64,000 bases of DNA from an uncultured Chloroflexia bacterium (GTDB taxonomy: Bacteria > Chloroflexota > Dehalococcoidia > DSTF01 > JACRBR01). Positions 1-64,000 of the stretch are shown here, in pieces. The position numbers and the translations under genes were made by a program. The stretch lies in NCBI GenBank assembly GCA_963840385.1, contig CAWIYS010000009.1:189087-253086 (forward strand), in the 5' to 3' direction. The stretch's first letter is position 1. The number at the start of each line of letters is the position of its first letter. The notes under the pieces are model-generated. The model worked only from the letters and a program-made list of their open reading frames with translations, was not told the origin of the DNA and made no database searches.

Positions 1-830
1 GCGCCCGTCGGGCGCTTCGACCACAGCAGACGCCCGTCCCGGTCGAGCATCCGCAGCTCGCCCTGCCCGTCGGAGGCCTGCTTCCAGGAGAGCAGGCGCG
101 CACCGTCCGGCGACCAGACGCCTCCGCCGTCCAGCGGGGTCATGCGTCCACTGGTCGCGTCAACGAGGAACGTGCTCACGATGCTGCCGGCTGCCGGCGG
201 CGTAGACATCGTCAGCACGAGCCGGCCGCCGTCGGCACTCCACTCGGCATAGGCGTACGCCACGTCGATGCCCGCCGTCGAGGCGATCGCGCGCAGCGCT
301 CCAGTCGAGCCGACGCTCGCCAGCGCGAGACTGTCCGCGGTCGCGCCGAGCAGCGTCTTGCCGTCGGGCGAGATGCTCGCGAACGGACCGGTGAACGCCG
401 CCAGCCGCGTTCGCTGGCCGCTCTTTGTATCGAGCAGGTACCAGGTATTATCCGTAGCGCCGCCGCACGGAACGGGGCCGGAGTTCACTTTCGGCTCCAT
501 GCAGGTGTAGACGACCTTCCCGGCGTCCGCCGAGAACCCGCCCACTGTGAAGCTGAACGGCATAGGACCGGCATCTTGGAACGCAGCCGCAGGCACCAGC
601 CATGCCTCAGCCGCACCGGTCACGGGGTCGAGGAAGAAGATCCCGGCCTGCCCGTCCGCGCTGATCGTTTCGCCCGGCGCGAAGATCTCGTGCCGGGGCA
701 TGGGCGCCTCGACGACGGAAGCTGTCGGCGTCGCTGCCGGTGGGGTCGGTGTAATTGGTTTTGTGGCAGACCCGCCGCATCCGGCGATCAACGCCACCCC
801 TGCCATGACCGGGAAGATGGAGCGTCTCAC
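1..830 (-). CDS. Lipoprotein with TolB/WD40-like beta-propeller repeats, partial (3' end runs off window start)
   Basis: Hand translation of the minus strand from a GTG at 828-830 gives VRRSIFPVMAGVALIAGCGGS..., a signal peptide plus lipobox (LIAGC). This is followed by repeated SPDG/ADG-type propeller-like motifs. It is not in the ORF table because it has no internal stop and exits the window. Confidence 0.45.
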   Translation of the reverse strand, partial: MRRSIFPVMAGVALIAGCGGSATKPITPTPPAATPTASVVEAPMPRHEIFAPGETISADGQAGIFFLDPVTGAAEAWLVPAAAFQDAGPMPFSFTVGGFSADAGKVVYTCMEPKVNSGPVPCGGATDNTWYLLDTKSGQRTRLAAFTGPFASISPDGKTLLGATADSLALASVGSTGALRAIASTAGIDVAYAYAEWSADGGRLVLTMSTPPAAGSIVSTFLVDATSGRMTPLDGGGVWSPDGARLLSWKQASDGQGELRMLDRDGRLLWSKRPTG

Positions 831-970
831 CACGCCGTGATCATACGCCTGGTGGTCAAGCACACATCATTCTGCGATGGTGCGCGTTCGATCGCTTGAT
901 CGACGGTTCGCTTAACGGACCGACATCTCGTCAGACCGGCGCGGGAACAAGCGGCGTCTTCCCTTCGGTT

Positions 971-1795
971 TCAGCTGGTCGGAACCGTAAGCGCGCCTGC
1001 GAAGACCTGCCATGCCAGCAGCGACTTGGCGGTCAGGCTGAGCACGATGTAGCCATACTCGCCGAACAGGTACTCGCGCCAGGGGCCCATGCGCCGATAC
1101 TGCAGCCACATGTTGAGCGCGAACAAGCCGTACCAGACGAAGAGGGAGAAGAAGATCGCGTAGACGAACGCGGGCGGATTTCCGGGGCCCGTGCCCGGCG
1201 ACCACAGGTAGAGCGCGATGACGGCCCACGGTATGGCCCCGGCCATGCAGCCGAAGACGAACGGCGTCCAGTTCACCGTTTCGCCCGGCTCGTTGTGGAT
1301 TTCCATGAGGAGCCCGAACAGCAACATCGTCGCGTTCAGCGAGAAGATGAGGATCAGGCTGCCGAGGTCATACATGCCGGGGAGCATGGCGATGACTGCG
1401 ATCATGAGTGACGCGCTCAGCGCGTACTCCCACCAGCGCACGTAGTTGATCGAGCGTCGAAGATTGCCGACGTACCAGCGGTTCACGCCAGGCAGCGCCA
1501 CGAGTGCGTGCGCGAACGCGGAGATGAACAGGAACAACGCGACGAGCGGCGCCAGCTGCAGATCAGTGATGTCCCGCGTTGCCGTTGCGAGCGCCTGGCG
1601 CTCGTCATCGAACCGCAGGAATGACGTGCGGACGGGAACCGTCGCCTCGTTGCTGAGCAGTAGAATGGCGACACCCTGACCTGTGTGCAGGAGCGCCATC
1701 AGGATATTGAAGAGGCGAAGCCGGGACCACCCGCGATCGTTCATTCCTGCACCCCACTCAATATGGCTAATCGCGTGGCCGCTGTGATCGGTCAC
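971..1795 (-). CDS. Heliorhodopsin (7TM retinal protein). The start is uncertain: GTG at 1795 or ATG at 1744.
   Basis: The 274-aa ORF aligns along its length with heliorhodopsin 48C12. Matching blocks are RWWEYALSASLMIAVIA, FGCMAGAIPWAVIALYLWSPG and GEYGYIVLSLTAKSLLAWQVF. The Schiff-base Lys (SLTAK), the counterion Glu (RWWEY) and both conserved His residues are present. Confidence 0.85.
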   Translation of the reverse strand: MTDHSGHAISHIEWGAGMNDRGWSRLRLFNILMALLHTGQGVAILLLSNEATVPVRTSFLRFDDERQALATATRDITDLQLAPLVALFLFISAFAHALVALPGVNRWYVGNLRRSINYVRWWEYALSASLMIAVIAMLPGMYDLGSLILIFSLNATMLLFGLLMEIHNEPGETVNWTPFVFGCMAGAIPWAVIALYLWSPGTGPGNPPAFVYAIFFSLFVWYGLFALNMWLQYRRMGPWREYLFGEYGYIVLSLTAKSLLAWQVFAGALTVPTS

Positions 1796-2161
1796 GTTCG
1801 AGGAAAAGCGCGCCCATGCGCTCCGTCAATTCAAGTGTCGCGCCCGCTCCGCCGATCACCACGCCGATCACTTCATCGCACGCCATCGCATCAGTCTTAA
1901 TTTCTCTTGGAAAGGAATGATGATACGGCCAACGGGTGGCAAGGTCACCTGCCCAAATGACACGCGCGGATCGGGGACCTGGTGGGCTCGACCAAGACTG
2001 CACCATTGTGCCATCGTGCATGTTCGAATGCGGAGGGCGACCGCACGCCCCCGAAGCGTTGCTTCGCTCGTATTCCCGCCGCCGAACCGCCCCGACTCCC
2101 CGGACTGAGCCCGACGACCGGCGGCTGCAATCAGTTCAGGGCTGCGCCGGAAAAGATTAGT

Positions 2162-2191
2162 TTGACAAACCTAAAGTAGTAGCCGCATAAT
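2162..2191 (+). promoter_or_regulatory. Sigma70-like promoter candidate for the NHL-repeat gene: TTGACA, 18-nt spacer, CATAAT
   Basis: TTGACA at 2162-2167 and CATAAT at 2186-2191 lie about 55 nt upstream of the ATG at 2247. They sit in an AT-richer patch of an otherwise 70% GC region. Confidence 0.4.
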
Positions 2192-2246
2192 CGCCACCTA
2201 CCTCGAAATCTGCGCCGGTGCGCATGGGCAAGCGTGAGGGCGGCAG

Positions 2247-4423
2247 ATGAAGTGGCGTACGTTCTTCCCCGTCATCTCCGGTTCGTTCGTCGCGCTGAGC
2301 GCGCTCGTGCTTGCGGTAGCGGTCTTGGCGTCGCCTGCGGCGGCCGCGCCGGGCGACACGATTGCTGACAGGGTCCTCGGCCAGCTGGGCAGCTTCACGA
2401 CGCAGGGCTGCAACAACGGCGGCGTCACGGCCACGTCGCTGTGCGATCCCTCGGGGGTCGCGGTGGACAGCAACGGCAACGTGTACGTCGCGGACATGTG
2501 GAACAACCGCGTGCTCGAGTACGACAATCCGCTGGGCAGTCTGCGGCAGCTGCGACGCCACGGCGGACCGGGTGTTCGGCCAGCGGGGCAGCATGACCTC
2601 CCGTGTCTGCAACCTCGGGCGGCATCTCGGCGACGAGCCTCTGCATGCCGGTGGACGTCGCGGTTGACAACGCCAACAACCTGTACGTCGTCGACTTCTA
2701 CAACAACCGCGTGCTCGAGTACCTCACGCCGCTCACGTCGCAGACGGCGGGGCGGGTGTTCGGGCAGGCCGGGAGCTTCACGACCGGGACCTATACGACG
2801 ACCCCAACGGCCAACACGTTGACCAATCCGATCTCGGTGGCCGTTGACAGCGCCGGTGACGTCTACATAGGTGACCGGGGGATGCACCGCATCCTTGAGT
2901 ACGACCCCCCGAACTCGAACACGACGGCGAACCGCGTGTTCGGTCAGCTCGGGAGCTTGACGACGGGAACCTTCAACAACGGCGGCATCGGCGCCGACAG
3001 CCTGGGCGACTTCAACGGCATCGGCGTCGACGCGGCTGGGAACCTCTACGTCGCCGACCTCAATAACTCCCGCGTGCTGAAGTACAACACGCCGATGTCG
3101 TCTGATACGACGGCGGATATGGTGTTCGGTCAGCTCGGCAGCTTCACGAGCGCGGTGCCAAACCTCGGAGGCGTGACCGCGGACAGCCTGGAATCGCCGA
3201 CGGACGTCGGCGTTGACTCAGCCGGAAACGTCTACATCACCGATACCGGGACGGAGCGCACGCTTGAGTACGACAACCCGGTCGGCCTCGGCACCTCGGC
3301 CGATGTCGTATTCGGCCAGGGAAACAACCTTACGTCGTTCGGCAACAACAGCGGCGGCCTCAGTGCGAGCAGCCAGGCCGATCCGTGGGCAATCGCATTC
3401 GACCACGCCTGCAACTTCTGGACGGTCGACTACGGGAACAACCGCGTGCTGGAGTACGACCAGCCGCCACATGCCTGCGTGGTCGCGGGCAGCCCCACGC
3501 CAACCCAGACGATCTGCCCCGCCTCGGTTTGCACGCCCATGCCGACGATCACTGATACGCCAACGCCCACGGCCACACTGACATGCACGCCGAACCCGAT
3601 CCAATCCTGCGCCACGGCGACACCCTGCAGTTTGCCACCCTGCGCAACTGACACGCCGACGGCAACGCCCACGTGTACACCGGGCACGCCCGGGTGCGAC
3701 AACCCGACAGCGACGCCGACCTGTGATCCGGCCATCTCACCCGGATGCGACAATCCGACGTCGACCTCGACGCCCTGCCCTGTTCCTCCGGGCTGCGACA
3801 CCCCGACCTTCACGCCCACGAACACGGCAACGGCGACCGCCACCAGGACGCCAATCGTCACGGCAACTGTCATTGCCACGACGGGGGGCACCATCTCAAT
3901 ATCCGGAGGGTGGCCGTCGGTGTCGTTCGCGAACGGAGCGCTGAGCGCCGATACCCTGATTACAATGGAAGAGCTCGCACTGGCAGACGCGCCGCTAGCA
4001 CCGCCCGGGCATCAGCTGTTGTCTATCATTGATCTCAGCCCGGGCGGCATCCAGTTCTATCCGGCGCAGGTAACCATGACGCTGCCGTACACCGATCCGC
4101 AGCTCGGCGGAGCGAACCCGGCAATGCTCGGTATCTGGACGTATCAGAACGGATCGTGGCGGCCGCTGGGCGGCACGATCGACACAGTGAACAAGACGGT
4201 CAGCGTGCCGGTACCGCACTTCTCGGCGTATGCGTTGATGGCACCGCTCACGCTCGTGTCGGTCGGAGGCGTCGCAGAGGAGCCGTCGTTAGGTGCATCG
4301 CCGGCTTTGGAGGCGCGCAAGACATCGCATACCGTAGCGCTCTTGGCCACGGCGATGTTGGCGATTAGCTCCGCGTCCGTGGCGACCGCTTCGTGGTGGG
4401 CGTTGCGACGCCGTCGGCGTTAG
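2247..4423 (+). CDS. Secreted NHL-repeat protein with a Thr/Pro-rich linker and a C-terminal hydrophobic anchor with polybasic tail. Two frame disruptions near 2545 and 2615.
   Basis: The N-terminus is a signal peptide (MKWRTFFPVISGSFVALSALVLAVAVLASPAAAAPGD). There are at least 7 NHL repeats of the type RVFGQLGSFTT...GVAVDSAGNVYVAD..NNRVLEY. The same repeat unit continues through three reading frames (0, then 1, then 2) between 2540 and 2620. The linker is PTPT-rich. The C-terminus ends ...VALLATAMLAISSASVATASWWALRRRRR. Confidence 0.75.
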
Positions 4424-4742
4424 CCGGGCCGTCGGCGTTAGCCGGGCCGTCGGGCCGCGCGACACAAACCGGGGGTGTCGCGGAGACACGCGAGGACCGA
4501 CGGGTTCGCCTCCGGCGGTCTCAGCAGCGAGCGATTACCGATGCCTCGCCGGACACGGTGTCCCCATGGTGCAGGCTCCAGCTGTACAGGCTTCTCAACA
4601 GAGCATACAATCGCGGCCATGCCGCGTGAGTGATCGCTGCTGCCTGCGACTCTCAGCGACGTTTTGCGCAGCTTTGCCGAGGATATGGTTGTGACTTCCC
4701 CGCTTCGCCGTGAGACTGGAGCGCGCGCTAGGAGTGGATGCC

Positions 4743-5144
4743 ATGAGCGACATTTGCATCGTCAAGCCGAATCAGCGGGACGCCGGAACCGCGCAGACGC
4801 CGGGCATGGAGCGGTCTGCGGGGGTCTCCCCTGGCACGTGCGGCGCGGCCGGCATCTGGATGGGCGAGGTCACGACCGCGCCGGGCTTCCGCTCGGGCGC
4901 ACACCATCACGGCGAAGTCGAGAGCGCCATCTACGTGACGGAAGGTACGATCCGCATGCGCTGGGGGGACCACTTGGAGCACAGCGTCGAGGCGTCGCGG
5001 GGCGACTTCGTCTTCGTACCAGGGCAACTGGTGCATCAGGAGATGAACGCGTCCACGACTGAGCGTGCTGTGGTGATCGTGGCGCGCGGCGGGCAGGACA
5101 ACATCGTCGTGAACGTCGAAGTTCCGGAAGCAAACGAGAGCTGA
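4743..5144 (+). CDS. Cupin-domain protein
   Basis: The region HHHGEVESAIYVTEGTIRMRWGD...GDFVFVPGQLVHQEMN matches the two-motif cupin signature (G(X)5HXH...G / PG.H). The likely start is MSDICIV. Confidence 0.65.
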   Translation: MSDICIVKPNQRDAGTAQTPGMERSAGVSPGTCGAAGIWMGEVTTAPGFRSGAHHHGEVESAIYVTEGTIRMRWGDHLEHSVEASRGDFVFVPGQLVHQEMNASTTERAVVIVARGGQDNIVVNVEVPEANES

Positions 5145-5809
5145 GGCACCGCCCAGGCAATTCGCAACAAGGCGAGCTTCGTGCGCGATATCAACAAGAA
5201 CGGCTTGACCGCGCCCTATTCCCCGACCCTGGCGTGACGGACGCTAAAGTTCTATGCGCCGCGAGGTCAGCGCACACCCTTCCTCCGTTCCAGTTCGTCC
5301 ACCTCGCCAGAAACCCAATTCGCACGATTCCACGACGCCGCTCGGATGCCCCGCCCAAGCGTCATCCCCAATGGGGCCGTATGGGGCCTGCAACGGTGGC
5401 ATTTTCTCTCGGTGGAATGGACCGCCGGGAGCGCGCGTCGGCCGAGGCTGTGCTGAAGCTACGTCGTGAGACGTTTGAACGCCATGACGTCGCGATCCGG
5501 CTTTGTCTTGCGGGCAGGCGCCCGCAGGGCGAGGCTGTCCATGACGAACGCCCAAGAGACGTCCTCGCTTAAGATGGCGCCATCGCTATGACTTCATCGT
5601 GCGCGATGCCGATGCGACGCTCGCTTTGCGGGCCGCGTCCTGACGACTGTTGGCCGCATCGCTGCGCGCCGATCATGTTCTCAGGCGAGGTGCTTATTCC
5701 GCGCCCAGCGGGCCCGGTCGGGTGGTTCCCGCGAGCGGTCCGTGAGCATACCCTGATCGTGTCCGGACACGCGCCGCCAGCCGATCCGGACCGGCCAGAG
5801 GCAAGCTCC

Positions 5810-7042
5810 ATGCCACACAACGAGCCCCCGTTGTCGCTCAAGGCGTATCCGGCGCAGAGGTTCGACGTGGACACACTCGACCGCGTCGTGCTCCTCGCCG
5901 CGGCGAGCGACGGCGTACTCAGCGCGTACCTCGACATCGAACCGTCCGAAACGCAACGAGAAGGATTCGAGGCGGCGCTGCTCGATCTGTGGAAGCCGCT
6001 GCGAGCGGCACTGAAGGACACGGAGCCGGCCGGTCGTCTGGAGGAGGAGATCGACCGCGTCAACACCTACGTCCGCAGCTGGGACGAGCCGCCGGGACGC
6101 TCCGTCGCGATCTTCAGCTCTGCGCCCGGCGACGTCTTCGTGCCCGTGGCCCTCGACGTGCCGGTGCTCGCCGGCGCGCGCTTCGGCCCACGCGCGTATG
6201 TGCTGCCCCTGATCGCCGCATTGGACGAGCACGAGCGCTACTGTGTCGCGCTCGTGGACAGGGAGCGCGCTCGTCTGCTCACCGTGTGGATGGGGCATGT
6301 GGAGCAGAGAATCGAGTTCGAGGATACGCTCCCGGGCCGTGTCACGCGCGGCGGCGGCTGGTCGGCGGGCGCGGAGCGAGGCACCGGCCGGGACGCCTCA
6401 CGGATGGGCCCCGGGCGCGTCCACAGCTCGCAGGGCGGGTACGCGCGTCACATCGACTATCACGTGCATCTGCATCTCCAGCGTGTCGTTGCTGAGTTGT
6501 GGCGGCTGAGCCGGCTTGCTGCCGTCGGTCGGATCGTCATCGGCGGCCCGCCGGAAGCGGTGTCAGCGATGCGCCACATGCTGCCGCGCTCGCTCGCGGA
6601 GCGCGTCGCGGGGGAGTTCGCGGGCGAGTTGTTCGCGTCCGACGCCGAAATCCTCGACCGTGTCCGGGGCATCAAGGAGCAGGCCGAGCGGGCGCACGAG
6701 ACAGCGCTGGTGAAGGAGATTCTGGAGCGCGTGCCGAAAGCGGAGCTTGCGGTCGCTGGCTGGGACGACACGCTGACAGCTCTCTGTGACGGCCGCGCGC
6801 ACGAGCTTGTGCTGATCGAGGGTGAGACCATCGCGGGATACGCCTGTCCCGAAGGGCATTTCGCCGTGATCGAGCACATCGACCGCTGCCCGTACTGCGA
6901 CGAGCCCGTCTGGCAGATTGATGATCTTGCCGCTTGGGCGCTGCGCTGTGCATTTGCGACGGATGCCACCGTGGAGTTCGTTCGCGGTGAGGCCGCGGCA
7001 GCGCTGCGCCCTCACGGCGCGGGTGCGATCCTCCGGTACTAG
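5810..7042 (+). CDS. Bacterial eRF1/Pelota-like protein (baeRF family) with an inserted Cys4 zinc ribbon. The GGQ-equivalent loop reads RGGGWS.
   Basis: The central domain (YCVALVDRERARLLTV ... LPGRVTRGGGWSAGAERG ... SQGGYARHIDYHVHLHLQRVVAEL) parallels eRF1 domain 2 (LPKKHGRGGQSALRFARL...RHNYVRKVAE). The C-terminus ends ...GAGAILRY, like the eRF1/Pelota domain 3 terminus GxGGILRY. A zinc ribbon CPEGH...CPYC is present. The start is taken at the ATG at 5810 (MPHNEPP). Confidence 0.65.
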   Translation: MPHNEPPLSLKAYPAQRFDVDTLDRVVLLAAASDGVLSAYLDIEPSETQREGFEAALLDLWKPLRAALKDTEPAGRLEEEIDRVNTYVRSWDEPPGRSVAIFSSAPGDVFVPVALDVPVLAGARFGPRAYVLPLIAALDEHERYCVALVDRERARLLTVWMGHVEQRIEFEDTLPGRVTRGGGWSAGAERGTGRDASRMGPGRVHSSQGGYARHIDYHVHLHLQRVVAELWRLSRLAAVGRIVIGGPPEAVSAMRHMLPRSLAERVAGEFAGELFASDAEILDRVRGIKEQAERAHETALVKEILERVPKAELAVAGWDDTLTALCDGRAHELVLIEGETIAGYACPEGHFAVIEHIDRCPYCDEPVWQIDDLAAWALRCAFATDATVEFVRGEAAAALRPHGAGAILRY

Positions 7043-7108
7043 GAGATGAATTCGACGCAGCGTCCGTGTAGCCGTGATTGAGAGCCGGGCGGGGATCGAG
7101 GCGCGAGC

Positions 7109-7978
7109 GTGACCACCACGATGACCCTGGGAGTGTTGCTGCACGACGCCGCCGAAAGACTGCGCCGCGCCGGCATCGACGACACGGATCTCGAGGCGGA
7201 CGTACTGCTGCGGCACGCGCTCGGCATGGATGACGACCGTGCGCACCTGTTCGCGCAGCTCCGCGAGCCCGTCGATGCGGCGGCAGCCGTCCGCTTCAGT
7301 GACCTCGTGTGGCGGCGTCTCGCGCATGAGCCAACCGCATACCTAGTCGGCGTGCGCGAGTTCTTCGGATTGAAGCTCGCGTGCTCGCCAGAAGCGCTCA
7401 TCCCGCGCCCGGAGACGGAACTGCTCGTGGAGATCGCCCTCGACTGGCTGGCGCGCCGGACATTGCCATCGATCCCGCTCATCGTTGACGTCGGCACCGG
7501 CAACGGCGCACTGGCGATCGCGCTCGCCGTCCACTGTCCGTCCGCGAGGGTGATCGCCATCGACACATCGCCCGGAGCGCTGCGGCTCGCTAGGCAAAAC
7601 GCCGTGAGCCAGGGCGTCGACGCACGCGTGCAGTTCGTCCGCGGCGACCTATTGGCCCTGCTACGCGTGCCGGCTGACCTCGTGGTGGCGAACCTTCCGT
7701 ACGTCAGCGAGCCCGACTGGGAGGCCCTGCCTCCGGAGATCCGGGAGCATGAGCCGCGCTCGGCGCTCGTCGGGGGACGCGCCGGGACCGAGACGATCGC
7801 GCGGCTGCTGACGCAGGCGCCTGCGCACCTGGCCCCGCGTTCGTTGCTCCTCTGCGAGTGCGGCGATCTCCAGGCCGAGGCGCTGCGCGCCGACGCGACA
7901 CGCGCGTTCCCAAGCGCGCGCATCGAGGTGCGGCAGGATCTGGCCGGCCTCGATCGCGTCCTCCGCGTCGAGCCGTAA
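7109..7978 (+). CDS. prmC: Release-factor glutamine N5-methyltransferase PrmC/HemK family, with variant substrate motif NLPY in place of NPPY
   Basis: It has a HemK N-terminal helical domain and a class I SAM fold (VDVGTGNGALAIALA). The catalytic motif reads VVANLPYVSEPDWE. It is full length. Confidence 0.8.
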   Translation: MTTTMTLGVLLHDAAERLRRAGIDDTDLEADVLLRHALGMDDDRAHLFAQLREPVDAAAAVRFSDLVWRRLAHEPTAYLVGVREFFGLKLACSPEALIPRPETELLVEIALDWLARRTLPSIPLIVDVGTGNGALAIALAVHCPSARVIAIDTSPGALRLARQNAVSQGVDARVQFVRGDLLALLRVPADLVVANLPYVSEPDWEALPPEIREHEPRSALVGGRAGTETIARLLTQAPAHLAPRSLLLCECGDLQAEALRADATRAFPSARIEVRQDLAGLDRVLRVEP

Positions 7979-7987
7979 CGCGGCGCG

Positions 7988-8977
7988 ATGGAACGCCCAA
8001 TCACACTCGCGTTAGCCGGCGACGTCATGCTCGGCAGGATGGTGAACGCCACCATCGCGACGCGAGGGTTCGCGTACCCGTGGGGCGACATCGTCCGAAC
8101 CGCCCGCGATCGAGCTGATCTGTTTCTGATCAACCTGGAGTGCGCGCTCACAGCGAGCACCGGCCGCTGGTTCGATGGCCGCGAGAAGGAGTTCTACTTC
8201 CGCGCCGAACCGTCGGTCGTCGAGACGCTGAAGCTCGGCCGCGTCGACTTCGTCTCGCTCGCCAACAACCACGCCGGCGACTACGGAGACGCGGGGCTGC
8301 TGGAGACGGTGCGCGTGCTCGGTGAGGCGAGCATCGCCCATGCCGGCGCCGGCGTCACGCACGAGGCGGCCGCCGCACCCGCATATCTGGCCTGCGGCGG
8401 CGCGCGTGTCGGCATCGTCGCGTTCGCGGACCATCCGCACGAATGGGAGGCCACCGAGGAATCGCCCGGAATCAACATCACCAGCGTAGGGCCCCTGAGG
8501 GCGGACGTGCGTGACGCCGTCGCGGACGCGCGCGGACATGCCGACGTCGTCATCTTCTCGATCCACTGGGGGCCGAACATGCGGGCCCGGCCGAGCGGCG
8601 CCTTCCGGGAGTTCGCGCGGTACGTGATCGACGCCGGTGCGGATGTCTTCTGGGGCCACAGCGCGCACGTGGTACAGGGCGTCGAGTACTGGCACGGCGG
8701 CGTCGTTCTGTACGACACCGGCGACTTCATCGATGACTACGCGATCGACGGGAGCTTGCGGAACGACCTCTCGGCGCTCTTCTTCGTGCGTATCGCCACG
8801 GGCATGAAGGACGTCGAGTTGCTGCCCGTCCAGATCGACAACATGCAGGTAAGTGTGGCACGCGGGGCCGCGCGCGAATGGTTTGTCCGCCGTATCACGG
8901 CACTCTGCGCCGAGATGGGCACCGAAATTGTGGCAGGCGTAAGCCCGGACACCATCGCCGTCAGGCGGGCGGTCTAG
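7988..8977 (+). CDS. CapA/PgsA-like metallophosphatase (poly-gamma-glutamate capsule synthesis family)
   Basis: Motifs LAGDVMLGR, NLECALT, VSLANNHAGDYG and HWG match the PGA_cap metallophosphoesterase family. Confidence 0.75.
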   Translation: MERPITLALAGDVMLGRMVNATIATRGFAYPWGDIVRTARDRADLFLINLECALTASTGRWFDGREKEFYFRAEPSVVETLKLGRVDFVSLANNHAGDYGDAGLLETVRVLGEASIAHAGAGVTHEAAAAPAYLACGGARVGIVAFADHPHEWEATEESPGINITSVGPLRADVRDAVADARGHADVVIFSIHWGPNMRARPSGAFREFARYVIDAGADVFWGHSAHVVQGVEYWHGGVVLYDTGDFIDDYAIDGSLRNDLSALFFVRIATGMKDVELLPVQIDNMQVSVARGAAREWFVRRITALCAEMGTEIVAGVSPDTIAVRRAV

Positions 8978-9200
8978 GGCGGAGTATTGACTGGCTGTGC
9001 CCCGACGATCACCCTTCAAGGAGGTGCGCGGTGATGCGGGCGATCGACGTCCAGAACGCGATCCCCCCGCGGTGGGCACTCCAACCTGCAGCTCCGGCCG
9101 GCGGATGCGATCGCTGCGCACGCGGCATCGCGGCGACGATTCGCACCGCCTGGCGCCGCTCGTGCGACTTCGTGCGCACACGGCCACAGGAGCCCGAACC

Positions 9201-9914
9201 ATGGACACGACATTCGCCTCGGAAGAGCACGATGTCGTCGTGGAGATCCCGGCCGATGAGGTGACGCTCAACGGCAACCTCAACATCCCGCCAGGGGCAC
9301 GCGGCCTCGTCCTGTTCGCGCACGGCAGCGGCAGCAGCCGCCACAGTCCTCGCAACCGCTACGTTGCCAGCGAGCTGCGCGCGGGCGGCCTCGCCACGCT
9401 GCTCATGGACCTCCTGACGCCCGCCGAGGAGGAGATCGATCTGCGGACGGGAGGGCTGCGCTTCGACATCAGCCTGCTCGCGAAGCGCCTCGCCGCCGCG
9501 GCGGACTGGCTGGGCCAGCACGCCGACACGCAACACCTGAAGGTCGGGTATTTCGGTGCCAGCACCGGGGCCGGCGCGGCGCTCGTCGCGGCGGCGGAGA
9601 AGCCCGCCGCCGTCGGTGCCGTCGTGTCGCGCGGCGGCCGTCCCGATCTCGCGCGCTCGGCGCTCGCGCGCGTGCGGGCGCCAACATTGCTCATCGTCGG
9701 CGGCGACGACCTGCCCGTCATCGCGATGAACCGCGAAGCCTTCGCCGCGCTTCGCGTTGAGAAGAAGTTGGAGATCGTCCCCGGCGCGACGCATCTCTTC
9801 GAGGAGCCCGGGACGCTTGAACACGTCGCGCGTTCCGCACGCCAATGGTTCGAACGCCATCTTACGCCCGCCGGCCAACAAGCAGCGCTCGACGACGAGC
9901 GGGCGGGCAGGTGA
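9201..9914 (+). CDS. Dienelactone hydrolase-family alpha/beta hydrolase
   Basis: VLFAHGSGSSRHSPRN, the nucleophile elbow GYFGASTGAGAAL, and LLIVGGDD/GATHLFEEPG are present. The start is placed at the ATG at 9201. Confidence 0.7.
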   Translation: MDTTFASEEHDVVVEIPADEVTLNGNLNIPPGARGLVLFAHGSGSSRHSPRNRYVASELRAGGLATLLMDLLTPAEEEIDLRTGGLRFDISLLAKRLAAAADWLGQHADTQHLKVGYFGASTGAGAALVAAAEKPAAVGAVVSRGGRPDLARSALARVRAPTLLIVGGDDLPVIAMNREAFAALRVEKKLEIVPGATHLFEEPGTLEHVARSARQWFERHLTPAGQQAALDDERAGR

Positions 9915-10026
9915 TGGGCGCGACCGCGCCGCCGCGAAGATGCAGATCGACACGTCGCCGCGCGGTGAGCACAACACGAAGATGCCCCGGCGCTGCCGAG
10001 GCTTTCAAACCACAGGAGGACACGCC

Positions 10027-10497
10027 ATGGTTGCCGCCGCCGAAACACGCGTGATCGCCGCGCTCAAGCACGCCCAGGCGAACGCCATCGCCCTGTACCT
10101 GAACGCCAAGCGCTACCACTGGTTCATGTACGGGCCGTTGTTCCGCGACCTGCATCTCTTCTTCGATGAGCTGGCCAACGACGCGCTCGCCGAGTTCGAT
10201 CCGCTCGCCGAGCGGCTCCGCATGCTCGGCGGCGAACCGCTCTCGACGCCGCGCGAGATCGAAGCCTGGGCGACCGTCGCGATCGCCGACGGCAAGCCCA
10301 GCCCGCGCGCCATGCTCGAGGAGGTGCAGGCCAACGAACGGATCGTGGTGGCGGAGCTTCGCGACGCCGCTCGACTTGCCGACGAGGAACTGGACCCGGG
10401 TACGAACGATCTGCTGGCCACGCTCGTGCAGACCCACGAGAAGCACGCCTGGTTCATCGGGGAGCTCCTGCGCAAGAACGATGGACTCGTGGCCTAG
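10027..10497 (+). CDS. dps: Dps (DNA-binding ferritin-like protein)
   Basis: LYLNAKRYHWFMYGPLFRDLHLFFDE and ELDPGTNDLLATLVQTHEKHAWFI are the Dps ferroxidase-site signature. GGAGGA sits 6 nt upstream of the ATG. Confidence 0.85.
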   Translation: MVAAAETRVIAALKHAQANAIALYLNAKRYHWFMYGPLFRDLHLFFDELANDALAEFDPLAERLRMLGGEPLSTPREIEAWATVAIADGKPSPRAMLEEVQANERIVVAELRDAARLADEELDPGTNDLLATLVQTHEKHAWFIGELLRKNDGLVA

Positions 10498-10601
10498 ATC
10501 CATCATGCCTGCCGCGAGCTCGCGCGAGGACGAACCACAGGTCAGGCGCTGGCGCAGCGCCGAATGAGAAGCGGCCGAGTCGGAGGAGGTTCATTCTGAA
10601 C

Positions 10602-11279
10602 GTGTTTGTCGGTGGCCATCTGTTCGCGGATCGCGCCGACGCCGGCCGGCGGCTCACCGTCTTGCTCGAGCCGTTCCGCGCCCAACGTCCGCTGATCCTC
10701 GGCATCCCGCGCGGCGGCGTGCCCGTCGCGGCCGAAGTGGCGCGGTTGCTCGACGCCGAGCTCGATATCGTCGTGGCGCGCAAGCTCGGCGCCCCGGGTT
10801 TTCCCGAGCTGGCGATCGGCGCCGTAACCGCGAACGGCGGCCGCTACCTGAACGACGCAGTCATCCGCGAACTCGGCGTGTCGCCGTCATACATCGAAGC
10901 GGTGACCGCCGCGCAGCGCGCTGAGGCGGAACGCCGTGAGACGCGTTTCCGTGACGGCCGCCCGCCGCCAGTGGTTGCCGGACGCGTCGTCATCGTGGTC
11001 GACGACGGCCTGGCAACGGGCGCGACCATGCGCGCTTCCGTCAGATCGGTTCGTCAGGGCGGGCCGGCGGTGCTCGTGGCCGCGGTACCGGTCGGAGCGC
11101 CACAGTCCTGCGCCGCGTTGCGGGACGAGGTGGACGCGCTCGTGTGTCTGTACGAGCCGGAGGACTTCTGGGCGGTCGGCTTCTACTACCGGCACTTCGA
11201 GCCGACCGAGGACGACCAGGCACGCGAGTTGTTGAGAGACGCGCAGCAGCGCGTCCTGGCCAACGGGCCCGCGGTCTAG
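10602..11279 (+). CDS. Type I phosphoribosyltransferase-domain protein
   Basis: The PRPP-binding motif VVIVVDDGLATGATM is present, with an N-terminal LGIPRGGVPVAAEVA. It has a GTG start preceded by GGAGGAGG. Confidence 0.7.
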   Translation: MFVGGHLFADRADAGRRLTVLLEPFRAQRPLILGIPRGGVPVAAEVARLLDAELDIVVARKLGAPGFPELAIGAVTANGGRYLNDAVIRELGVSPSYIEAVTAAQRAEAERRETRFRDGRPPPVVAGRVVIVVDDGLATGATMRASVRSVRQGGPAVLVAAVPVGAPQSCAALRDEVDALVCLYEPEDFWAVGFYYRHFEPTEDDQARELLRDAQQRVLANGPAV

Positions 11280-11288
11280 CGGGGCACG

Positions 11289-12233
11289 ATGGATCTGCAG
11301 CTACTCGCCGGCAGCGCGCACCCCGCCCTCGCGGCGGCAATGGCCGGCGCACTCGGGGTACCGCTCAGCGCGTGCGATCTGGGTCGCTTTCCCGACGACG
11401 AAAGTCGCGTCCAACTGTGCGAAACCGCCCGCGGAAGCGACGTCTACATCCTGCAGACGACGTCGCCTCCGGCGGACCGCCACCTGTTTGAGCTGATGTT
11501 GATCGCGGACGCGGTGCACCGGGCGGGCGCCGCGCGCATTACCGCTGTCGTGCCGTACCTCGGCTACGCGCGGCAGGACCGGCGAACAGCGGGACGCGAA
11601 CCAGTGGCGGTGCGTGTCGTGGCGAACGCCCTCAGCACAAGCAGCATCGACAGGCTCGTGACCGTCGACGTGCATACACCCGCCATCGAGGGATTCTTCT
11701 CCATGCCGGTGGAATCGCTGACCGCCCTGCCGCGCCTCGCGGAGGCGCTGCAGGCATCTGTCGACGCGGATAGCGTGATCGTGGCGCCCGACCTGGGCGC
11801 GGCGAAACTGGCCGAGCGTTACGCGCGGGCGCTGCCGTCGTCGCCGCCGGTGGCGATGGTCCACAAAACGCGCATCAGCGGCTCTGAGGTGCGCGTCACG
11901 CGCGTGACCGGCGATGTCCAGCACCGTGCCCCGGTCATCGTCGACGACATGATCACCACCGGCGCCACGATCGAAGCCGCGGTCGATGCGCTGCTCGCGG
12001 CGGGGAGCCTGCCGCGGATCACGGTGGTAGCGTCGCACGGACTGTTCGTTGACCCCGCGCTCGCGCGCCTGCGACAGCTGCCCATCCAGCGCATCATTGT
12101 CACGGACAGCGTGCCTTTGCCCGACGCCCTCGCGCTTGCGATCGAGCGCGTCAGCATCGGCCCGTTGCTGGCGGAAACCATCAAGCGGCTCCATTCGGAC
12201 GAGTCGCTCGACGGTCTCATCCTGCATCGGTGA
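11289..12233 (+). CDS. prs: Ribose-phosphate pyrophosphokinase
   Basis: Full-length match to the Prs family: DVYILQTTSPP, the PRPP motif VIVDDMITTGATI, and GYARQDRR. Confidence 0.9.
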   Translation: MDLQLLAGSAHPALAAAMAGALGVPLSACDLGRFPDDESRVQLCETARGSDVYILQTTSPPADRHLFELMLIADAVHRAGAARITAVVPYLGYARQDRRTAGREPVAVRVVANALSTSSIDRLVTVDVHTPAIEGFFSMPVESLTALPRLAEALQASVDADSVIVAPDLGAAKLAERYARALPSSPPVAMVHKTRISGSEVRVTRVTGDVQHRAPVIVDDMITTGATIEAAVDALLAAGSLPRITVVASHGLFVDPALARLRQLPIQRIIVTDSVPLPDALALAIERVSIGPLLAETIKRLHSDESLDGLILHR

Positions 12234-12454
12234 TGATGTTCGCTCAGGCGACGTTGGACAGCCATCGCCAGCACAATGGGGTGGTGCGCTAGCACTATGA
12301 GGTGATCGTGCGCGTCGGGCCACGCCCGGCGCTAACGGGCAGTTTGATCTGCTGAGTGCCTCACGCTGGAAACACGCCATCCGGATCTGCCCTGAATTCC
12401 TGTAGGTGCCCGCATTTGTCGCACCGTAGGAACGTCCAATAGGACTCCTTTGGC

Positions 12455-13018
12455 TTGCCGCGAACCAGGTCCCAGGTGCCGCCTCTGGCAATGACTCAAG
12501 ATAAGCTTGAAGCCCGACTCAAGCCACACGTTGCGAGCTACCTAAGCGAAGGTGGATTCGATCTCGTCTTCCCATCGCCCGAAGAATCTCGGACAGTCGG
12601 AAGAGGTGAGTTCCCTATCGAGGTGATCGATCCAGCTGGCCAGCGGGCCAAGCGCCCTGTGGACGTACTCGGAGCCCGATGGCGAAGTCAGCGCGACATC
12701 GAGGTGTCCGCCGTCGAGTTGAAGGATACGCGGTGGGCCGTCTACGACGGGTTAGGACAGGCCATCCAATACCAGACCGTTTGTGATGTCGTCAGCGTCG
12801 GTAGTCCGCAGACGGTCGACGGAGATCCAGTCGTTCGCGCAACTCTCGCCGAGTTGGGTCTGGGATACATTCAGGTCGACGAAGCCGCCCGTCGGGCATT
12901 CAGCACCGTCCCCGCCGTGGCACGGAGGTCTTCGCGCTTTCAACCCGAGGAGCAGGCACGCCGAGTCGCCTGCCGCCTTGCGCCCGGGCTTGCCTTCCTG
13001 GAGGTCAGCACCAGCTAG
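12455..13018 (+). CDS. Hypothetical protein with a possible PD-(D/E)xK nuclease-like core, encoded in a lower-GC islet
   Basis: The ORF is 187 aa. PVDVLGAR ... IEVSAVELKDT fits a D...ExK arrangement. Local GC is about 55-60% against a 70% background. No strong family match can be made by eye. Confidence 0.35.
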   Translation: MPRTRSQVPPLAMTQDKLEARLKPHVASYLSEGGFDLVFPSPEESRTVGRGEFPIEVIDPAGQRAKRPVDVLGARWRSQRDIEVSAVELKDTRWAVYDGLGQAIQYQTVCDVVSVGSPQTVDGDPVVRATLAELGLGYIQVDEAARRAFSTVPAVARRSSRFQPEEQARRVACRLAPGLAFLEVSTS

Positions 13019-13075
13019 CGAGTTCGGTACGGATTCAGCGGGGGCAAGACTCTGGCGGCGTGGTACGCCGAGGAC

Positions 13076-13525
13076 GTGTATCGGAATCTGCAATGGAACT
13101 GCTGGCACCGCTGCTCCGACAACCCGGCGGAAGACGTCACCGGAGCCGGAATTAACGTCGAGATCAAGGCCGATGTTGAGGCGATCGTCGCTGGTATCGA
13201 TCGCTCTGCCCTAGCGAAAGCCATGCGGCAGTTGCCGAGTCATTACTCGCTCGACGTCGAGTACTGTCACGTGCCGTCGAATCCGAACATACCCAATGAG
13301 CGCGCCGTGCGCGGTTCGGCGGCATCTCCCTCCGTCGTACGCTCCGCGTTGGAGGCGGCGACGAAGGCCCCAAAGGGGCACCGCCCGCAGATCTCGATCC
13401 AACACGAGTTGGACCGAGCCAAATGGCTAAGGTTTGCTCGGTCCGACTACGTCGATTGGCTGCGTGCCACGCGCGACGCGCTGTCTCCCGTCCTCGAGCT
13501 CATGCGCGAAAGCTATGGCCCGTAG
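13076..13525 (+). CDS. Hypothetical protein (lower-GC islet)
   Basis: The ORF is 149 aa with no recognisable motifs. Its coding potential is acceptable. Confidence 0.3.
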   Translation: MYRNLQWNCWHRCSDNPAEDVTGAGINVEIKADVEAIVAGIDRSALAKAMRQLPSHYSLDVEYCHVPSNPNIPNERAVRGSAASPSVVRSALEAATKAPKGHRPQISIQHELDRAKWLRFARSDYVDWLRATRDALSPVLELMRESYGP

Positions 13526-13724
13526 CGGGTAGAACGCTCCCTAGAACCCAGGCACCCCGCGAGCACCGGCAAAGTCAGACGGGGCTAACCTGACAGCAAC
13601 CGTGACAGCAACCCGGGCGGACGAGGTCGGACGAGTGCGCATAGATATGGAAAGCACTCGCAGATTTCTGATCGTGTGAGGACGGTTGCGGACGGCCGCG
13701 TACGGAACGACGCGAACTGCAGAA

Positions 13725-13761
13725 CCGTGTATCGGTGGTTCGAATCCACCCCCTGGGACCA
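13725..13761 (+). other. tRNA 3'-end-like fragment (T-arm GGTGG-TTCGAAT-CCACC plus acceptor CCCTGGG-A-CCA). There is no 5' half. It is a putative att or insertion scar.
   Basis: The fragment is a canonical T-stem/loop and acceptor 3' strand ending in CCA. Attempts to fold the upstream 60 nt into D and anticodon arms fail, and no complementary 5' acceptor strand exists. Confidence 0.5.
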
Positions 13762-14023
13762 TGTTCGTGAAATCGAAATCGGCGCTCTCGAGCGCCGATT
13801 CTTGCTGTGTGTGCGTTGCCGGCGGCAACCGTGGCTGGCTGAGGGTTCAGCAGCTTCGTACGCGAACATCCGCGCACGCGGGCGCTCCGCCCGAGGCCGC
13901 TTGACAATGCGCGAGATGCGGTCCTACGCTCCGATCACCTGGCATCGACGGACATGCCGCCGCCCAGAGCGCCGCAGGCGTCCGCGGGTTTCCCGGGCGC
14001 CTACCGAAAGTTGAGCCTTTCCG

Positions 14024-14419
14024 TTGTTAGCCCGCCCAGCCGCTGATACGCTCGTCGCAGTCCACTTCGGGTTCGTCATGTTCGTGGTGCTGGGCGGATT
14101 TCTCGCCTGGCGCTGGCGTTCGCTCGTATGGGCGCACGCGCCTGTCGTGCTCTATGGCGCGCTGATCGAGTTCGTCGGCTGGACCTGCCCGCTGACGCCG
14201 CTGGAGAACCACTTTCGACGGCTGGCCGGCGAGTCCGGCTACCAGGGTGGCTTCATCGAGCACTACCTCATCCCGCTGCTCTACCCCGTCGACTACACCA
14301 TGGGCTTACGCGTCACGCTGGGACTGCTGGTGGTCGCGCTCAACGTCGTAGCGTACGGCGTGCTCTTCCGGCCCCGCCCGGGTCTCGCCGGAGGGCGGCT
14401 TCTCGGCGGTAGGAGCTGA
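14024..14419 (+). CDS. Hypothetical integral membrane protein (3-4 TM helices)
   Basis: Hydrophobic helices are VAVHFGFVMFVVLGGFLAW, HAPVVLYGALIEFVGW and VTLGLLVVALNVVAYGVLF. Confidence 0.45.
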   Translation: MLARPAADTLVAVHFGFVMFVVLGGFLAWRWRSLVWAHAPVVLYGALIEFVGWTCPLTPLENHFRRLAGESGYQGGFIEHYLIPLLYPVDYTMGLRVTLGLLVVALNVVAYGVLFRPRPGLAGGRLLGGRS

Positions 14420-15035
14420 AGCCAGATCGCCAGGACGGCAGCTCTCGCAACTGGCGAATAGGGGGTCGCTAGGCGTCTGGTTCTCCGCAGATTGGATGAA
14501 CGCGACACTTCCTCACTCTGCATTCACGCACGGAACCGCGATGCAGCTGGCCACAGACACCGCACTTGTTCACTCCAACGATGCGGCTCGCCGCAACATC
14601 CCAGCCCAGGGTGCTCTGCGCGGCCTGCAGGCCGGCCTCGGTCGTCACGAGCTCCCAGGCGTGGCGGTGCGGGAGCCGGAGCGAGGCATCCTCGCCCGGC
14701 CTGGCCTCGACAAGCGTCAGTCCGGGGCGTCCAAACATTTGATCAGCGTTCTCGTTCATCATCGGTAGTGACTGTGCGAATCGGTCGGGAACGACTCGGC
14801 GTTGATCGGTCCGGCTCGGAGCAGACGGAGTTCCTGCCACTTCAAGCTCGTCTGGGCCTCGAGAGGCCTGATCTCACCGCCATTCGGATGGCGCGCGGCC
14901 CGAAGGGCGCGAATGCGGTCCGACAACGCACCCAGTTCAGCGAGCAAACGTCGTTCGGCCGTGGGAACGATGGACATGCGAGAACCTCCTGACGTCCGGG
15001 TACATTGCAGACGCAGATCACGAAAGACTCAGAGC

Positions 15036-15057
15036 GGCGGAGGAGAGTTCCTCCGCC
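15036..15057 (-). terminator. Hairpin GGCGGAGGA-gagt-TCCTCCGCC, 45 nt downstream of the csp stop. Candidate intrinsic terminator.
   Basis: It has a perfect 9-bp GC-rich stem and 4-nt loop. The minus-sense trailing sequence GCUCUGAGUCUUUCGUG is moderately U-rich. Confidence 0.45.
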
Positions 15058-15102
15058 GCCCGTCGATGCGTCGATCGCCCCGAAGCTCCTGTCGCAGCCG
15101 AC

Positions 15103-15318
15103 CTAGACTGCGACGCGGACGTTGAGCGCACGGCTCTTGCGCGGGTCGCGGTCGTCCGCGCCCTTCTCGAATTCGACTGTCTGTCCTTCTTGAAGGGAGT
15201 CGAAGATGCCGCCCTGCACGGCGGAAGTGTGGAAGAAGAGGTCTTCCGACTCGCCCTCCGGCCGGATGAAGCCGAAGCCCCGATCCTTCGCGAGCCGCTT
15301 GATTTGTCCGGTTGCCAT
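15103..15318 (-). CDS. cspA: Cold-shock protein (CspA family)
   Basis: MATGQIKRLAKDRGFGFIRPEGESEDLFFHTSAV... carries the RNP1 (GFGFI) and RNP2 (FFH) motifs. GGAG sits 5 nt upstream of the ATG. Confidence 0.9.
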   Translation of the reverse strand: MATGQIKRLAKDRGFGFIRPEGESEDLFFHTSAVQGGIFDSLQEGQTVEFEKGADDRDPRKSRALNVRVAV

Positions 15319-15550
15319 GTATGTCTCCAATCGTCGCGGGTGTGCTCGCTGATCGGGCGGTAAGGTTGCCCGGCGAACCACGACGTTTCTGCGTGGTATT
15401 CCTGCACAAGCACGATGCTTGGCACCTCGAGTCGATGAAGTCCTCGAGTGCGTCGGAATTAACCGCGGCGAACAGGAGACTGCGACGAGGAAGGTAGCCT
15501 GATCATACCAGATCGCGGCGGCCGCTGCGTTCCGACCCCTTGTTCAACAG

Positions 15551-15585
15551 CCGTGTATCGGTGGTTCGAGTCCAACCTGGGGCCA
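15551..15585 (+). other. Second tRNA 3'-end-like fragment, a degenerate direct repeat of 13725-13761
   Basis: CCGTGTATCGGTGGTTCGAGTCCAACCTGGGGCCA shares a 19-nt identical core (CCGTGTATCGGTGGTTCGA) with the first copy. The T-stem and acceptor carry mismatches. Confidence 0.45.
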
Positions 15586-15770
15586 CTCTCGGATTCTGAT
15601 ATAGCTCGTTTCCGCTGCTGTACACCTCGTCTGTCTTTCCTCTGGTGGGGACCGGCTGCATGGCCGATCGACGCTTCGGGGGCTCGCACGGATCAGCCGC
15701 AGGATGACGCGCGAGCGCGTCTCGGCCGCATGATGATGTGGCCGAGTAGGTATCTGCCGGTGCTGCGATC

Positions 15771-16997
15771 ATGATGTACGCTAGGCACATCATGATCGCA
15801 GCCGGTGAACCGCAGGCACGCATCCAGCAGGACATCGAAGCGCTCTGCCAATTCGAGCGCGGCTCGGCGTCCGACGGAGAGCGCGACGCAGCGCAGTGGG
15901 TGGCTTCCCGCTTTGCGGAGACGGGCCTGAAGCCCGAGCGCGAGAGCTTCAGCTTCTGCCCCGAATACTGGAACGTCTGGGGGGCTCACATGCTCGGCGC
16001 GATCGGTGCATGGCAGCTGCTGGGCCGCGGCGGCCGGCGGCAGCGCCTGCTCGGAGCGGCGACGACGGCCTTCCTGGCCGCTTCCTTCTGGGGTGATGCG
16101 TCGGCTCGCTTCTACTGGCTCCGCCGGCTCTTCCCCGCACGGCCGTCGGTCAACATCCTGGCGCGGCTGCCCAACCCACGCGCGAAACGCGTGCTGGTGA
16201 TCGCCGCGCACGTGGACGCGGCCCACTCCGGGCTCGTCTTCCACCCCGGCCTTCTGCGGTGGCTGCGTAGCCGCAACCCCGAAGGCCAGATCTCGCCGGC
16301 GCTCGTCCTGCCGTTTCGGGGGCTCGTATTCCTGACCGCTGCTTCTTTCTTGCGCGCCATCGGCCTGCCGCGCGGCATCGCGAAGGTGGTCGCCATGCCC
16401 GGCGTCTTCATCTCGGCGGCGACGGCTGCCGTCATGGCCGACATCGGACGGCATCCCGTCGTAGCGGGAGCCAACGACGATGCCTCAGGCGTCGCCACCG
16501 TGCTGGCACTGGCCGGAGACCTCGTCGGTGAACCCCCCGAGAACCTCGAGGTCTGGTTCCTGATCACCGGCTCCGAGGAAGCGATCGAGGGCGGCATCCA
16601 CGCCTTCCTGAAGCGACACCGCACCGAGCTGGAGGGCCGTCGCCCGTTCTTCCTGAATCTCGAGATGTTGGGGTCGGGTCAGCCGGTCTACCAGCGAGCC
16701 GAGGGGCATGTCACATCGTTCGAGATGCATCCCGAGGCCGTCTCGCTCGTCGCAGCGGTCGCGCAGGAGCCGGAGTTCGGGGGCGTGGAAGGCATCGTTT
16801 CGCCGGCGCAGAGCGACGCCCTCGCAGCCCATCACTATGGTTTCCCCGCCGTCACCGTCATGTCCCTGCCGGCAGACGACATCCCCCACTACCACTGGTC
16901 CAGCGACACGCCCGAGAACATCGACCGCTCCTCGCTGGACCGCTGCTATCGCTTCCTGCGTCGGATTATCCAACGAATCGACGAAGGGTCGCGGTAG
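15771..16997 (+). CDS. M28-family metallopeptidase (aminopeptidase-like)
   Basis: The metal-binding motifs VIAAHVDAAHSG, GANDDASGVATVLALA and ITGSEE are typical of M28. Confidence 0.7.
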   Translation: MMYARHIMIAAGEPQARIQQDIEALCQFERGSASDGERDAAQWVASRFAETGLKPERESFSFCPEYWNVWGAHMLGAIGAWQLLGRGGRRQRLLGAATTAFLAASFWGDASARFYWLRRLFPARPSVNILARLPNPRAKRVLVIAAHVDAAHSGLVFHPGLLRWLRSRNPEGQISPALVLPFRGLVFLTAASFLRAIGLPRGIAKVVAMPGVFISAATAAVMADIGRHPVVAGANDDASGVATVLALAGDLVGEPPENLEVWFLITGSEEAIEGGIHAFLKRHRTELEGRRPFFLNLEMLGSGQPVYQRAEGHVTSFEMHPEAVSLVAAVAQEPEFGGVEGIVSPAQSDALAAHHYGFPAVTVMSLPADDIPHYHWSSDTPENIDRSSLDRCYRFLRRIIQRIDEGSR

Positions 16998-17221
16998 GCC
17001 GCGTGCATCCAGGACCCGGACCGTCCCCGGCCAGCGCTGCGGTGACCGTGTGGTGCGACCGCCTTCACGCGCAGCTCCCGAGCGCGCGAGTCGAACACTG
17101 CTAGTCACTCGATGCGCTTTGTGCATCGCGCCAACCCCGTGATCGCGTGACGATGCGGTGGCGTCGATCAGGCTGATCGAGCGAGCGACTCTTCCGGCGC
17201 GTTCGTGCCGACGACGTCGCG

Positions 17222-17536
17222 CTATTCGGCGAGCAGCCGCGTGCTCGCCTTGACCTGGTTCTCGAAGATCGCGCGGGCGGCGTCGAGGATGCTGTAGATG
17301 CGCTTTTCGGGGACGGCGTACCAGATCTTGTTGCCGTCGCGGCGCGTGACGACGACGCCCTGCGCGCGAAGGAGCGCGAGGTGCTGCGAGGCATTGGAGG
17401 AGTCCAGTCCCAGGCGTTGCTGCAGATCGCCGACCGTTGCCGGGCCGCCGCGCAACTCCTCGAGCAGGCTGATGCGCACGGGGCTGGCGAGTGTCTTGAA
17501 GAACCCGGCCTTGAACTCGCGAAGGCTCTCCGGCAT
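17222..17536 (-). CDS. ArsR/SmtB-family transcriptional repressor
   Basis: The winged HTH reads LASPVRISLLEELRGGPATVGDLQQRLGLDSSNASQHLALLRAQGVV. Confidence 0.85.
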   Translation of the reverse strand: MPESLREFKAGFFKTLASPVRISLLEELRGGPATVGDLQQRLGLDSSNASQHLALLRAQGVVVTRRDGNKIWYAVPEKRIYSILDAARAIFENQVKASTRLLAE

Positions 17537-17574
17537 GTGCCCGCCTTTCTCAAGTTGCGCCTAACGTGCCGTAT

Positions 17575-17598
17575 CTTAGAATACATGTATCTACTAAG
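17575..17598. promoter_or_regulatory. Candidate ArsR operator: imperfect 24-bp palindrome CTTAGA-ATACATGTAT-CTACTAAG between arsR and hyfB
   Basis: A perfect 10-bp palindrome ATACATGTAT is flanked by CTTAG and CTAAG arms. It lies in the divergent arsR/hyf intergenic region. Confidence 0.4.
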
Positions 17599-17633
17599 GC
17601 AACCAGATACTGCAACACGGAGACCGGCGAACG

Positions 17634-19610
17634 GTGGCCTCAGTCCTTCTCTCCGCTTCGTTGGCTCTGCTCGTGGCGGCTTCTGGCGCGTCGCTCATCG
17701 CACCGGCGAGACGCCTGCGTCCGGCACTCGTGCTTTCCGCCGTCTCCGCGGCGTTCGCGCTCATCGCCGCCGCCGACGTGGTGGCCACGGGCGGGGCGGC
17801 GACGCTCACATTGTGGAAGCCATCACCGTACGCGGCGCTCGATCTGCGACTCGATCCGCTGGGCGGCGTCTTCACGGCCATCGTCGCCGGCGTGGCGCTC
17901 GCGTCATCCGTCTTCGGGACCGGGTACGCGCGCCACCGGCTCGTCGACGACCTCATCTATCCGCTCTTCATCCTTTCGCTGCTCGTCGTCACGTGCTCCG
18001 CGAACGTCTACACGTTCCTCGTGGCGTGGGAGGGGATGGCGCTCACGAGCTTCATCCTCGTCCTCGGAGACGGCACGAGCTCGCGCCGGCAGGCGGCGAT
18101 CCTCTATCTCGTCATGACGCATGTCGCCACTGTCTTTGTCGCGGCGTCGTTCTTCATCGTCGCGAGGGCGAGCGGATCGACGGACTTCTCGGCGATGCGC
18201 GGCGCGCCACTGTCGGTGCCGATGGCGTCGCTGGCGTTTGTGTGCGCCGTCGCCGGCTTTGGCACGAAGGCGGGCCTGATCCCGCTGCACATCTGGCTGC
18301 CGCGCGCGCATCCGGTGGCGCCGTCGCACGTCTCGGCGCTCATGTCCGCCGCGATGGTGAAGACCGGGCTGTACGGCATCGCCCGCGTCTCGCTGGTCTT
18401 TCTCGGTCCGGGCGAGCCGTGGTGGGGGATCGCGCTGATGTCGGTCGGCGCACTCAGCGCCGTACTCGGCGTGCTCTACGCGTTGATGGAGCGCGACATG
18501 AAGCGCATTCTCGCCTACAGCACCGTCGAGAACGTCGGCATCGTCACGATCGGACTCGGCGCCGCGGTCGCCCTGCGTGCGGAGGGCCGGGACGCGCTCG
18601 CCGGCGCCGCGCTGACGGCCGCGCTTCTTCACGCGACGAACCACGCATGGTTCAAGACCCTGCTCTTCCTGTCGGCCGGCTCGGTCCAGCGTGCGGCGCA
18701 CACACTCAGCCTCGATCGGCTGGGCGGCCTCGTCCGGGTGATGCCGGCGACAGGGGCCGCCACGCTGGTCGGCAGCCTGTCGATCGCCGCGCTGCCGCCG
18801 TTCAACGGATTCAGCGGGGAATGGCTGCTGCTGAGGACGTTGATCGGTGCGGGCGGTGAGTCGGACGGCGACGCCGTGCGGCTGACCGCGCTCGTCGTCG
18901 CCGGTGCACTCGCGCTGACGAGCGGACTGGCGATCGCCTGCTTCGTCCGGATGTTCGGCATCGCGTTCGGCGGGCTCGGCCGCACGCAGGAGGCGCGCGA
19001 CGCGCGCGAACCGGCGCCGATCATGACCGGCGTGCTCGTGGCTCTCGCCGCCGGTTGCATCGTCACCGGCGTCGCCTCCGCCGCGATCGTCCGATGGATG
19101 CAGTCCGTGCCGCACGGCCTGTTCGGCGCACCGGCCGTGCACGTCGAAGGCGCCGGACGGATGACGGTAGTCGCGGGCGGCTCATTCTCGCCCGTCGCGA
19201 TCGCGCTGGCGCTGATCGTCATCGCACCCCTGCCGTGGTTGCTGGCGCGAGCGCTGTTCGGAGCGAACCGCCGCGCGCGTGGTCCCGTGTGGTCGACGGG
19301 CGTCGCGTTCCGTCCGTCGATGCAGTACACCGCGACGTCGTTCTCCAAGCCGCTCCGCCTGTTCTTCGGGCGCGTGCTGCTCCCCGAGCGCCAGATCGAC
19401 GTCGTCTACCACGGCGCGTCGCAACTGCCGCGACTCGTCCGGTATTCGGGCCGTGTGCCCGTCCTGTTCGAAGAGCGCTTCTACCTGCCGGTCCGCGCGC
19501 TGGCGCTCTGGTGCGCGGGCCGCCTGCGGCTGCTGCAGAGCGGCAGCGTGCAGGTCTACCTGCTGTACATGATGGCCGCGCTCGCCGTGCTGCTCGTGGT
19601 GGCACGATGA
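17634..19610 (+). CDS. hyfB: Group 4 [NiFe] hydrogenase membrane subunit (HyfB/HycC, NuoL-like antiporter subunit)
   Basis: The 658-aa polytopic protein carries the complex-I antiporter-like signature FLVAWEGMALTSF ... HIWLPRAHPVAPSHVSALMSAAMVKTGLYG. Confidence 0.85.
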   Translation: MASVLLSASLALLVAASGASLIAPARRLRPALVLSAVSAAFALIAAADVVATGGAATLTLWKPSPYAALDLRLDPLGGVFTAIVAGVALASSVFGTGYARHRLVDDLIYPLFILSLLVVTCSANVYTFLVAWEGMALTSFILVLGDGTSSRRQAAILYLVMTHVATVFVAASFFIVARASGSTDFSAMRGAPLSVPMASLAFVCAVAGFGTKAGLIPLHIWLPRAHPVAPSHVSALMSAAMVKTGLYGIARVSLVFLGPGEPWWGIALMSVGALSAVLGVLYALMERDMKRILAYSTVENVGIVTIGLGAAVALRAEGRDALAGAALTAALLHATNHAWFKTLLFLSAGSVQRAAHTLSLDRLGGLVRVMPATGAATLVGSLSIAALPPFNGFSGEWLLLRTLIGAGGESDGDAVRLTALVVAGALALTSGLAIACFVRMFGIAFGGLGRTQEARDAREPAPIMTGVLVALAAGCIVTGVASAAIVRWMQSVPHGLFGAPAVHVEGAGRMTVVAGGSFSPVAIALALIVIAPLPWLLARALFGANRRARGPVWSTGVAFRPSMQYTATSFSKPLRLFFGRVLLPERQIDVVYHGASQLPRLVRYSGRVPVLFEERFYLPVRALALWCAGRLRLLQSGSVQVYLLYMMAALAVLLVVAR

Positions 19611-20560
19611 ACGACGTCGCGGCCGGGGCACTCCTCGGCGTCGTGCAGGTCACGGTGGTGGCCGGCGCGGCGCCGCTGCTCAACGGGTTCATCAAGAAGA
19701 TCAAGGCGCGCTTCCAACGACGCCAGGGCCCGCCCCTGCTGCAGGGCTATCGCGACCTCGCGAAGTGGCTCTCACGCTCCGAGCAGGTGGCCGAGTCGAC
19801 GTCGTTCGTGCACGTGCTCGCTCCGGTGGGTGTGCTGGCGGCGACGGTGGCGGCGCTGTTGTTCGTGCCCGTCTTCAGCGCCCGTACGCCGCTCACCACC
19901 GCGGGCGACCTGATCGTCGTCGTCGGGCTGCTGGCGCTGGGGCGCGCCTTGCTGACGCTCGGCGGGATGGACAGCGGCGGCACGTTCGGCGAGATGGGAA
20001 GCAGCCGCGAGTTAGCCGTCGGGGCGCTCGTCGAACCCGTGCTGTTGCTGTCGTTGGCGGCGCTCGCGATCCAGCCGCAGAGCACGCGCCTCGGCGAGAT
20101 CGTGGCATTCGGCGATGGCCACGCGGGGAGTTTCCTCAGCCTCGGCTGGGCGCTGGCCGCGGCAGCCTTCGCCGTGGCGCTCGTCGCCGAAACGGGCCGC
20201 ATACCCGTCGACAACCCGGACACGCACCTCGAGTTGACGATGATCCACGAGGCGATGCTGATCGAGTATTCGGGCCGCAGCCTCGGCATGCTCCACTGCG
20301 CCGCGATGATCAAGCAACTGTTGCTGGCGGTGCTCCTCGCGAACCTCTTCGTTCCGTTTGGCATGGCGCGCGGGGGCGGAGCAGGCGGCTACGCGCTCGG
20401 TGCGGTGCTCGTGACGGTGAAGGTGGCGTTTATCGGCCTCGGACTCGCGCTGGTCGAATCGGCGTTCGCCAAGAAGCGGTTGTTCGAGCTGCCCGACCTC
20501 ATCGGAGCAGCCGGGTTCGCGGCCATGCTCGGCGCCGCCCTTACGGTGCTGTTCGCATGA
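19607..20560 (+). CDS. hyfC: Hydrogenase membrane subunit (HyfC/HycD, NuoH-like)
   Basis: Its ATG overlaps the hyfB stop (ATGA). The NuoH-like motifs are RRQGPPLLQGYRDLAKWL and TGRIPVDNPDTHLELTMIHEAMLIEYSG. Confidence 0.85.
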   Translation: MNDVAAGALLGVVQVTVVAGAAPLLNGFIKKIKARFQRRQGPPLLQGYRDLAKWLSRSEQVAESTSFVHVLAPVGVLAATVAALLFVPVFSARTPLTTAGDLIVVVGLLALGRALLTLGGMDSGGTFGEMGSSRELAVGALVEPVLLLSLAALAIQPQSTRLGEIVAFGDGHAGSFLSLGWALAAAAFAVALVAETGRIPVDNPDTHLELTMIHEAMLIEYSGRSLGMLHCAAMIKQLLLAVLLANLFVPFGMARGGGAGGYALGAVLVTVKVAFIGLGLALVESAFAKKRLFELPDLIGAAGFAAMLGAALTVLFA

Positions 20561-21216
20561 GCTATGGATTCGCCAGCAGCGCCATCGACGTGCTCTCGAT
20601 CGCGATGCTCATCACCGCGCTCGGCATCGTCTGGACGCGATCGCTGGGGTGGGCGCTCGTCCTGTTCGGCGCACAGTCGCTGATGCTCGCGACGGCCGCG
20701 CTCTGCGCAGGCATCGCGACGAGTTCGCCGCACATCATCGCCGCGGCCGGCCTCACGACGATCCTCAAGGTCATCGTGACGCCGCTGCTCCTCTGGATCA
20801 TCGTCCAGCGCCTCGCAACGTCGCACGACGCGCAGCCGTCGCTGGGGCAACGCACCGGCGTCGTCGTCGCCGTGTTGATCGCGCTCGTCTTCGCCCGCGC
20901 GCTGCATGCCCGGCCGTTCCACACGACCATCGGCGCCGAGCGCGTCCTGCCGACGGCGGTGACCGTGATGCTCATCGGCATCCAGATCATGGTGACGCAC
21001 CGTCAGGCGTTGTCGCAGGTGATCGGCTTCCTCCTGCTCGAGAACGGCATGGCACTCGCCGGGCTCACCGCGACCTACGGCATGCCCCTCGTCGTCGAGT
21101 TCGGCATCTTTCTCGATCTCCTGATCGCCGTCTTCGTCGCGTTCGTCTACACACAGCGAATGCACGTGATGTTCGGATCGCTCGACACGGATCGCTTGCG
21201 GAGCCTGCGCGGATGA
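20557..21216 (+). CDS. hyfE: Hydrogenase membrane subunit (HyfE-like, NuoK-related)
   Basis: It is a small polytopic protein with FLLLENGMALAGL. Its start is translationally coupled (ATGA) to hyfC. Confidence 0.7.
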   Translation: MSYGFASSAIDVLSIAMLITALGIVWTRSLGWALVLFGAQSLMLATAALCAGIATSSPHIIAAAGLTTILKVIVTPLLLWIIVQRLATSHDAQPSLGQRTGVVVAVLIALVFARALHARPFHTTIGAERVLPTAVTVMLIGIQIMVTHRQALSQVIGFLLLENGMALAGLTATYGMPLVVEFGIFLDLLIAVFVAFVYTQRMHVMFGSLDTDRLRSLRG

Positions 21217-22691
21217 TCGCTGCCGCCGTCCTCGCCCTGGTGGTGCTCCCCCTCGCGACGGCCGCGGCCATCTGGATCCTGCGCCTTCACCGGGCCAGCG
21301 GTCCGCTCTCCGTGGCGGTCTCGGCCGTCATGCTCGCGGCCGCCCTCGCCGTCTTCCTGCGAGTGCAGGACCGCGGCCCGCAGATGGCGTTCGGGCAATG
21401 GGTGTACGTCGACTCGCTGGGCGCCATCGTGCTCGCGCTCATCGCCGTCGTCGGCCTCTGCGCCGCGCTCAACTCGCAGTCGTACATCGCGCACGACATC
21501 GCCCACGGCGAATTGCGGCGGCAAGACGAGCCGCGCTACTACGCGCTGTTCCTCGCGTTCATGGCCACGATGGCGGCCGTGCCGGTGGTGAACAACCTCG
21601 GCGTGATGTGGGTGGCGATCGAGGCGACCACCGTCGTCTCGGTGCTGCTGGTCAGCATCTACCGCTCCGGCCGCTCGCTGGAGGCGGCGTGGAAGTACCT
21701 GGTGCTCGGTTCCGTCGGCATCGCCCTCGCGCTCTTCGGGACGATGATGACGTACTACGCGGCGTCCGCCACCATCGGCGAGTCCGCGAGCGCGCTCGAC
21801 TGGACGCGGCTCCGCGCCGGTTCGGTGCAGCTGGACCCGGCGGTCATGCGACTCGCGTTCATCTTCATCCTCGTCGGGTACGGCACCAAGGTCGGGTTGG
21901 CGCCCATGCACACGTGGCTGCCCGACGCTCACAGTCAGGCGCCGTCGCCGGTCTCGGGGCTGCTCTCCGGGGTGCTCCTCAACTGCGCCGTCTACGCACT
22001 GCTGCGTTTTCGCGTGCTGACGATCGACGCGGCGGGGGCGGCATACACCGACCACCTCCTGATCGGTTTCGGCCTGTTCAGCGTGGCGCTTGCCGTGCCG
22101 TTCCTCGTCGTGCAGCACGACATCAAACGCCTGCTCGGCTATCACAGCGTCGAGCACATGGGGATCATCGTGCTCGCGATCGGCATCGGCGGCCACGTCG
22201 CGCTGTACGCCGCGATCCTCCACCTCATCGCGCATTCGCTCACGAAGTCCAGCCTGTTCTTCTCCGCCGGCTCCGTGGTGCAGGCGTTCAACAGCCGGTC
22301 GATGCACCGCATGCGCGGGCTGCTGCTCGCGACGCCCCTCGCCGGCGCCGGGCTGATCTTTGGCGCGCTGGCGCTGGCCGGCCTCCCTCCGTTCGCGATG
22401 TTCACCTCCGAGTACGGGCTGGTCGCGGGATCCTTCGCGAGCGGCCGCGCGACCATCGGTGTCATCGGCATCCTGCTCGTGACGCTTGCCGCCGCGAGCC
22501 TCCTGCACCACGTGATCACGTCGGTCTATCACGAGCCGCGGCGTGACGTCGTGGCTCGCCGGATGTCGGCGGCGTCGGCGCTGAGCATCGGTGTGCCGCT
22601 CGCGATCTTGCTCTGGGTCAGCGTCCTGCCACCAGCTCGCTTCCAACGCGCAATCGACGGCGCCGTGAACGTCCTGGAGGCGCCCCGATGA
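21213..22691 (+). CDS. hyfF: Hydrogenase membrane subunit (HyfF-like, NuoM/N antiporter-like)
   Basis: The ATGA overlaps the hyfE stop. Motifs are GVMWVAIEATTV and GYGTKVGLAPMHTWLPDAHSQAPSPVSGLLSGVLLNCAVY. Confidence 0.8.
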   Translation: MIAAAVLALVVLPLATAAAIWILRLHRASGPLSVAVSAVMLAAALAVFLRVQDRGPQMAFGQWVYVDSLGAIVLALIAVVGLCAALNSQSYIAHDIAHGELRRQDEPRYYALFLAFMATMAAVPVVNNLGVMWVAIEATTVVSVLLVSIYRSGRSLEAAWKYLVLGSVGIALALFGTMMTYYAASATIGESASALDWTRLRAGSVQLDPAVMRLAFIFILVGYGTKVGLAPMHTWLPDAHSQAPSPVSGLLSGVLLNCAVYALLRFRVLTIDAAGAAYTDHLLIGFGLFSVALAVPFLVVQHDIKRLLGYHSVEHMGIIVLAIGIGGHVALYAAILHLIAHSLTKSSLFFSAGSVVQAFNSRSMHRMRGLLLATPLAGAGLIFGALALAGLPPFAMFTSEYGLVAGSFASGRATIGVIGILLVTLAAASLLHHVITSVYHEPRRDVVARRMSAASALSIGVPLAILLWVSVLPPARFQRAIDGAVNVLEAPR

Positions 22692-24262
22692 TCGCCCAGA
22701 CGCGCGCGATCCTCGACGATTGTCCGGTGGACCTCGTCCCGCAGGAAACGCCGGCGCCCAACGAGACGCTGGTCCTGTGCGACCGGGACAATCTGCCGCA
22801 CGCCGCCGCCTACTTCATCGGACGCGGCGCGACGCTCGCGACGATGGCCGGGCTCGACCTGCGACCGCGCGGCAGCGCGTTCGCCGTGGAGTACGTCTTC
22901 TCGCTGCCGGCATGCGACGAGTTCCTGCGCGTCCGCGCCGTCGTGCCCGAGGAGCAGCGCGAATATCGGTCCGTGACGCTGCTCGTGCCGGCTGCCCAGT
23001 GGTACGAGCGCGAGGTGAAGGACCTGCTCGGCCTCACGCCGTCCGATCATCCTGATCCGCGCCGGCTCGTCCTGCACGAGCGCTACCCGCACGGCTACCA
23101 CCCGCTCCGTAAGGATGTGTCCGCAACGGAGCCGCCCGAGTACGACCAGCGGCGCTTCGACTACTTCGAGGTACACGGAGAAGGCGTGTACGAACTGCCG
23201 GTCGGCCCGATCCACGCCGGCATCATCGAGCCGGGGCATTTCCGCTTCTCCAACGTCGGCGAATCGATCCTCCACCTCGACGCGCGGCTCTTCTACACGC
23301 ACCGCGGCGTAGAGAAGATCGTTGAGGGCAAGACGTTCGACGACGCCCTCTTCACCGTCGAGCGCACATGCGGCGTCTGCACGGTGTCGCACGCGGTCTC
23401 GTTCGCGATGGCGGCGGAACGGTTGACGGGTACGGTGGTTCCCGCCCGCGCGTCGTGGCTGCGCACGCTGCTTCTCGAGATGGAGCGTCTCTACAACCAC
23501 GTGGGCGACATCGGCAACATCTGCGCCGGCGCCGGATTCCATGCCGGAACGTCGCAGGGCGCCATTCTCAAGGAGCGCCTGCAACGGCTCAACGAGGAAC
23601 TCACCGGTCATCGGTTCCTCATGGGCGTGATCGGCCTCGGTGGCATGCGCTACGACCTCGCCCCGACTGCGCTGACACGCGCGCTGCGAGACCTCGCCGC
23701 GGTCCGTGCCGACGTCGAGTCGTACTTCGACATGGTGCTGGGCGCGGACAGCTTCGTGCATCGCATCGTGGGACCCGGCCGGATCGACGCCGCCAGCGTG
23801 CTGGCCTTCGGCGGTACCGGCGTGACGGCGCGTGCTTCGGGCGTGCCGACGGACTACCGCGTCGACCACCCGCATCTCGCGTACGGCGATCTCGCGCCCC
23901 CGTGCGCGGTCGAGGAGCGCGGCGACGTCGCCGCGCGCCTGAAGGTGCGCGCTCGCGAGACGCTCGAGAGCTTCTTGCTGGCCACTCGGATCATCGAGGG
24001 GATGCCCGGAGGCGCCGTGTCGTCGCCGCTGGCCCTGGCCCCGTCCGGCGCATCGGCGCTGGGGTATTCGGAGAGTCCGCGCGGCGCGAACGTGCACTGG
24101 CTCATGGCCGATGGCGGCGATCGCGTGTATCGACTGCGGATACGATCGGCGTCGTACGCGAACTGGCCGCTCGTGACGCGCGCGGTGGTCGGGAACGTCG
24201 TCCCGGACTTCCCACTGATCAACAAGAGCTTCGAGCTCTGCTACGCCTGCTGCGACCGGTGA
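22688..24262 (+). CDS. hyfG: [NiFe] hydrogenase large subunit with fused NuoC-like N-terminal domain (HyfG/HycE type)
   Basis: The N-terminal Ni-ligand motif is RTCGVCTVSH (RxCGxC). The C-terminal motif is ELCYACCDR. The NuoC-like N-terminus precedes the NuoD-like body. Confidence 0.9.
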   Translation: MIAQTRAILDDCPVDLVPQETPAPNETLVLCDRDNLPHAAAYFIGRGATLATMAGLDLRPRGSAFAVEYVFSLPACDEFLRVRAVVPEEQREYRSVTLLVPAAQWYEREVKDLLGLTPSDHPDPRRLVLHERYPHGYHPLRKDVSATEPPEYDQRRFDYFEVHGEGVYELPVGPIHAGIIEPGHFRFSNVGESILHLDARLFYTHRGVEKIVEGKTFDDALFTVERTCGVCTVSHAVSFAMAAERLTGTVVPARASWLRTLLLEMERLYNHVGDIGNICAGAGFHAGTSQGAILKERLQRLNEELTGHRFLMGVIGLGGMRYDLAPTALTRALRDLAAVRADVESYFDMVLGADSFVHRIVGPGRIDAASVLAFGGTGVTARASGVPTDYRVDHPHLAYGDLAPPCAVEERGDVAARLKVRARETLESFLLATRIIEGMPGGAVSSPLALAPSGASALGYSESPRGANVHWLMADGGDRVYRLRIRSASYANWPLVTRAVVGNVVPDFPLINKSFELCYACCDR

Positions 24263-24270
24263 GGTGAACG

Positions 24271-24630
24271 ATGGGGCTCCTTGACGTCCTCCTGCGACCG
24301 CTCCGATCCACGGTGGCAACGCGCGCGTACCCGCCGCACGCTGACGTGCCGGATCGCGGCCATCGCGGCACTCCCGAGCTGCAGCCGGAACGATGCCGGG
24401 GTCGCGGCGATTGCGCGGCAGCGTGCCCGACCTCGGCGATCAGCGTTCAGGACGACGGTCATGGATCGGTTCGCTGGCAGCTCGACTACGGGCGGTGCAT
24501 CTTCTGCGGCCGCTGCGTCGAATCGTGCACCGACGGGGCGATCATCGCCACTGGCGAGTTCGAGCTGGCGGCACGTCAGCGAGACGGCGTCGTCGCCGTC
24601 CACGTCGTGAGGGCCGCCGCGCATGACTGA
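24271..24630 (+). CDS. hyfH: Hydrogenase 2x[4Fe-4S] ferredoxin subunit (HyfH/HycF, NuoI-like)
   Basis: The first cluster motif reads CRGRGDCAAACP and the second CIFCGRCVESC. Confidence 0.8.
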   Translation: MGLLDVLLRPLRSTVATRAYPPHADVPDRGHRGTPELQPERCRGRGDCAAACPTSAISVQDDGHGSVRWQLDYGRCIFCGRCVESCTDGAIIATGEFELAARQRDGVVAVHVVRAAAHD

Positions 24631-25096
24631 AGACCGCGAGCTCGAGCACGCCATCGCGGGACACCTCGGACGCTCGCTGCACATCCGGCACCTCGACAGC
24701 GGGTCGTGCAACGCGTGCGACTGGGAACTCGCCGCACTGCTGAATCCCGTGTACGACGTGCAACGCCTCGGGATCGACTTCGTCGCGTCGCCCCGGCACG
24801 CCGACCTGCTCCTCGTCACGGGCGTGATGACGCGCAACCTGCAGGAGGCGGCGCTGCTGACCTACCGGGCGATGCCGGAGCCGCGGCTGGTCGTGGCAGT
24901 CGGCGCGTGCGCCGTCGGCGGCGGCGTCTTCGACCGCACGTATGCCGCGTCGGGATCCGCCGAACCCGTTCTGCCGGTCGATGTCTTCATTCCCGGCTGC
25001 CCGCCTCGTCCTGAGGCGATCATCCACGGTCTCCTCGTCGCGGTGGGGCGGATGGCGCCCAGACCGCGACAAGCGCCCGGCTGGGCCGCTTCTTAG
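24623..25096 (+). CDS. hyfI: [NiFe] hydrogenase small subunit (HyfI/HycG, NuoB-like)
   Basis: The NuoB signature is GSCNACDWE ... GACAVGGG ... IPGCPPRPE. It overlaps the hyfH stop. Confidence 0.85.
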   Translation: MTEDRELEHAIAGHLGRSLHIRHLDSGSCNACDWELAALLNPVYDVQRLGIDFVASPRHADLLLVTGVMTRNLQEAALLTYRAMPEPRLVVAVGACAVGGGVFDRTYAASGSAEPVLPVDVFIPGCPPRPEAIIHGLLVAVGRMAPRPRQAPGWAAS

Positions 25097-25166
25097 GCGG
25101 GGTTCGGCTGCGTCCAGCTTTCTCGAGGATGGGCGGCGGAAATCGGGCTGTGACACCCCGCGACTC

Positions 25167-26336
25167 TCACGGGAGGCGGAGCGCCGGCGGGAGCGATTCG
25201 TAGACCCGTTGATACTCCGCGGCGAGAGCGGCGTGCCCCTTCGCACTGGCATCAAGGCCGTTACCGTCGATCCAGTCACAGTGACCGCGGAACAGCGAGC
25301 GGGCATCCACAAGGTACGCGCCGTAGCGGCCCGCCACCTCGGCGATGACGGCGTTCCACGCATCCACTGCCGGCCCGCTATATGGATTGTGGTTGCACTC
25401 GCTCGAGTCGTAGTACAGGAGCACGAGCAGCGGCGTATGCTCGTCCTTCGCGGCGACGATCCGCGAGTAGATGACGTCGAGCTGCTCGCGAAGATGCGCG
25501 ATCCCCGCGACGAACTCGCCCAGGCACGGCGGCGATGCGCACGCGCGGCCGATGTCGACGAGGTTGTTGCCGCCGATGCTCATCGTGATCGCCGCCAGGG
25601 GCACGCCCTCGTCCCGGTACTGGTTGATCAGTCTGATGGCGATGTCCAACTGCGGTTCGATCCCTCCATTCGAAATGAAGGTATCGGTGGTTTGGTAGCC
25701 CGAGCCCGACGTCTGCCAGATCACCGGGCGGCCAATTCGTCGCTCTAGATAGGCACGGAAGATCGACGCCGAGGACGCCTCGAGCGGCCCGCAACAGCCC
25801 CACTGAATCCCATCGCCGATCGAGAGGTATGCGATAGATGACGAGCCCGCGCGAGCCGTTGCCGTGATGGCGACCGACGTGCCCTCAGTCGTGGGGACGT
25901 TCCCGGGGGTGGCCGTGGGTGTCGCCGTGAGTTGCGGCGGGCTCGGCGGTGTCGGCTCGGGCGCCGTCCTGGTGACGGCGGGGATGGGCGATGGTGTGGA
26001 TGTCGCCTCCGCGGTCGCCGTTGGCTCGCGCGTGGGACAGACCGTCGGAGAAACGTCCGGGGCGACGCTCGTCGGCGACGCAGCCGGCTCGACCGGAGTC
26101 GTCGTCTCCTGAGCGGACAACTCGGTGGCGCCGTCCTGGTTGGTGGCCGTCGCATCAGGCGGGGGCTCGGTCACCGTCGCGGTCGCGGTCGCGGTCGGCT
26201 GACAGGGTGCGGCAGCCGCGAACGCCGCGCCGGCCGGCGCCGCACGCTGCGAGTCCGTCGTGTACGGGCCGCATGCCGCCGCAAACAGCAGCAGCGGGAG
26301 CGACGCAACGAACAGGTGCTTCATCCTGCGTATCAT
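25167..26336 (-). CDS. Lipoprotein with Thr/Pro-rich linker and SGNH/GDSL-like hydrolase domain
   Basis: The signal peptide plus lipobox is LLLFAAACGP. A TPT-rich spacer follows. The C-terminal domain has SIGGNNLVDIG and a DxxH-like motif (GHCDWIDG). Confidence 0.55.
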   Translation of the reverse strand: MIRRMKHLFVASLPLLLFAAACGPYTTDSQRAAPAGAAFAAAAPCQPTATATATVTEPPPDATATNQDGATELSAQETTTPVEPAASPTSVAPDVSPTVCPTREPTATAEATSTPSPIPAVTRTAPEPTPPSPPQLTATPTATPGNVPTTEGTSVAITATARAGSSSIAYLSIGDGIQWGCCGPLEASSASIFRAYLERRIGRPVIWQTSGSGYQTTDTFISNGGIEPQLDIAIRLINQYRDEGVPLAAITMSIGGNNLVDIGRACASPPCLGEFVAGIAHLREQLDVIYSRIVAAKDEHTPLLVLLYYDSSECNHNPYSGPAVDAWNAVIAEVAGRYGAYLVDARSLFRGHCDWIDGNGLDASAKGHAALAAEYQRVYESLPPALRLP

Positions 26337-26938
26337 ATGCCTCGACCGGCCTGGTTGGCGACGTTCGGCCGGTCCAACGGGCTAGCCCGGTCTCGGGCGG
26401 CGCGCGCCGCGCGGCTATCCCGGCGATGTGCGCCTCCTTTACACGTGCACCGTCCGCGGTGAAACACGCTGCTTCGTGTCTCGTTTGATCGACGAGACTG
26501 CATTGAAGGGCGGGGCGATGGCGAAGCACGTGGCGGACGAGGCGACGGTGGAACGGCTGCGGCAGGAGATCGTGCGCGACCGGCTGCGCCTCGCACGGGC
26601 CATCGCCCTGGCGTCGGAGGCCCCGGAATCCAGCACGGACGGACCGGCGCGCGTCGGCCGGCTGCATCGCATCTTCACGCTGATGGGTGAGTGCTAGCCA
26701 CTGCCCCGGCCGCCTCGCGGCGGCGAACACGTAGCGAACCTTAACGCGCGAATCATCTCCGGTTAACCACGCGCCTCTACGATTGCCACGATCCCGCCGG
26801 CGAGGTACGGCGGATCAGACATCGAGCCAACTCGTGCACGGCGACGTGCACTGGAAGGGCGGGGACGGCCAGGCGTGGCGGGCGTCTGGCCTTCTTCATG
26901 CCCGCGGCGTCGAGTCGGCCGTACGTGGATGTCGGGAG

Positions 26939-27676
26939 CTACCTGGCGGCGGCCTCGCGACACGGCACGGCCGCGTGCCGGGCCGGATCGAACGTCTCGA
27001 AGAACGCGCGGCCGATGGCGAACAGCCCCCGCTGCGGGATCCAGAAGTCGCCGAGCTGCGCCTGCACGGCGAGCGGCCCCGGCGCGCCGAGATCCGTCGC
27101 GCCGATGTGCGCCGCGTCGCGCGCGATCGTCCACAACACCATCGGGTTGGCGACGAAGAGCTGGCCGTTCGGCGCGCGGCCGTGCACGCCGAGGCGTCCC
27201 GCACCGAGCGCGGGACCGGCGACGGCCGCCATCATCGATAACACGCGCCGGTCCTTCCACAACGGCTCCGGCATGCGGCGCGCTATCGCATTGAGCGCGC
27301 GCGTCGCGACGGTCGATGCCAGCTCGACCTCCCACGTCAGGCCGGCGGACGCGACGCCGACGCGGAGCACGCGCGGCGCCGGCCACGAGACGTCGATCGG
27401 GCACTCGACCGCGCGTTGCACGCCGCCGCCGAAGTAGCGCGTGCAGGCGTGCATTGGGTCGGTGTCCGCGTAGAACGTCCAGGCGCCGTCCGGGTCGCGG
27501 TGCCAGACCGACGTGTATCCCGCGCCGACGGACGACGCCGGAAACCGCCGCATCGCCAGCACGTGGCCGGATGCGAACGGCGCGCCCATGACGCCGTAGC
27601 CGCCGAAGCGCTCGTCGTCGCCGCCCGGCAGCTGCGGGGTGCGTTCGATCCGCTCGGCGTACTCTCGTGGTTCCAT
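26939..27676 (-). CDS. Hypothetical protein
   Basis: The ORF is 245 aa in a good coding frame. No confident motif can be recognised by eye. Confidence 0.35.
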   Translation of the reverse strand: MEPREYAERIERTPQLPGGDDERFGGYGVMGAPFASGHVLAMRRFPASSVGAGYTSVWHRDPDGAWTFYADTDPMHACTRYFGGGVQRAVECPIDVSWPAPRVLRVGVASAGLTWEVELASTVATRALNAIARRMPEPLWKDRRVLSMMAAVAGPALGAGRLGVHGRAPNGQLFVANPMVLWTIARDAAHIGATDLGAPGPLAVQAQLGDFWIPQRGLFAIGRAFFETFDPARHAAVPCREAAAR

Positions 27677-27694
27677 GTGCGTGAGGTCCTGCCG

Positions 27695-28269
27695 CTAGGC
27701 GCGAGAACGGAGGGCGGCGAGATTCGCGCGAATCTCACCGACGTGCTCGCGCGCGTGGCCGAAGCACGGGCCAGCGAGCATCCGCCACACCGGCATGTCG
27801 TACATGTCGTCGACTTCGGCGAGATAGCCGGCGGTCCGGTGCTGCGGCAGGCGCGTGCCATGTCGTGCGGGTGTCGGGAACAGCGTCGAGCGCCGCGTCG
27901 TTGAGGCCGTCGAGCAGCTGCATCGCGGCCGCGTAGACCGCATCGACGTAGGCGAGCACGTCGGCCGGCGCGACAGCGCGCGGCGATGCCGTCGGCGTCT
28001 TCGGCCGACATGCCGAAGGCGGCGAACGGCGGGTTGACGCCGGGCCGCGATGCCAGTTCGGCGTTGGTGCGCAGTTCGGGCAGGCCGCGCATCCACGTGT
28101 GCAGCGCCCAGTCCATCACGGCGGGCACGTGCCATGCGGTGAAGCCGATGAGGTTCGCACCGGCGTTCGGACGCGCGGTCCACTCGCCGGGCGCGATGCC
28201 CTTCAGAGTCGACGTGAAGAGCCCGTACACGCCGGTGATCTGTCCGCGGAGGACCGAGACGGCATCCAT
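27695..28269 (-). CDS. DinB/YfiT-like (DinB_2) four-helix-bundle metalloprotein, disrupted by a frameshift near 28000
   Basis: The N-terminal part (FTSTLKGIAPGEWTARPNAGANLIGFTAWHVPAVMDWALHTW) is in one frame. The C-terminal part (YLAEVDDMYDMPVWRMLAGPCFGHAREHVGEIRANLAALRS) is in another frame, and the two overlap at their junction. Confidence 0.5.
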
Positions 28270-28358
28270 GGCGGCTATTTTACATGCCTCAAAACGTCGT
28301 CGCATGGAGATGGGCGAGACCTAATGCGGGGACGAGGTACGCCGGGGGCGTGAAGAGC

Positions 28359-30102
28359 CTAGTGGGCTCCCAGCCCGCACGCCGGGTCGAAGCTCGCGCA
28401 CGGGGCCTTCGTCGGCGCCGGTGGCGGTGGCGGTGGCGGAGCGACGGTCGGCGGGGCGGGCGGGATCGTCGGCGCGGGCGGAGCGGTCGGATCGACCGGC
28501 GGAATGGTGGGCGCCGTCGGCGGCACTTCCGTCGTCGGTTCCTCCGCCGCCGCCGTCGCGGTAGCGCCGACACGATCGTTGGCGATGAAGGCGCACGCCG
28601 CCAGCGCCTGCGGGCGCGTGAGCCCGGCGATGACGCCGCGCCGCAGGCACAGCCGCAGGTCGTCCGTCACGACGGCGACGTCGATGCCTCGCTCGCCCTC
28701 GTCGAGCAGTCGTTGCGCGACGGTGTCGACGACGGACTCGATCCACTCCTCCGTGGCGTCCGGAGTGGCCGCTCGGCTCGGGCGTGTCGGTGGCATCGGC
28801 CGCGGACAACGGCGGGTAGCCCGGCGTGCGGCCGCTGCTGACGTCGGCGCCCGGCGTCGGCGTCGCCAGGCCGCTCGCCAGCGCCGAGACGACGCGCTTC
28901 GACAGCTGGCCGGCGAGGGCGTCGATCACCTTCTCGGGCGCGTCCGGCATCGCCTTGCGCAGGTCGGCCTTGATGTGGTCCTTCACGAACGCCTGGTACG
29001 GGCCCTTCAACACGTCGGCGGCGCCGGCGTTCGGGTCGGCGTACAGCTTGCGCGCGTACTTCTCCCACTCGAGCGCCTTCTTCGTGACGTCGACCGCCTT
29101 GCCGACGTTCGGCACCTTGCCGTAGGCCTTCACCTCCAGGTCGAGGCCGGATTGCAGGAGCGGCCCGCCGTCCTCGGCCAGCGACTGTCCGGGCGTGTGG
29201 CCCGCGTCCTGCGTCGCGCCCGTCGCCACCGCGTACAGGTAGCCGTGGATCGCACCGAGCTGCTGGTCCAGGTCGCCGCGCTCGACGGACTGAACCCACT
29301 CTTCGTAGGTCGAGGCGTCGCCGCGCAGGTTCGGCGGCAGGCCCTCGAAGGCCTGCTGCTTCTCCGTGCCGTCCATGCGGGCGACGATGTCGATGACCCG
29401 GCCGCGCTCGCGCTCCGGCAGCTTGCGCATTTGGTTGAAGAAGTCCGGCAGCGTCGAGTCGAGCAGCTTGTCGAGCAGCCCGGCGGGCGGCGCGCCGTCC
29501 GCGCGCACGTATCGCGGCGGCTCGGCCGACGCCAGTTGCGAGTCGAGCAGTTTCAGCGCGGCGGTGACCGAGGCTTCGTTATCGCCGAGCGCACGATAGC
29601 CCGTGTAGAAGCGCTCGAAGTCCGTGGCTGTCGTCTCGCCGCTGAACAGCGGCTGCGTGAAGCCCGCCGAAGCCGACGACAGCAGGTCGAGCCGCACGGC
29701 CTCGGCGTCGCTCGCGAAGCCTGCCACCGTGCGCAGCGCCGCCGCGATCTCCGGGTGGGTGAATCGTTTGCCCGGCGTCGTGTCCCAGAACCTGCCGAAG
29801 CCCATGGGGTGGCCGGTGCTTGTCTGGTGGCCCATGTCGAAGATCGCGTCGGAACCGTACGCCAGGTCGACGTAGTACTCGCCGGCGGGCAGGTCCAGTT
29901 CGACGTCGTCGGCGTTGCCGTATGCGACGGACAGCGCGGGCGAGCCGCCGTCGGTGCGGAACGCGACGGCGACCAGTTGCGAGCTCGCGCCGTCGCCGGA
30001 CGGCGAGAGCACGAGCACGGCCGCCGCGACGGCGCCGACGACGGCGGCCGCCGCGAGCGCGAGCAGCACTGCCTTGATGCGAAGGGAACCGCGTTCGTCC
30101 AT
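28359..30102 (-). CDS. Hypothetical N-terminally anchored or secreted protein with Pro-rich C-terminal region. One frameshift near 28795.
   Basis: The start is MDERGSLRIKAVLLALAAAAVVGAVAAAVLVL, a TM or signal sequence. A roughly 430-aa body with no known motifs follows. The frame then switches to ...TEEWIESVVDTVAQRLL...PPTVAPPPPPPPAPTKAPCASFDPACGLGAH. Confidence 0.45.
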
Positions 30103-30206
30103 CTCAGGCGTATCGGCCAGCGGCGGGTCGATTCGCACAGTATCGACGGGAATCGGGGTGGCAGCCCCCGGCGATGCACGGCGCCTGCGCCCGCGCTGCG
30201 CGCTGG

Positions 30207-31127
30207 CTACGGCGACAGCACTTCGAGCGACCACACCGGGTGGACTTCGTTGTGGCCGTGGACCGTATCGAGCACCCACGGGCCCTTCACGCGGACGCGC
30301 TCGCCCACCTTCGGCGCGCGCACGTTCGGCTGGTCGAGCGGGACGATCTCCATGTGCAGCCAGCCGTGCATGTTCTTACGGTTGCCGTCGTTGATCAGCC
30401 GCAAGTCGTCGCCTGACAGTTCGACGTTGAACGAGAGGTCACCGTCGCCCTCGCCCGCCGCCGGCTCCTCGACCTCGCGCACGATGCCCTCGACGGTCAC
30501 GCACGGATCGAGCACCTTCAGCCGCGACGGCAGGTAGACGCCGCCGAGCGGGTCGCCCTCGACGCAGCCGTCGGCGCGGAAGACGCGCGGCTCGGCGGGC
30601 GGCGCGCCCCGACCGGCGGCGGCGAGCGCGGTCTGCAGGAAGTGGTCGGAGAGCCGCCACTCGCCGCTCTCGAACACGAGGAACGCGACGTCGGTCAGCG
30701 GATACGTCTGCCCCTGGTAGGCGATGAGCAGCGTCAGGCCGAGCTGCGCCTGGTCGCCGTTGACGGTCCGGCTATTGATGCTCTGCAGGCCAACATGGAA
30801 GTTCGCGTCGGCGCCGGCGAGCTTCTGCACGAGCGCCTGCACGGCCTCGGGCGTGAAGCTCGATCGCGCCTCGGTCGAAAGGCGATCGTAGACGCCCGCG
30901 TAGTCCTGCCGGTTGATCGCGTCGACGAGCGCGCGGAAGCCGGCCTCAGGATCCTCTCGCGTCGCGGCGGGCGACGGCGCGGGCGTGGCCGCCGGCGCGG
31001 GTGTGGCCGTCGGCGACGCCGACGAGCCGCTGCACGCGACGGCCGATGCAGCGAGCAGGGTGATGATGGCGCAGACGCACATCGTCGCCGCTCGCCGCGC
31101 GGAGTTGCTGCGATCGGCCGGTATCAA
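30207..31127 (-). CDS. Hypothetical lipoprotein
   Basis: MCVCAIITLLAASAVACSG is a signal peptide plus lipobox. A TPAP-rich linker follows, then a globular domain of unknown family. Confidence 0.5.
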   Translation of the reverse strand: MIPADRSNSARRAATMCVCAIITLLAASAVACSGSSASPTATPAPAATPAPSPAATREDPEAGFRALVDAINRQDYAGVYDRLSTEARSSFTPEAVQALVQKLAGADANFHVGLQSINSRTVNGDQAQLGLTLLIAYQGQTYPLTDVAFLVFESGEWRLSDHFLQTALAAAGRGAPPAEPRVFRADGCVEGDPLGGVYLPSRLKVLDPCVTVEGIVREVEEPAAGEGDGDLSFNVELSGDDLRLINDGNRKNMHGWLHMEIVPLDQPNVRAPKVGERVRVKGPWVLDTVHGHNEVHPVWSLEVLSP

Positions 31128-31129
31128 CG

Positions 31130-33195
31130 TCAGCTCTTCTGCCCGCCGCCGGATGGACCGGCCGGGGGCGGGCTGCCGCCGGCGGGCGGCTGGATCGCTA
31201 CGCGGTTGCCGGCCAGGAGCTGGGCGATGAACGCCGAGAAGACGTTGCCGCCGCCACCACCATCACCGCCACCGCCGCCGACCATGATGTCCGGCGTGAT
31301 CTTCAGCCCGGCGCCGGCGATGCTCTTCGTCACCTCGATGCCGGCGAGGTTCATCTGGCCGACGGCCGCGACCTGCTTCTCGTAGGCCTCCGCCGTCGCG
31401 GTGCCGACGGCGAGGATCTTCTTGCCTTCCGCTTCGCCTTCGAGTTCGACCGAGCGAGCGCGGCCCTCCGCCTCGATTGATCATCTTCTGTTTCGTCTGC
31501 TCGGCTACCTGAACGCCGATCTGGGCCGCCACCAGCTCAATCTGCTTGTCGGCCTTCGCGCGGGTGTTCTCCGTGTCGATGCGCTTCTCCTCGGACTTCT
31601 GCTGCTCGACGTACATGTCCTGCTGTTGCGACGCGATCACGCGCCGCGTGTGAATCTCCATCAGCTCCTGCGGCAGGATGATCTGCGAGATCAGCACGGA
31701 GACGCACTCGACGTGGTACTTCTCCAGCTCTTCCCGGGTGCGCGCTTCTGCCTTCGACTGCTCGTCCGCGCGGTCCTGCATGAAGTTCATCGCCTCCGAC
31801 GACGACGCCTGGTTGCGGAACGACGAGTCGATCATCGGGTGGACGACGTGGTCGATCAGGTTCTCGATCGAGCCGATCTTGGCGACCATCAGCGGCGCCT
31901 GCTCCGGACGGACGCGGATGACGACCTTGACGCCGACGCTCATCTCGAACCCTTCCCGGCTGATCACCGCCAGCGGGTTGAAGAGCTGAAGCCGCCGGCC
32001 GCCAGCCTTCGCATCGTCTTCGGTGGCGACCGCCGTCGCCATCGCCTCATCGGCCCAGTCGATCGTGAGGTTCGTGGTCGGGACGATGTAGGCGATGTAC
32101 GCCCAGCGGTTCAGATAGTAGACGCCGGGCCCCGCCACCTCGGCCTGGATGCCGCGGAAGCCCGCAGGCACGACGTAGCGCTCTTTCCCCGCCAGCCGCT
32201 CTTCCTGTGCGAGGTCAGGCGGCTCCTTGCCGACGTTCGACACGAGCACCGCCACCTCGCCGCGCTGGACGACGGCGACGTCGTCGAGCTTCACATCGAA
32301 CATCAGCGGGTTGACGTAGTACGTGCCGGGCTTCAGGAGATCGAACTGGGGCCCGCGCTGGCCGCCGTTCGCGAGGAATGCCGAAGGGTCCTGGAAGTCG
32401 TTGTGCCCGGTGACCGATGCCGCGACGAGCTCGCCCTCGGGCAGCGGCGAGCCATCCTTCGCGGTCACGAGCCCGACCTGGTTGGCTTTCACGATCGTCG
32501 CCGGCTGCACGTCGACGCTGAAGAGGTCGGTGTTGATGCGGTACCGGCCGGGGAAGATGACCTCGATCTGCGGTCCGCGCTGGCCGCCCTTTTCGAGGAA
32601 CGCCTCGCCGTCCTGGAAAGCCTGGTGGCCATCGACGTGGTGCGCCAGCAGGCGGCCCGACACCATCGGATCGCCGTCGCGGGCGCTCACGACGCCGATC
32701 TGCCCCTGCGGCACGATGAGCGCCGGCTGGTTGCTCACGCGGAACAGGTACGTGTTGATGCGGTACTTGCCCGGCGGCAGGATGTCGACCTGCGGCCCCT
32801 TCTGGCCGCCGTTGCGCAGGAAGGCCTCGCCGTCCTGGAACGTGTCGTGGTCGTCGGCGTGACGCCCGAAGATGTGGCCGGGGTCGAGCGGTTGGCCGTC
32901 GATCGACTCGATCAGCCCGACCTCGTCCTTCGGCGACCAGGATCATGTCGGCCTTCTTGACGCGGTAGATGAAGGGCGGGAGGAACGTCAGTCCCGGCTG
33001 GAGCACGCGCGCCTGGAGGCCGATCTCGCCGCGCATCGCGACCACCCGCGCCGGCGGCAGCTGACGGCCGAAGTACCTCCGCTCCAGAATCCCGACCTGC
33101 TGGCCGCCGATGTTCACGAGCATCCGCCCGAACACGACGAGAAACAGGAAGATGAGCACCGCTGCGACGACGCCAATGAATATCCCGACGGCCAT
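31130..33195 (-). CDS. Flotillin/SPFH (band-7) family membrane protein with three tandem N-terminal repeats of about 75 aa. Two frame disruptions near 32935 and 31478.
   Basis: The N-terminal TM is MAVGIFIGVVAAVLIFLFLVVFG. The repeat unit is DGHxxFQDGEAFLxxGGQ+GPQxDxLxPGxYRIN, found three times. The SPFH body and a coiled-coil Gln/Glu/Lys-rich region follow. The Gly-rich tail (GGGGGDGGGGGNVFSAFIAQLL) lies in another frame. Confidence 0.6.
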
Positions 33196-33352
33196 GGGGC
33201 TTCATCCTTTCCAGTTGTGTTGGGTGCGGGCGCGCCTGTGTGTTGGCTGCGAAGATACTACGGACGTTCGGTAACGTCCATCCTGGATCAGTTATGTCGT
33301 GTGTGATGCGGGGCCGGCGTTCGGGCGCGCGACTCGGCGGGCTCCGTACGCC

Positions 33353-34522
33353 TTACGTCGCAGACAACGCGGGGGCGTCTGGGGCGAGCGCGTGGGCGCC
33401 GGATGCCGGCGCGGCCGCGAGGCTCGCCGGGCTGTACGGCAGCTCGACTTCGACCATCGATCCCTTGCCGAGCACGGAGCGGACGTTGAGCACGCCGCCG
33501 AGCAGTCGCACGCGCTCGGACATGCCGGCCAGCCCGAGCCGGCCCGAGCCTGCGAGGTCGCTGAGCGTCGGCGGCACCGTGAAGCCGACTCCGTCGTCTG
33601 TCACCGTCATCGTCAGCTTGCGGCCGTCGGTGCGGACCGACACCACCGCCTGCGATGCGCCGGCGTGGCGTGCGACGTTGCGCAGCGCCTCCTGCGCGAT
33701 GCGAAACAGCAGCAGCTGCGTGTTCATCGGGTAGTCCGCCAGGCGGTCGTCCGCCTCCACCTGGATCTTGATGCCGTACTCATCGTGCATCTGGTCGCCG
33801 AGCCAGTCGAGCGCCGCGGCGAGGCCGTGGTCGTCGAGGATGCGGGGCCGCAGCCCCTGGCTGATCCGCCGGAGGCCCGACAACGTCCGCACCACCGATT
33901 CGCGCACGCCGAGCAGGTCGCCGACGAGTTCGTCGCCGAGGCGCGCGCGCTCGCGTTCGCACAGGCTGTCGAGGCGCTGGCAGATGACGAGCAGCGCCTG
34001 CGCCGGCTCGTCGTGCAGCTCGAGCGCGATGCGGTTGCGTTCGTCCTCCTGCGCCGTCAGCACCTGGCGGATGAAGTAGCCCTGGCTCAAGTGCATCCGC
34101 GTCTGCGCGGCAGCGTCCTCCTGTTGCTGGACGATGATCAGCGTCAGCAGCGTCCCGACGACCATCACGCCGCCCATCTCCGGGATCGCGTGGTCGAGCT
34201 CCTGGCCGAGCAGCGCGCGGGGCAGCAGAATCGCGCCGCAGAGCGACAGCGTGCCGAGGCCGCCGCGCATGCCGAACACGTACGCCGCGTACATCACCGG
34301 CACGAGGAACAGGATGCGCTCCAGCGACTGCCGGTACGCCAGGCTCACGGGAGAGTCGTCGGCGGCGTGCGACAGCACCGGAAGCGCGTCGCCGTAGTGC
34401 AGCACGGTGCCGGTCACCATCAGGCCGGCGATCACCCACATGCGCAGCCGCGGCGCGGCGACGGCATCGAGCGTCCTTCTCCAGTACGGCGCCACACTGC
34501 GCTGAATGCCGATCGAGGTCAT
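33353..34522 (-). CDS. Sensor histidine kinase (HisKA_3/NarX-DesK type)
   Basis: It has N-terminal TM helices. The H-box reads ERNRIALELHDEPAQAL. The HATPase_c motifs are DDGVGF and GLGLAGMSERVRLLGG. Confidence 0.85.
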   Translation of the reverse strand: MTSIGIQRSVAPYWRRTLDAVAAPRLRMWVIAGLMVTGTVLHYGDALPVLSHAADDSPVSLAYRQSLERILFLVPVMYAAYVFGMRGGLGTLSLCGAILLPRALLGQELDHAIPEMGGVMVVGTLLTLIIVQQQEDAAAQTRMHLSQGYFIRQVLTAQEDERNRIALELHDEPAQALLVICQRLDSLCERERARLGDELVGDLLGVRESVVRTLSGLRRISQGLRPRILDDHGLAAALDWLGDQMHDEYGIKIQVEADDRLADYPMNTQLLLFRIAQEALRNVARHAGASQAVVSVRTDGRKLTMTVTDDGVGFTVPPTLSDLAGSGRLGLAGMSERVRLLGGVLNVRSVLGKGSMVEVELPYSPASLAAAPASGAHALAPDAPALSAT

Positions 34523-35322
34523 CGCCGCGCCCTCCCCCGCCCCACTGCCGCCTTGTGCGCCGCCCGTCCCGCGCCGTGGTCATGGGGCGCCGAGTCGCGG
34601 CCTTGGCCGAAGGTGTCGTCGGGCAGGAGGTCAGCCGGTGTCACCTCGTCGACCGCGATCCAGCCGCGCCGCACGGCGTGGAGCACGGCCTCGGTGCGCG
34701 AACCCACCGCCATCTTGTTGAAGATGTTCACCAGGTGCGCCTTGACCGTCGGCAGGCTGAGCGCCAGCTCCGACGCGATCTCCTTGTTACCGTGGCCCGC
34801 GCCGGCAAGACGCAGCACGGCCATCTCGCGCTCCGTGAGACGCTCGTCGCCCGGCTCCGACGGCGCGCGGCCCGACGAGCCGTAGGCGCGTGACAGCAGC
34901 TTGGACATAACGGTCGGGCCGAGCACCGCTTCGCCGGCGGCGATCGAGCGGATCGCCTGCACCAGCTCGTGACCGCCGGCGCTCTTCAGCAGGTAGCCCG
35001 CGGCGCCCGCTTCGAGCAGCCCCAGCACGTACCGCTCGTCGTCGTACGCGCTCAGGATCAGTACCGCGGTGCCAGGATGTGATCTCTTGATCTCGCGCGT
35101 CGCTTCAATGCCGGTGAGGCCGGGCATGACGATGTCCATGACGACGAGATCGGGGCGAAGCTCCTTCACGGCGGCGACCGCCTCGAGTCCGGTGGCCGCT
35201 TCGCCGACGACGGTGAGGTCGGGTTCTTCGTCGAGCAGCCGGCGCGTGCCCTCGCGAAACACGGCATGGTCGTCGGCAATGACGATCGTGGTCGGTTCCA
35301 CCACATGCCCATCCACGACCAC
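34519..35322 (-). CDS. NarL/LuxR-family response regulator
   Basis: The receiver is IVIADDHAVFREG...DLVVMDIVMPGLTG...ILSAYDD. The LuxR HTH is LTEREMAVLRLAGAGHGNKEIASELALSLPTVKAHLVNIFNK. Its stop overlaps the kinase start by 4 nt. Confidence 0.85.
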   Translation of the reverse strand: MVVDGHVVEPTTIVIADDHAVFREGTRRLLDEEPDLTVVGEAATGLEAVAAVKELRPDLVVMDIVMPGLTGIEATREIKRSHPGTAVLILSAYDDERYVLGLLEAGAAGYLLKSAGGHELVQAIRSIAAGEAVLGPTVMSKLLSRAYGSSGRAPSEPGDERLTEREMAVLRLAGAGHGNKEIASELALSLPTVKAHLVNIFNKMAVGSRTEAVLHAVRRGWIAVDEVTPADLLPDDTFGQGRDSAPHDHGAGRAAHKAAVGRGRARR

Positions 35323-35639
35323 GGTGCCCCCCTCAATCCAACGTTGACATTGTGGTGTGTTTCACAAGCGCTGTCTATGGCCGTTCGGATTAGTCCGTTC
35401 GATGGCCGTACCACCAAGGGATACCGAACGCCATATACCTTCGGCCGAGGTTAGGGAACGGTGATCGTGCGACTCTCCCGGTAGGAACGGCACGGTAGCC
35501 CCGGGTACAGCGAATGACGGTGGTACCGATTCTGGGGAACCGAGGTCGAAACCGAAGGGCACGCGGATGTCATTGGAAGTCAATGGGCGGCCCATTAGGT
35601 TGATCAAGAGGGGTCGCAGGAAGTGAAACAGGAGGTGAA

Positions 35640-36062
35640 GTGATGGATGCCGCGACACAGGTCGTCTTCATCCAGATGCCGCTTCTACTGGTGGTGGGAG
35701 TCGCCGCCGCCACTCTGGCCTGGTGGTACCACGAGGGCGCCATCGGCCGGCTCCTCGACGGCCGGCTCTCCGCAGGGCTGCGAGTCGGGTTCATTGTCGC
35801 CCTCGTCGTCCTGTGGGCGGTCGTGACGATCGTGTCCTGGTGGTGCCTGTTCCTGGGCGCCTACCTGGCGCTGTTCGCCGCTTACGTCCTGTTCGGCGTG
35901 GTCGGCGGCTGGGTGGCGCTCATCGCCTCCGCGCTCGTCATGGCCAGTGTGCCGCTCGTCTGGGGCGTGATCCTGTTCGGCCTCGCCCGCCGCGAACTCC
36001 GCTACGTGTCCGCGACGCGGCACATGCCAACCACGCACCACATCCGAGCGGTGCCGAGTTGA
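35640..36062 (+). CDS. Hypothetical integral membrane protein (4 TM helices)
   Basis: Hydrophobic helices are LLLVVGVAAATLAWW, GFIVALVVLWAVVTIVSWWCLFLGAYLALFAAYVLFGVVGGWVALIASALVMA and VPLVWGVILFGL. Confidence 0.45.
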   Translation: MMDAATQVVFIQMPLLLVVGVAAATLAWWYHEGAIGRLLDGRLSAGLRVGFIVALVVLWAVVTIVSWWCLFLGAYLALFAAYVLFGVVGGWVALIASALVMASVPLVWGVILFGLARRELRYVSATRHMPTTHHIRAVPS

Positions 36063-36084
36063 TCGGCGTCTTGAGGGTCGGGCC

Positions 36085-36789
36085 ATGAGAGAGAACGGAA
36101 CAAACGGAACAGCACCAGTCCAGGAACCGAAGGTCCGCGTGTTGCTTTGTCACGGCGTCCCCGTCGCGAGAATTGGCCTCCGCACCATCATCGAAGCGGA
36201 GCACGACATGGAGGTCGTTGGCGAAGTCGACGACATCGAGTCCGGACTGCCCCTCATCGATGAACTGCGGCCGCACGTGATTATCACGGACCTGAGCGGC
36301 GGCCGACTCGACGGGCTCGACGCGATTCGCACGATCAAGAACGTCGCCCCGGAGGTCAAGGTGCTGATACGCGCGTACCAGCGCAACGGCGAGTACTTCC
36401 TCCTCGCCATGCGCTCCGGGGCGGATGGCTACTTCACCCGCGACGCCGGTCCCGGCGAAGTGGCGAACGCCATCCGCACGGTCAACCGCGGCCAGAACTA
36501 CCTGGATCTCTCGACCGTGACGCAGCTCGTAACGACGTTCGTCGCGGGCAACGGCAAGGGCGGCAACATGGACCAGCAGTACGACGGGCTGACCGAGCGC
36601 GAGCGCGAGATCCTCTGCCTGGTCGCCACGGACCACACCAACGGCGAGATCGCCGACGTGCTCCACCTCAGCAAGCAGACGGTGCACAACATCCGCGCGC
36701 GGCTGATGGAGAAACTCGGCTTCCACGACCGGTTGCAGCTCGTGAAGTACGCGATCCGCCGGCGCATCGTCGGCCTGGAAGAAGTGTGA
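36085..36789 (+). CDS. LuxR/NarL-family response regulator with atypical receiver that lacks the N-terminal acidic DD pair
   Basis: The receiver-like N-terminus is VRVLLCHGVPVARIGLRTIIE...VIITDLSGGRLDGL. The LuxR HTH is LTEREREILCLVATDHTNGEIADVLHLSKQTVHNIRARLMEKL. Confidence 0.7.
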   Translation: MRENGTNGTAPVQEPKVRVLLCHGVPVARIGLRTIIEAEHDMEVVGEVDDIESGLPLIDELRPHVIITDLSGGRLDGLDAIRTIKNVAPEVKVLIRAYQRNGEYFLLAMRSGADGYFTRDAGPGEVANAIRTVNRGQNYLDLSTVTQLVTTFVAGNGKGGNMDQQYDGLTEREREILCLVATDHTNGEIADVLHLSKQTVHNIRARLMEKLGFHDRLQLVKYAIRRRIVGLEEV

Positions 36790-36821
36790 GGCTCCGCGCG
36801 GGCGGGTGAAGGAGGCATGAC

Positions 36822-37025
36822 ATGAACGTATTGATCACAACCCTCGAGTTCACCGGCAGTTGCCTGGCGCTGGGGCTGGGGCTCTTCCTGGCCGGCGAGG
36901 CCGCGCGCGAGTGGTCCCGCATCCGCCTGGCGGCCTCGGCCGGGACGCGGGCTGTCGCCGCACTGGGCGGCGCCGCGTTGCTGACCGTCGGTGCCTATGG
37001 CGCGCTGCTGAGCGTGCCGCTGTAA
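36822..37025 (+). CDS. Small hydrophobic protein (2 TM helices)
   Basis: It is 67 aa (MNVLITTLEFTGSCLALGLGLFLAGEAA...) and lies immediately upstream of the cytochrome genes. Confidence 0.3.
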   Translation: MNVLITTLEFTGSCLALGLGLFLAGEAAREWSRIRLAASAGTRAVAALGGAALLTVGAYGALLSVPL

Positions 37026-37052
37026 GCCAGCGCCGTTGGATGGAGCAGGGAG

Positions 37053-37787
37053 ATGTCCGGTCATCTGGCGCAATGTAGTCGACTCTGGGTCTGCTCGGCC
37101 GCCCTCGCCATCGCGGTCTGGTGGCTCGCCGGCGCACGGATCGCTTCCGCTGATCCGCCCCCGCCCGCCGGCGTCGATCCCGTGCCGAACGGACTCTGCT
37201 TCGTCTGCCACGGCCAGCCTGGCCTGACCACCGGCGCCAACGGCGAGGGACGCGCCATCGCCGACGTCAATCAGACGACCTTCACCGGCTCGGCGCACGG
37301 CGCGCAGACCTGCGTCTCGTGCCACGCCGACCAGTCGGCGCTGCCGCACCCGGCGCTCGCGCCGGCCGGCACCGCCGCGACGGCCGCCGATTGCGCGACC
37401 TGCCACAAAGAGGCCGCCGAGGGCTACCTCGAAAGCCCGCACGGCACGATGGCGGACCTGAAGGACAGCAACGGGCCGACGTGCGCGAGTTGCCACGGCA
37501 ACATCCACGCCGTCCAGCCGGTCGCCCAGTGGACCAAGGACGAGCGCGCCGCCGTCTGCGCGAACTGCCACTCCGGCGCGGGCACCGGCTTCCTGAAGGC
37601 GCTTAGCCACACGGCGCCGTCGCCGAGCAGCTTCCCGCTGGTCTACTTCGCTGGACGCTTCCTGACCGTCCTGGCGGCGTCCTCGCTCGCATTCGGAATC
37701 ATTCATGTGGAACTCGACCTGCTGCGCTGGCTCGTGCGGCGCTGGCGGCACGGGTCCGCGGGGGAGGAGCGATGGGACTCGATCTGA
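37053..37787 (+). CDS. Pentaheme c-type cytochrome (membrane-anchored or secreted)
   Basis: An N-terminal signal or anchor helix is present. Five CxxCH motifs are found: CFVCH, CVSCH, CATCH, CASCH and CANCH. A C-terminal hydrophobic helix is also present. Confidence 0.8.
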   Translation: MSGHLAQCSRLWVCSAALAIAVWWLAGARIASADPPPPAGVDPVPNGLCFVCHGQPGLTTGANGEGRAIADVNQTTFTGSAHGAQTCVSCHADQSALPHPALAPAGTAATAADCATCHKEAAEGYLESPHGTMADLKDSNGPTCASCHGNIHAVQPVAQWTKDERAAVCANCHSGAGTGFLKALSHTAPSPSSFPLVYFAGRFLTVLAASSLAFGIIHVELDLLRWLVRRWRHGSAGEERWDSI

Positions 37788-38683
37788 GAATCGCGGGACT
37801 TCGCGCGGACGCCCAGCCGATGACGGCGCGCAGCCGGGCGCGGGTGGCCATCCAGTCGGTCGTCCGGTTCGACGAGCACCAGCGCGTGCAGCACGTGCTG
37901 ATGATGAGCAGCTTCATCACGCTCGCGCTGACCGGGCTCCCGCAGAAGTTCAGCGACCTCAGCGTGAGCCAGTGGTGGGTCTCGACGCTCGGCGGGCTCG
38001 AGATGGTGCGCATCATCCACCGGACCGCCGGCATCATCATGCTCACCGACTGCATGTACCACCTCGCGTACCTCGTGTACCGGATGGGGTTCCAGGGACG
38101 CATGGGGCCGCTGCGGATGCTGCCGACGCCGAAGGACGGCATCGACATGGTCCAGACCATCTTCTACTTCCTGGGCCTGCAGGAGCGAAAGCCGAAGTTC
38201 GACCGCTTCAACTACATCGAGAAGTTCGACTACTGGGCGGTGTTCTGGGGCATCGCGATGATCGGCACGTCCGGGCTGCTGCTCATGTTCCCGGTGCTCG
38301 CGACGCAGCTGCTGCCCGGGCAGGCGCTGCCGATCGCCATCACCATCCACAGCGATGAGGCGATCCTCGCCGTCGGCTGGATCCTCATCGTCCACATGTT
38401 CAACGTGCACCTGGCGCCGTGGGTCTTCCCGTTCAGCCCGGCGATCTTTACCGGCAAGATGACGGCCCACCAGTGCGCCGAGGATCACCCGCTCGAGTGG
38501 CAGCGCATCGTCGCCAAGAGCGGCGACCAGCCAGTCGCGCGGGCGCTCACTGACGCGCAGACGCCGGTCGTCTCGATCGTCGCCGGGCGGATGCGCAACG
38601 TCGCCGACGCCTCGACGCGAGGAGCGAGGCTTCGCCTCCGCAACCTGCGCCGGCGGCTGAGCGCAAGGAGGACGGAGTCGTGA
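37772..38683 (+). CDS. Membrane b-type cytochrome (FdnI / Ni-hydrogenase cytochrome b family)
   Basis: It has four TM helices with conserved His residues (HVLMMSSFITLALTG, HRTAGIIMLTDCMYHL, HSDEAILAVGWILIVHMFNVH). Its start overlaps the upstream cytochrome c stop. Confidence 0.75.
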   Translation: MGLDLRIAGLRADAQPMTARSRARVAIQSVVRFDEHQRVQHVLMMSSFITLALTGLPQKFSDLSVSQWWVSTLGGLEMVRIIHRTAGIIMLTDCMYHLAYLVYRMGFQGRMGPLRMLPTPKDGIDMVQTIFYFLGLQERKPKFDRFNYIEKFDYWAVFWGIAMIGTSGLLLMFPVLATQLLPGQALPIAITIHSDEAILAVGWILIVHMFNVHLAPWVFPFSPAIFTGKMTAHQCAEDHPLEWQRIVAKSGDQPVARALTDAQTPVVSIVAGRMRNVADASTRGARLRLRNLRRRLSARRTES

Positions 38684-39756
38684 AGACGCGGGCGTTCGCC
38701 GCTGCCATCGCCGTTGCCGTGCTGCTGACCGCATCCGCGTTCGCGTGGGAGCGGCACGGCGGCGAGCAGGCGCTCACCGGCAGCGACGCGATGCTGGCGC
38801 TGACGGCGCCGGCGGCGGAAGCAACGCCGACGCCCGAAGCGGGGCCGACGGAAGCAGCTCCGCTGGTGCACCGCGAGCTCCGTACTGAAGAACTTCTCCT
38901 GCTTCGACTGCCACGGCGTCGACCGCGGCTTCGTGATGCCGGAGGATCACCGGCCGATGGCGGCGGCGGAGTGCACGAACTGCCACAAGCCCGTCGCCGA
39001 GCCGCCGGCGATCTCGCTGCACGACGACTCCCACCAGAAGTCACCGAGCGAGGAGTGCGCCGCGTGCCACACGACGTTCGGCGCGCCGCCCCGGCCCGCG
39101 ACGATCGCGCAGGGCACGTGCTTCGGCTGCCACGGCAGCGAGACGGACAAGGTGCTGCCGGCCACCCACGCGAAGCGCTCCGATGCGACGACGGTGTGCG
39201 TCGTCTGCCACCAGACGACAGCAACTGTCGATCCCATCCGTGCCGCACCGCACCAACGGCTATGAGCAGTGCACCTTCTGCCACGGACCGTCGCGGCTGA
39301 CGAAGCTCGACGGCGCGCACGTCTACCAGCCGGTCGAGCGCTGCCTCACGTGCCACCAGGCGGTGCAGCCGCCGGCGATCTACACCCGCATGCACTCGCT
39401 GGCCGACCAGACCCAGGGCTGCACGTCGTGTCACGCGCCGGCGGCGGTAGCGCCACTGCCGGTGAGCCACGAAGGGCGCACGGAGCTGATGTGCGCGCTC
39501 TGCCACCAGCCGGCGGACGAGCAGCCGCCCGATGTGCCGCACTCGCTCGACGAGCGCGGGCGTCTGCGCCAGCTGCCACGCGGCCAGCCAGGTCGGCAGC
39601 CTGCCGTGGGACCACTCGACGCGCACCGACCAGACGTGCACCGTCTGCCACGCCGAGCGCCCGGGCGGCGTGCCGCCGATCCCGCACGCGCTCACCAACC
39701 GCGCGGTCTGCACCGAGTGCCATGCGCCGACGAAGGACGCGGGCGCCGGCAACTGA
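38680..39756 (+). CDS. Multiheme c-type cytochrome with 12 CxxCH motifs. Three frame disruptions near 38850, 39240 and 39555.
   Basis: The signal peptide is MKTRAFAAAIAVAVLLTASAFA. CxxCH motifs are spread over three reading frames: CFDCH, CTNCH, CAACH, CFGCH, CVVCH, CTFCH, CLTCH, CTSCH, CALCH, CASCH, CTVCH and CTECH. The start overlaps the cytochrome b stop. Confidence 0.7.
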
Positions 39757-39771
39757 TTCAGCCATGGGATA

Positions 39772-41055
39772 TCAGCGCGCCGCGGCCGCCGAGTTGCGCG
39801 CACGGTCGAGCACCTCGCCGTAGAGGTCGAGCGTGACGTTCGCGGTGCGCTGCCACGTGAAGTTCGTGCGGATGTGCTCGCTCGCAGCTGCGCCCATGCG
39901 CTCGCATCGCGCGGGGTCGCTCAGCAGCGACTTGATCGCGGCGGCCAGCGCGTCGGGATCGCCCGGCGGCACCAGGATGCCCGTCCGGCCGTCCTCGATG
40001 AATTCCGGGAACGCGCCCGCCGTCGTCGCGATGACCGCGGTGCCGCACGCCATCGCCTCAGCCGCGGGCAGGCCGAAGCCCTCGTACAGCGACGGTGAGA
40101 CGACGATCTGGGCGCTGTTGTAGAGCCGGAGCAGCTCGTCTACCGAGAGCCTCGGGATGTACTCGACGAAGCGCTTGAGGCCGTACTTCCAGACCAGCGG
40201 CGGCACGACCTTCATGTCCTGCTCCTTCTTGTCCTTGAAGAGCAGGCGGAAGTCCATCTCGTGCTGCAGCCGCGCGCACGCCTCGATGAGGAAACGGGCG
40301 CCCTTGTTGCGGTCCTCGGAGTCGCCGACGAACAGGATCGTGCCGGGCTCTCGCTTCACGCCCGGGATCGGGCGCATCACCTCGTGGTCGACGCCGTACG
40401 GCGTCTGGCGGATGTGCTCGAGCGGGATGTCCATCGACGAGCTGACGGAGCGCGCGGAGTTGCGCGATCCCGTCAGCACCATGTCGATGCGGTTGGCCAC
40501 GTACGACTGCATCCGCCACGGGAACCAGATCTCCTTCTGGATGCGGCCGATGACGCTCTTCGCCTCGCGGATGTTGTTGAGCTTGTCGATCGCCAGCGGG
40601 TGGTGCAGGCTCGCCACCACGGGCTTCCCCATCAACCGCTTCATCGCCAGGATGCCGTAGCCGAGCGTCTGGTTGTCGTGCACGAGGTCGAACGGCCCGG
40701 TCGTCGCCTCCAGCTCGGCCAGCTTCTTGTACGCGCGCACGCTGAATGTGAAGAAGAGCGACGCCAGCGACGCCCGCGTCGACGCGAACTCGTAGAAGTT
40801 CCACGGGTGGAAGAACTCCATCGGGTTGTGCGAGTGGTCGTACGCGTGCTCGTCGCGGCCGTTGAGGAACGCCCAGAAGCTGTACGTGTGCAGCTTGTGG
40901 TGCACCACGCCCTCGGCCAGCCGCGGATACGGCCGGCCGGAGATGACGTGCACCTCGTGCCCGGCGCGCACCAGCTCGCGCGTCATGTAATGCAGGTAGA
41001 CCCCCTGTCCACCCGAGTACATGTTCCCCTGGTACATGATGAAGGCGAGTTTCAT
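39772..41055 (-). CDS. GT4-family glycosyltransferase (paralog 1)
   Basis: The GT4 C-terminal domain reads EGFGLPAAEAMACGTAVIAT...GILVPPGDPDALAAAI. The N-terminus is MKLAFIMYQGNMYSGGQGVY. The protein is 58% identical to the product of 43901-45160. Confidence 0.85.
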   Translation of the reverse strand: MKLAFIMYQGNMYSGGQGVYLHYMTRELVRAGHEVHVISGRPYPRLAEGVVHHKLHTYSFWAFLNGRDEHAYDHSHNPMEFFHPWNFYEFASTRASLASLFFTFSVRAYKKLAELEATTGPFDLVHDNQTLGYGILAMKRLMGKPVVASLHHPLAIDKLNNIREAKSVIGRIQKEIWFPWRMQSYVANRIDMVLTGSRNSARSVSSSMDIPLEHIRQTPYGVDHEVMRPIPGVKREPGTILFVGDSEDRNKGARFLIEACARLQHEMDFRLLFKDKKEQDMKVVPPLVWKYGLKRFVEYIPRLSVDELLRLYNSAQIVVSPSLYEGFGLPAAEAMACGTAVIATTAGAFPEFIEDGRTGILVPPGDPDALAAAIKSLLSDPARCERMGAAASEHIRTNFTWQRTANVTLDLYGEVLDRARNSAAAAR

Positions 41056-41060
41056 GCAGT

Positions 41061-41091
41061 GTGTAGTTTGTAGTTTGGAGTTCGTAGTGGG
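41061..41091 (-). repeat. Tandem heptad repeat (ACTACNN units in minus sense) in the 5' leader of GT4 paralog 1. It is the inverted partner of 41476-41520.
   Basis: The plus strand reads GTGTAGTTTGTAGTTTGGAGTTCGTAGTGGG. Its reverse complement is CCCACTACGAACTCCAAACTACAAACTACAC. It directly abuts the start codon at 41055. Confidence 0.6.
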
Positions 41092-41107
41092 AAGCAGCCG
41101 GGGTCCG

Positions 41108-41464
41108 TCATCGGGACCGCAGCTTCACGATGAGGGCCGATAGCATCCGCTCGACCTCGGCGACGTCGGCAGCGAGCTGCTCATGGTGCAGCTCCGACGT
41201 GAAGCCGAGCTCATGCGAAAGCAGCAACTGGTATTCGAGTTCCTTTGCCGAGCCCATGGCGATGTCCAGAAATCGAAGGAGATCGCCGTTCGTGCTGCGG
41301 CCGCACCCTTCGGCAATGTTCGACGGTATGGAGATCGAGCATCGGCGTATCTGACTGGTTAATCCGAAGACTTCGCTCTTTGGGAAGGTCTCCGTGACCC
41401 GGTATATCGAGAGCGCTAACGCATGTGACTTCTCCCAAACCTTCAACTTCCTGAAGTCCTGCAT
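41108..41464 (-). CDS. Four-helix-bundle protein of the 23S rRNA intervening-sequence (IVS) type
   Basis: MQDFRKLKVWEKSHALALSIYRVTETFPKSEVFGLTSQIRRCSISIPSNIAEGCGRSTNGDLLRFLDIAMGSAKELEYQL is the hallmark of the IVS four-helix-bundle family. Local GC is lower than the flanks. Confidence 0.85.
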   Translation of the reverse strand: MQDFRKLKVWEKSHALALSIYRVTETFPKSEVFGLTSQIRRCSISIPSNIAEGCGRSTNGDLLRFLDIAMGSAKELEYQLLLSHELGFTSELHHEQLAADVAEVERMLSALIVKLRSR

Positions 41465-41475
41465 CGGCGCTATCG

Positions 41476-41520
41476 ACTACTCAACTACGCACTACCCACT
41501 ACCAACTACGCACTCCGCAC
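41476..41520 (+). repeat. Tandem heptad repeat (ACTACNN x6-7), the inverted partner of 41061-41091
   Basis: The plus strand reads ACTACTCAACTACGCACTACCCACTACCAACTACGCACTCCGCAC. The two tracts are mutually complementary and bracket the four-helix-bundle ORF. They are predicted to form a long stem. Confidence 0.6.
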
Positions 41521-41967
41521 GACTTCCGGCAGATGCTCCTCCTGGTAATGATGCGCCGACACCATCAGCAGGTACACGCCGCACGGGACGGTGCCGCCGA
41601 GGTCGGGCCAGAAGAACTGCGCCGTCTGCGTCAGCGCCGAGGCCGGCGCGCGCTCGGCCGCGGCGATCAGCGCGTCGAAGACGGCGTCGGAGTCGGCGAG
41701 CAGCTCCGCCCACGGGCGCTCGCGCGCCTCCGCCATCCGGGCGGCGTTGAATGCGTCGATCGAGCCGTATCGCGAGATGCCGATCGGATAGCCGGAGAGC
41801 GACATGATGCCCGGCTCCGTCACGCCGCTCGCGATCTGCTCGATCGCCGCGGCGACCCAGCGCTCCCAGCCGAGGATGTGGCCCAGGATCTCCTTCAGCG
41901 TGCGCCCGTCCGGCGTCCACGGAGTCGAGGCCTGCTCGCCGCTGAACGCCTGCACCTCGCGCATCAT
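41506..41967 (-). CDS. DinB/ClbS-like four-helix-bundle protein (DUF1706-like), tentative
   Basis: The 153-aa protein is MMREVQAFSGEQASTPWTPDGRTLKEILGHILGWERW...MVSAHHYQEEHLPEV. The W...H...H/E spacing is reminiscent of the DinB_2/ClbS fold. It is assigned by pattern only. Confidence 0.4.
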   Translation of the reverse strand: MMREVQAFSGEQASTPWTPDGRTLKEILGHILGWERWVAAAIEQIASGVTEPGIMSLSGYPIGISRYGSIDAFNAARMAEARERPWAELLADSDAVFDALIAAAERAPASALTQTAQFFWPDLGGTVPCGVYLLMVSAHHYQEEHLPEVVRSA

Positions 41968-41996
41968 CGCGAAGCGGCACGAGCGCAGGATCTCGA

Positions 41997-42959
41997 TCAG
42001 CCGCCGCTTCTGCTCCTCGCCGTCGAGCTGCGAGCGCGATGCGCAGCTCGTCGTCGAGCGACAGCGGCGGCGGCCGGCGACGCCGCGGCTTCCGCCGGCA
42101 CGCCGGGATCGATGGCGAACGGCGCCGGCACGGCCCGCACCTCCACGGTCGACCGATCGTCGGACAGTTCGAGCCGTGCCTTGCCATGGCCGTTGGTCGA
42201 ACGGCGCGCCGCGTCGCCGAGCGGCTTGCGGCTGTAGACGACGATGCTCTTCGGCAGGATGCGGTTGCCGACGTCGTCGATCGCCGTGACGATGCGCGAT
42301 TGCCGCGTCGTCTGCGAATCGAGCACGCGGCGGAACACGCGCGTGATCGGCCCCTGCTTGCCCCAGTCGCTCCAGAACGCCACGTGGCTCAGCCAGTACA
42401 GCGTCTCGAGCGAGTGGCGATAGCGCACGGCGTACGGCTCCAGCCCCGCCTCGCGCATCAGCGCGACGATGCGCGAGCGCTCGTAGATGCGAACGTGGCC
42501 GCCGGCGTGCGTGCGGTAGTTCTTCGAAAGCCGCCAGAAGATCTTCTCGGAGAACTCGTCGGGCACGCTCACGGCGAGGATGCCGCCCGGCTTCAGCACG
42601 CGCACCAGCTCCCGCGCGAGCACGCCGTCGTCGTCGACGTGCTCCAGCGTCTCGGTGCAGATCACGCGGTCGAACGCCGCGTCGACGAACGGCAGCCGCT
42701 CGCCGGCCGTCTGCAGCCAGTGGACGCGCGCGCGCACGTCGCCATCGCGCCGCATCATCTCGATCAGGTAGCGACCGACGCGCAGGTCGTGGCGCGACAG
42801 GTCGGCGCCGAGGATCGTGCCGGGCGACTTGCACAGCTCGAGCACGTGCCGCCCCGTGCCGCAGCCGAGGTCGATCACGCGGTCGTCGGCTCCGATATCG
42901 AGCAGCGCCGGGTCGATGGACTGGAAGCGGTCGAGCATCGATGTCATATCGCCCGCCAT
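41997..42959 (-). CDS. Class I SAM-dependent methyltransferase (paralog 1) with a low-complexity C-terminal extension
   Basis: Motif I is VIDLGCGTGRH. The post-I acidic residue is GADLS. The motif reading LKPGGILAVSVPDEF is present. It is a paralog of the 43025-43810 product. The start is uncertain (MAGDM/MTSM/MLDRF). Confidence 0.75.
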   Translation of the reverse strand: MAGDMTSMLDRFQSIDPALLDIGADDRVIDLGCGTGRHVLELCKSPGTILGADLSRHDLRVGRYLIEMMRRDGDVRARVHWLQTAGERLPFVDAAFDRVICTETLEHVDDDGVLARELVRVLKPGGILAVSVPDEFSEKIFWRLSKNYRTHAGGHVRIYERSRIVALMREAGLEPYAVRYRHSLETLYWLSHVAFWSDWGKQGPITRVFRRVLDSQTTRQSRIVTAIDDVGNRILPKSIVVYSRKPLGDAARRSTNGHGKARLELSDDRSTVEVRAVPAPFAIDPGVPAEAAASPAAAAVARRRAAHRARSSTARSRSGG

Positions 42960-43024
42960 GCTACCGCATGTAGCCATGCGTACGGCTGCCTCGACGCAAC
43001 GCGACCCGCCGTCTGGCCGTACGC

Positions 43025-43810
43025 CTACCCCTCGCCGGAACGCACCGCCCCGACCGCGGCCCCGTTCGGCGAGACAGCTGCCGGCGCCGGTCCGCGCTTG
43101 CGCCCGTACAGGATCATGTCCTTGCCGATGACGAGGTTCGCCGTCGCTTCGATGTACTCCAGCAGCTTGATGCGCCGGTTGTGGTGCCAGTTGATCAGCT
43201 TGAAGAAGACGCGCACCGGCAGGTAGTTCTCCCGGTCCTTGCCGAAGAGGCAGCGCAGGAACCAGTACACCGCCTGCGACGAGTGCCGGTTGCGCTGGAA
43301 GTGCACGTCGATGTTCGTCTGCTCGAGGATCTTCCACATCGCGCCGGGCTTGTAGCGCCGCACGTGACCGCCGGGCGTGTGCCAGTACTCCCAGCTCAGC
43401 GTCCAGAACACCGTCTCCGGCCAGTAGTTCGGCACGCTGACCGCGACGGGCGCGCCCGGCTTCGCCACGCGCACGAACTCGGCGATGCCGCGCCGGTCGT
43501 CCGGGATGTGCTCGAACACCTCGGTGCAGAGCGCCTTGTCGAACGCGCCGTCCTTGAACGGCAGGTTCTGCGCGTCGCCGATGATGAAGTCGGCGTGGCC
43601 GCGCACCTCGCCCTTCCGCTTCAGGTCGGCGTACATGTACTTCGCCGCCTTCAGGTCATCGGCCGAGAAGTCGAGCCCGACGACGCGCACGGGGTAGCGC
43701 GCCGCCTCGAGCGTGTGCCGCCCGTTGCCGCAGCCGAGGTCGAGCAGCCGCTCCCCCTCCTGCAGGTGGAAGTGCCGCCGAAAGTCGATGTTAACGATGT
43801 TGTCGGGCAA
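43025..43810 (-). CDS. Class I SAM-dependent methyltransferase (paralog 2)
   Basis: LLDLGCGNGRH, VVGLDFS, GAFDKALCTEVFEHIPDD and AKPGAPVAVSVPNYW are present. Confidence 0.85.
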   Translation of the reverse strand: MPDNIVNIDFRRHFHLQEGERLLDLGCGNGRHTLEAARYPVRVVGLDFSADDLKAAKYMYADLKRKGEVRGHADFIIGDAQNLPFKDGAFDKALCTEVFEHIPDDRRGIAEFVRVAKPGAPVAVSVPNYWPETVFWTLSWEYWHTPGGHVRRYKPGAMWKILEQTNIDVHFQRNRHSSQAVYWFLRCLFGKDRENYLPVRVFFKLINWHHNRRIKLLEYIEATANLVIGKDMILYGRKRGPAPAAVSPNGAAVGAVRSGEG

Positions 43811-43900
43811 TGCCTCGAACCTGGAACTAAGCGCCTGGAGCCGCGCGGCCAGCGATCTGAGCCGCTTTCCGGCCTGTCGTCACCCCACCAATGGCCTCAC

Positions 43901-45160
43901 CTAAGCTCCGCTCCGCCGCCGCGGCACGATCTCCTCGTAAACGGCGAGCGTCTCCTCGGCCGCCTTCCGCCAGTTGAACTTCTCGACGATCCGCCGCCGG
44001 CCGCCATCGGCGAGACGCTGCCGGAGCGATGGATCATTCCACAGCATCCGGATGGCGTCCGCAAGCGCCCGCGGGTCGGACGGCGGCACCAGCCAGCCGC
44101 TCTTGCCGTGCTCGACGATCTCTTCGTACGCGCCGATGCGCGTCGCCACGGTCGGCGTGCCGCACGACATCGCCTCGGCCAGCGGCAGGCCGAAGCCCTC
44201 GTGTACCGACGACGTGACGAGCAGCCGCGCCTCGTTGTAATGCCGCACCAGCTCGGGCGTCGGAATGCGCCCCGTGAAGTCAAACCGCGAGTTCAGGCCG
44301 TACTCGTCGACCAGCCCCGGCACCAGCTTCAGCCGCCACTTCTCGTTGTCGACGAACGTCACCCGGAAGTCGAGTTCGTCCTTCAGGATGTTGATCGCCT
44401 CCATGAAGTAGCGCGCGCCCTTGTTCCGGTCCTCCGAGTTCCCCACGTACAGCAGCTTGTCCGGCCGCCGCTCGACGCCCTCGAGCGGACGAAAGGTGTC
44501 GGTGTCGATGCCGTTGTAGACCGTGCGCACCCGCTCGTGCGGCAGCTGGAACGCCTCCTCCACGTCGACGCGCGACGTCTCCGACACAACGATCACCCGG
44601 TCGACGCCCTTCGCCGCCCACTCCTGCATGTACCAGGGCGACCAGAGGATGCGGCGCGCCTTCTCGTACGTGCTGCGCGACTGGCGCAGCGCGTTGCGCA
44701 GGTCGTACTTCAGCGGATGGTGGATCGTGGCGACGAGCGGGAAGCCCGACTTGTGCATCGCCCAGACGCCGTAGCTGAGCGTCTGGTTGTCGTGCACGAC
44801 GTCGAACCGGTGCTCGCGCGACAGCTCGCGCAGCTTGAAGTACGCCCGCACGCTGAAGTTGGCGAGCAGCGACGAGAGCGTCGTCCGCGTCGACACCAGC
44901 TCGTAGAAGTTGAGCGGGTGGAAGTAGCTGAGCGGCGGCCGGTTGAAGACGAAGTCCTTCTTGTAGTGGTGGTAGCTCCAGAAGCTGTAGTCCTTGATGT
45001 TGTGCGCCGTCACCGCCTCGTCGAGCGCCGGGTACGGCGGCCCGGCGATGACGTGGACGTCGTGCCCCATCCGCGCCAGCTCGCGGGTGAGGTAGTACAG
45101 GTACACCCCCTGCCCGCCGGAGTACATGTTGCCCTGGTACATCAGGAAGCAGATCTTCAT
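43901..45160 (-). CDS. GT4-family glycosyltransferase (paralog 2)
   Basis: MKICFLMYQGNMYSGGQGVYLYYLTRELARMGHDVHVIAG... and EGFGLPLAEAMSCGTPTVATRIGAYEEIVEHGKSGWLVPP match GT4. Confidence 0.85.
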   Translation of the reverse strand: MKICFLMYQGNMYSGGQGVYLYYLTRELARMGHDVHVIAGPPYPALDEAVTAHNIKDYSFWSYHHYKKDFVFNRPPLSYFHPLNFYELVSTRTTLSSLLANFSVRAYFKLRELSREHRFDVVHDNQTLSYGVWAMHKSGFPLVATIHHPLKYDLRNALRQSRSTYEKARRILWSPWYMQEWAAKGVDRVIVVSETSRVDVEEAFQLPHERVRTVYNGIDTDTFRPLEGVERRPDKLLYVGNSEDRNKGARYFMEAINILKDELDFRVTFVDNEKWRLKLVPGLVDEYGLNSRFDFTGRIPTPELVRHYNEARLLVTSSVHEGFGLPLAEAMSCGTPTVATRIGAYEEIVEHGKSGWLVPPSDPRALADAIRMLWNDPSLRQRLADGGRRRIVEKFNWRKAAEETLAVYEEIVPRRRSGA

Positions 45161-45164
45161 GCAG

Positions 45165-45197
45165 TCGGTCAGTTGTCAGCTATCAGCGGTCAGCGCC
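45165..45197 (-). repeat. Heptad-periodic repeat (GCTGAYM units in minus sense) in the 5' leader of GT4 paralog 2
   Basis: The plus strand reads GTCGGTCAGTTGTCAGCTATCAGCGGTCAGCGCC. The minus-sense RNA is GCUGACC-GCUGAUA-GCUGACA-ACUGACC. The same GCTGACAGCTGATAGCTGACAC unit recurs at 63899-63920. Confidence 0.5.
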
Positions 45198-45333
45198 TCG
45201 TCAGCGGGCGCGTCGCCACATACTAGCGGAGGGCCCGCGCATGGGCGATTCCGGCCGCCGCGTCGGCGATGGCGACAGTCGGGAACCGAAAGAGCACCCT
45301 ACGCCTGTCATCCCGCGACGGTGCCAGGGTTCT

Positions 45334-45441
45334 GTCATCCTGAGCGAAGCGAAGGATCTACCCCGGTGGCCGCGATCGTCTGTCCTCGCCTTCCCGCTTC
45401 CCGCTTCTCGCCTCCGCCCTCCGCTCTCCGCCCTCCCAGCC
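45334..45441. repeat. GTCATCCTGAGCGAAGCGAAGGATC motif (translates VILSEAKDL) followed by a 60-nt polypyrimidine CT-rich tract
   Basis: The motif resembles a short repeat recurrently seen in diverse bacterial intergenic regions. It is followed by CTTCCCGCTTCCCGCTTCTCGCCTCCGCCCTCCGCTCTCCGCCCTCCC. The overlapping ORFs 45126-45569 and 45241-45930 are translation artefacts of it. Confidence 0.4.
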
Positions 45442-45450
45442 GCCCGCCCC

Positions 45451-46851
45451 TCACGGCGTCGTCTCGTGACACACGCCCACCGTATCGTCCGCGTTGCCGA
45501 ACGCGATGTTGTTGTCCGTCGTCACGTTGCCCGCCTTGTAGATGCAGATCGCCGAGCCGCCGTTGTTGACGATCGCGTTGTCGTCGATGCTGCCCAGCGA
45601 CGTGTTGACGTACGACACGCCGATGCCCCGATTGCCCCAGATCAGCGAGTTCGAGACGTCCATGTTCGCGCCCTGGCCGAGCACGCCGCCGCCGAGCCGG
45701 CCGGACTCGGGCAGCACGACCGTATCGTGGATCGTCGCATGATTGATGCGGCCGACGGCCCGCACCGGGAACAGCTTGCCCACCTGGCCGTACTTCAGCG
45801 GGTCGGGGTACGCGCGGAACTCGATGGCGTGCTCGTCGTTCGCCCAGAAGTCGTCGGACTCCGACGTGATCGACGCGCCCCAAACGAACATACCGGTGCA
45901 GGTGGTTCTTCCAGATGCGGTTGCGCGTGAACGTGCCGGTCGTGCCCGGGAACATGACGATGCCCGTGCTGCCGCTCTCCTGCACGACGTTGCCGTTGAG
46001 GATGATGTTCGCGTCGCCGACGTACGCCTGCAGGTTGGTGAGGTAGCAGTCCGGCACCTCGACGAAGCCCGGCGGCAGCAACGCGCACGGCGTCTGGCCC
46101 GGCGAACACGCCCGGCCCCCCGTTGTGCGAGATGATGTTCTGCGTGATCGTCGTCGTCGCCGCGTGGCCGACCGTCGAGACGCCGACGCCGCCGTTCCCG
46201 AAGATCCAGTTGCGCTCGACGGTCACGTTCGAGTCGCGGCGGATGAGCAATCGCATCGCCCTCGATCGCGTAGACGAACGAGTCGCTGATCCGGCCCGTG
46301 CTGTTGACGTCGTAGTGGATGCCGATGCCGCCGCCGCCGACGTCCATGTTCCGGAACAGCACGTTCTTGCTGCCGTTGATGTACGCGTCCGACGGATGGC
46401 CGTAGAACAGCGTGAAGTTCTCGAACACCAGGTCGGAGCTGCCGAACACGAGCATCGAATCCTTGTCGACGCCGGTGAGAATCGAGACGCGCGGCCCGGC
46501 GCCGTGCAGCGTGACGCCATGCACGTTGGTGAACGTCAGCGGGCCGCGATACACGCCCGGCGCCATGCAGATGACGTCGCCCGATTGCGCGCCGTTGACG
46601 ATGCCCTGCAGCGTGCCGGGATCGGCGTTCTTGTTGCAGTCGGCCGCCAGCGCCGAGGGCGGACGCGATGCTCCGGCTGCTGCCACGACGGCAAGCAGCA
46701 TCACGGCGAAAGACGAACATCCGGTGAGAAACCGTCGCGCACCCGTCATCCTTGACCTCCACATCATCATCACGCGAGCCAGTGACACGCTAGCGTACGA
46801 CGGGCCGCGGCCGCCTATCAAGCCCGCATGGGCCATTGACTGTCGCACCAC
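45451..46851 (-). CDS. Secreted right-handed parallel beta-helix repeat protein (pectate-lyase-like fold). Three frame disruptions.
   Basis: A signal peptide is present, followed by NVHGVTLHGAG..VFENFTL..GGGGIGIHYDVNSTG. Beta-helix repeats continue in a second frame (NWIFGNGGVGVSTVG...ITQNIISHNGGPGVFAG). They continue in a third frame (ILNGNVVQESGSTGIVMF...RNRIWKNHL) and then return to the first frame (NSLIWGNRGIGVSYVN...AIVNNGGSAICIY). Confidence 0.55.
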   Translation of the reverse strand: MVRQSMAHAGLIGGRGPSYASVSLARVMMMWRSRMTGARRFLTGCSSFAVMLLAVVAAAGASRPPSALAADCNKNADPGTLQGIVNGAQSGDVICMAPGVYRGPLTFTNVHGVTLHGAGPRVSILTGVDKDSMLVFGSSDLVFENFTLFYGHPSDAYINGSKNVLFRNMDVGGGGIGIHYDVNSTGRISDSFVYAIEGDAIAHPPRLERDRRAQLDLRERRRRRLDGRPRGDDDDHAEHHLAQRGAGRVRRARRRARCCRRASSRCRTATSPTCRRTSATRTSSSTATSCRRAAARASSCSRARPARSRATASGRTTCTGMFVWGASITSESDDFWANDEHAIEFRAYPDPLKYGQVGKLFPVRAVGRINHATIHDTVVLPESGRLGGGVLGQGANMDVSNSLIWGNRGIGVSYVNTSLGSIDDNAIVNNGGSAICIYKAGNVTTDNNIAFGNADDTVGVCHETTP

Positions 46852-46919
46852 GTCCGTCGCGTGTGTATTTCCACAGCCACGGCGGCGATCGCCGCGTATC
46901 TTGGCGTGGCGTCTCGGAC

Positions 46920-48617
46920 TCAGACCAGCTCGCGTACCGCCGACGCCGCATCCGCCAGCGCGACGACCTGCGCGTCCTTCGACGTACGCCGCTTGATCTC
47001 CGCGCCGCCGTTCTCGATGCTCCGCGGGCTGACGGTGACGCGCACCGGCATGCCGAGCAGGTCGGCGTCGTTGAACTTCACGCCCGCCGAGCCCTCCTCG
47101 CGGTCGTCATACAGCACGTCGAGGCCGGCATCTTGCAGTTGCTGGTACACCTGCTCGGCGCTCTCGCGCACGCCCGGCTTGTCGAACCCGAGGCCGACGA
47201 GGTGCACGTGGTACGGCGTCAGCTCCGGCGGCCAGATGATGCCGCGCTCGTCGTGGTTCGCCTCGATCGCACCGGCGAACACGCGCCCGACGCCGATGCC
47301 GTAGCAGCCCATGACGGCGGGCTTCAGCTCGCCCGCTTCGTCGGCGAAGTTGGCCTGCAATCGCTCCGTGTACACGGTGCCGAGCTTGAAGACGTGCCCC
47401 ATCTCCATGCCGCGCTTCGTCTCGAGCGTGCCGCCGCAGACGCGCGCACACATTGCCCGCCCGCGCCAGCGAGATGTCGGCGATGACGTCCGCCTTCCAG
47501 TCGCGGCCGTGGTTGACGTTGCGGATAGTGCACGTCGGGCTTGTTCGCGCCGGCGACGAGGTTGTACGAGTTGAGCACGCTGTCGTCGGCGACGATCTTG
47601 ATGCCCTTCAGCCCGACCGGCGACGCCGACCCCGCGACGAGCCCGTGCTTCTTCACGCCTTCGTCGTCGAGCAGCGACATCTCGACGGCCTTCAGTGTGT
47701 TCCGCAGCTTCGCCTCGTTCACCTCCAGGTCGCCGCGGATCGCGACGAACACCGGCGCGCCGTCGATCTCGTAGAACACCGCCTTCAGCGTCCGCGCGTG
47801 CGGCACGCCGAGGAACCCCACCAGGTCGTCGATCGTCTTCTGCCCGGGCGTCGACACTTCTTCGAGCGGCGCCGGTTCCTCATCGGGCATCTCGTGCTTC
47901 TTGTGGTCGGCCTTCTCCTCGTTCGCCGCGTAGCCGCAGCTGTTGCAGAGCAGGATCGTGTCCTCGCCGACCTCGGTGAGGTACATGAACTCCTCGCTGT
48001 CTTTCCCCCCGATGGCGCCCGAGTCCGCCTGCACGGGGATCGTCGGCACGCCGCAGCGGTCGAAGATCCGCGTGTACGCCGCCCGCGCCGCCCGGTACGA
48101 GTCGTCGAGCGCGTCCCAGTCCGGTGTCGAAGCTGTACGCGTCCTTCATCGTGAACTCGCGGACGCGCATCAGCCCGCCGCGCGGCCGCGCCTCGTCCCG
48201 CATCTTCGTCTGGATCTGGTAGACCATCAGCGGCATGTCGCGGTAGCTCTGCACCTGCTTCTTGAACAGGTCGACGACCACCTCCTCGTGCGTCGGCCCG
48301 AGGATCAGCTCGCGCTCGCGGCGGTCCTTCAGGTGGAACAGCACGTCGCCCATCGTCTCGATGCGGCCGGACTCCTGCCACAGCTCGGCCGGCTGCACGA
48401 CCGGCATGATCACTTCCTGCCCGCCCGCGCGGTCCATCTCCTCGCGGATGACCTGCTCGATCTTCCGCATCACCTTCCAGCCCGTCGGCAGATAGCTGTA
48501 GATCCCGGCCGCGAGTTGCTGGACGAGCCCCGCCCGCAGCATCAGCTGGTGGTTCGCCGTGTCGGCATCGGCCGGCGCGTTGCGCAGCGTCTTGCCGAAG
48601 AGCCGTGACATCCGCAT
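46920..48617 (-). CDS. proS: Prolyl-tRNA synthetase (bacterial type with editing domain), interrupted by at least 3 frameshifts
   Basis: The N-terminal catalytic core ([27 protein letters not shown]...[13 protein letters not shown]) is in one frame. The middle part ([19 protein letters not shown]...[13 protein letters not shown]) is in a second. The C-terminal anticodon-binding domain ([15 protein letters not shown]...CYGIGVGR) is in a third. Confidence 0.85.
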
Positions 48618-48731
48618 CGATTCGTGTCCTGTCGTGATTCCCGCTGGTTCGCCGAAGCTTATCCAATGCCGGCACGACGGTGGCAGGCCGAGGCCGCCTG
48701 CTTGTCGTAATACCGCCAGCGCGGCTCGGCC

Positions 48732-49073
48732 ATGGGCTATATTGTCGGCATGGCGACGGTCCACCCGAACGTGAACGTGACGTACGACCAGATCGAGGCA
48801 TTTTGCGGCAAGTGGAATGTCGTGCGTTTCGAACTCTTCGGCTCAGTCCTGCGTGATGATTTTGACGGCGAGAGTGACATCGACGTCCTCGTCAAGTTCG
48901 CGCCCAACGCACACTGGACGTTCCGCGATGACCTCGCGATGGAGCAGGAACTCGCTGACCTGTTCGGCCGCCGAGTCGAGATCGTCGAGCGGAAGCTCGT
49001 CGAGGGCAGTCCGAACTGGGTTCGTCGAAAGCACATCCTGGACAGCGCCACGCTCGTCTATGCGGCAGCCTGA
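48732..49073 (+). CDS. mntA: MntA-type nucleotidyltransferase antitoxin (type VII TA)
   Basis: The minimal NTase motif is [18 protein letters not shown]. The protein is 113 aa. Confidence 0.75.
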
Positions 49074-49407
49074 CGACACCGCGCTCCTCGTCGACATGCT
49101 CATCGCGGCACGGGAAGCTCGCGACCTCGCGTCGGGCGTCACACCGGAGGCACTCCCTGGTAATCGTCTGCTCCAACTGGCACTCGAGAAACTCGTTGAG
49201 AATCTAGGAGAGGCGGCGAGCCGCCTATCGCCGGAGGCCCGGAGCAAACTGCCGGAACTCCCATGGCGGGACATCATCGGCATGCGCCATCGGCTCGTGC
49301 ACGACTACATGCGCGTCGATCTCGAGAAACTGTGGCAGGTGATCGCTGCCGATCTAGAACCGTTGATCGCGGCGATCGAGCCGCTCGTCCCGCCGGCAGA
49401 CGCATAA
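49060..49407 (+). CDS. hepT: HepT-type (DUF86) RNase toxin
   Basis: The ATG at 49060 overlaps the mntA 3' end by 14 nt. The Rx4HxY motif is RHRLVHDY, and the total length is about 115 aa. Confidence 0.75.
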   Translation: MRQPDDTALLVDMLIAAREARDLASGVTPEALPGNRLLQLALEKLVENLGEAASRLSPEARSKLPELPWRDIIGMRHRLVHDYMRVDLEKLWQVIAADLEPLIAAIEPLVPPADA

Positions 49408-49483
49408 CGAAGCGCCATGGCCACCGAGCGGCAGGCGTCGCCTCCGCCCGCCGCCTGCCACACGTCGGCGCTAGAATGCGGCC

Positions 49484-51079
49484 ATGAAGGTCCCAGCGTG
49501 GCTCCGCACCGAGGCCGCCGGAGTCGGAGCCAGCATCGCCGCGACGGCCGTGCTCACGGGCACGTTGGCGCCCGTGCAGCACCACGTCGGCCTCCTCAAC
49601 GAGGGCCTCCTCTTCCTCCTGCTCGCGCTGCTCGTGTCGGGCACGTGGGGCTGGCGCGTCGGACTGTTCGCGGCCGTGCTGGCCAACCTCGCGCTGAACT
49701 TCTTCTTCGTGCCGCCGCTGCACACGTTCACCGTGCAGGATCCATCGAATATCGTCGCGCTCTTCATCTTTCTGATCGTCGCGATGCTCGGCGGCCGGCT
49801 GCTCGCGTCCGCGCAGCAGGCGCTCGCCGAGTCGCGCCGCCGCCAGGCCCAGACGCAGGTGCTGCTCAACCTCAGCCGCGTCATGATCGGCCGCACCCAC
49901 CCGGAGGACGCGCTCGCCGCCCTGTGCGAGGAGGTCGTCTCGGCGCTGCGGCCCGATGGCGCGGCCGTGCTCAGCGGCGCCGCCGCCGGATGGCGCGTGC
50001 TCGCGTCGGCGGGTGCGCCGTCGGCCGCCCGCGCGACCGACGCCGAGGAGCGGGCGATGGCGGACCGCGCGCTCGCGTCGAACGTGCCGGTGATGCTCGG
50101 ACAGACGGGCCTGACGTCGAGCCGGCCGCGCCGCATCGCCATCCGCGCAGGCGGGCAGCGTCGCATCGAGGCGGTCCGGCGCGCGCTGACGCTGGTGCCG
50201 CTGCGCGTCGGCGAGCGGGCGTTCGGCGTGCTACGCCTCGACGGGCCGATCACCGGCACGGTCTTCGGCGACCACCCGGAGCAGCTGCTCGTCCCGTTCG
50301 CAAACGAGGCTGCGCTCGCCGTCCAGCGCGTCGAGCTGGCCGCCGCCGCGGCCCACGCCGATGCGCTGCGCGAGGCCGACGAGATGAAGACCGCGCTCAT
50401 GACGTCGATCTCGCACGACCTGAAGACGCCGCTCGCCGGCATCAAGACGTCCGTCTCCAGCCTGCTCGATGAGAGCGTGACGTGGTCGGAAGACGACGTC
50501 GCCGCGTTCCTCGCGACGATCGACTCGCAGGCCGACCGCCTGAACAGCGTCATCTCCGACATTCTCGACTTGAACCGGATCGAGGCGGGCGTGGTCTCGG
50601 CGGTGCTGCGCCCGCTGCCTGTCATCGACCTGCTCCGCGAGGCGAGGGCGCGTACGCTCGGCCCGACGGCCGGGCGCATGGTCACGGTCGACGCGCCGCC
50701 TGATCTCCTGGTCGAAGGCGACGAATCGCTGATTGCGCAGGCGCTCGTCAACCTGGTCGAGAATGCGGCGAAGTACTCGACGCCCGGCGGCGCCATCCAC
50801 CTGGCCGCGGCCGCGCATGGCGGCACGGTCGAGATCACCGTCGCCGACGAGGGCCCCGGCATCGCCCGCGAGGACCTTCCGCACCTGTTCGAGCGCTTCT
50901 ACCGCGCCGCCGAGCACAGCCGCCGTGTCAAGGGCAGCGGCCTCGGGCTGGCCATCGTCAAGGGCTTCGTCACGCTCTCCGGCGGCAGCGTGCGCGTCGA
51001 AAGCTCGCCGGCCGGCACCCGCTTCATCATCTCGCTGCCGGCCGGCGTGGCCGTTGGCGCCGATGCGGTGACGAAGTGA
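49484..51079 (+). CDS. kdpD: KdpD-type sensor kinase core (TM + GAF + HisKA + HATPase) that lacks the N-terminal KdpD/Usp sensor module
   Basis: Four TM helices of the DUF4118 type are present. The H-box is MKTALMTSISHDLKTPL. NLVENAAKYS, DEGPGI and GSGLGLAIVKG are the ATPase boxes. It sits directly upstream of kdpE. Confidence 0.85.
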   Translation: MKVPAWLRTEAAGVGASIAATAVLTGTLAPVQHHVGLLNEGLLFLLLALLVSGTWGWRVGLFAAVLANLALNFFFVPPLHTFTVQDPSNIVALFIFLIVAMLGGRLLASAQQALAESRRRQAQTQVLLNLSRVMIGRTHPEDALAALCEEVVSALRPDGAAVLSGAAAGWRVLASAGAPSAARATDAEERAMADRALASNVPVMLGQTGLTSSRPRRIAIRAGGQRRIEAVRRALTLVPLRVGERAFGVLRLDGPITGTVFGDHPEQLLVPFANEAALAVQRVELAAAAAHADALREADEMKTALMTSISHDLKTPLAGIKTSVSSLLDESVTWSEDDVAAFLATIDSQADRLNSVISDILDLNRIEAGVVSAVLRPLPVIDLLREARARTLGPTAGRMVTVDAPPDLLVEGDESLIAQALVNLVENAAKYSTPGGAIHLAAAAHGGTVEITVADEGPGIAREDLPHLFERFYRAAEHSRRVKGSGLGLAIVKGFVTLSGGSVRVESSPAGTRFIISLPAGVAVGADAVTK

Positions 51080-51774
51080 GCCCGGCGCGCATCCTCGTCG
51101 TCGACGACGAGGTCCAGCTGCGCCGGACGCTCGCGCGATCGCTGACCGGCCACGGCTACACCGTGCGCGAAGCGGCGGACGGCGCCGCCGCGCTTCGCGA
51201 ATTCGGCGCATTCAAGCCGGATGTCGTGCTGCTCGACCTCATGCTGCCCGATACCTCCGGCGTCGAGGTGTGCGCCGAGCTCCGCCGCGTGCAGGACACG
51301 CCGATCATCGTGCTCTCCGTCGTCGGCGACGAGCGCGCGAAGATCGACGCCCTCGACGCCGGTGCCGACGACTACCTCACGAAGCCGTTCAGCATGGGCG
51401 AGCTGCTCGCTCGCGTCCGCGTCGCGCTGCGTCGCGGCGCGACGGATCGGACGCAGCAGCCGGTGATCCAGTGCGATGGCCTGATACTCGACCTCGAGCG
51501 CCGCCTCGTCACGATTTCGGGCGAAGAAGTGCACCTGACGCCCACCGAGTACAGCCTGCTCAAGTACCTGGCGACGCACGCCGGCAAGGTACTGACGCAC
51601 CCGATGATCCTGCGCGCCGTCTGGGGCCCGGAGTACGCCGACAACACGCACGTCCTGCGTACGACGATCAACCAGCTCCGCGCCAAGCTCGGCGACGACG
51701 CCACGGAGCCGCGCTTCATCCGCACCGACGCGGGCGTCGGCTATCGCTTTGCCGATCCTGAAGCTCTTTCCTGA
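51076..51774 (+). CDS. kdpE: KdpE (OmpR-family response regulator)
   Basis: The receiver is ILVVDDE...DLMLPDTSG...DDYLTKPF. The wHTH is LTPTEYSLLKYLATHAGKVLTHPMILRAVWG...TDAGVGYRF. Its GTG start overlaps the kdpD stop. Confidence 0.85.
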   Translation: MSPARILVVDDEVQLRRTLARSLTGHGYTVREAADGAAALREFGAFKPDVVLLDLMLPDTSGVEVCAELRRVQDTPIIVLSVVGDERAKIDALDAGADDYLTKPFSMGELLARVRVALRRGATDRTQQPVIQCDGLILDLERRLVTISGEEVHLTPTEYSLLKYLATHAGKVLTHPMILRAVWGPEYADNTHVLRTTINQLRAKLGDDATEPRFIRTDAGVGYRFADPEALS

Positions 51775-51841
51775 CGATTCTCTTATCCGATGCGCCGTTC
51801 GGATGACACCGCCCTGACGCCGCCCGGCGTACGATCGCCAT

Positions 51842-52312
51842 ATGAACATTCTTCTCGTCGAGGACGACGGCCCGCTCCGCGACGTCATCGCGCGAAACCT
51901 GCGCGCGCGCGGCCACGATCTGGCCGTCGCCGGTACCGCCGAGGCGGCCGTGCTCTCGATGGTCGAGTCCTGGCCCGACGCCATCGTGCTCGACGTCAAC
52001 CTGCCGGACATGACCGGCTGGGACGTGCTCCGCCGGCTGACCGCGGCCGACCGCAAGCGCGTCGCCGTCATCATCGTCTCGGCCGCGCCGATCTCGGAGA
52101 AGCGGCTGCTGGAGTTCCAGCCGCTGCGCCACCTGCAGAAGCCGTTCCCGATCGACGCGCTGGTCCGGCTGTTGAACGAGGTTGCACCGCCGGCCGCCCC
52201 GGCGGGTGACGAAGGAGGAGTCGTGATGGAGCGCGTTGTGCTGGAACTGATCGTTGCGGCGGGGGTGCTCGCCATCTTCATCGCCAACTGGTCGGACGAG
52301 GTGGGGTCGTGA
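51842..52312 (+). CDS. Single-domain CheY-like receiver protein with a C-terminal hydrophobic helix
   Basis: The receiver is ILLVEDDGPLRD...VLDVNLPDMTGWDV...LQKPF. The tail is GGVVMERVVLELIVAAGVLAIFIANWSDEVGS. Confidence 0.65.
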   Translation: MNILLVEDDGPLRDVIARNLRARGHDLAVAGTAEAAVLSMVESWPDAIVLDVNLPDMTGWDVLRRLTAADRKRVAVIIVSAAPISEKRLLEFQPLRHLQKPFPIDALVRLLNEVAPPAAPAGDEGGVVMERVVLELIVAAGVLAIFIANWSDEVGS

Positions 52313-52395
52313 ACCCGGACGTCGTCTTCGTAGCCGTGAGCCTGCTCCTGTTCGCCGTGATGTTCGCCGCGATCTGGGCATTCGAGAAGGTGTGA
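52309..52395 (+). CDS. Putative 28-aa hydrophobic KdpF-like peptide (GTG start)
   Basis: VNPDVVFVAVSLLLFAVMFAAIWAFEKV is a single TM helix. It lies immediately upstream of kdpF. It is too short for statistical support. Confidence 0.3.
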   Translation: MNPDVVFVAVSLLLFAVMFAAIWAFEKV

Positions 52396-52400
52396 GCGAG

Positions 52401-52484
52401 ATGGAGAACGTCATCCTTTCGATCGGGGCGAGCATCGTGATGCTGTACCTGATCGTCGCTTTGATCCGCCCGGAATGGTTCTAG
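52401..52484 (+). CDS. kdpF: KdpF (small regulatory subunit of the Kdp ATPase)
   Basis: MENVILSIGASIVMLYLIVALIRPEWF is 27 aa. The ...YL.VALIRPE+F ending is typical of KdpF. It is directly followed by kdpA. Confidence 0.6.
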   Translation: MENVILSIGASIVMLYLIVALIRPEWF

Positions 52485-52494
52485 GAGGAGCGCG

Positions 52495-54233
52495 ATGACC
52501 GTTAGCGGGATACTCCACATCCTCCTGTACTTCGCCGTCGTGCTGGCGCTCACGAAGCCGCTCGGCGCCTACATGGCCGCCGTCTTCGAGGGCGAAGGTC
52601 GCCTCTCGAAGCGCGTCTTCGCGCCGGTCGAGCGCGTCATCTACCGCGTCTTCTTCGTCGACGAGACGAAGGAGATGGACTGGAAGCGCTACACCGTGAG
52701 CCTGCTGATCTTCAGCACGCTGAGCATGCTCGCGGTCTACACGATCCTGCGCGCGCAGGCGCACCTGCCGCTGAACCCGCAGGACATGCCGGCCGTCTCC
52801 GGGCACCTCTCGTTCAACACGGCGGCCAGCTTCACCTCGAACACGAACTGGCAGTCGTACGGCGGCGAGACGACGCTGAGCTACCTGTCGCAGATGCTGG
52901 CGCTGACGGTGCAGAACTTCGTCTCGGCGGCCGTCGGCATCGTCGTCGTGATCGTGCTGATCCGCGGCTTCGTGCGGCGCAGCACGACGGATCTCGGCAA
53001 CTTCTGGGTCGACCTGACCCGCTGCATCCTCTGGATCCTGCTGCCGCTCTCGATCGTGCTCGCGCTGCTGCTCGTGTCGCAGGGCGTCATCCAGAACTTC
53101 AGCTCGTACAAGGAGATCACGACGCTCGAGGGCGCGAAGCAGGTGCTGGCGATGGGCCCCGCGGCGTCGCAGATCGCGATCAAGCAGCTCGGCACGAACG
53201 GCGGCGGCTTCTTCAACGCCAACTCCGCCGTGCCCTTCGAGAACCCGACGCCGTTCTCCAACTTCCTCGAGGCCGTCGCGATCTTCCTCATCCCGGCGGC
53301 GCTGACCTACACCTTCGGCAAGATGGTCGGCAAGACGGCGCAGGGCTGGGCGATCTTCGCCGCGATGGCCGTGATCTCGATCGCCTTCGCCTTCTTCGCG
53401 TACGGCGCCGAGCAGACCGGCAACCCGACGCTCGCGAACCTCGGCGTCGACCAGGCGTACCAGACGGGCCAGCATGGCGTCGTCCGGCGGCAACATGGAG
53501 GGCAAGGAGTCCGCTTCGGCATCGCCGACTCCGCCATCTGGGCGAACGCCACGACCGACGCCTCCAACGGCTCCGTCAACTCGATGCACGACAGCTACAC
53601 GCCGCTCGGCGGGCTGGTGCCGCTCTTCAACATGCACCTCGGGGAGATCGTCTTCGGCGGCGTCGGCTCCGGCCTCTACGGCATGCTCGTCTTCGCGATC
53701 ATCGCCGTCTTCATCGCCGGACTGATGATCGGCCGCACGCCGGAGTACCTCGGCAAGAAGATCGGGCCGAAGGAGATGAAGCTCGCCGGCATCTACTTCC
53801 TGATCACGTCGGCGTTCATGCTGCTCACGACGGCGATCGCCGTCTCGGTGAAGCAGGGCCAGGCGGGCCCGCTGAACGCCGGCGCGCACGGCTACTCCGA
53901 GATCCTCTACGCGTTCACGTCCGCAGGGCGCGAACAACGGCTCGGCGTTCGCCGGCCTCACCGCCAACACGTCGTTCTACAACACCACGGGCGGCATCGA
54001 CGATGCTCGTCTGCCGGTTCATCCCGATGGTCGCGATCATGGCGCTCGCCGGCGCGCTCGCGCAGAAGAAGAAGGTGCCGGAGAGCGCGGGCACGCTGCC
54101 GACGAACTCGCCGCTGTTCGTGGGCTTCCTCGTCGGCGTCGTGATCATCGTCGGCGGACTGACGTTCTTCCCGGCGCTCGCGCTCGGGCCGATCGCCGAG
54201 CACTTCCTCGTGCACGCGCACATCCTGTCGTAG
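52495..54233 (+). CDS. kdpA: KdpA (K+-translocating subunit), with at least 3 indel-type frame disruptions
   Basis: The N-terminus [34 protein letters not shown] and the body match KdpA. GGNMEGKE lies in an alternate frame around 53480-53510, a compensating indel pair. The C-terminal 76 aa ([23 protein letters not shown]...) are in another frame after about 53925. Confidence 0.85.
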
Positions 54234-54245
54234 AGAGGGACGGAC

Positions 54246-56325
54246 ATGCTGGACCAGATGCCACCACAAACGGAACCCACCGAGCACCGCTCGGAGATCG
54301 CGAAGGCAGCGCCAGTCGCGCGCGTCGATCTGGAACTGGCCGATCATCCGCCAGGCATCCATCGACTCGTTCAAGAAGCTGAACCCGCGCCACCTCCTGG
54401 GCAACCCCGTCATGCTCGTCGTCGAGATCGGCGCCGTCGTCACGACCTACATGTTCCTCGACGAACTGTTCGGGAGCCGCAGCGAGCCCAGGTTCTTCAC
54501 CGGCGCCGTGGCCGTCTGGCTCTGGTTCACCGTGCTCTTCGCCAATTTCGCCGAGGCGATGGCCGAGGGCCGCGGCAAGGCCCAGGCGAGCACCCTGCGC
54601 GCCATGAAGCGCGACACGATCGCCAAGCGCGAGCGCGACGGCCGTATCGAAGAGGTCTCCTCGTCCGACCTGCGCACCGGCGACATCGTCCGCGTCGAGG
54701 CCGGCGACGACATCCCCGGCGACGGCGACGTCATCGAGGGCGTGGCGTACGTCAACGAGGCCGCCATCACCGGCGAGTCGGCGCCGGTCCTGAAGGAGCC
54801 GGGCACCGACATCCGCAGCTCCGTCACCGGCGGCACGACCGTCACCAGCGACTGGCTGCGCATCCGCATCTCGGCCAACCCGGGCGAGACGTTCCTGGAC
54901 AAGATGATCGCCCTCGTCGAAGGCGCCTCCCGCCAGAAGACGCCGAACGAGATCGCGCTCAACATCCTGCTGGCGACCTTCACGATCATCTTCCTGCTCG
55001 CCGTCGGCACGATCCGGCCGTTCGCCGAGTACGTGGACGGCGACGTCACGACGACGGCGCTGGTCGCGCTGCTCGTCTGCCTCATCCCGACGACGATCGG
55101 CGGGCTGCTCTCGGCCATCGGCATCGCCGGCATGGACCGCATGGTGCAGCGCAACGTCCTCGCCATGTCCGGCAAGGCCGTCGAGACGGCCGGCGACATC
55201 GACACGCTGCTGCTCGACAAGACCGGCACCATCACCTTCGGCAACCGCCTCGCCGCCGAGTTCATCCCCGTCGGCGGCCACACCGAGCGCGATCTCGCGC
55301 TCGCCGCGCTCCAGTCGTCGCTCGCCGACGAGACGCCCGAAGGCCGGTCGATCGTCGATCTCGCGCGCCGCATGGGCTACGAGGGCGTCGCCGTCAGCGC
55401 CACGGACGAGATGATCCCGTTCAGCGCCGAGACCCGCATGAGCGGCATCCAGACCAACGGCCGCCGCATCATGAAGGGCGCCGTCGATGCCGTCTCGCGG
55501 CTCGCGAAGCAGATCCCGGCCGACCTGGACGCCGCGGCGACGACGCATCGCCATGGCCGGCGGCACGCCGCTCGCCGTCGTCGACAACGACGAGGTGCTC
55601 GGCATCATCTACCTCAAGGACACCGTCAAGCCCGGCATCCGCGCGAAGTTCGAGGAGATGCGCCGCGCCGGCATCCGCACGGTGATGATCACCGGCGACA
55701 ACAGGCTCACCGCCGCCACCATCGCGGCCGAGGCCGGCGTCGACGACTTCGTCGCCGAGGCGAAGCCCGAGGACAAGATGAACCTCATCCGCGAGGAGCA
55801 GGCCCAGGGCCGCCTCGTCGCGATGACCGGCGACGGCACGAACGACGCCCCGGCGCTCGCCCAGGCCGACGTCGGCGTCGCGATGAACAGCGGCACCGCC
55901 GCCGCCAAAGAGGCCGCCAACATGGTCGACCTCGACTCCGACCCGACCAAGCTGGTCGACGTCGTCGCCGTCGGCAAGCAGATGCTGATGACGCGCGGCG
56001 CCCTGACGACGTTCAGCATCGCCAACGACGTCTCCAAGTACTTCGCCATCATCCCGGCGATGTTCGTCGGCATCTACCCGCAGCTCGACAAGATGAACGT
56101 CATGCGGCTCTCGACGCCGAACAGCGCCATCCTCTCCGCCGTGATCTTCAACGCGCTGATCATCATCGCGCTCGTCCCGCTGGCCCTGCGCGGCGTCACG
56201 TACCGCGCGGCGCCCGCGGCGCAGATCCTGCGCGGCAACCTGCTCATCTACGGCGTCGGCGGCATCATCGCGCCGTTCGTCGGCATCAAGCTCATCGACC
56301 TGCTGCTGGTGCTGCTGCAGCCTGA
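54246..56325 (+). CDS. kdpB: KdpB (P-type ATPase catalytic subunit), with at least 2 frame disruptions
   Basis: [30 protein letters not shown] follows a shift near 54345. [10 protein letters not shown] (phosphorylation site) and [19 protein letters not shown] are present. After a shift near 55545, [22 protein letters not shown] and [27 protein letters not shown] follow. Confidence 0.85.
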
Positions 56326-56348
56326 ACTAGGCGCTGGAGGTAGAGGAC

Positions 56349-56982
56349 ATGCTTCAGAACACAATCAAGGACCTGCGGACGGCCATCATCGCCTTCGTGC
56401 TGTTCAGCGCGTTCCTCGGGCTCGCCTACCCGTACGCGATCACCGGCGATCGCACAGGCGGTCTTCCACCGGCAGGCGAACGGCAGCCTCGTCTCCGTGA
56501 ACGGTCAGGACGTCGGCTCGTCGCTGGTCGGCCAGAACTTCAGCTCGCCCGCGTACTTCCACCCGCGCCCCTCCGCGGCCGGCGCTGACGGCTACGACGG
56601 CGAGCGCGTCGTCGTGGCTCGAACCTCGGACCGTCCAGCCAGGCGCTCGCCGACCGCGTCGCGGCCGACGTGCGACCAGGTCCGCCAGGAGAACAACCTG
56701 GCCGCCGATGCGAAGGTGCCGGTCGACGCCGTGACCGCCTCGGGCAGCGGCCTCGACCCGCACATCTCGCCCGCCTACGCGGACCTGCAGGTCGCGCGCG
56801 TCGCGCAGGAGCGCGGCGCCGAGGAAGACCAGGTGCGCCAGCTCGTGCGACCAGATACACGGACGGCTGCGACGTTTGGCGTGCTCGGCGAGCCGCGCGT
56901 CAACGTGCTGCGGCTCAACATCGCGCTCGACGAGAAGTACGGCGCGCCGCCGCAGCCGGCCGCCACGGCGACTGGTGGGTAA
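56349..56982 (+). CDS. kdpC: KdpC, frame disrupted
   Basis: The N-terminus [33 protein letters not shown] is in one frame. The rest ([28 protein letters not shown]...[29 protein letters not shown]...[15 protein letters not shown]) is in another frame, with an internal junk stretch. Confidence 0.8.
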
Positions 56983-56993
56983 CGGAGCCGGAC

Positions 56994-57302
56994 ATGAGTC
57001 AGGTGACAATCGAACATCTGCCGCGGAAAGAGGCCGCCGTGCTCAGAACCATGCAGCGGGATGGTCATGTGCTCACCCGCATCAAGGAGCTCGGCGAAGG
57101 CGACGCTGAATACGTCGAACTCCCGTCGTTGCTGCATGCCGTCCGGGACGCAGGCGCATCGACGATGTCGGACGACGACCTGCTCACGTGCCTCCACTCA
57201 CTCGAGGACCGTGGCCTCGTCACGTCCAGTGTGCGCGTGCACCCCACCAGCGCCACCGAATACGTGTGCGAGTGGACGATCTGCTCAACGGACGCTCGCT
57301 GA
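56994..57302 (+). CDS. Hypothetical protein
   Basis: The 102-aa ORF is MSQVTIEHLPRKEAAVLRTMQRDGHVLTRIKELGEGD... It may be a winged-helix protein. Confidence is low. Confidence 0.3.
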   Translation: MSQVTIEHLPRKEAAVLRTMQRDGHVLTRIKELGEGDAEYVELPSLLHAVRDAGASTMSDDDLLTCLHSLEDRGLVTSSVRVHPTSATEYVCEWTICSTDAR

Positions 57303-57304
57303 CC

Positions 57305-57620
57305 CGGCTGGAGTCCCCGCGTGAACGCGCGGAGAGGACCTACACATGCGGCGACGTGCAGGTTGATATCGACGCGCGCCTGGCCTTCGTCGGCGGTGCA
57401 GCGCGTGCCACTGACCTTCTGCGAGTTCGATCTGCTGGTGAAGTTCGTCGCCGATCCGGGCCGTGCGTTCACGCAGAGACGAGCTGCGCGGCGAGCCAAC
57501 CCGGCGCAGCCCCGTCGACGCCGCGCTCGGTCGACATCCACGTGATGCGGCTCCGCAAGAAGCTGGCGGCGGCTCGCCGCTTCGTCATCGAGACCGTGCC
57601 GCACGTCGGCTATCGCTCCT
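57305..57620 (+). CDS. OmpR/PhoB-type winged-helix DNA-binding domain protein (trans_reg_C only), frameshifted
   Basis: VPLTFCEFDLLVKFVADPGRAFTQR is in one frame. SVDIHVMRLRKKLAAARRFVIETVPHVGYRS is in another. No receiver domain is present. Confidence 0.4.
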
Positions 57621-58073
57621 GGACTAGCGGCCGATGCGTGCGACCGGGCGGTCAGTCGTGAGCGGCGGGGGTTGTTCGTGAGCGACGAGGTCATCATCAT
57701 CGACAGTGACCCAGCACGATCTCATGCGGCTGGTCGTGGCGTTCCGGGGCACGCCGTACAGGATCACCGCGGTGGAATCGGCGCAACCGATGCAGGCCGC
57801 GAGCCGAATGGCCCCGCACGAGCCGGCGGCACTGGTCGTACCGCTCGAACGGGATGGAGAATGTCGTCGACATGCGAACGCTGATCGATGCCTGCCCGCG
57901 CACGCGGCTGCTCTTCCTCGTGCCGAACATGCCGCCCAGCGCGGCGCTCTCGAGGACTCGTGCGCGCGGCCGGAGGAGCGTTGCTGTCCAGGGAGGAGCC
58001 GGCGATCGTGGTGGTCGCCACGCTGATCACCTTGCTGACCCGAGCAGGCCGCCGGCTGGCACGGCGGCGCGGC

Positions 58074-59208
58074 ATGACCGAAATCGGCCGGCCCGACCCG
58101 GACGCGCTTCTCGCCCAGCTCAAGCGCGAGGAGCGCGCCGCCATCCGCGCGCGGCAGGCTGCGCGTCTTCCTCGGCGCGTTCCCCGGCGTCGGCAAGACC
58201 TACACGATGCTCAACGAGGCGCACCGCCGCCGCTCCTACGGCGAGGACGTCGTCGTCGGCTTCGTCGAGACGCACGGCCGCCGCGCCACGCAGGCGATGG
58301 TCGACGGGCTCGAGCTGCTGCCCCGCAAGCGCGTCGAGTACCGCGGCGTCATCGTCGAAGAGCTCGACGTCGACGCCGTGCTGCGACGCCGCCCCGCCGT
58401 CTGCCTGGTCGATGAGCTCGCCCACACGAACGCCCCCGGCTCCGAGCGCGAGAAACGCTACGAAGACGTCGAAGTCATCCTCGACGCCGGCATCAACGTC
58501 GTATCGACGTTGAACATCCAGCACCTCGAGAGCCTGAACGACCGCGTGCAGGCTCTCACCGGCATCCGCGTACGCGAGACCATCCCCGACCGCATCGTCG
58601 ACGACGCCGACGAAATCATCCTCATCGATCTCGTCGCCGGAGGGCGCGCGCGCGCGCATGGAGCACGGCCACATCTACCCGCCCGCGCAGGCCGCGGCCG
58701 CGCTCCAGAACTTCTTCAAGCCGCAGAACCTCGCCGCGCTGCGCGAGCTGGCGCTCCGCCGAACGGCGCAGGAGGTCGACGAGCAGCTCGAAGAGTACAT
58801 GCGCGAGTCCGCGCCAAGCAGCACGTCGAGGTCGAGGAGCACGTACTCGTCTTCATCGACGCGGGCACGTTCTCGCGCACGCTCATCCGGCGCGGCTGGC
58901 GGCTCGCGCAGGCGTTGCGGGCCGACCTGTACGTCGCCTACATCAAGCGCGAGCTGAGGATCCGGAGCAGACGGACCTCGCCCGCACGCTCGAGCTGGCC
59001 GAGGACCTCAACGCACGCGTCTTGCCCGCTCGAGGCTGGCGACGAGGCGCTCGCCCTGCGGGGGTTCATCGCCGCGCACGGCGTCAATCACCTGGTGCTG
59101 CCATACCGCCGCCGCGGCGGCTTCGCTCGCCTGCGGAAGCGTTCGCTCGCCGACCAGTTGATGCGGTCACTACCGAGCCTCGACGTGCTGCTCGTCGCCG
59201 AGCAGTAA
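58074..59208 (+). CDS. kdpD: KdpD N-terminal sensor module (P-loop KdpD domain + Usp-like) encoded as a separate gene. At least 4 frame disruptions.
   Basis: RVFLGAFPGVGKTYTMLNEAHRRRSYGEDVVVGFVETHGRRATQ is a Walker A motif. VCLVDELAHTNAPGSEREKRYEDVEVILDAGINVVSTLNIQHLESLND is the KdpD core. The Usp-like tail (HVLVFIDAGTFSRTLIRRGWRLAQALRADLYVAYI ... LVLPYRRRGGF) is spread over several frames. Confidence 0.65.
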
Positions 59209-59256
59209 CGCTACGAGCGCAGCCCCATCCCCCGACGGCCTTCGACCCACGGGCTA

Positions 59257-59285
59257 TTGACACTATTTAAGAAAAGTGAAACTAT
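59257..59285 (+). promoter_or_regulatory. Sigma70-like promoter candidate: TTGACA, 17-nt spacer, AACTAT
   Basis: An AT-rich patch (TTGACACTATTTAAGAAAAGTGAAACTAT) lies about 85 nt upstream of the SnoaL-like gene, in a 70% GC background. Confidence 0.35.
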
Positions 59286-59369
59286 CGCGCCCCGATAGAA
59301 CGCGATCCGCCGCGCCAGCTGGCGTGACGCGCAGGCAGCATTGGCCGCTGATGGCCAGGAGGGCACGAT

Positions 59370-59789
59370 ATGTCCGCAGCAGACATCGCTCGAGCAAGCA
59401 TGGACGCCTGGAACCGGCGGGACTTCGCCGCGATGCGCGGCCTGATGCACCGCGACTACAGCTACACCGGCGGCGATGGCCAGGAGCAGAAGGGCCAGGA
59501 CGCGGGCATCGCCGTCGCCGAGATGTTCGCCACGGCCTTCCCCGATGGCCGCATCGACATCGTGCGCGTGACCGAGACGGCGGACACGGCGATCGCGGAG
59601 TTCGTCGGCCGCGGCACGCACAGGGGCGACCTGATGGGCATCGCGCCCACCGGCAAGACGATCGCAATCCCCGTCTGCGACGTGATGGAGATCCGCGATG
59701 GCAAGATCTACCGCGAGCGCGAGTACATCGACTTCATGACGCTGATGGTCCAGCTCGGCGTCGCGCCGGCGCCTGTAGCTGTGGCGTAG
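59370..59789 (+). CDS. SnoaL-like / NTF2-fold ester-cyclase family protein
   Basis: MDAWNRRDFAAMRGLMHRDYSYTG...DVMEIRDGKIYREREYIDFMTLMVQLG matches the SnoaL polyketide cyclase-like fold signature. Confidence 0.65.
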   Translation: MSAADIARASMDAWNRRDFAAMRGLMHRDYSYTGGDGQEQKGQDAGIAVAEMFATAFPDGRIDIVRVTETADTAIAEFVGRGTHRGDLMGIAPTGKTIAIPVCDVMEIRDGKIYREREYIDFMTLMVQLGVAPAPVAVA

Positions 59790-59973
59790 CCTCGCCCGAT
59801 CGCCGGAGCCGGCGCCCCGTCGATCGCGCCGTGATGCGCGGTCCAGGACGCCGGCTCGCGGCGACGTGCGCCGGAACACGTTGTGCTGCTTCGAGACGAT
59901 GGGGGCGCTCAACTCGGCGCTCGCCACCAGGTCGGTGCCCGCGCACGGTCGCAAGCCCGGCGGGGCAGCGCGC

Positions 59974-61305
59974 CTATCCGGGGCGCTCGCGCCATTGCAC
60001 CTCGTGCAGCCGCACGGGCTCTTCGAAGCCCTTTAGCACCTCAGCACCGCGATCAATGAACTGAAATCCCTTTCCGGCGACGAGCGCGCGCACGACGTCC
60101 GAGACGATGATCTCCGTACCCCTGGCCCGGCCCATAATGCGAGCAGCCACCGTCACCGCCGTACCGAACAGGTCGTCGTCCTCGGCGATCGGCTCGCCCG
60201 CGTTCACGCCGACGCGCACGCGGATGGGCTCGGCCGCCGCCTCGTTCCGTGCGGCGAACGCCCGCTGCAGGTCGATTGCACACTCGACTGCATCGGTGGC
60301 GGAATCGAACGAGGCCATGAATCCGTCGCCCATGCTCTTGATCTCGGTGCCGGCGTGGGCGCGGAGCACCTCCCGCGTGACGCGTTCGTGGTCACGCAGC
60401 ACGGCGCGGCCCGCCTCGTCGCCGAGTCGGCGCAGCATTTCGGTGTGGCTTTCGATGTCGGTAAACAGGACCGCTCGCACGGCGGTGGGCCGCGCGCCGG
60501 GCCGCGCCGCAGCTGCCGTGTCGCCGAAGAACTCGCCGACGGCCGACAGGACGCTGTCGATCTCGCCCTGGCCGCCCTCGATCACGACCAGCCGCGAATT
60601 CGGGATGCCCATCGCCAGTTCGCGCCCGTCGTTCGCGCCGAGGAAGCGCGTCGCCTTGTGCTGCATGATCAGCGTCGGAGCTTCGACGCGCGGCAGGATT
60701 TCGGTGACGTCGACATCCTCGAACGCGCGCCCCATCCGCCGCGCCGCCTCGGGCGTCGTGCACGCGCGCAGATACTCACCGTACCGTCGCACGTCGTCGC
60801 CGCCGAGGCCGTGTGAGGCGAAGGCGACGTTCTCCGTCATCGCTTCCCAGTCGTCATACATCTGGGACACCGCGCGCACCTGCGGCCGGTCGGCGTACGT
60901 CCGTCCGTTGGCGAACGCGTCATCGAGGATCAGGTGCGACACGCGGTCCGGATGGCGCACCGCGTACGAGATCGCCAGCGCACCCGACGTGCCGATCCCG
61001 TGCAGTGCGAAGCTCGTCAGGCCGAGCGTATTGGCAACCGCATCGATGTCCCATTCACGCGCCTCGAGCGAGTAGTCGCCGACGTCGCGGTCAGACAGCC
61101 CGGTGCCGCGAGGGTCGAACGGTACGATCATCCGCGAGCGGCAGAGGCGCTCGAAGAACGTGCCCTGCCGCCACTCAAGCTGGCAATGGCTGTACGGCGC
61201 CCACGGCGCGCGGATGCACGGCAGCCCGTTGCCCGCCGTCGCGCAGGCGATGCGAACGCCGTCGGCGGCCACCGCGTAGCGCATGTTCAATTCCATGCCG
61301 GCCAT
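59974..61305 (-). CDS. Alpha/beta-hydrolase domain fused to a class III adenylate/guanylate cyclase (CHD) domain
   Basis: The N-terminal hydrolase fold has the nucleophile elbow GIGTSGA. The C-terminal part VLFTDIESHTEMLRRLGDEAG...IKSMGDGFMASFDSATDAVECA...VRVGVNAGEP is the nucleotidyl cyclase catalytic core. Confidence 0.75.
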   Translation of the reverse strand: MAGMELNMRYAVAADGVRIACATAGNGLPCIRAPWAPYSHCQLEWRQGTFFERLCRSRMIVPFDPRGTGLSDRDVGDYSLEAREWDIDAVANTLGLTSFALHGIGTSGALAISYAVRHPDRVSHLILDDAFANGRTYADRPQVRAVSQMYDDWEAMTENVAFASHGLGGDDVRRYGEYLRACTTPEAARRMGRAFEDVDVTEILPRVEAPTLIMQHKATRFLGANDGRELAMGIPNSRLVVIEGGQGEIDSVLSAVGEFFGDTAAAARPGARPTAVRAVLFTDIESHTEMLRRLGDEAGRAVLRDHERVTREVLRAHAGTEIKSMGDGFMASFDSATDAVECAIDLQRAFAARNEAAAEPIRVRVGVNAGEPIAEDDDLFGTAVTVAARIMGRARGTEIIVSDVVRALVAGKGFQFIDRGAEVLKGFEEPVRLHEVQWRERPG

Positions 61306-61404
61306 TGTACGCCAGCACGGTCGGGCGACGATGAGATCACATCTCGGCCGCTGGCAGCGCGCATCGGCGCGACGCTGAGTACGACCGCCGTCAGCGCCCG
61401 GGGC

Positions 61405-61908
61405 TCATTTCGATAGCGCCGCCCCGTCGAACTTGGCGCTCGCTGCCGCGTCCGCAACCTGCACGGTGCTGTTCGCCGTCTTCTCCGGCTGCTGCGCGGG
61501 CGGCGCGTAGATGCCGGCGCTCACCTGGTACGAGCCCTTCGGGAACACCGTCTTCGGCGTCGAGCCGCTACAGGGGTCGTTGCCCGCGGGCACGTCCGTC
61601 ATCGCGGTCTCGGGGACGGAGAAGCTGTCCGACGTGATCGGCAGGCACGCCCGCGCCAGCTGCGGGCCGCCGCCGGCGGCGCTGGCGGACACGAGCAGCA
61701 TTTTCCCCTTCTGCCCGACGATAGACCCCGAGACGCTGAGTGCGATGGTGCCGGGTGTCCCGGCGCTGGCCGCCGTTGGCGACACCGCGGGCGCCGGGCT
61801 CGGCGTCGACTTGCTGTCGCCGCCGCCGCAGGCGGCCGATATCGCCAGCGTAAGCGCGATTGTGGCCACCGCGGCGTGGCCTCGAAGGCATCCTGCCCAA
61901 CTCGTCAT
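61405..61908 (-). CDS. Hypothetical lipoprotein
   Basis: MTSWAGCLRGHAAVATIALTLAISAACGG carries a lipobox. An Ala/Pro/Ser-rich linker follows. Confidence 0.45.
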   Translation of the reverse strand: MTSWAGCLRGHAAVATIALTLAISAACGGGDSKSTPSPAPAVSPTAASAGTPGTIALSVSGSIVGQKGKMLLVSASAAGGGPQLARACLPITSDSFSVPETAMTDVPAGNDPCSGSTPKTVFPKGSYQVSAGIYAPPAQQPEKTANSTVQVADAAASAKFDGAALSK

Positions 61909-62587
61909 CCGAATGCTCCCTCCCTCCGCACCCGTTGACGCCAGGCAGATTCTACCACGATCACGAGCTCGAGCCACTCGATCCGATGCGCATCGTCGCG
62001 CGGGCATGTGCCCATCCACGGACTACTCGTGCGGCGCGATCAGCTCGCCGAGGAGCAGCGCGGCGAGCGCCAGCCCCAATAGCAGCGGCAGCAGCGCGAC
62101 GCCGCCGCGCTCGCGACGCCGCACGACGGCGATCGCCGCCACCACGGCGCCGCAGATGATCGCCGCGGTCGCGGGCGCCATCAGCAGCGCGAGCCACGGC
62201 GAGCCGCCTAGCCCGCCGGCGTTCGCGAGCAGCGTCGCCAGCACCGTCAGCACGACGCCCGCGCCGACCAGCGCCGCCGCGCGGCGCCCCAGCTCCGTCT
62301 GCGGCATCAGCGTGAATCGTGTCGAACGCCGCGCACCTCGATCGTCGCCCATGCGACGAGCGTACGGCCCGCGCGCGGCCGCCGCGACAGTACCGAACGG
62401 CGGACGCCGACGCGCGCGACGTCCACGCACGCTCGCCATCGAGCACATTTCGAGCACTGGTGACGCGAATCGCCCGCGCCGAGCCGTTCGGCCCGAGTCG
62501 CCGGTCGCGAGATTGGTGCATTTGACCCTTCCAACGCAAGTCCGCGCCCGCGTACGGTGCGGTGTGCCGCTGAGGATCACCTGGATC

Positions 62588-63224
62588 ATGCCGATGCTCG
62601 CGCTGGCGACGATGCTCGCCGGCGCCGCCTGCTCGTCGAACGCCGAGCCGGCGGTATCGACACCGGCACCGGCCGTGTCGACGCCGCTGCCGGGCAACCC
62701 GCAGGCGTTCGTGATGCTGCCGCCGCGAGCGCATCAGCGACTTCATGCTCATCGACCAGGACGGCCGCCAGTTCCGGCTCAGCGACACCGACGGCAACGT
62801 ACGCGTGCTGTACTTCGGCTACACCAGCTGCCCCGACATCTGCCCGACGACGGTCTGGAAGTGGAAGGACCATCAAGCGCAACCTCGGCCCCGCCGCCGA
62901 TGACGTGCGGTTCGTCATGGTGACGGTCGATCCCGAGGATCGACACGCCGCGACGTCATGAAGCGCTTCCTCGCGCTCTTCGACCCGTCGTTCATCGGCC
63001 TGACCGGCAGCACCCCCGACGTCTGGCACGTCGTGGCACCGCTTTCGGCGTCAACACCGAGGTCGTCGAGCTGTCCGGAAGCTACGCCGGACACTCCATC
63101 TCGCACAGCACGTCCATGTACGTGCTCGACGACGACGACATGTTGCGGCTGAAGATCCCGTTCTACGGAGAAGCCGGAGGATGCGGCGCAGGACATTCTT
63201 CTCCTGCTGAGCCGCATACCGTGA
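62588..63224 (+). CDS. SCO1/SenC-family copper chaperone lipoprotein (thioredoxin fold), frame disrupted
   Basis: The lipobox is MPMLALATMLAGAAC. The copper-binding motif is VLYFGYTSCPDICPTT. FVMVTVDPE..D and LRLKIPFYGE...DILLLLSRIP are also present. The parts lie in at least 3 frames. Confidence 0.6.
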
Positions 63225-63244
63225 ACCAGGGGAGGAGACACGTC

Positions 63245-63837
63245 ATGAAGAGATCGGGTCAAGATCGGCGGCGGATGCCTGATCGGAGCTGCCGCGCTGC
63301 TCGCCGCCAGCGCGTGCGGCGGCGACGGCAACGACGGCGGCAAGACCGCGACGGCGCCCGCCGCAGCCGCGTCGACCGCGCCAGCCGACGCGCGAGATCA
63401 GCGTCTCGGGCGCGTGGGCGCGCAACGCCGCAATGATGTCGACGCCGGCCGCCGGCATGGCCACGCCCGCCATGGGCGCGACGACGGCGATGGGCGCCAC
63501 GCCTGCGGGAGCATGGCGGCCGGCGCGCGCGGCGCGGCGTACATGGTGATCAAGAACACCGGCACCGGTCGACGACGCGCTCATCGGCGTCGAGAGCACG
63601 GTCGCGGCCGCAACGGAAGTCCACGAAACGGTAATGACCGGCGATACCGCGACGATGCGCCCCGTCCCGCGCGTCGAGCTGAAGTCCGGCGCCACGCTCG
63701 AGCTCAAGCCCGGCAGCTACCACATCATGTTCATCGGCCTGAAGCAGCCGCTACTGGCCGGCACGACGTTCGCACTGACGCTGAAGTTCGAGAAGGCCGG
63801 CTCGATCCCCGTCACCGTCGACGTGCGCGCGCAGTAG
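63245..63837 (+). CDS. PCu(A)C periplasmic copper chaperone (DUF461) lipoprotein, frame disrupted
   Basis: GGGGAGGAG is the RBS. MKRSGQIGGGCLIGAAALLAASAC (lipobox) is obtained by a frame switch. ISVSGAWAR lies in an alternate frame. The C-terminus is MTGDTATMRPVPRVELKSGATLELKPGSYHIMFIGLKQPLLAGTTFALTLKFEKAGSIPV. Confidence 0.6.
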
Positions 63838-63860
63838 CGGCGTCCGCGAATCATCACCTA

Positions 63861-63882
63861 GCGCGGGCTTTCCAGCCCGCGC
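63861..63882 (+). terminator. GC-rich hairpin GCGCGGGCT-ttcc-AGCCCGCGC, 24 nt after the PCu(A)C stop
   Basis: It has a perfect 9-bp stem and a 4-nt loop. No U-tract follows, as is common for high-GC genomes. Confidence 0.4.
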
Positions 63883-63898
63883 GATCCCCGGCCGAAGC

Positions 63899-63920
63899 GC
63901 TGACAGCTGATAGCTGACAC
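63899..63920 (+). repeat. Heptad repeat GCTGACA-GCTGATA-GCTGACA, the same unit as the GT4 paralog 2 leader
   Basis: It is a near-identical unit to the minus-sense sequence at 45165-45197. It is positioned as a likely 5' leader of a gene beyond the window end. Confidence 0.45.
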
Positions 63921-64000
63921 GCTACCCGTCCCGCCGCGCTCACGCCAACCCCCGGCGTCCGCGGCAGCACCCACCGGCTCGTCGCCGTCAAGCTCCAGCC

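What the first reader, a model, noticed from the sequence alone, without database searches (positions are those of the whole stretch)
5810..7978. eRF1/Pelota-like (baeRF) gene with GGG in place of GGQ, paired with a HemK/PrmC methyltransferase bearing NLPY in place of NPPY
The upstream ORF has the three-domain logic of eRF1/Pelota. Its central loop RVTRGGGWSAGAERG ... RHIDYHVHLHLQRVVAE aligns with eRF1 KHGRGGQSALRFARL ... RHNYVRKVAE, and the C-terminus ends GAGAILRY. It also carries an inserted Cys4 zinc ribbon.

The exact position that holds the methylated Gln in release factors is Gly here. The immediately downstream PrmC-family methyltransferase, which normally N5-methylates that Gln, has NLPY at its substrate-binding tetrapeptide.

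The pair could be a co-evolved rescue or quality-control module in which the methyltransferase has a different substrate. Alternatively the methyltransferase is the housekeeping PrmC, merely parked beside an RF-like gene instead of prfA.
Basis: partly seen in the sequence, partly recalled or inferred. Interest (0 to 1): 0.72.

Follow-up and report, generated by a model that had tools for sequence, protein, structure and literature searches.

The report
Balon-type ribosome factor beside ordinary PrmC
The two genes are real. One is a known kind of bacterial eRF1-like (Balon-type) ribosome-binding stress factor, and the other is this lineage's ordinary release-factor methyltransferase, so their adjacency looks like a recent accident of gene order rather than a co-evolved pair.

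Summary
Both ORFs exist as described. ORF A (5810-7042) is a three-domain bacterial aeRF1-like protein, Pfam baeRF_family10. Its best solved relative, by sequence and by predicted fold, is the mycobacterial hibernation factor Balon/Msmeg1130, which itself scores as family 10. ORF B (7109-7978) passes the NCBIfam PrmC equivalog cut-off and does carry NLPY.

Two details of the observation are wrong. Profile alignment puts eRF1's GGQ on G182-G183-W184, not on GGG. The family's conserved Gln is still present as Q208, after a 22-residue clade-specific loop insertion. The "Cys4" ribbon is C-x3-H...C-x2-C.

The co-evolution idea is not supported:
- NLPY is the normal form in this PrmC clade: 115 of 121 close homologues and 120 of 148 unbiased 50%-cluster representatives.
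- NLPY PrmCs 66% and 57% identical to this one lie directly after prfA, whose RF1 has an intact GGQ.
- None of 65 family-10 loci from species-representative genomes has a prmC within the fetched flanks.
- Close relatives show baeRF-rtcA-prmC, baeRF-rtcA-(prmC remnant), or archease-rtcB-baeRF with no prmC.

This is an ordinary new member of known families. Interest is low.

The parts
5810..7042 (+). baeRF-1 family 10 (Balon-superfamily, aeRF1-like) gene, 410 aa, three domains
   Evidence: Pfam PF18854 scores 92.9 bits. The profile search of PDB gives Balon Msmeg1130 (8v9j) as best hit at E 2e-29, then aRF1 (4af1) at 4e-18. The AF2 model has pLDDT 86.9 and pTM 0.79. Foldseek's top hits are 8v9l/8v9j with TM 0.75-0.84.
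6353..6361 (+). G182-G183-W184, the positional equivalent of the eRF1/aRF1 GGQ tripeptide
   Evidence: The HMM alignment to aRF1 4af1 and eRF1 4crm shows this. G182 and G183 are at least 90% conserved in the 57-sequence alignment.
6362..6427 (+). 22-residue clade-specific insertion (residues 185-206) in the peptidyl-transferase-centre loop, predicted disordered
   Evidence: It is present in relatives of about 63% identity and above and absent from those of about 60% and below. pLDDT is below 50 for residues 179-205. Its C-terminal half, GPGR(V/I)HS, is conserved within the clade.
6431..6433 (+). Q208 codon, the conserved glutamine of family 10 (the SQ of GGW-SQ), in the first turn of the helix that follows the loop
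   Evidence: Alignments; position; the helix starts at residue 206. Burroughs and Aravind 2019 single out family 10 as keeping a conserved Gln.
6845..6898 (+). Zinc-ribbon-like insert in the C-terminal (Pelota-like) domain: C346-x3-H350 ... C360-x2-C363
   Evidence: C346, C360 and C363 are invariant in the 19-sequence alignment A1 and at least 90% conserved in the 57-sequence alignment A2. Distant relatives have CxxC...CxxC.
7109..7978 (+). prmC (release-factor N5-glutamine methyltransferase), 289 aa from GTG 7109, or 285 aa from ATG 7121
   Evidence: TIGR03534 scores 236.5 bits against a cut-off of 199.1, and PrmC_N scores 63.5 bits. E. coli PrmC 2b3t matches at E 1e-31. An identical 285-aa protein, P0085, is on record.
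7691..7702 (+). NLPY, motif IV of PrmC, aligned to NPPY of E. coli PrmC
   Evidence: NLPY occurs in 115 of 121 close homologues and 120 of 148 unbiased 50%-cluster representatives.
7988..12233 (+). Syntenic downstream block: PGA_cap (7988-8977), dienelactone-hydrolase-like (8997-9914), Dps/ferritin (about 9970-10497), phosphoribosyltransferase (10602-11279), PRPP synthetase (11289-12233)
   Evidence: Pfam hits. The same order follows prmC in relatives L084/L085, L066 and L081.

Best explanation
ORF A encodes a bacterial aeRF1-like protein of baeRF-1 family 10. The experimentally characterised mycobacterial ribosome hibernation factor Balon/Msmeg1130 belongs to the same Pfam family.

Inferred mechanism, by homology. 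The protein binds the A site of the 70S ribosome under stress. Its N domain would sit at the decoding centre without reading a stop codon, since there is no NIKS motif. Its middle-domain loop (GGW, a 22-residue insert, then SQ) would reach towards the peptidyl-transferase centre. Its C domain with the Zn-ribbon-like insert would face the translational GTPase site. In this way it would shut down and protect idle or damaged ribosomes. Whether the conserved GG...Q loop also hydrolyses peptidyl-tRNA is open.

ORF B is the lineage's ordinary PrmC, which methylates the GGQ glutamine of RF1 and RF2. NLPY is simply the form of motif IV used across this large PrmC clade.

The two genes are neighbours because, in a shallow Chloroflexota clade, prmC-PGA_cap sits downstream of baeRF-rtcA. 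In this genome rtcA has been lost from between them. No functional coupling is needed to explain the pair.

Split confidence: identities and incidental adjacency about 0.85; non-catalytic Balon-like mode of action for ORF A about 0.55.
For: Identity of ORF A:
- Pfam family 10 hit.
- PDB profile search: best hit Msmeg1130 over its full length, E 2e-29.
- Confident AF2 model, whose best structural matches are ribosome-bound Msmeg1130 (TM 0.75-0.84) and P. urativorans Balon, ahead of aRF1, eRF1 and Pelota.
- Msmeg1130 itself scores 124.7 bits on baeRF_family10.

Stress context:
- Dps lies downstream in the window.
- In 65 family-10 loci, Hsp20 is within 1 kb in 21. DUF1931, ferritin-like, BON and RtcB/archease genes also recur.
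- These match the neighbours reported for Balon homologues in PMC10901736.

PrmC is ordinary:
- It passes the equivalog cut-off.
- NLPY occurs in 115 of 121 and in 120 of 148 relatives.
- NLPY PrmCs P0113 (66% identical) and P0196 (57%) follow prfA directly, or after one small gene, and those RF1s carry GGQ.
- The NJ tree shows no long branch for the baeRF-linked PrmCs.

Adjacency is incidental:
- 0 of 65 loci have a prmC.
- Relatives show baeRF-prmC (L069), baeRF-rtcA-prmC (L066-68), baeRF-rtcA-(prmC remnant) (L081), archease-rtcB-baeRF-DLH (L070-72 and L001-L005), and baeRF-DLH (L083).
Against: - No experiment bears on this protein.
- Unlike Msmeg1130 and Balon, this subfamily keeps a near-invariant GG and a conserved Gln in the PTC loop. 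It also keeps a Zn-ribbon-like insert instead of Balon's beta-hairpin. Burroughs and Aravind flagged family 10 as possibly catalytic.
- NCBIfam equivalog scores for the two Balon families are far below cut-off: 67 against 480 and 44.5 against 320.
- RtcB/archease or RtcA lie next to the gene in the closest relatives, which also fits a rescue-and-repair role.
- I could not scan the rest of the source genome, so a second prmC beside prfA cannot be excluded.
- The genes are on the same strand, 66-78 nt apart, with no predicted terminator between them, so co-transcription is possible.
Confidence: 0.6

Rival explanations
1. ORF A is a catalytically active rescue release factor. Its GG-W...S-Q loop would hydrolyse peptidyl-tRNA on stalled or nuclease-damaged ribosomes, working with RNA-repair enzymes (RtcA in this clade, RtcB/archease in the sister clade), by analogy with PrfH-RtcB. 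PrmC would still be unrelated.
For: - G182 and G183 are at least 90% conserved, and the SQ Gln is conserved across family-10 members from several phyla.
[quoted passage not shown] They name family 10 as potentially active.
- Insert-less relatives also hit Pfam acVLRF1 at 32-52 bits.
- Archease-rtcB lies immediately upstream in L001-L005 and L070-72, and rtcA immediately downstream in L066-68 and L081.
- From established release-factor enzymology (my own knowledge): the two glycines and the backbone of the third residue matter more for catalysis than the Gln side chain.
Against: - The only characterised family-10 member (Msmeg1130) and other Balon homologues are non-catalytic.
- In this clade a 22-residue disordered insert splits GGW from SQ.
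- Three close relatives have Glu instead of the Gln, and Deinococcota members lack it.
- Hsp20, Dps and BON neighbours fit dormancy. RtcB is already listed among Balon neighbours.
Confidence: 0.3
2. This is a co-evolved baeRF-PrmC module, the first reader's main idea corrected for register. The adjacent PrmC would methylate the baeRF glutamine (Q208), or another non-RF substrate, and NLPY would reflect that altered substrate.
For: - The genes are on the same strand, close together, with no terminator found.
- In L066-68 and L084-85, rtcA and prmC overlap by 4 nt.
- A conserved Gln preceded by a small residue exists.
- In L081 the baeRF Gln is Glu and the neighbouring prmC is reduced to a 3' remnant. 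This is a single coincidence, but in the predicted direction.
Against: - NLPY is present in 120 of 148 unbiased nearest PrmC representatives and in prfA-linked PrmCs whose RF1 has a normal GGQ. The motif is therefore not tied to baeRF.
- 0 of 65 family-10 loci have a prmC.
- Sister-clade relatives that keep the Gln have no prmC at the locus.
- The protein passes the PrmC equivalog model and shows no accelerated divergence.
- From general knowledge: PrmC recognises the bacterial RF fold, which is unrelated to the aeRF1 fold.
Confidence: 0.05
3. The locus prmC is a second, paralogous copy. The true housekeeping gene would sit beside prfA elsewhere, and the locus copy would have a diverged or redundant role unrelated to baeRF.
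For: - The locus copy was deleted in L081 without loss of its neighbours, so it is dispensable there.
- The prfA-linked clade (P0113) is sister to the whole baeRF/rtcA-linked clade in the NJ tree. This is compatible with either paralogy or the species tree.
Against: - The copy passes the equivalog cut-off and keeps the SAM motif VDVGTGNG and the N-x-P-Y motif.
- PrmC identity (66-83%) tracks baeRF identity (71-85%) across relatives, as expected for a single-copy orthologue.
- No second PrmC from the 432,091-nt source contig appears among the top 120 hits.
- prmC loss is tolerated in some bacteria (general knowledge), so the L081 deletion does not require a second copy.
Confidence: 0.1
4. This is a sequencing or assembly artefact. 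The true sequence would have GGQ and NPPY.
For: None found.
Against: - The same loop and the same NLPY occur in many independent assemblies from JGI, ENA, Logan and NCBI.
- Changing GGC (Gly) or TGG (Trp) to a Gln codon needs at least two substitutions.
Confidence: 0.01

Closest known systems
Balon homologue Msmeg1130 (MSMEG_1130) of Mycobacterium smegmatis, PDB 8v9j/8v9l (Helena-Bueno et al. 2024, PMC10901736)
   Same: - Same Pfam family, baeRF_family10.
- Full-length profile match at E 2e-29.
- Best structural match, TM 0.75-0.84.
- Shared LS(V/A)YLD.xP N-domain motif and ...LR(Y/W) C-terminus.
- No NIKS and no GGQ.
- Stress-type gene neighbourhood.
   Different: - Only about 19% identity.
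- Far below the NCBIfam equivalog cut-off, 67 against 480 bits.
- Msmeg1130 has RAGQMREQ where this subfamily has a conserved GGW...SQ.
- Msmeg1130 lacks the Zn-ribbon cysteines, aligning ...GADGSLYADG--EIAPHSHA.
- This protein has an extra 22-residue loop insert.
Archaeal/eukaryotic class-I release factor aRF1/eRF1 (4af1, 1dt9)
   Same: - Three-domain architecture.
- The GG of the catalytic loop and the following Arg-rich helix align column for column: GGWSQaRYaRHR against GGQSAQRFARLR.
- Zn-ribbon insert in the C domain, as in aRF1.
- C-terminal G.GA.LRY.
   Different: - The Gln column holds Trp.
- No NIKS.
- TIGR03676 scores 16.8 bits against a cut-off of 234.7.
- The protein is bacterial and coexists with RF1/RF2-type termination in the lineage.
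[quoted passage not shown]
   Same: - A GGxSQ-type loop with a conserved Gln preceded by a small residue.
- NCBI names two relatives 'Vms1/Ankzf1 family peptidyl-tRNA hydrolase'.
- Insert-less relatives hit Pfam acVLRF1 secondarily.
   Different: - The window protein has no acVLRF1 hit at E <= 0.01.
- Family 10 always scores higher.
- acVLRF-1 lacks the N-terminal codon-domain equivalent, whereas this protein has a folded N domain.
PrfH-RtcB rescue-and-repair pair (as discussed in PMC6514570)
   Same: An RF-like gene lies next to RNA-repair genes: archease-rtcB or rtcA in the closest relatives.
   Different: - PrfH has the bacterial RF fold, not the aeRF1 fold.
- No rtcB, rtcA or archease is present in this window.
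E. coli PrmC/HemK (2b3t, 1t43) and TIGR03534 RF_mod_PrmC
   Same: - PrmC_N plus a class-I methyltransferase domain, a SAM-binding G-x-G-x-G motif, and motif IV at the same column.
- Orthologues in the lineage follow prfA.
   Different: - Motif IV is NLPY, not NPPY. This holds for a large clade of PrmCs.
- Here the gene is not next to prfA.

Membership tests
baeRF-1 family 10 (Pfam PF18854) | Middle (RNase-H-like release-factor) domain scores above the Pfam gathering threshold, and higher than for other baeRF families | tested here: met
   92.9 bits against 27.1. The next best is family 12 at 26.8 bits.
baeRF-1 family 10 (Pfam PF18854) | Standard three-domain aeRF1 architecture (N, middle, Pelota-like C domain with an insert at the Zn-ribbon site) | tested here: met
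   AF2 model with pLDDT 86.9. Full-length Foldseek and HMM matches to Balon and aRF1. C-x3-H...C-x2-C insert.
baeRF-1 family 10 (Pfam PF18854) | Well-conserved glutamine in the catalytic loop (Burroughs and Aravind 2019) | tested here: met
   Q208 aligns with the SQ glutamine of the family. A 22-residue insert displaces it from GGW.
Balon-type ribosome hibernation factor, MSMEG_1130 family (NCBIfam NF052288) and Rv2629 family (NF052289) | Score at or above the curated equivalog cut-off | tested here: not met
   67.2 against 480 bits, and 44.5 against 320 bits. The protein is a homologue, not an equivalog.
Balon-type ribosome hibernation factor | Absence of the NIKS and GGQ motifs | tested here: met
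   Neither string is in the protein. However, the GG and a nearby Gln are retained.
Balon-type ribosome hibernation factor | Beta-hairpin insertion in the C domain (EF-Tu contact) in place of the Zn ribbon | tested here: not met
   A Zn-ribbon-like C/H/C/C insert is retained. Burroughs and Aravind describe the two-strand insert as replacing the ribbon in many baeRF families.
Balon-type ribosome hibernation factor | Binds the ribosomal A site and inhibits translation without releasing peptide | not testable with these tools
   Needs biochemistry or cryo-EM.
aRF1/eRF1 class-I release factor (TIGR03676) | Equivalog score, GGQ tripeptide, and a NIKS-type stop-codon motif | tested here: not met
   16.8 against 234.7 bits. 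GGW stands in place of GGQ. No NIKS.
PrmC, release-factor N5-glutamine methyltransferase (TIGR03534) | Score at or above the curated equivalog cut-off, with the PrmC_N domain | tested here: met
   236.5 against 199.1 bits. PrmC_N scores 63.5 bits.
PrmC, release-factor N5-glutamine methyltransferase (TIGR03534) | Motif IV NPPY | tested here: not met
   The motif is NLPY. The same variant is the majority form among the nearest PrmCs and occurs in prfA-linked genes, so I treat it as a clade variant, not as grounds for exclusion.
PrmC, release-factor N5-glutamine methyltransferase (TIGR03534) | Genomic linkage to prfA (typical but not obligatory) | tested here: not met
   No RF1/RF2 gene is in the 64-kb window. 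Orthologues at 66% and 57% identity are prfA-linked.
PrmC, release-factor N5-glutamine methyltransferase (TIGR03534) | Methylates the GGQ Gln of RF1/RF2 | not testable with these tools
   Needs an enzyme assay or mass spectrometry.
acVLRF-1 (Pfam PF18859; Vms1-like) | Pfam hit above threshold as the best family, and no N-terminal codon-recognition-type domain | tested here: not met
   No hit for the window protein. Hits in relatives are secondary to family 10. A folded N domain is present.

The most novel reading that the evidence does not exclude
In this shallow Chloroflexota clade, the PrmC encoded in the baeRF(-rtcA)-prmC cluster would methylate the conserved Q208 of the aeRF1-fold factor, in addition to or instead of RF1/RF2. 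That would give a stress-induced rescue or hibernation module whose activity is tuned by Gln methylation. The joint Gln-to-Glu change and prmC deletion in relative L081 would be its footprint.
Probability: 0.05. Interest if true: 0.75.

Novelty: new member of a known kind. Interest (0 to 1): 0.2.

Why it matters
As it stands it matters little. It adds one more Chloroflexota member to the Balon/baeRF-1 family 10 and one more PrmC.

Three modest points may be useful.
- Family 10 contains both a proven non-catalytic hibernation factor (Msmeg1130) and a large subgroup that keeps GG...SQ. That makes the family a good place to test where hibernation factors and active release factors diverge.
- The subgroup's closest members are wired to RtcB/archease or RtcA, which makes a rescue-plus-repair role testable.
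- A very large natural clade of PrmC uses NLPY while its RF1 keeps GGQ. The first proline of the canonical NPPY is therefore not required for a housekeeping Gln methyltransferase.

Tried and rejected
- Sequencing error: rejected, because many independent assemblies agree.
- Looked for prfA/prfB, rtcA, rtcB, archease, Hsp20, a DEAD-box helicase and Usp in the window by motif and tblastn. Only the DLH neighbour is shared.
- Looked up the exact source-genome PrmC (P0085): not on record. The cluster look-up gave only the contig length, 432,091 nt, and no accession. The rest of the source genome could therefore not be scanned for a second prmC.
- The metagenome scan with the window protein gave only two loci, one of them already known.
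- Terminator and promoter scan between the genes: nothing on the + strand.
- Rfam over the whole window: no hits. tRNAs: none.
- Literature search for NLPY together with PrmC/HemK/NPPY: no occurrence of NLPY.
- Literature search for newer work on family 10, or on Balon with RtcB or a hydrolase: nothing beyond the two key papers.
- Considered filing ORF A as Vms1-like (acVLRF-1). Rejected because family 10 always scores higher and an N domain is present.
- The third large protein search was not spent. The only use I could see was locating RF1 by a contig-length fingerprint, which had a low chance of being informative.
Full report
**What is in the sequence.**
The region holds two same-strand ORFs with the codon-position GC pattern of real genes in this roughly 68% GC window.
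- ORF A runs 5810-7042 (410 aa). An in-frame upstream ATG at 5588 exists, but 408-412-aa homologues all start MPHN/MQ..., so 5810 is the start.
- ORF B runs 7109-7978 (GTG, 289 aa). Alternatively it runs from ATG 7121, giving 285 aa, identical to the database protein P0085.
- The gap between them is 66-78 nt. The scan found no + strand terminator between 5100 and 10100.

**Identity of ORF A.**
- Pfam gives baeRF_family10 at 92.9 bits against a cut-off of 27.1, with weaker hits to other baeRF families.
- NCBIfam gives only sub-threshold hits to the two Balon-type hibernation-factor equivalogs (MSMEG_1130 family 67 against 480 bits, Rv2629 family 44.5 against 320) and to aRF1 (16.8 against 234.7).
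- A profile of 19 homologues searched against PDB sequences finds Balon Msmeg1130 (8v9j) first, over its full length at E 2e-29. Next come aRF1 4af1 (4e-18), aRF1 3agk, Rv2629, eRF1 and Pelota.
- An AlphaFold2 model built on a 57-sequence alignment is confident (pLDDT 86.9, pTM 0.79). Only residues 1-3 and 179-205 are disordered.
- Foldseek against PDB ranks ribosome-bound Msmeg1130 first (TM 0.75-0.84). It places aRF1 third by E-value (TM 0.46), then P. urativorans Balon (TM 0.65-0.74), then eRF1 and Pelota/Dom34.
- I rebuilt the Msmeg1130 sequence from the printed alignment and scanned it. It scores 124.7 bits on baeRF_family10, while Rv2629 is family 2.
- ORF A is therefore a member of the same Pfam family as an experimentally established A-site hibernation factor (PMC10901736).

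**The 'GGG instead of GGQ' claim.**
The profile alignment to aRF1 and eRF1 lines up the family consensus ...pGrsaaGGWSQaRYaRHRe... with ...PGKQRKGGQSAQRFARLRLE... without a gap.
- GGQ therefore corresponds to G182-G183-W184. The Gln column holds Trp, not Gly.
- G181 is not conserved even among close relatives, whereas G182 and G183 are at least 90% conserved.
- Two columns after the GGQ position the family carries a conserved Gln (GGW-SQ). This is the 'well-conserved glutamine' that Burroughs and Aravind (PMC6514570) noted for family 10, and it matches their GGxSQ motif of aVLRF-1 and acVLRF-1.
- The window protein keeps this Gln as Q208 (S206-S207-Q208-GGYARH), in the first turn of helix 206-236.
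- A 22-residue insertion (185-206, SAGAERGTGRDASRMGPGRVHS) separates it from GGW. The insertion is present in relatives of about 63% identity and above and absent below about 60%.
- The insertion's C-terminal half, GPGR(V/I)HS, is conserved within the clade.
- The Gln is Glu in three relatives (P0016, P0017, P0023). It is absent in Deinococcota members and in Msmeg1130.

**The 'Cys4' ribbon.**
It is C346-x3-H350...C360-x2-C363. Distant relatives have CxxC...CxxC.

**Identity of ORF B and the NLPY motif.**
- ORF B passes the PrmC equivalog model (TIGR03534, 236.5 against 199.1 bits). It has the PrmC_N domain and aligns with E. coli PrmC (2b3t, E 1e-31), NLPY falling on NPPY.
- Among the 120 best homologues (55-100% identity) plus the query, 115 have NLPY, 5 DLPY and 1 NPPY.
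- That search is word-seeded, so I repeated the test with the index-free search of 50%-identity cluster representatives. Of the 148 nearest representatives newly returned by that search, 120 have NLPY and 26 have NPPY. All of the top 25 have NLPY.
- Two NLPY PrmCs were placed on contigs. P0113 (66% identical) lies immediately after prfA. P0196 (57%) lies after prfA and one small gene. Both RF1s carry ...AGGQNVNKV.
- NLPY is therefore the normal motif of a large PrmC clade that serves ordinary GGQ release factors.

**Is the adjacency conserved?**
- A scan of one genome per GTDB species with the family alignment returned 65 family-10 loci. They are mostly Chloroflexota, with Acidobacteriota/Thermoanaerobaculia, Deinococcota, Nitrospira, Gemmatimonadales and others. 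None has a PrmC homologue in the fetched flanks of up to 10 kb a side.
- Recurrent neighbours are instead Hsp20 (within 1 kb in 21 loci), DUF1931 (11), a ferritin-like protein (9), a SpoU methylase (9), BON, and RtcB/archease. Hsp20 and RtcB are among the neighbours listed for Balon homologues in PMC10901736, and the BON-domain protein resembles the OsmY listed there.
- Among close relatives the arrangements are as follows.
  - L079 (95% identical): baeRF, then prmC.
  - L069 (85%): baeRF-prmC-PGA_cap.
  - L066-68 (75%): baeRF-rtcA-prmC-PGA_cap-DLH, with rtcA and prmC overlapping by 4 nt.
  - L084/85: rtcA-prmC-PGA_cap-dodecin-DLH-Dps-PRT-Prs.
  - L081 (70%): baeRF-rtcA-[3' remnant of prmC]-PGA_cap-DLH. 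A deletion of about 650 nt removes the SAM motif and NLPY.
  - L070/71, L072 and L001-L005 (56-72%): archease-rtcB-baeRF, followed by DLH in some, with no prmC.
  - L082 and L083 (70-72%): no prmC.
- The window shares the downstream block PGA_cap-DLH-Dps-PRT-Prs. It has no rtcA, rtcB or archease.
- The simplest history is that prmC-PGA_cap came to lie behind baeRF-rtcA in one shallow clade, and the window lineage (with L069) then lost rtcA.
- An NJ tree of PrmCs places the prfA-linked P0113 group as sister to the baeRF/rtcA-linked group, with comparable branch lengths.

**Mechanism.**
What is shown: the family, the fold, the motifs and the neighbourhoods. What is inferred follows.
- By homology with Msmeg1130/Balon, ORF A should occupy the ribosomal A site. 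It would do so without stop-codon reading, since there is no NIKS motif, and with its middle-domain loop at the peptidyl-transferase centre.
- I rate a Balon-like protective, silencing role in a stress regulon as most likely, at about 0.55. The reasons are that the only characterised family-10 protein works this way and that the neighbours are dormancy genes.
- The main rival, at about 0.3, is that the Gln-bearing subgroup is catalytically active and acts in rescue with RNA repair. It rests on the near-invariant GG, the conserved SQ, the retained Zn-ribbon-like insert and the RtcB/RtcA linkage. It is analogous to PrfH-RtcB as discussed in PMC6514570.
- For ORF B the inferred function is the ordinary one, N5-methylation of the RF1/RF2 GGQ glutamine.

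**The co-evolution hypothesis.**
Once the register is corrected, a candidate Gln (Q208) does exist, so the idea cannot be dismissed on the ground that there is no Gln. One observation points its way. In L081 the baeRF Gln is Glu, and the neighbouring prmC is deleted. Everything else points against it:
- The NLPY motif is clade-wide.
- Orthologues are prfA-linked.
- prmC is absent from all 65 wider loci and from Gln-bearing sister-clade loci.
- PrmC divergence is not accelerated.
I give the idea about 0.05.

A separate possibility, about 0.1, is that the locus prmC is a second copy.

**Comparison and novelty.**
- ORF A is a new member of a described family: baeRF-1 family 10 in the Balon superfamily.
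- Its loop insertion and Cys3His ribbon are minor variants.
- Its neighbourhood themes (Hsp20, RtcB, Dps/OsmY-like) are already published.
- ORF B is an ordinary PrmC.
- The finding is therefore largely explained and of low interest. The open question is whether Gln-bearing family-10 proteins are catalytic.

Noticed in passing
window 971-1795 (-): A heliorhodopsin gene (Pfam PF18761, 324 bits, full length) lies about 4 kb upstream of the baeRF gene.
   Followed up: no
window 7691-7702; proteins P0085-P0354: NLPY in place of NPPY is the majority motif IV across a very large PrmC clade: 120 of the 148 nearest 50%-identity cluster representatives newly returned by the search. It includes prfA-linked genes whose RF1 keeps GGQ. 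The string NLPY did not occur in any paper retrieved with PrmC/HemK/NPPY terms.
   Followed up: partly
L081:8200-8640 (relative, 70% identical baeRF): prmC is reduced to its 3' third (about 230 nt) by a deletion of about 650 nt, while rtcA and PGA_cap on either side are intact. In the same contig the baeRF loop Gln is Glu (RSDEAGYARH). Two other Glu variants (P0016, P0023) could not be fetched to see whether the coincidence recurs.
   Followed up: partly
window 6362-6427; L001, L002, L066-L072, L079-L083: A 19-22-residue insertion lies in the PTC-facing loop of family 10, restricted to relatives of about 63% identity and above. Its N half is variable, Gly/Arg-rich and charged. Its C half (G-P-G-R-V/I-H-S) is conserved. 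It is predicted to be disordered.
   Followed up: partly
L001-L005, L070-L072 (archease-rtcB-baeRF); L066-L068, L081 (baeRF-rtcA): The closest relatives of the window gene are flanked by RNA-repair genes: archease plus RtcB upstream, or RtcA downstream. The window itself has none of these within its 64 kb.
   Followed up: yes
L022, L029, L031, L037, L038, L040, L043-L045: In Thermoanaerobaculia/Acidobacteriota, a SpoU-family RNA 2'-O-methyltransferase gene sits immediately upstream of the family-10 gene in 9 loci. In these proteins GGW is replaced by TGT plus a 4-residue insert, but the SQ is kept.
   Followed up: no
L048-L065 (Deinococcota/Thermaceae): A conserved cassette occurs here: ferritin-like gene, family-10 gene, Hsp20, DUF1931. 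These family-10 proteins lack the loop Gln (RGGSGRDKFDR).
   Followed up: no
window 5145-5809: There is a long (about 665 nt) gap between the cupin gene and the baeRF start. It contains an in-frame upstream extension of the ORF back to ATG 5588. It has no Rfam match and no promoter-like consensus.
   Followed up: partly
window 2603-4423 (+): A 606-aa NHL-repeat beta-propeller protein with a long Pro/Thr/Cys-rich linker and a C-terminal hydrophobic anchor followed by RRRRR.
   Followed up: no
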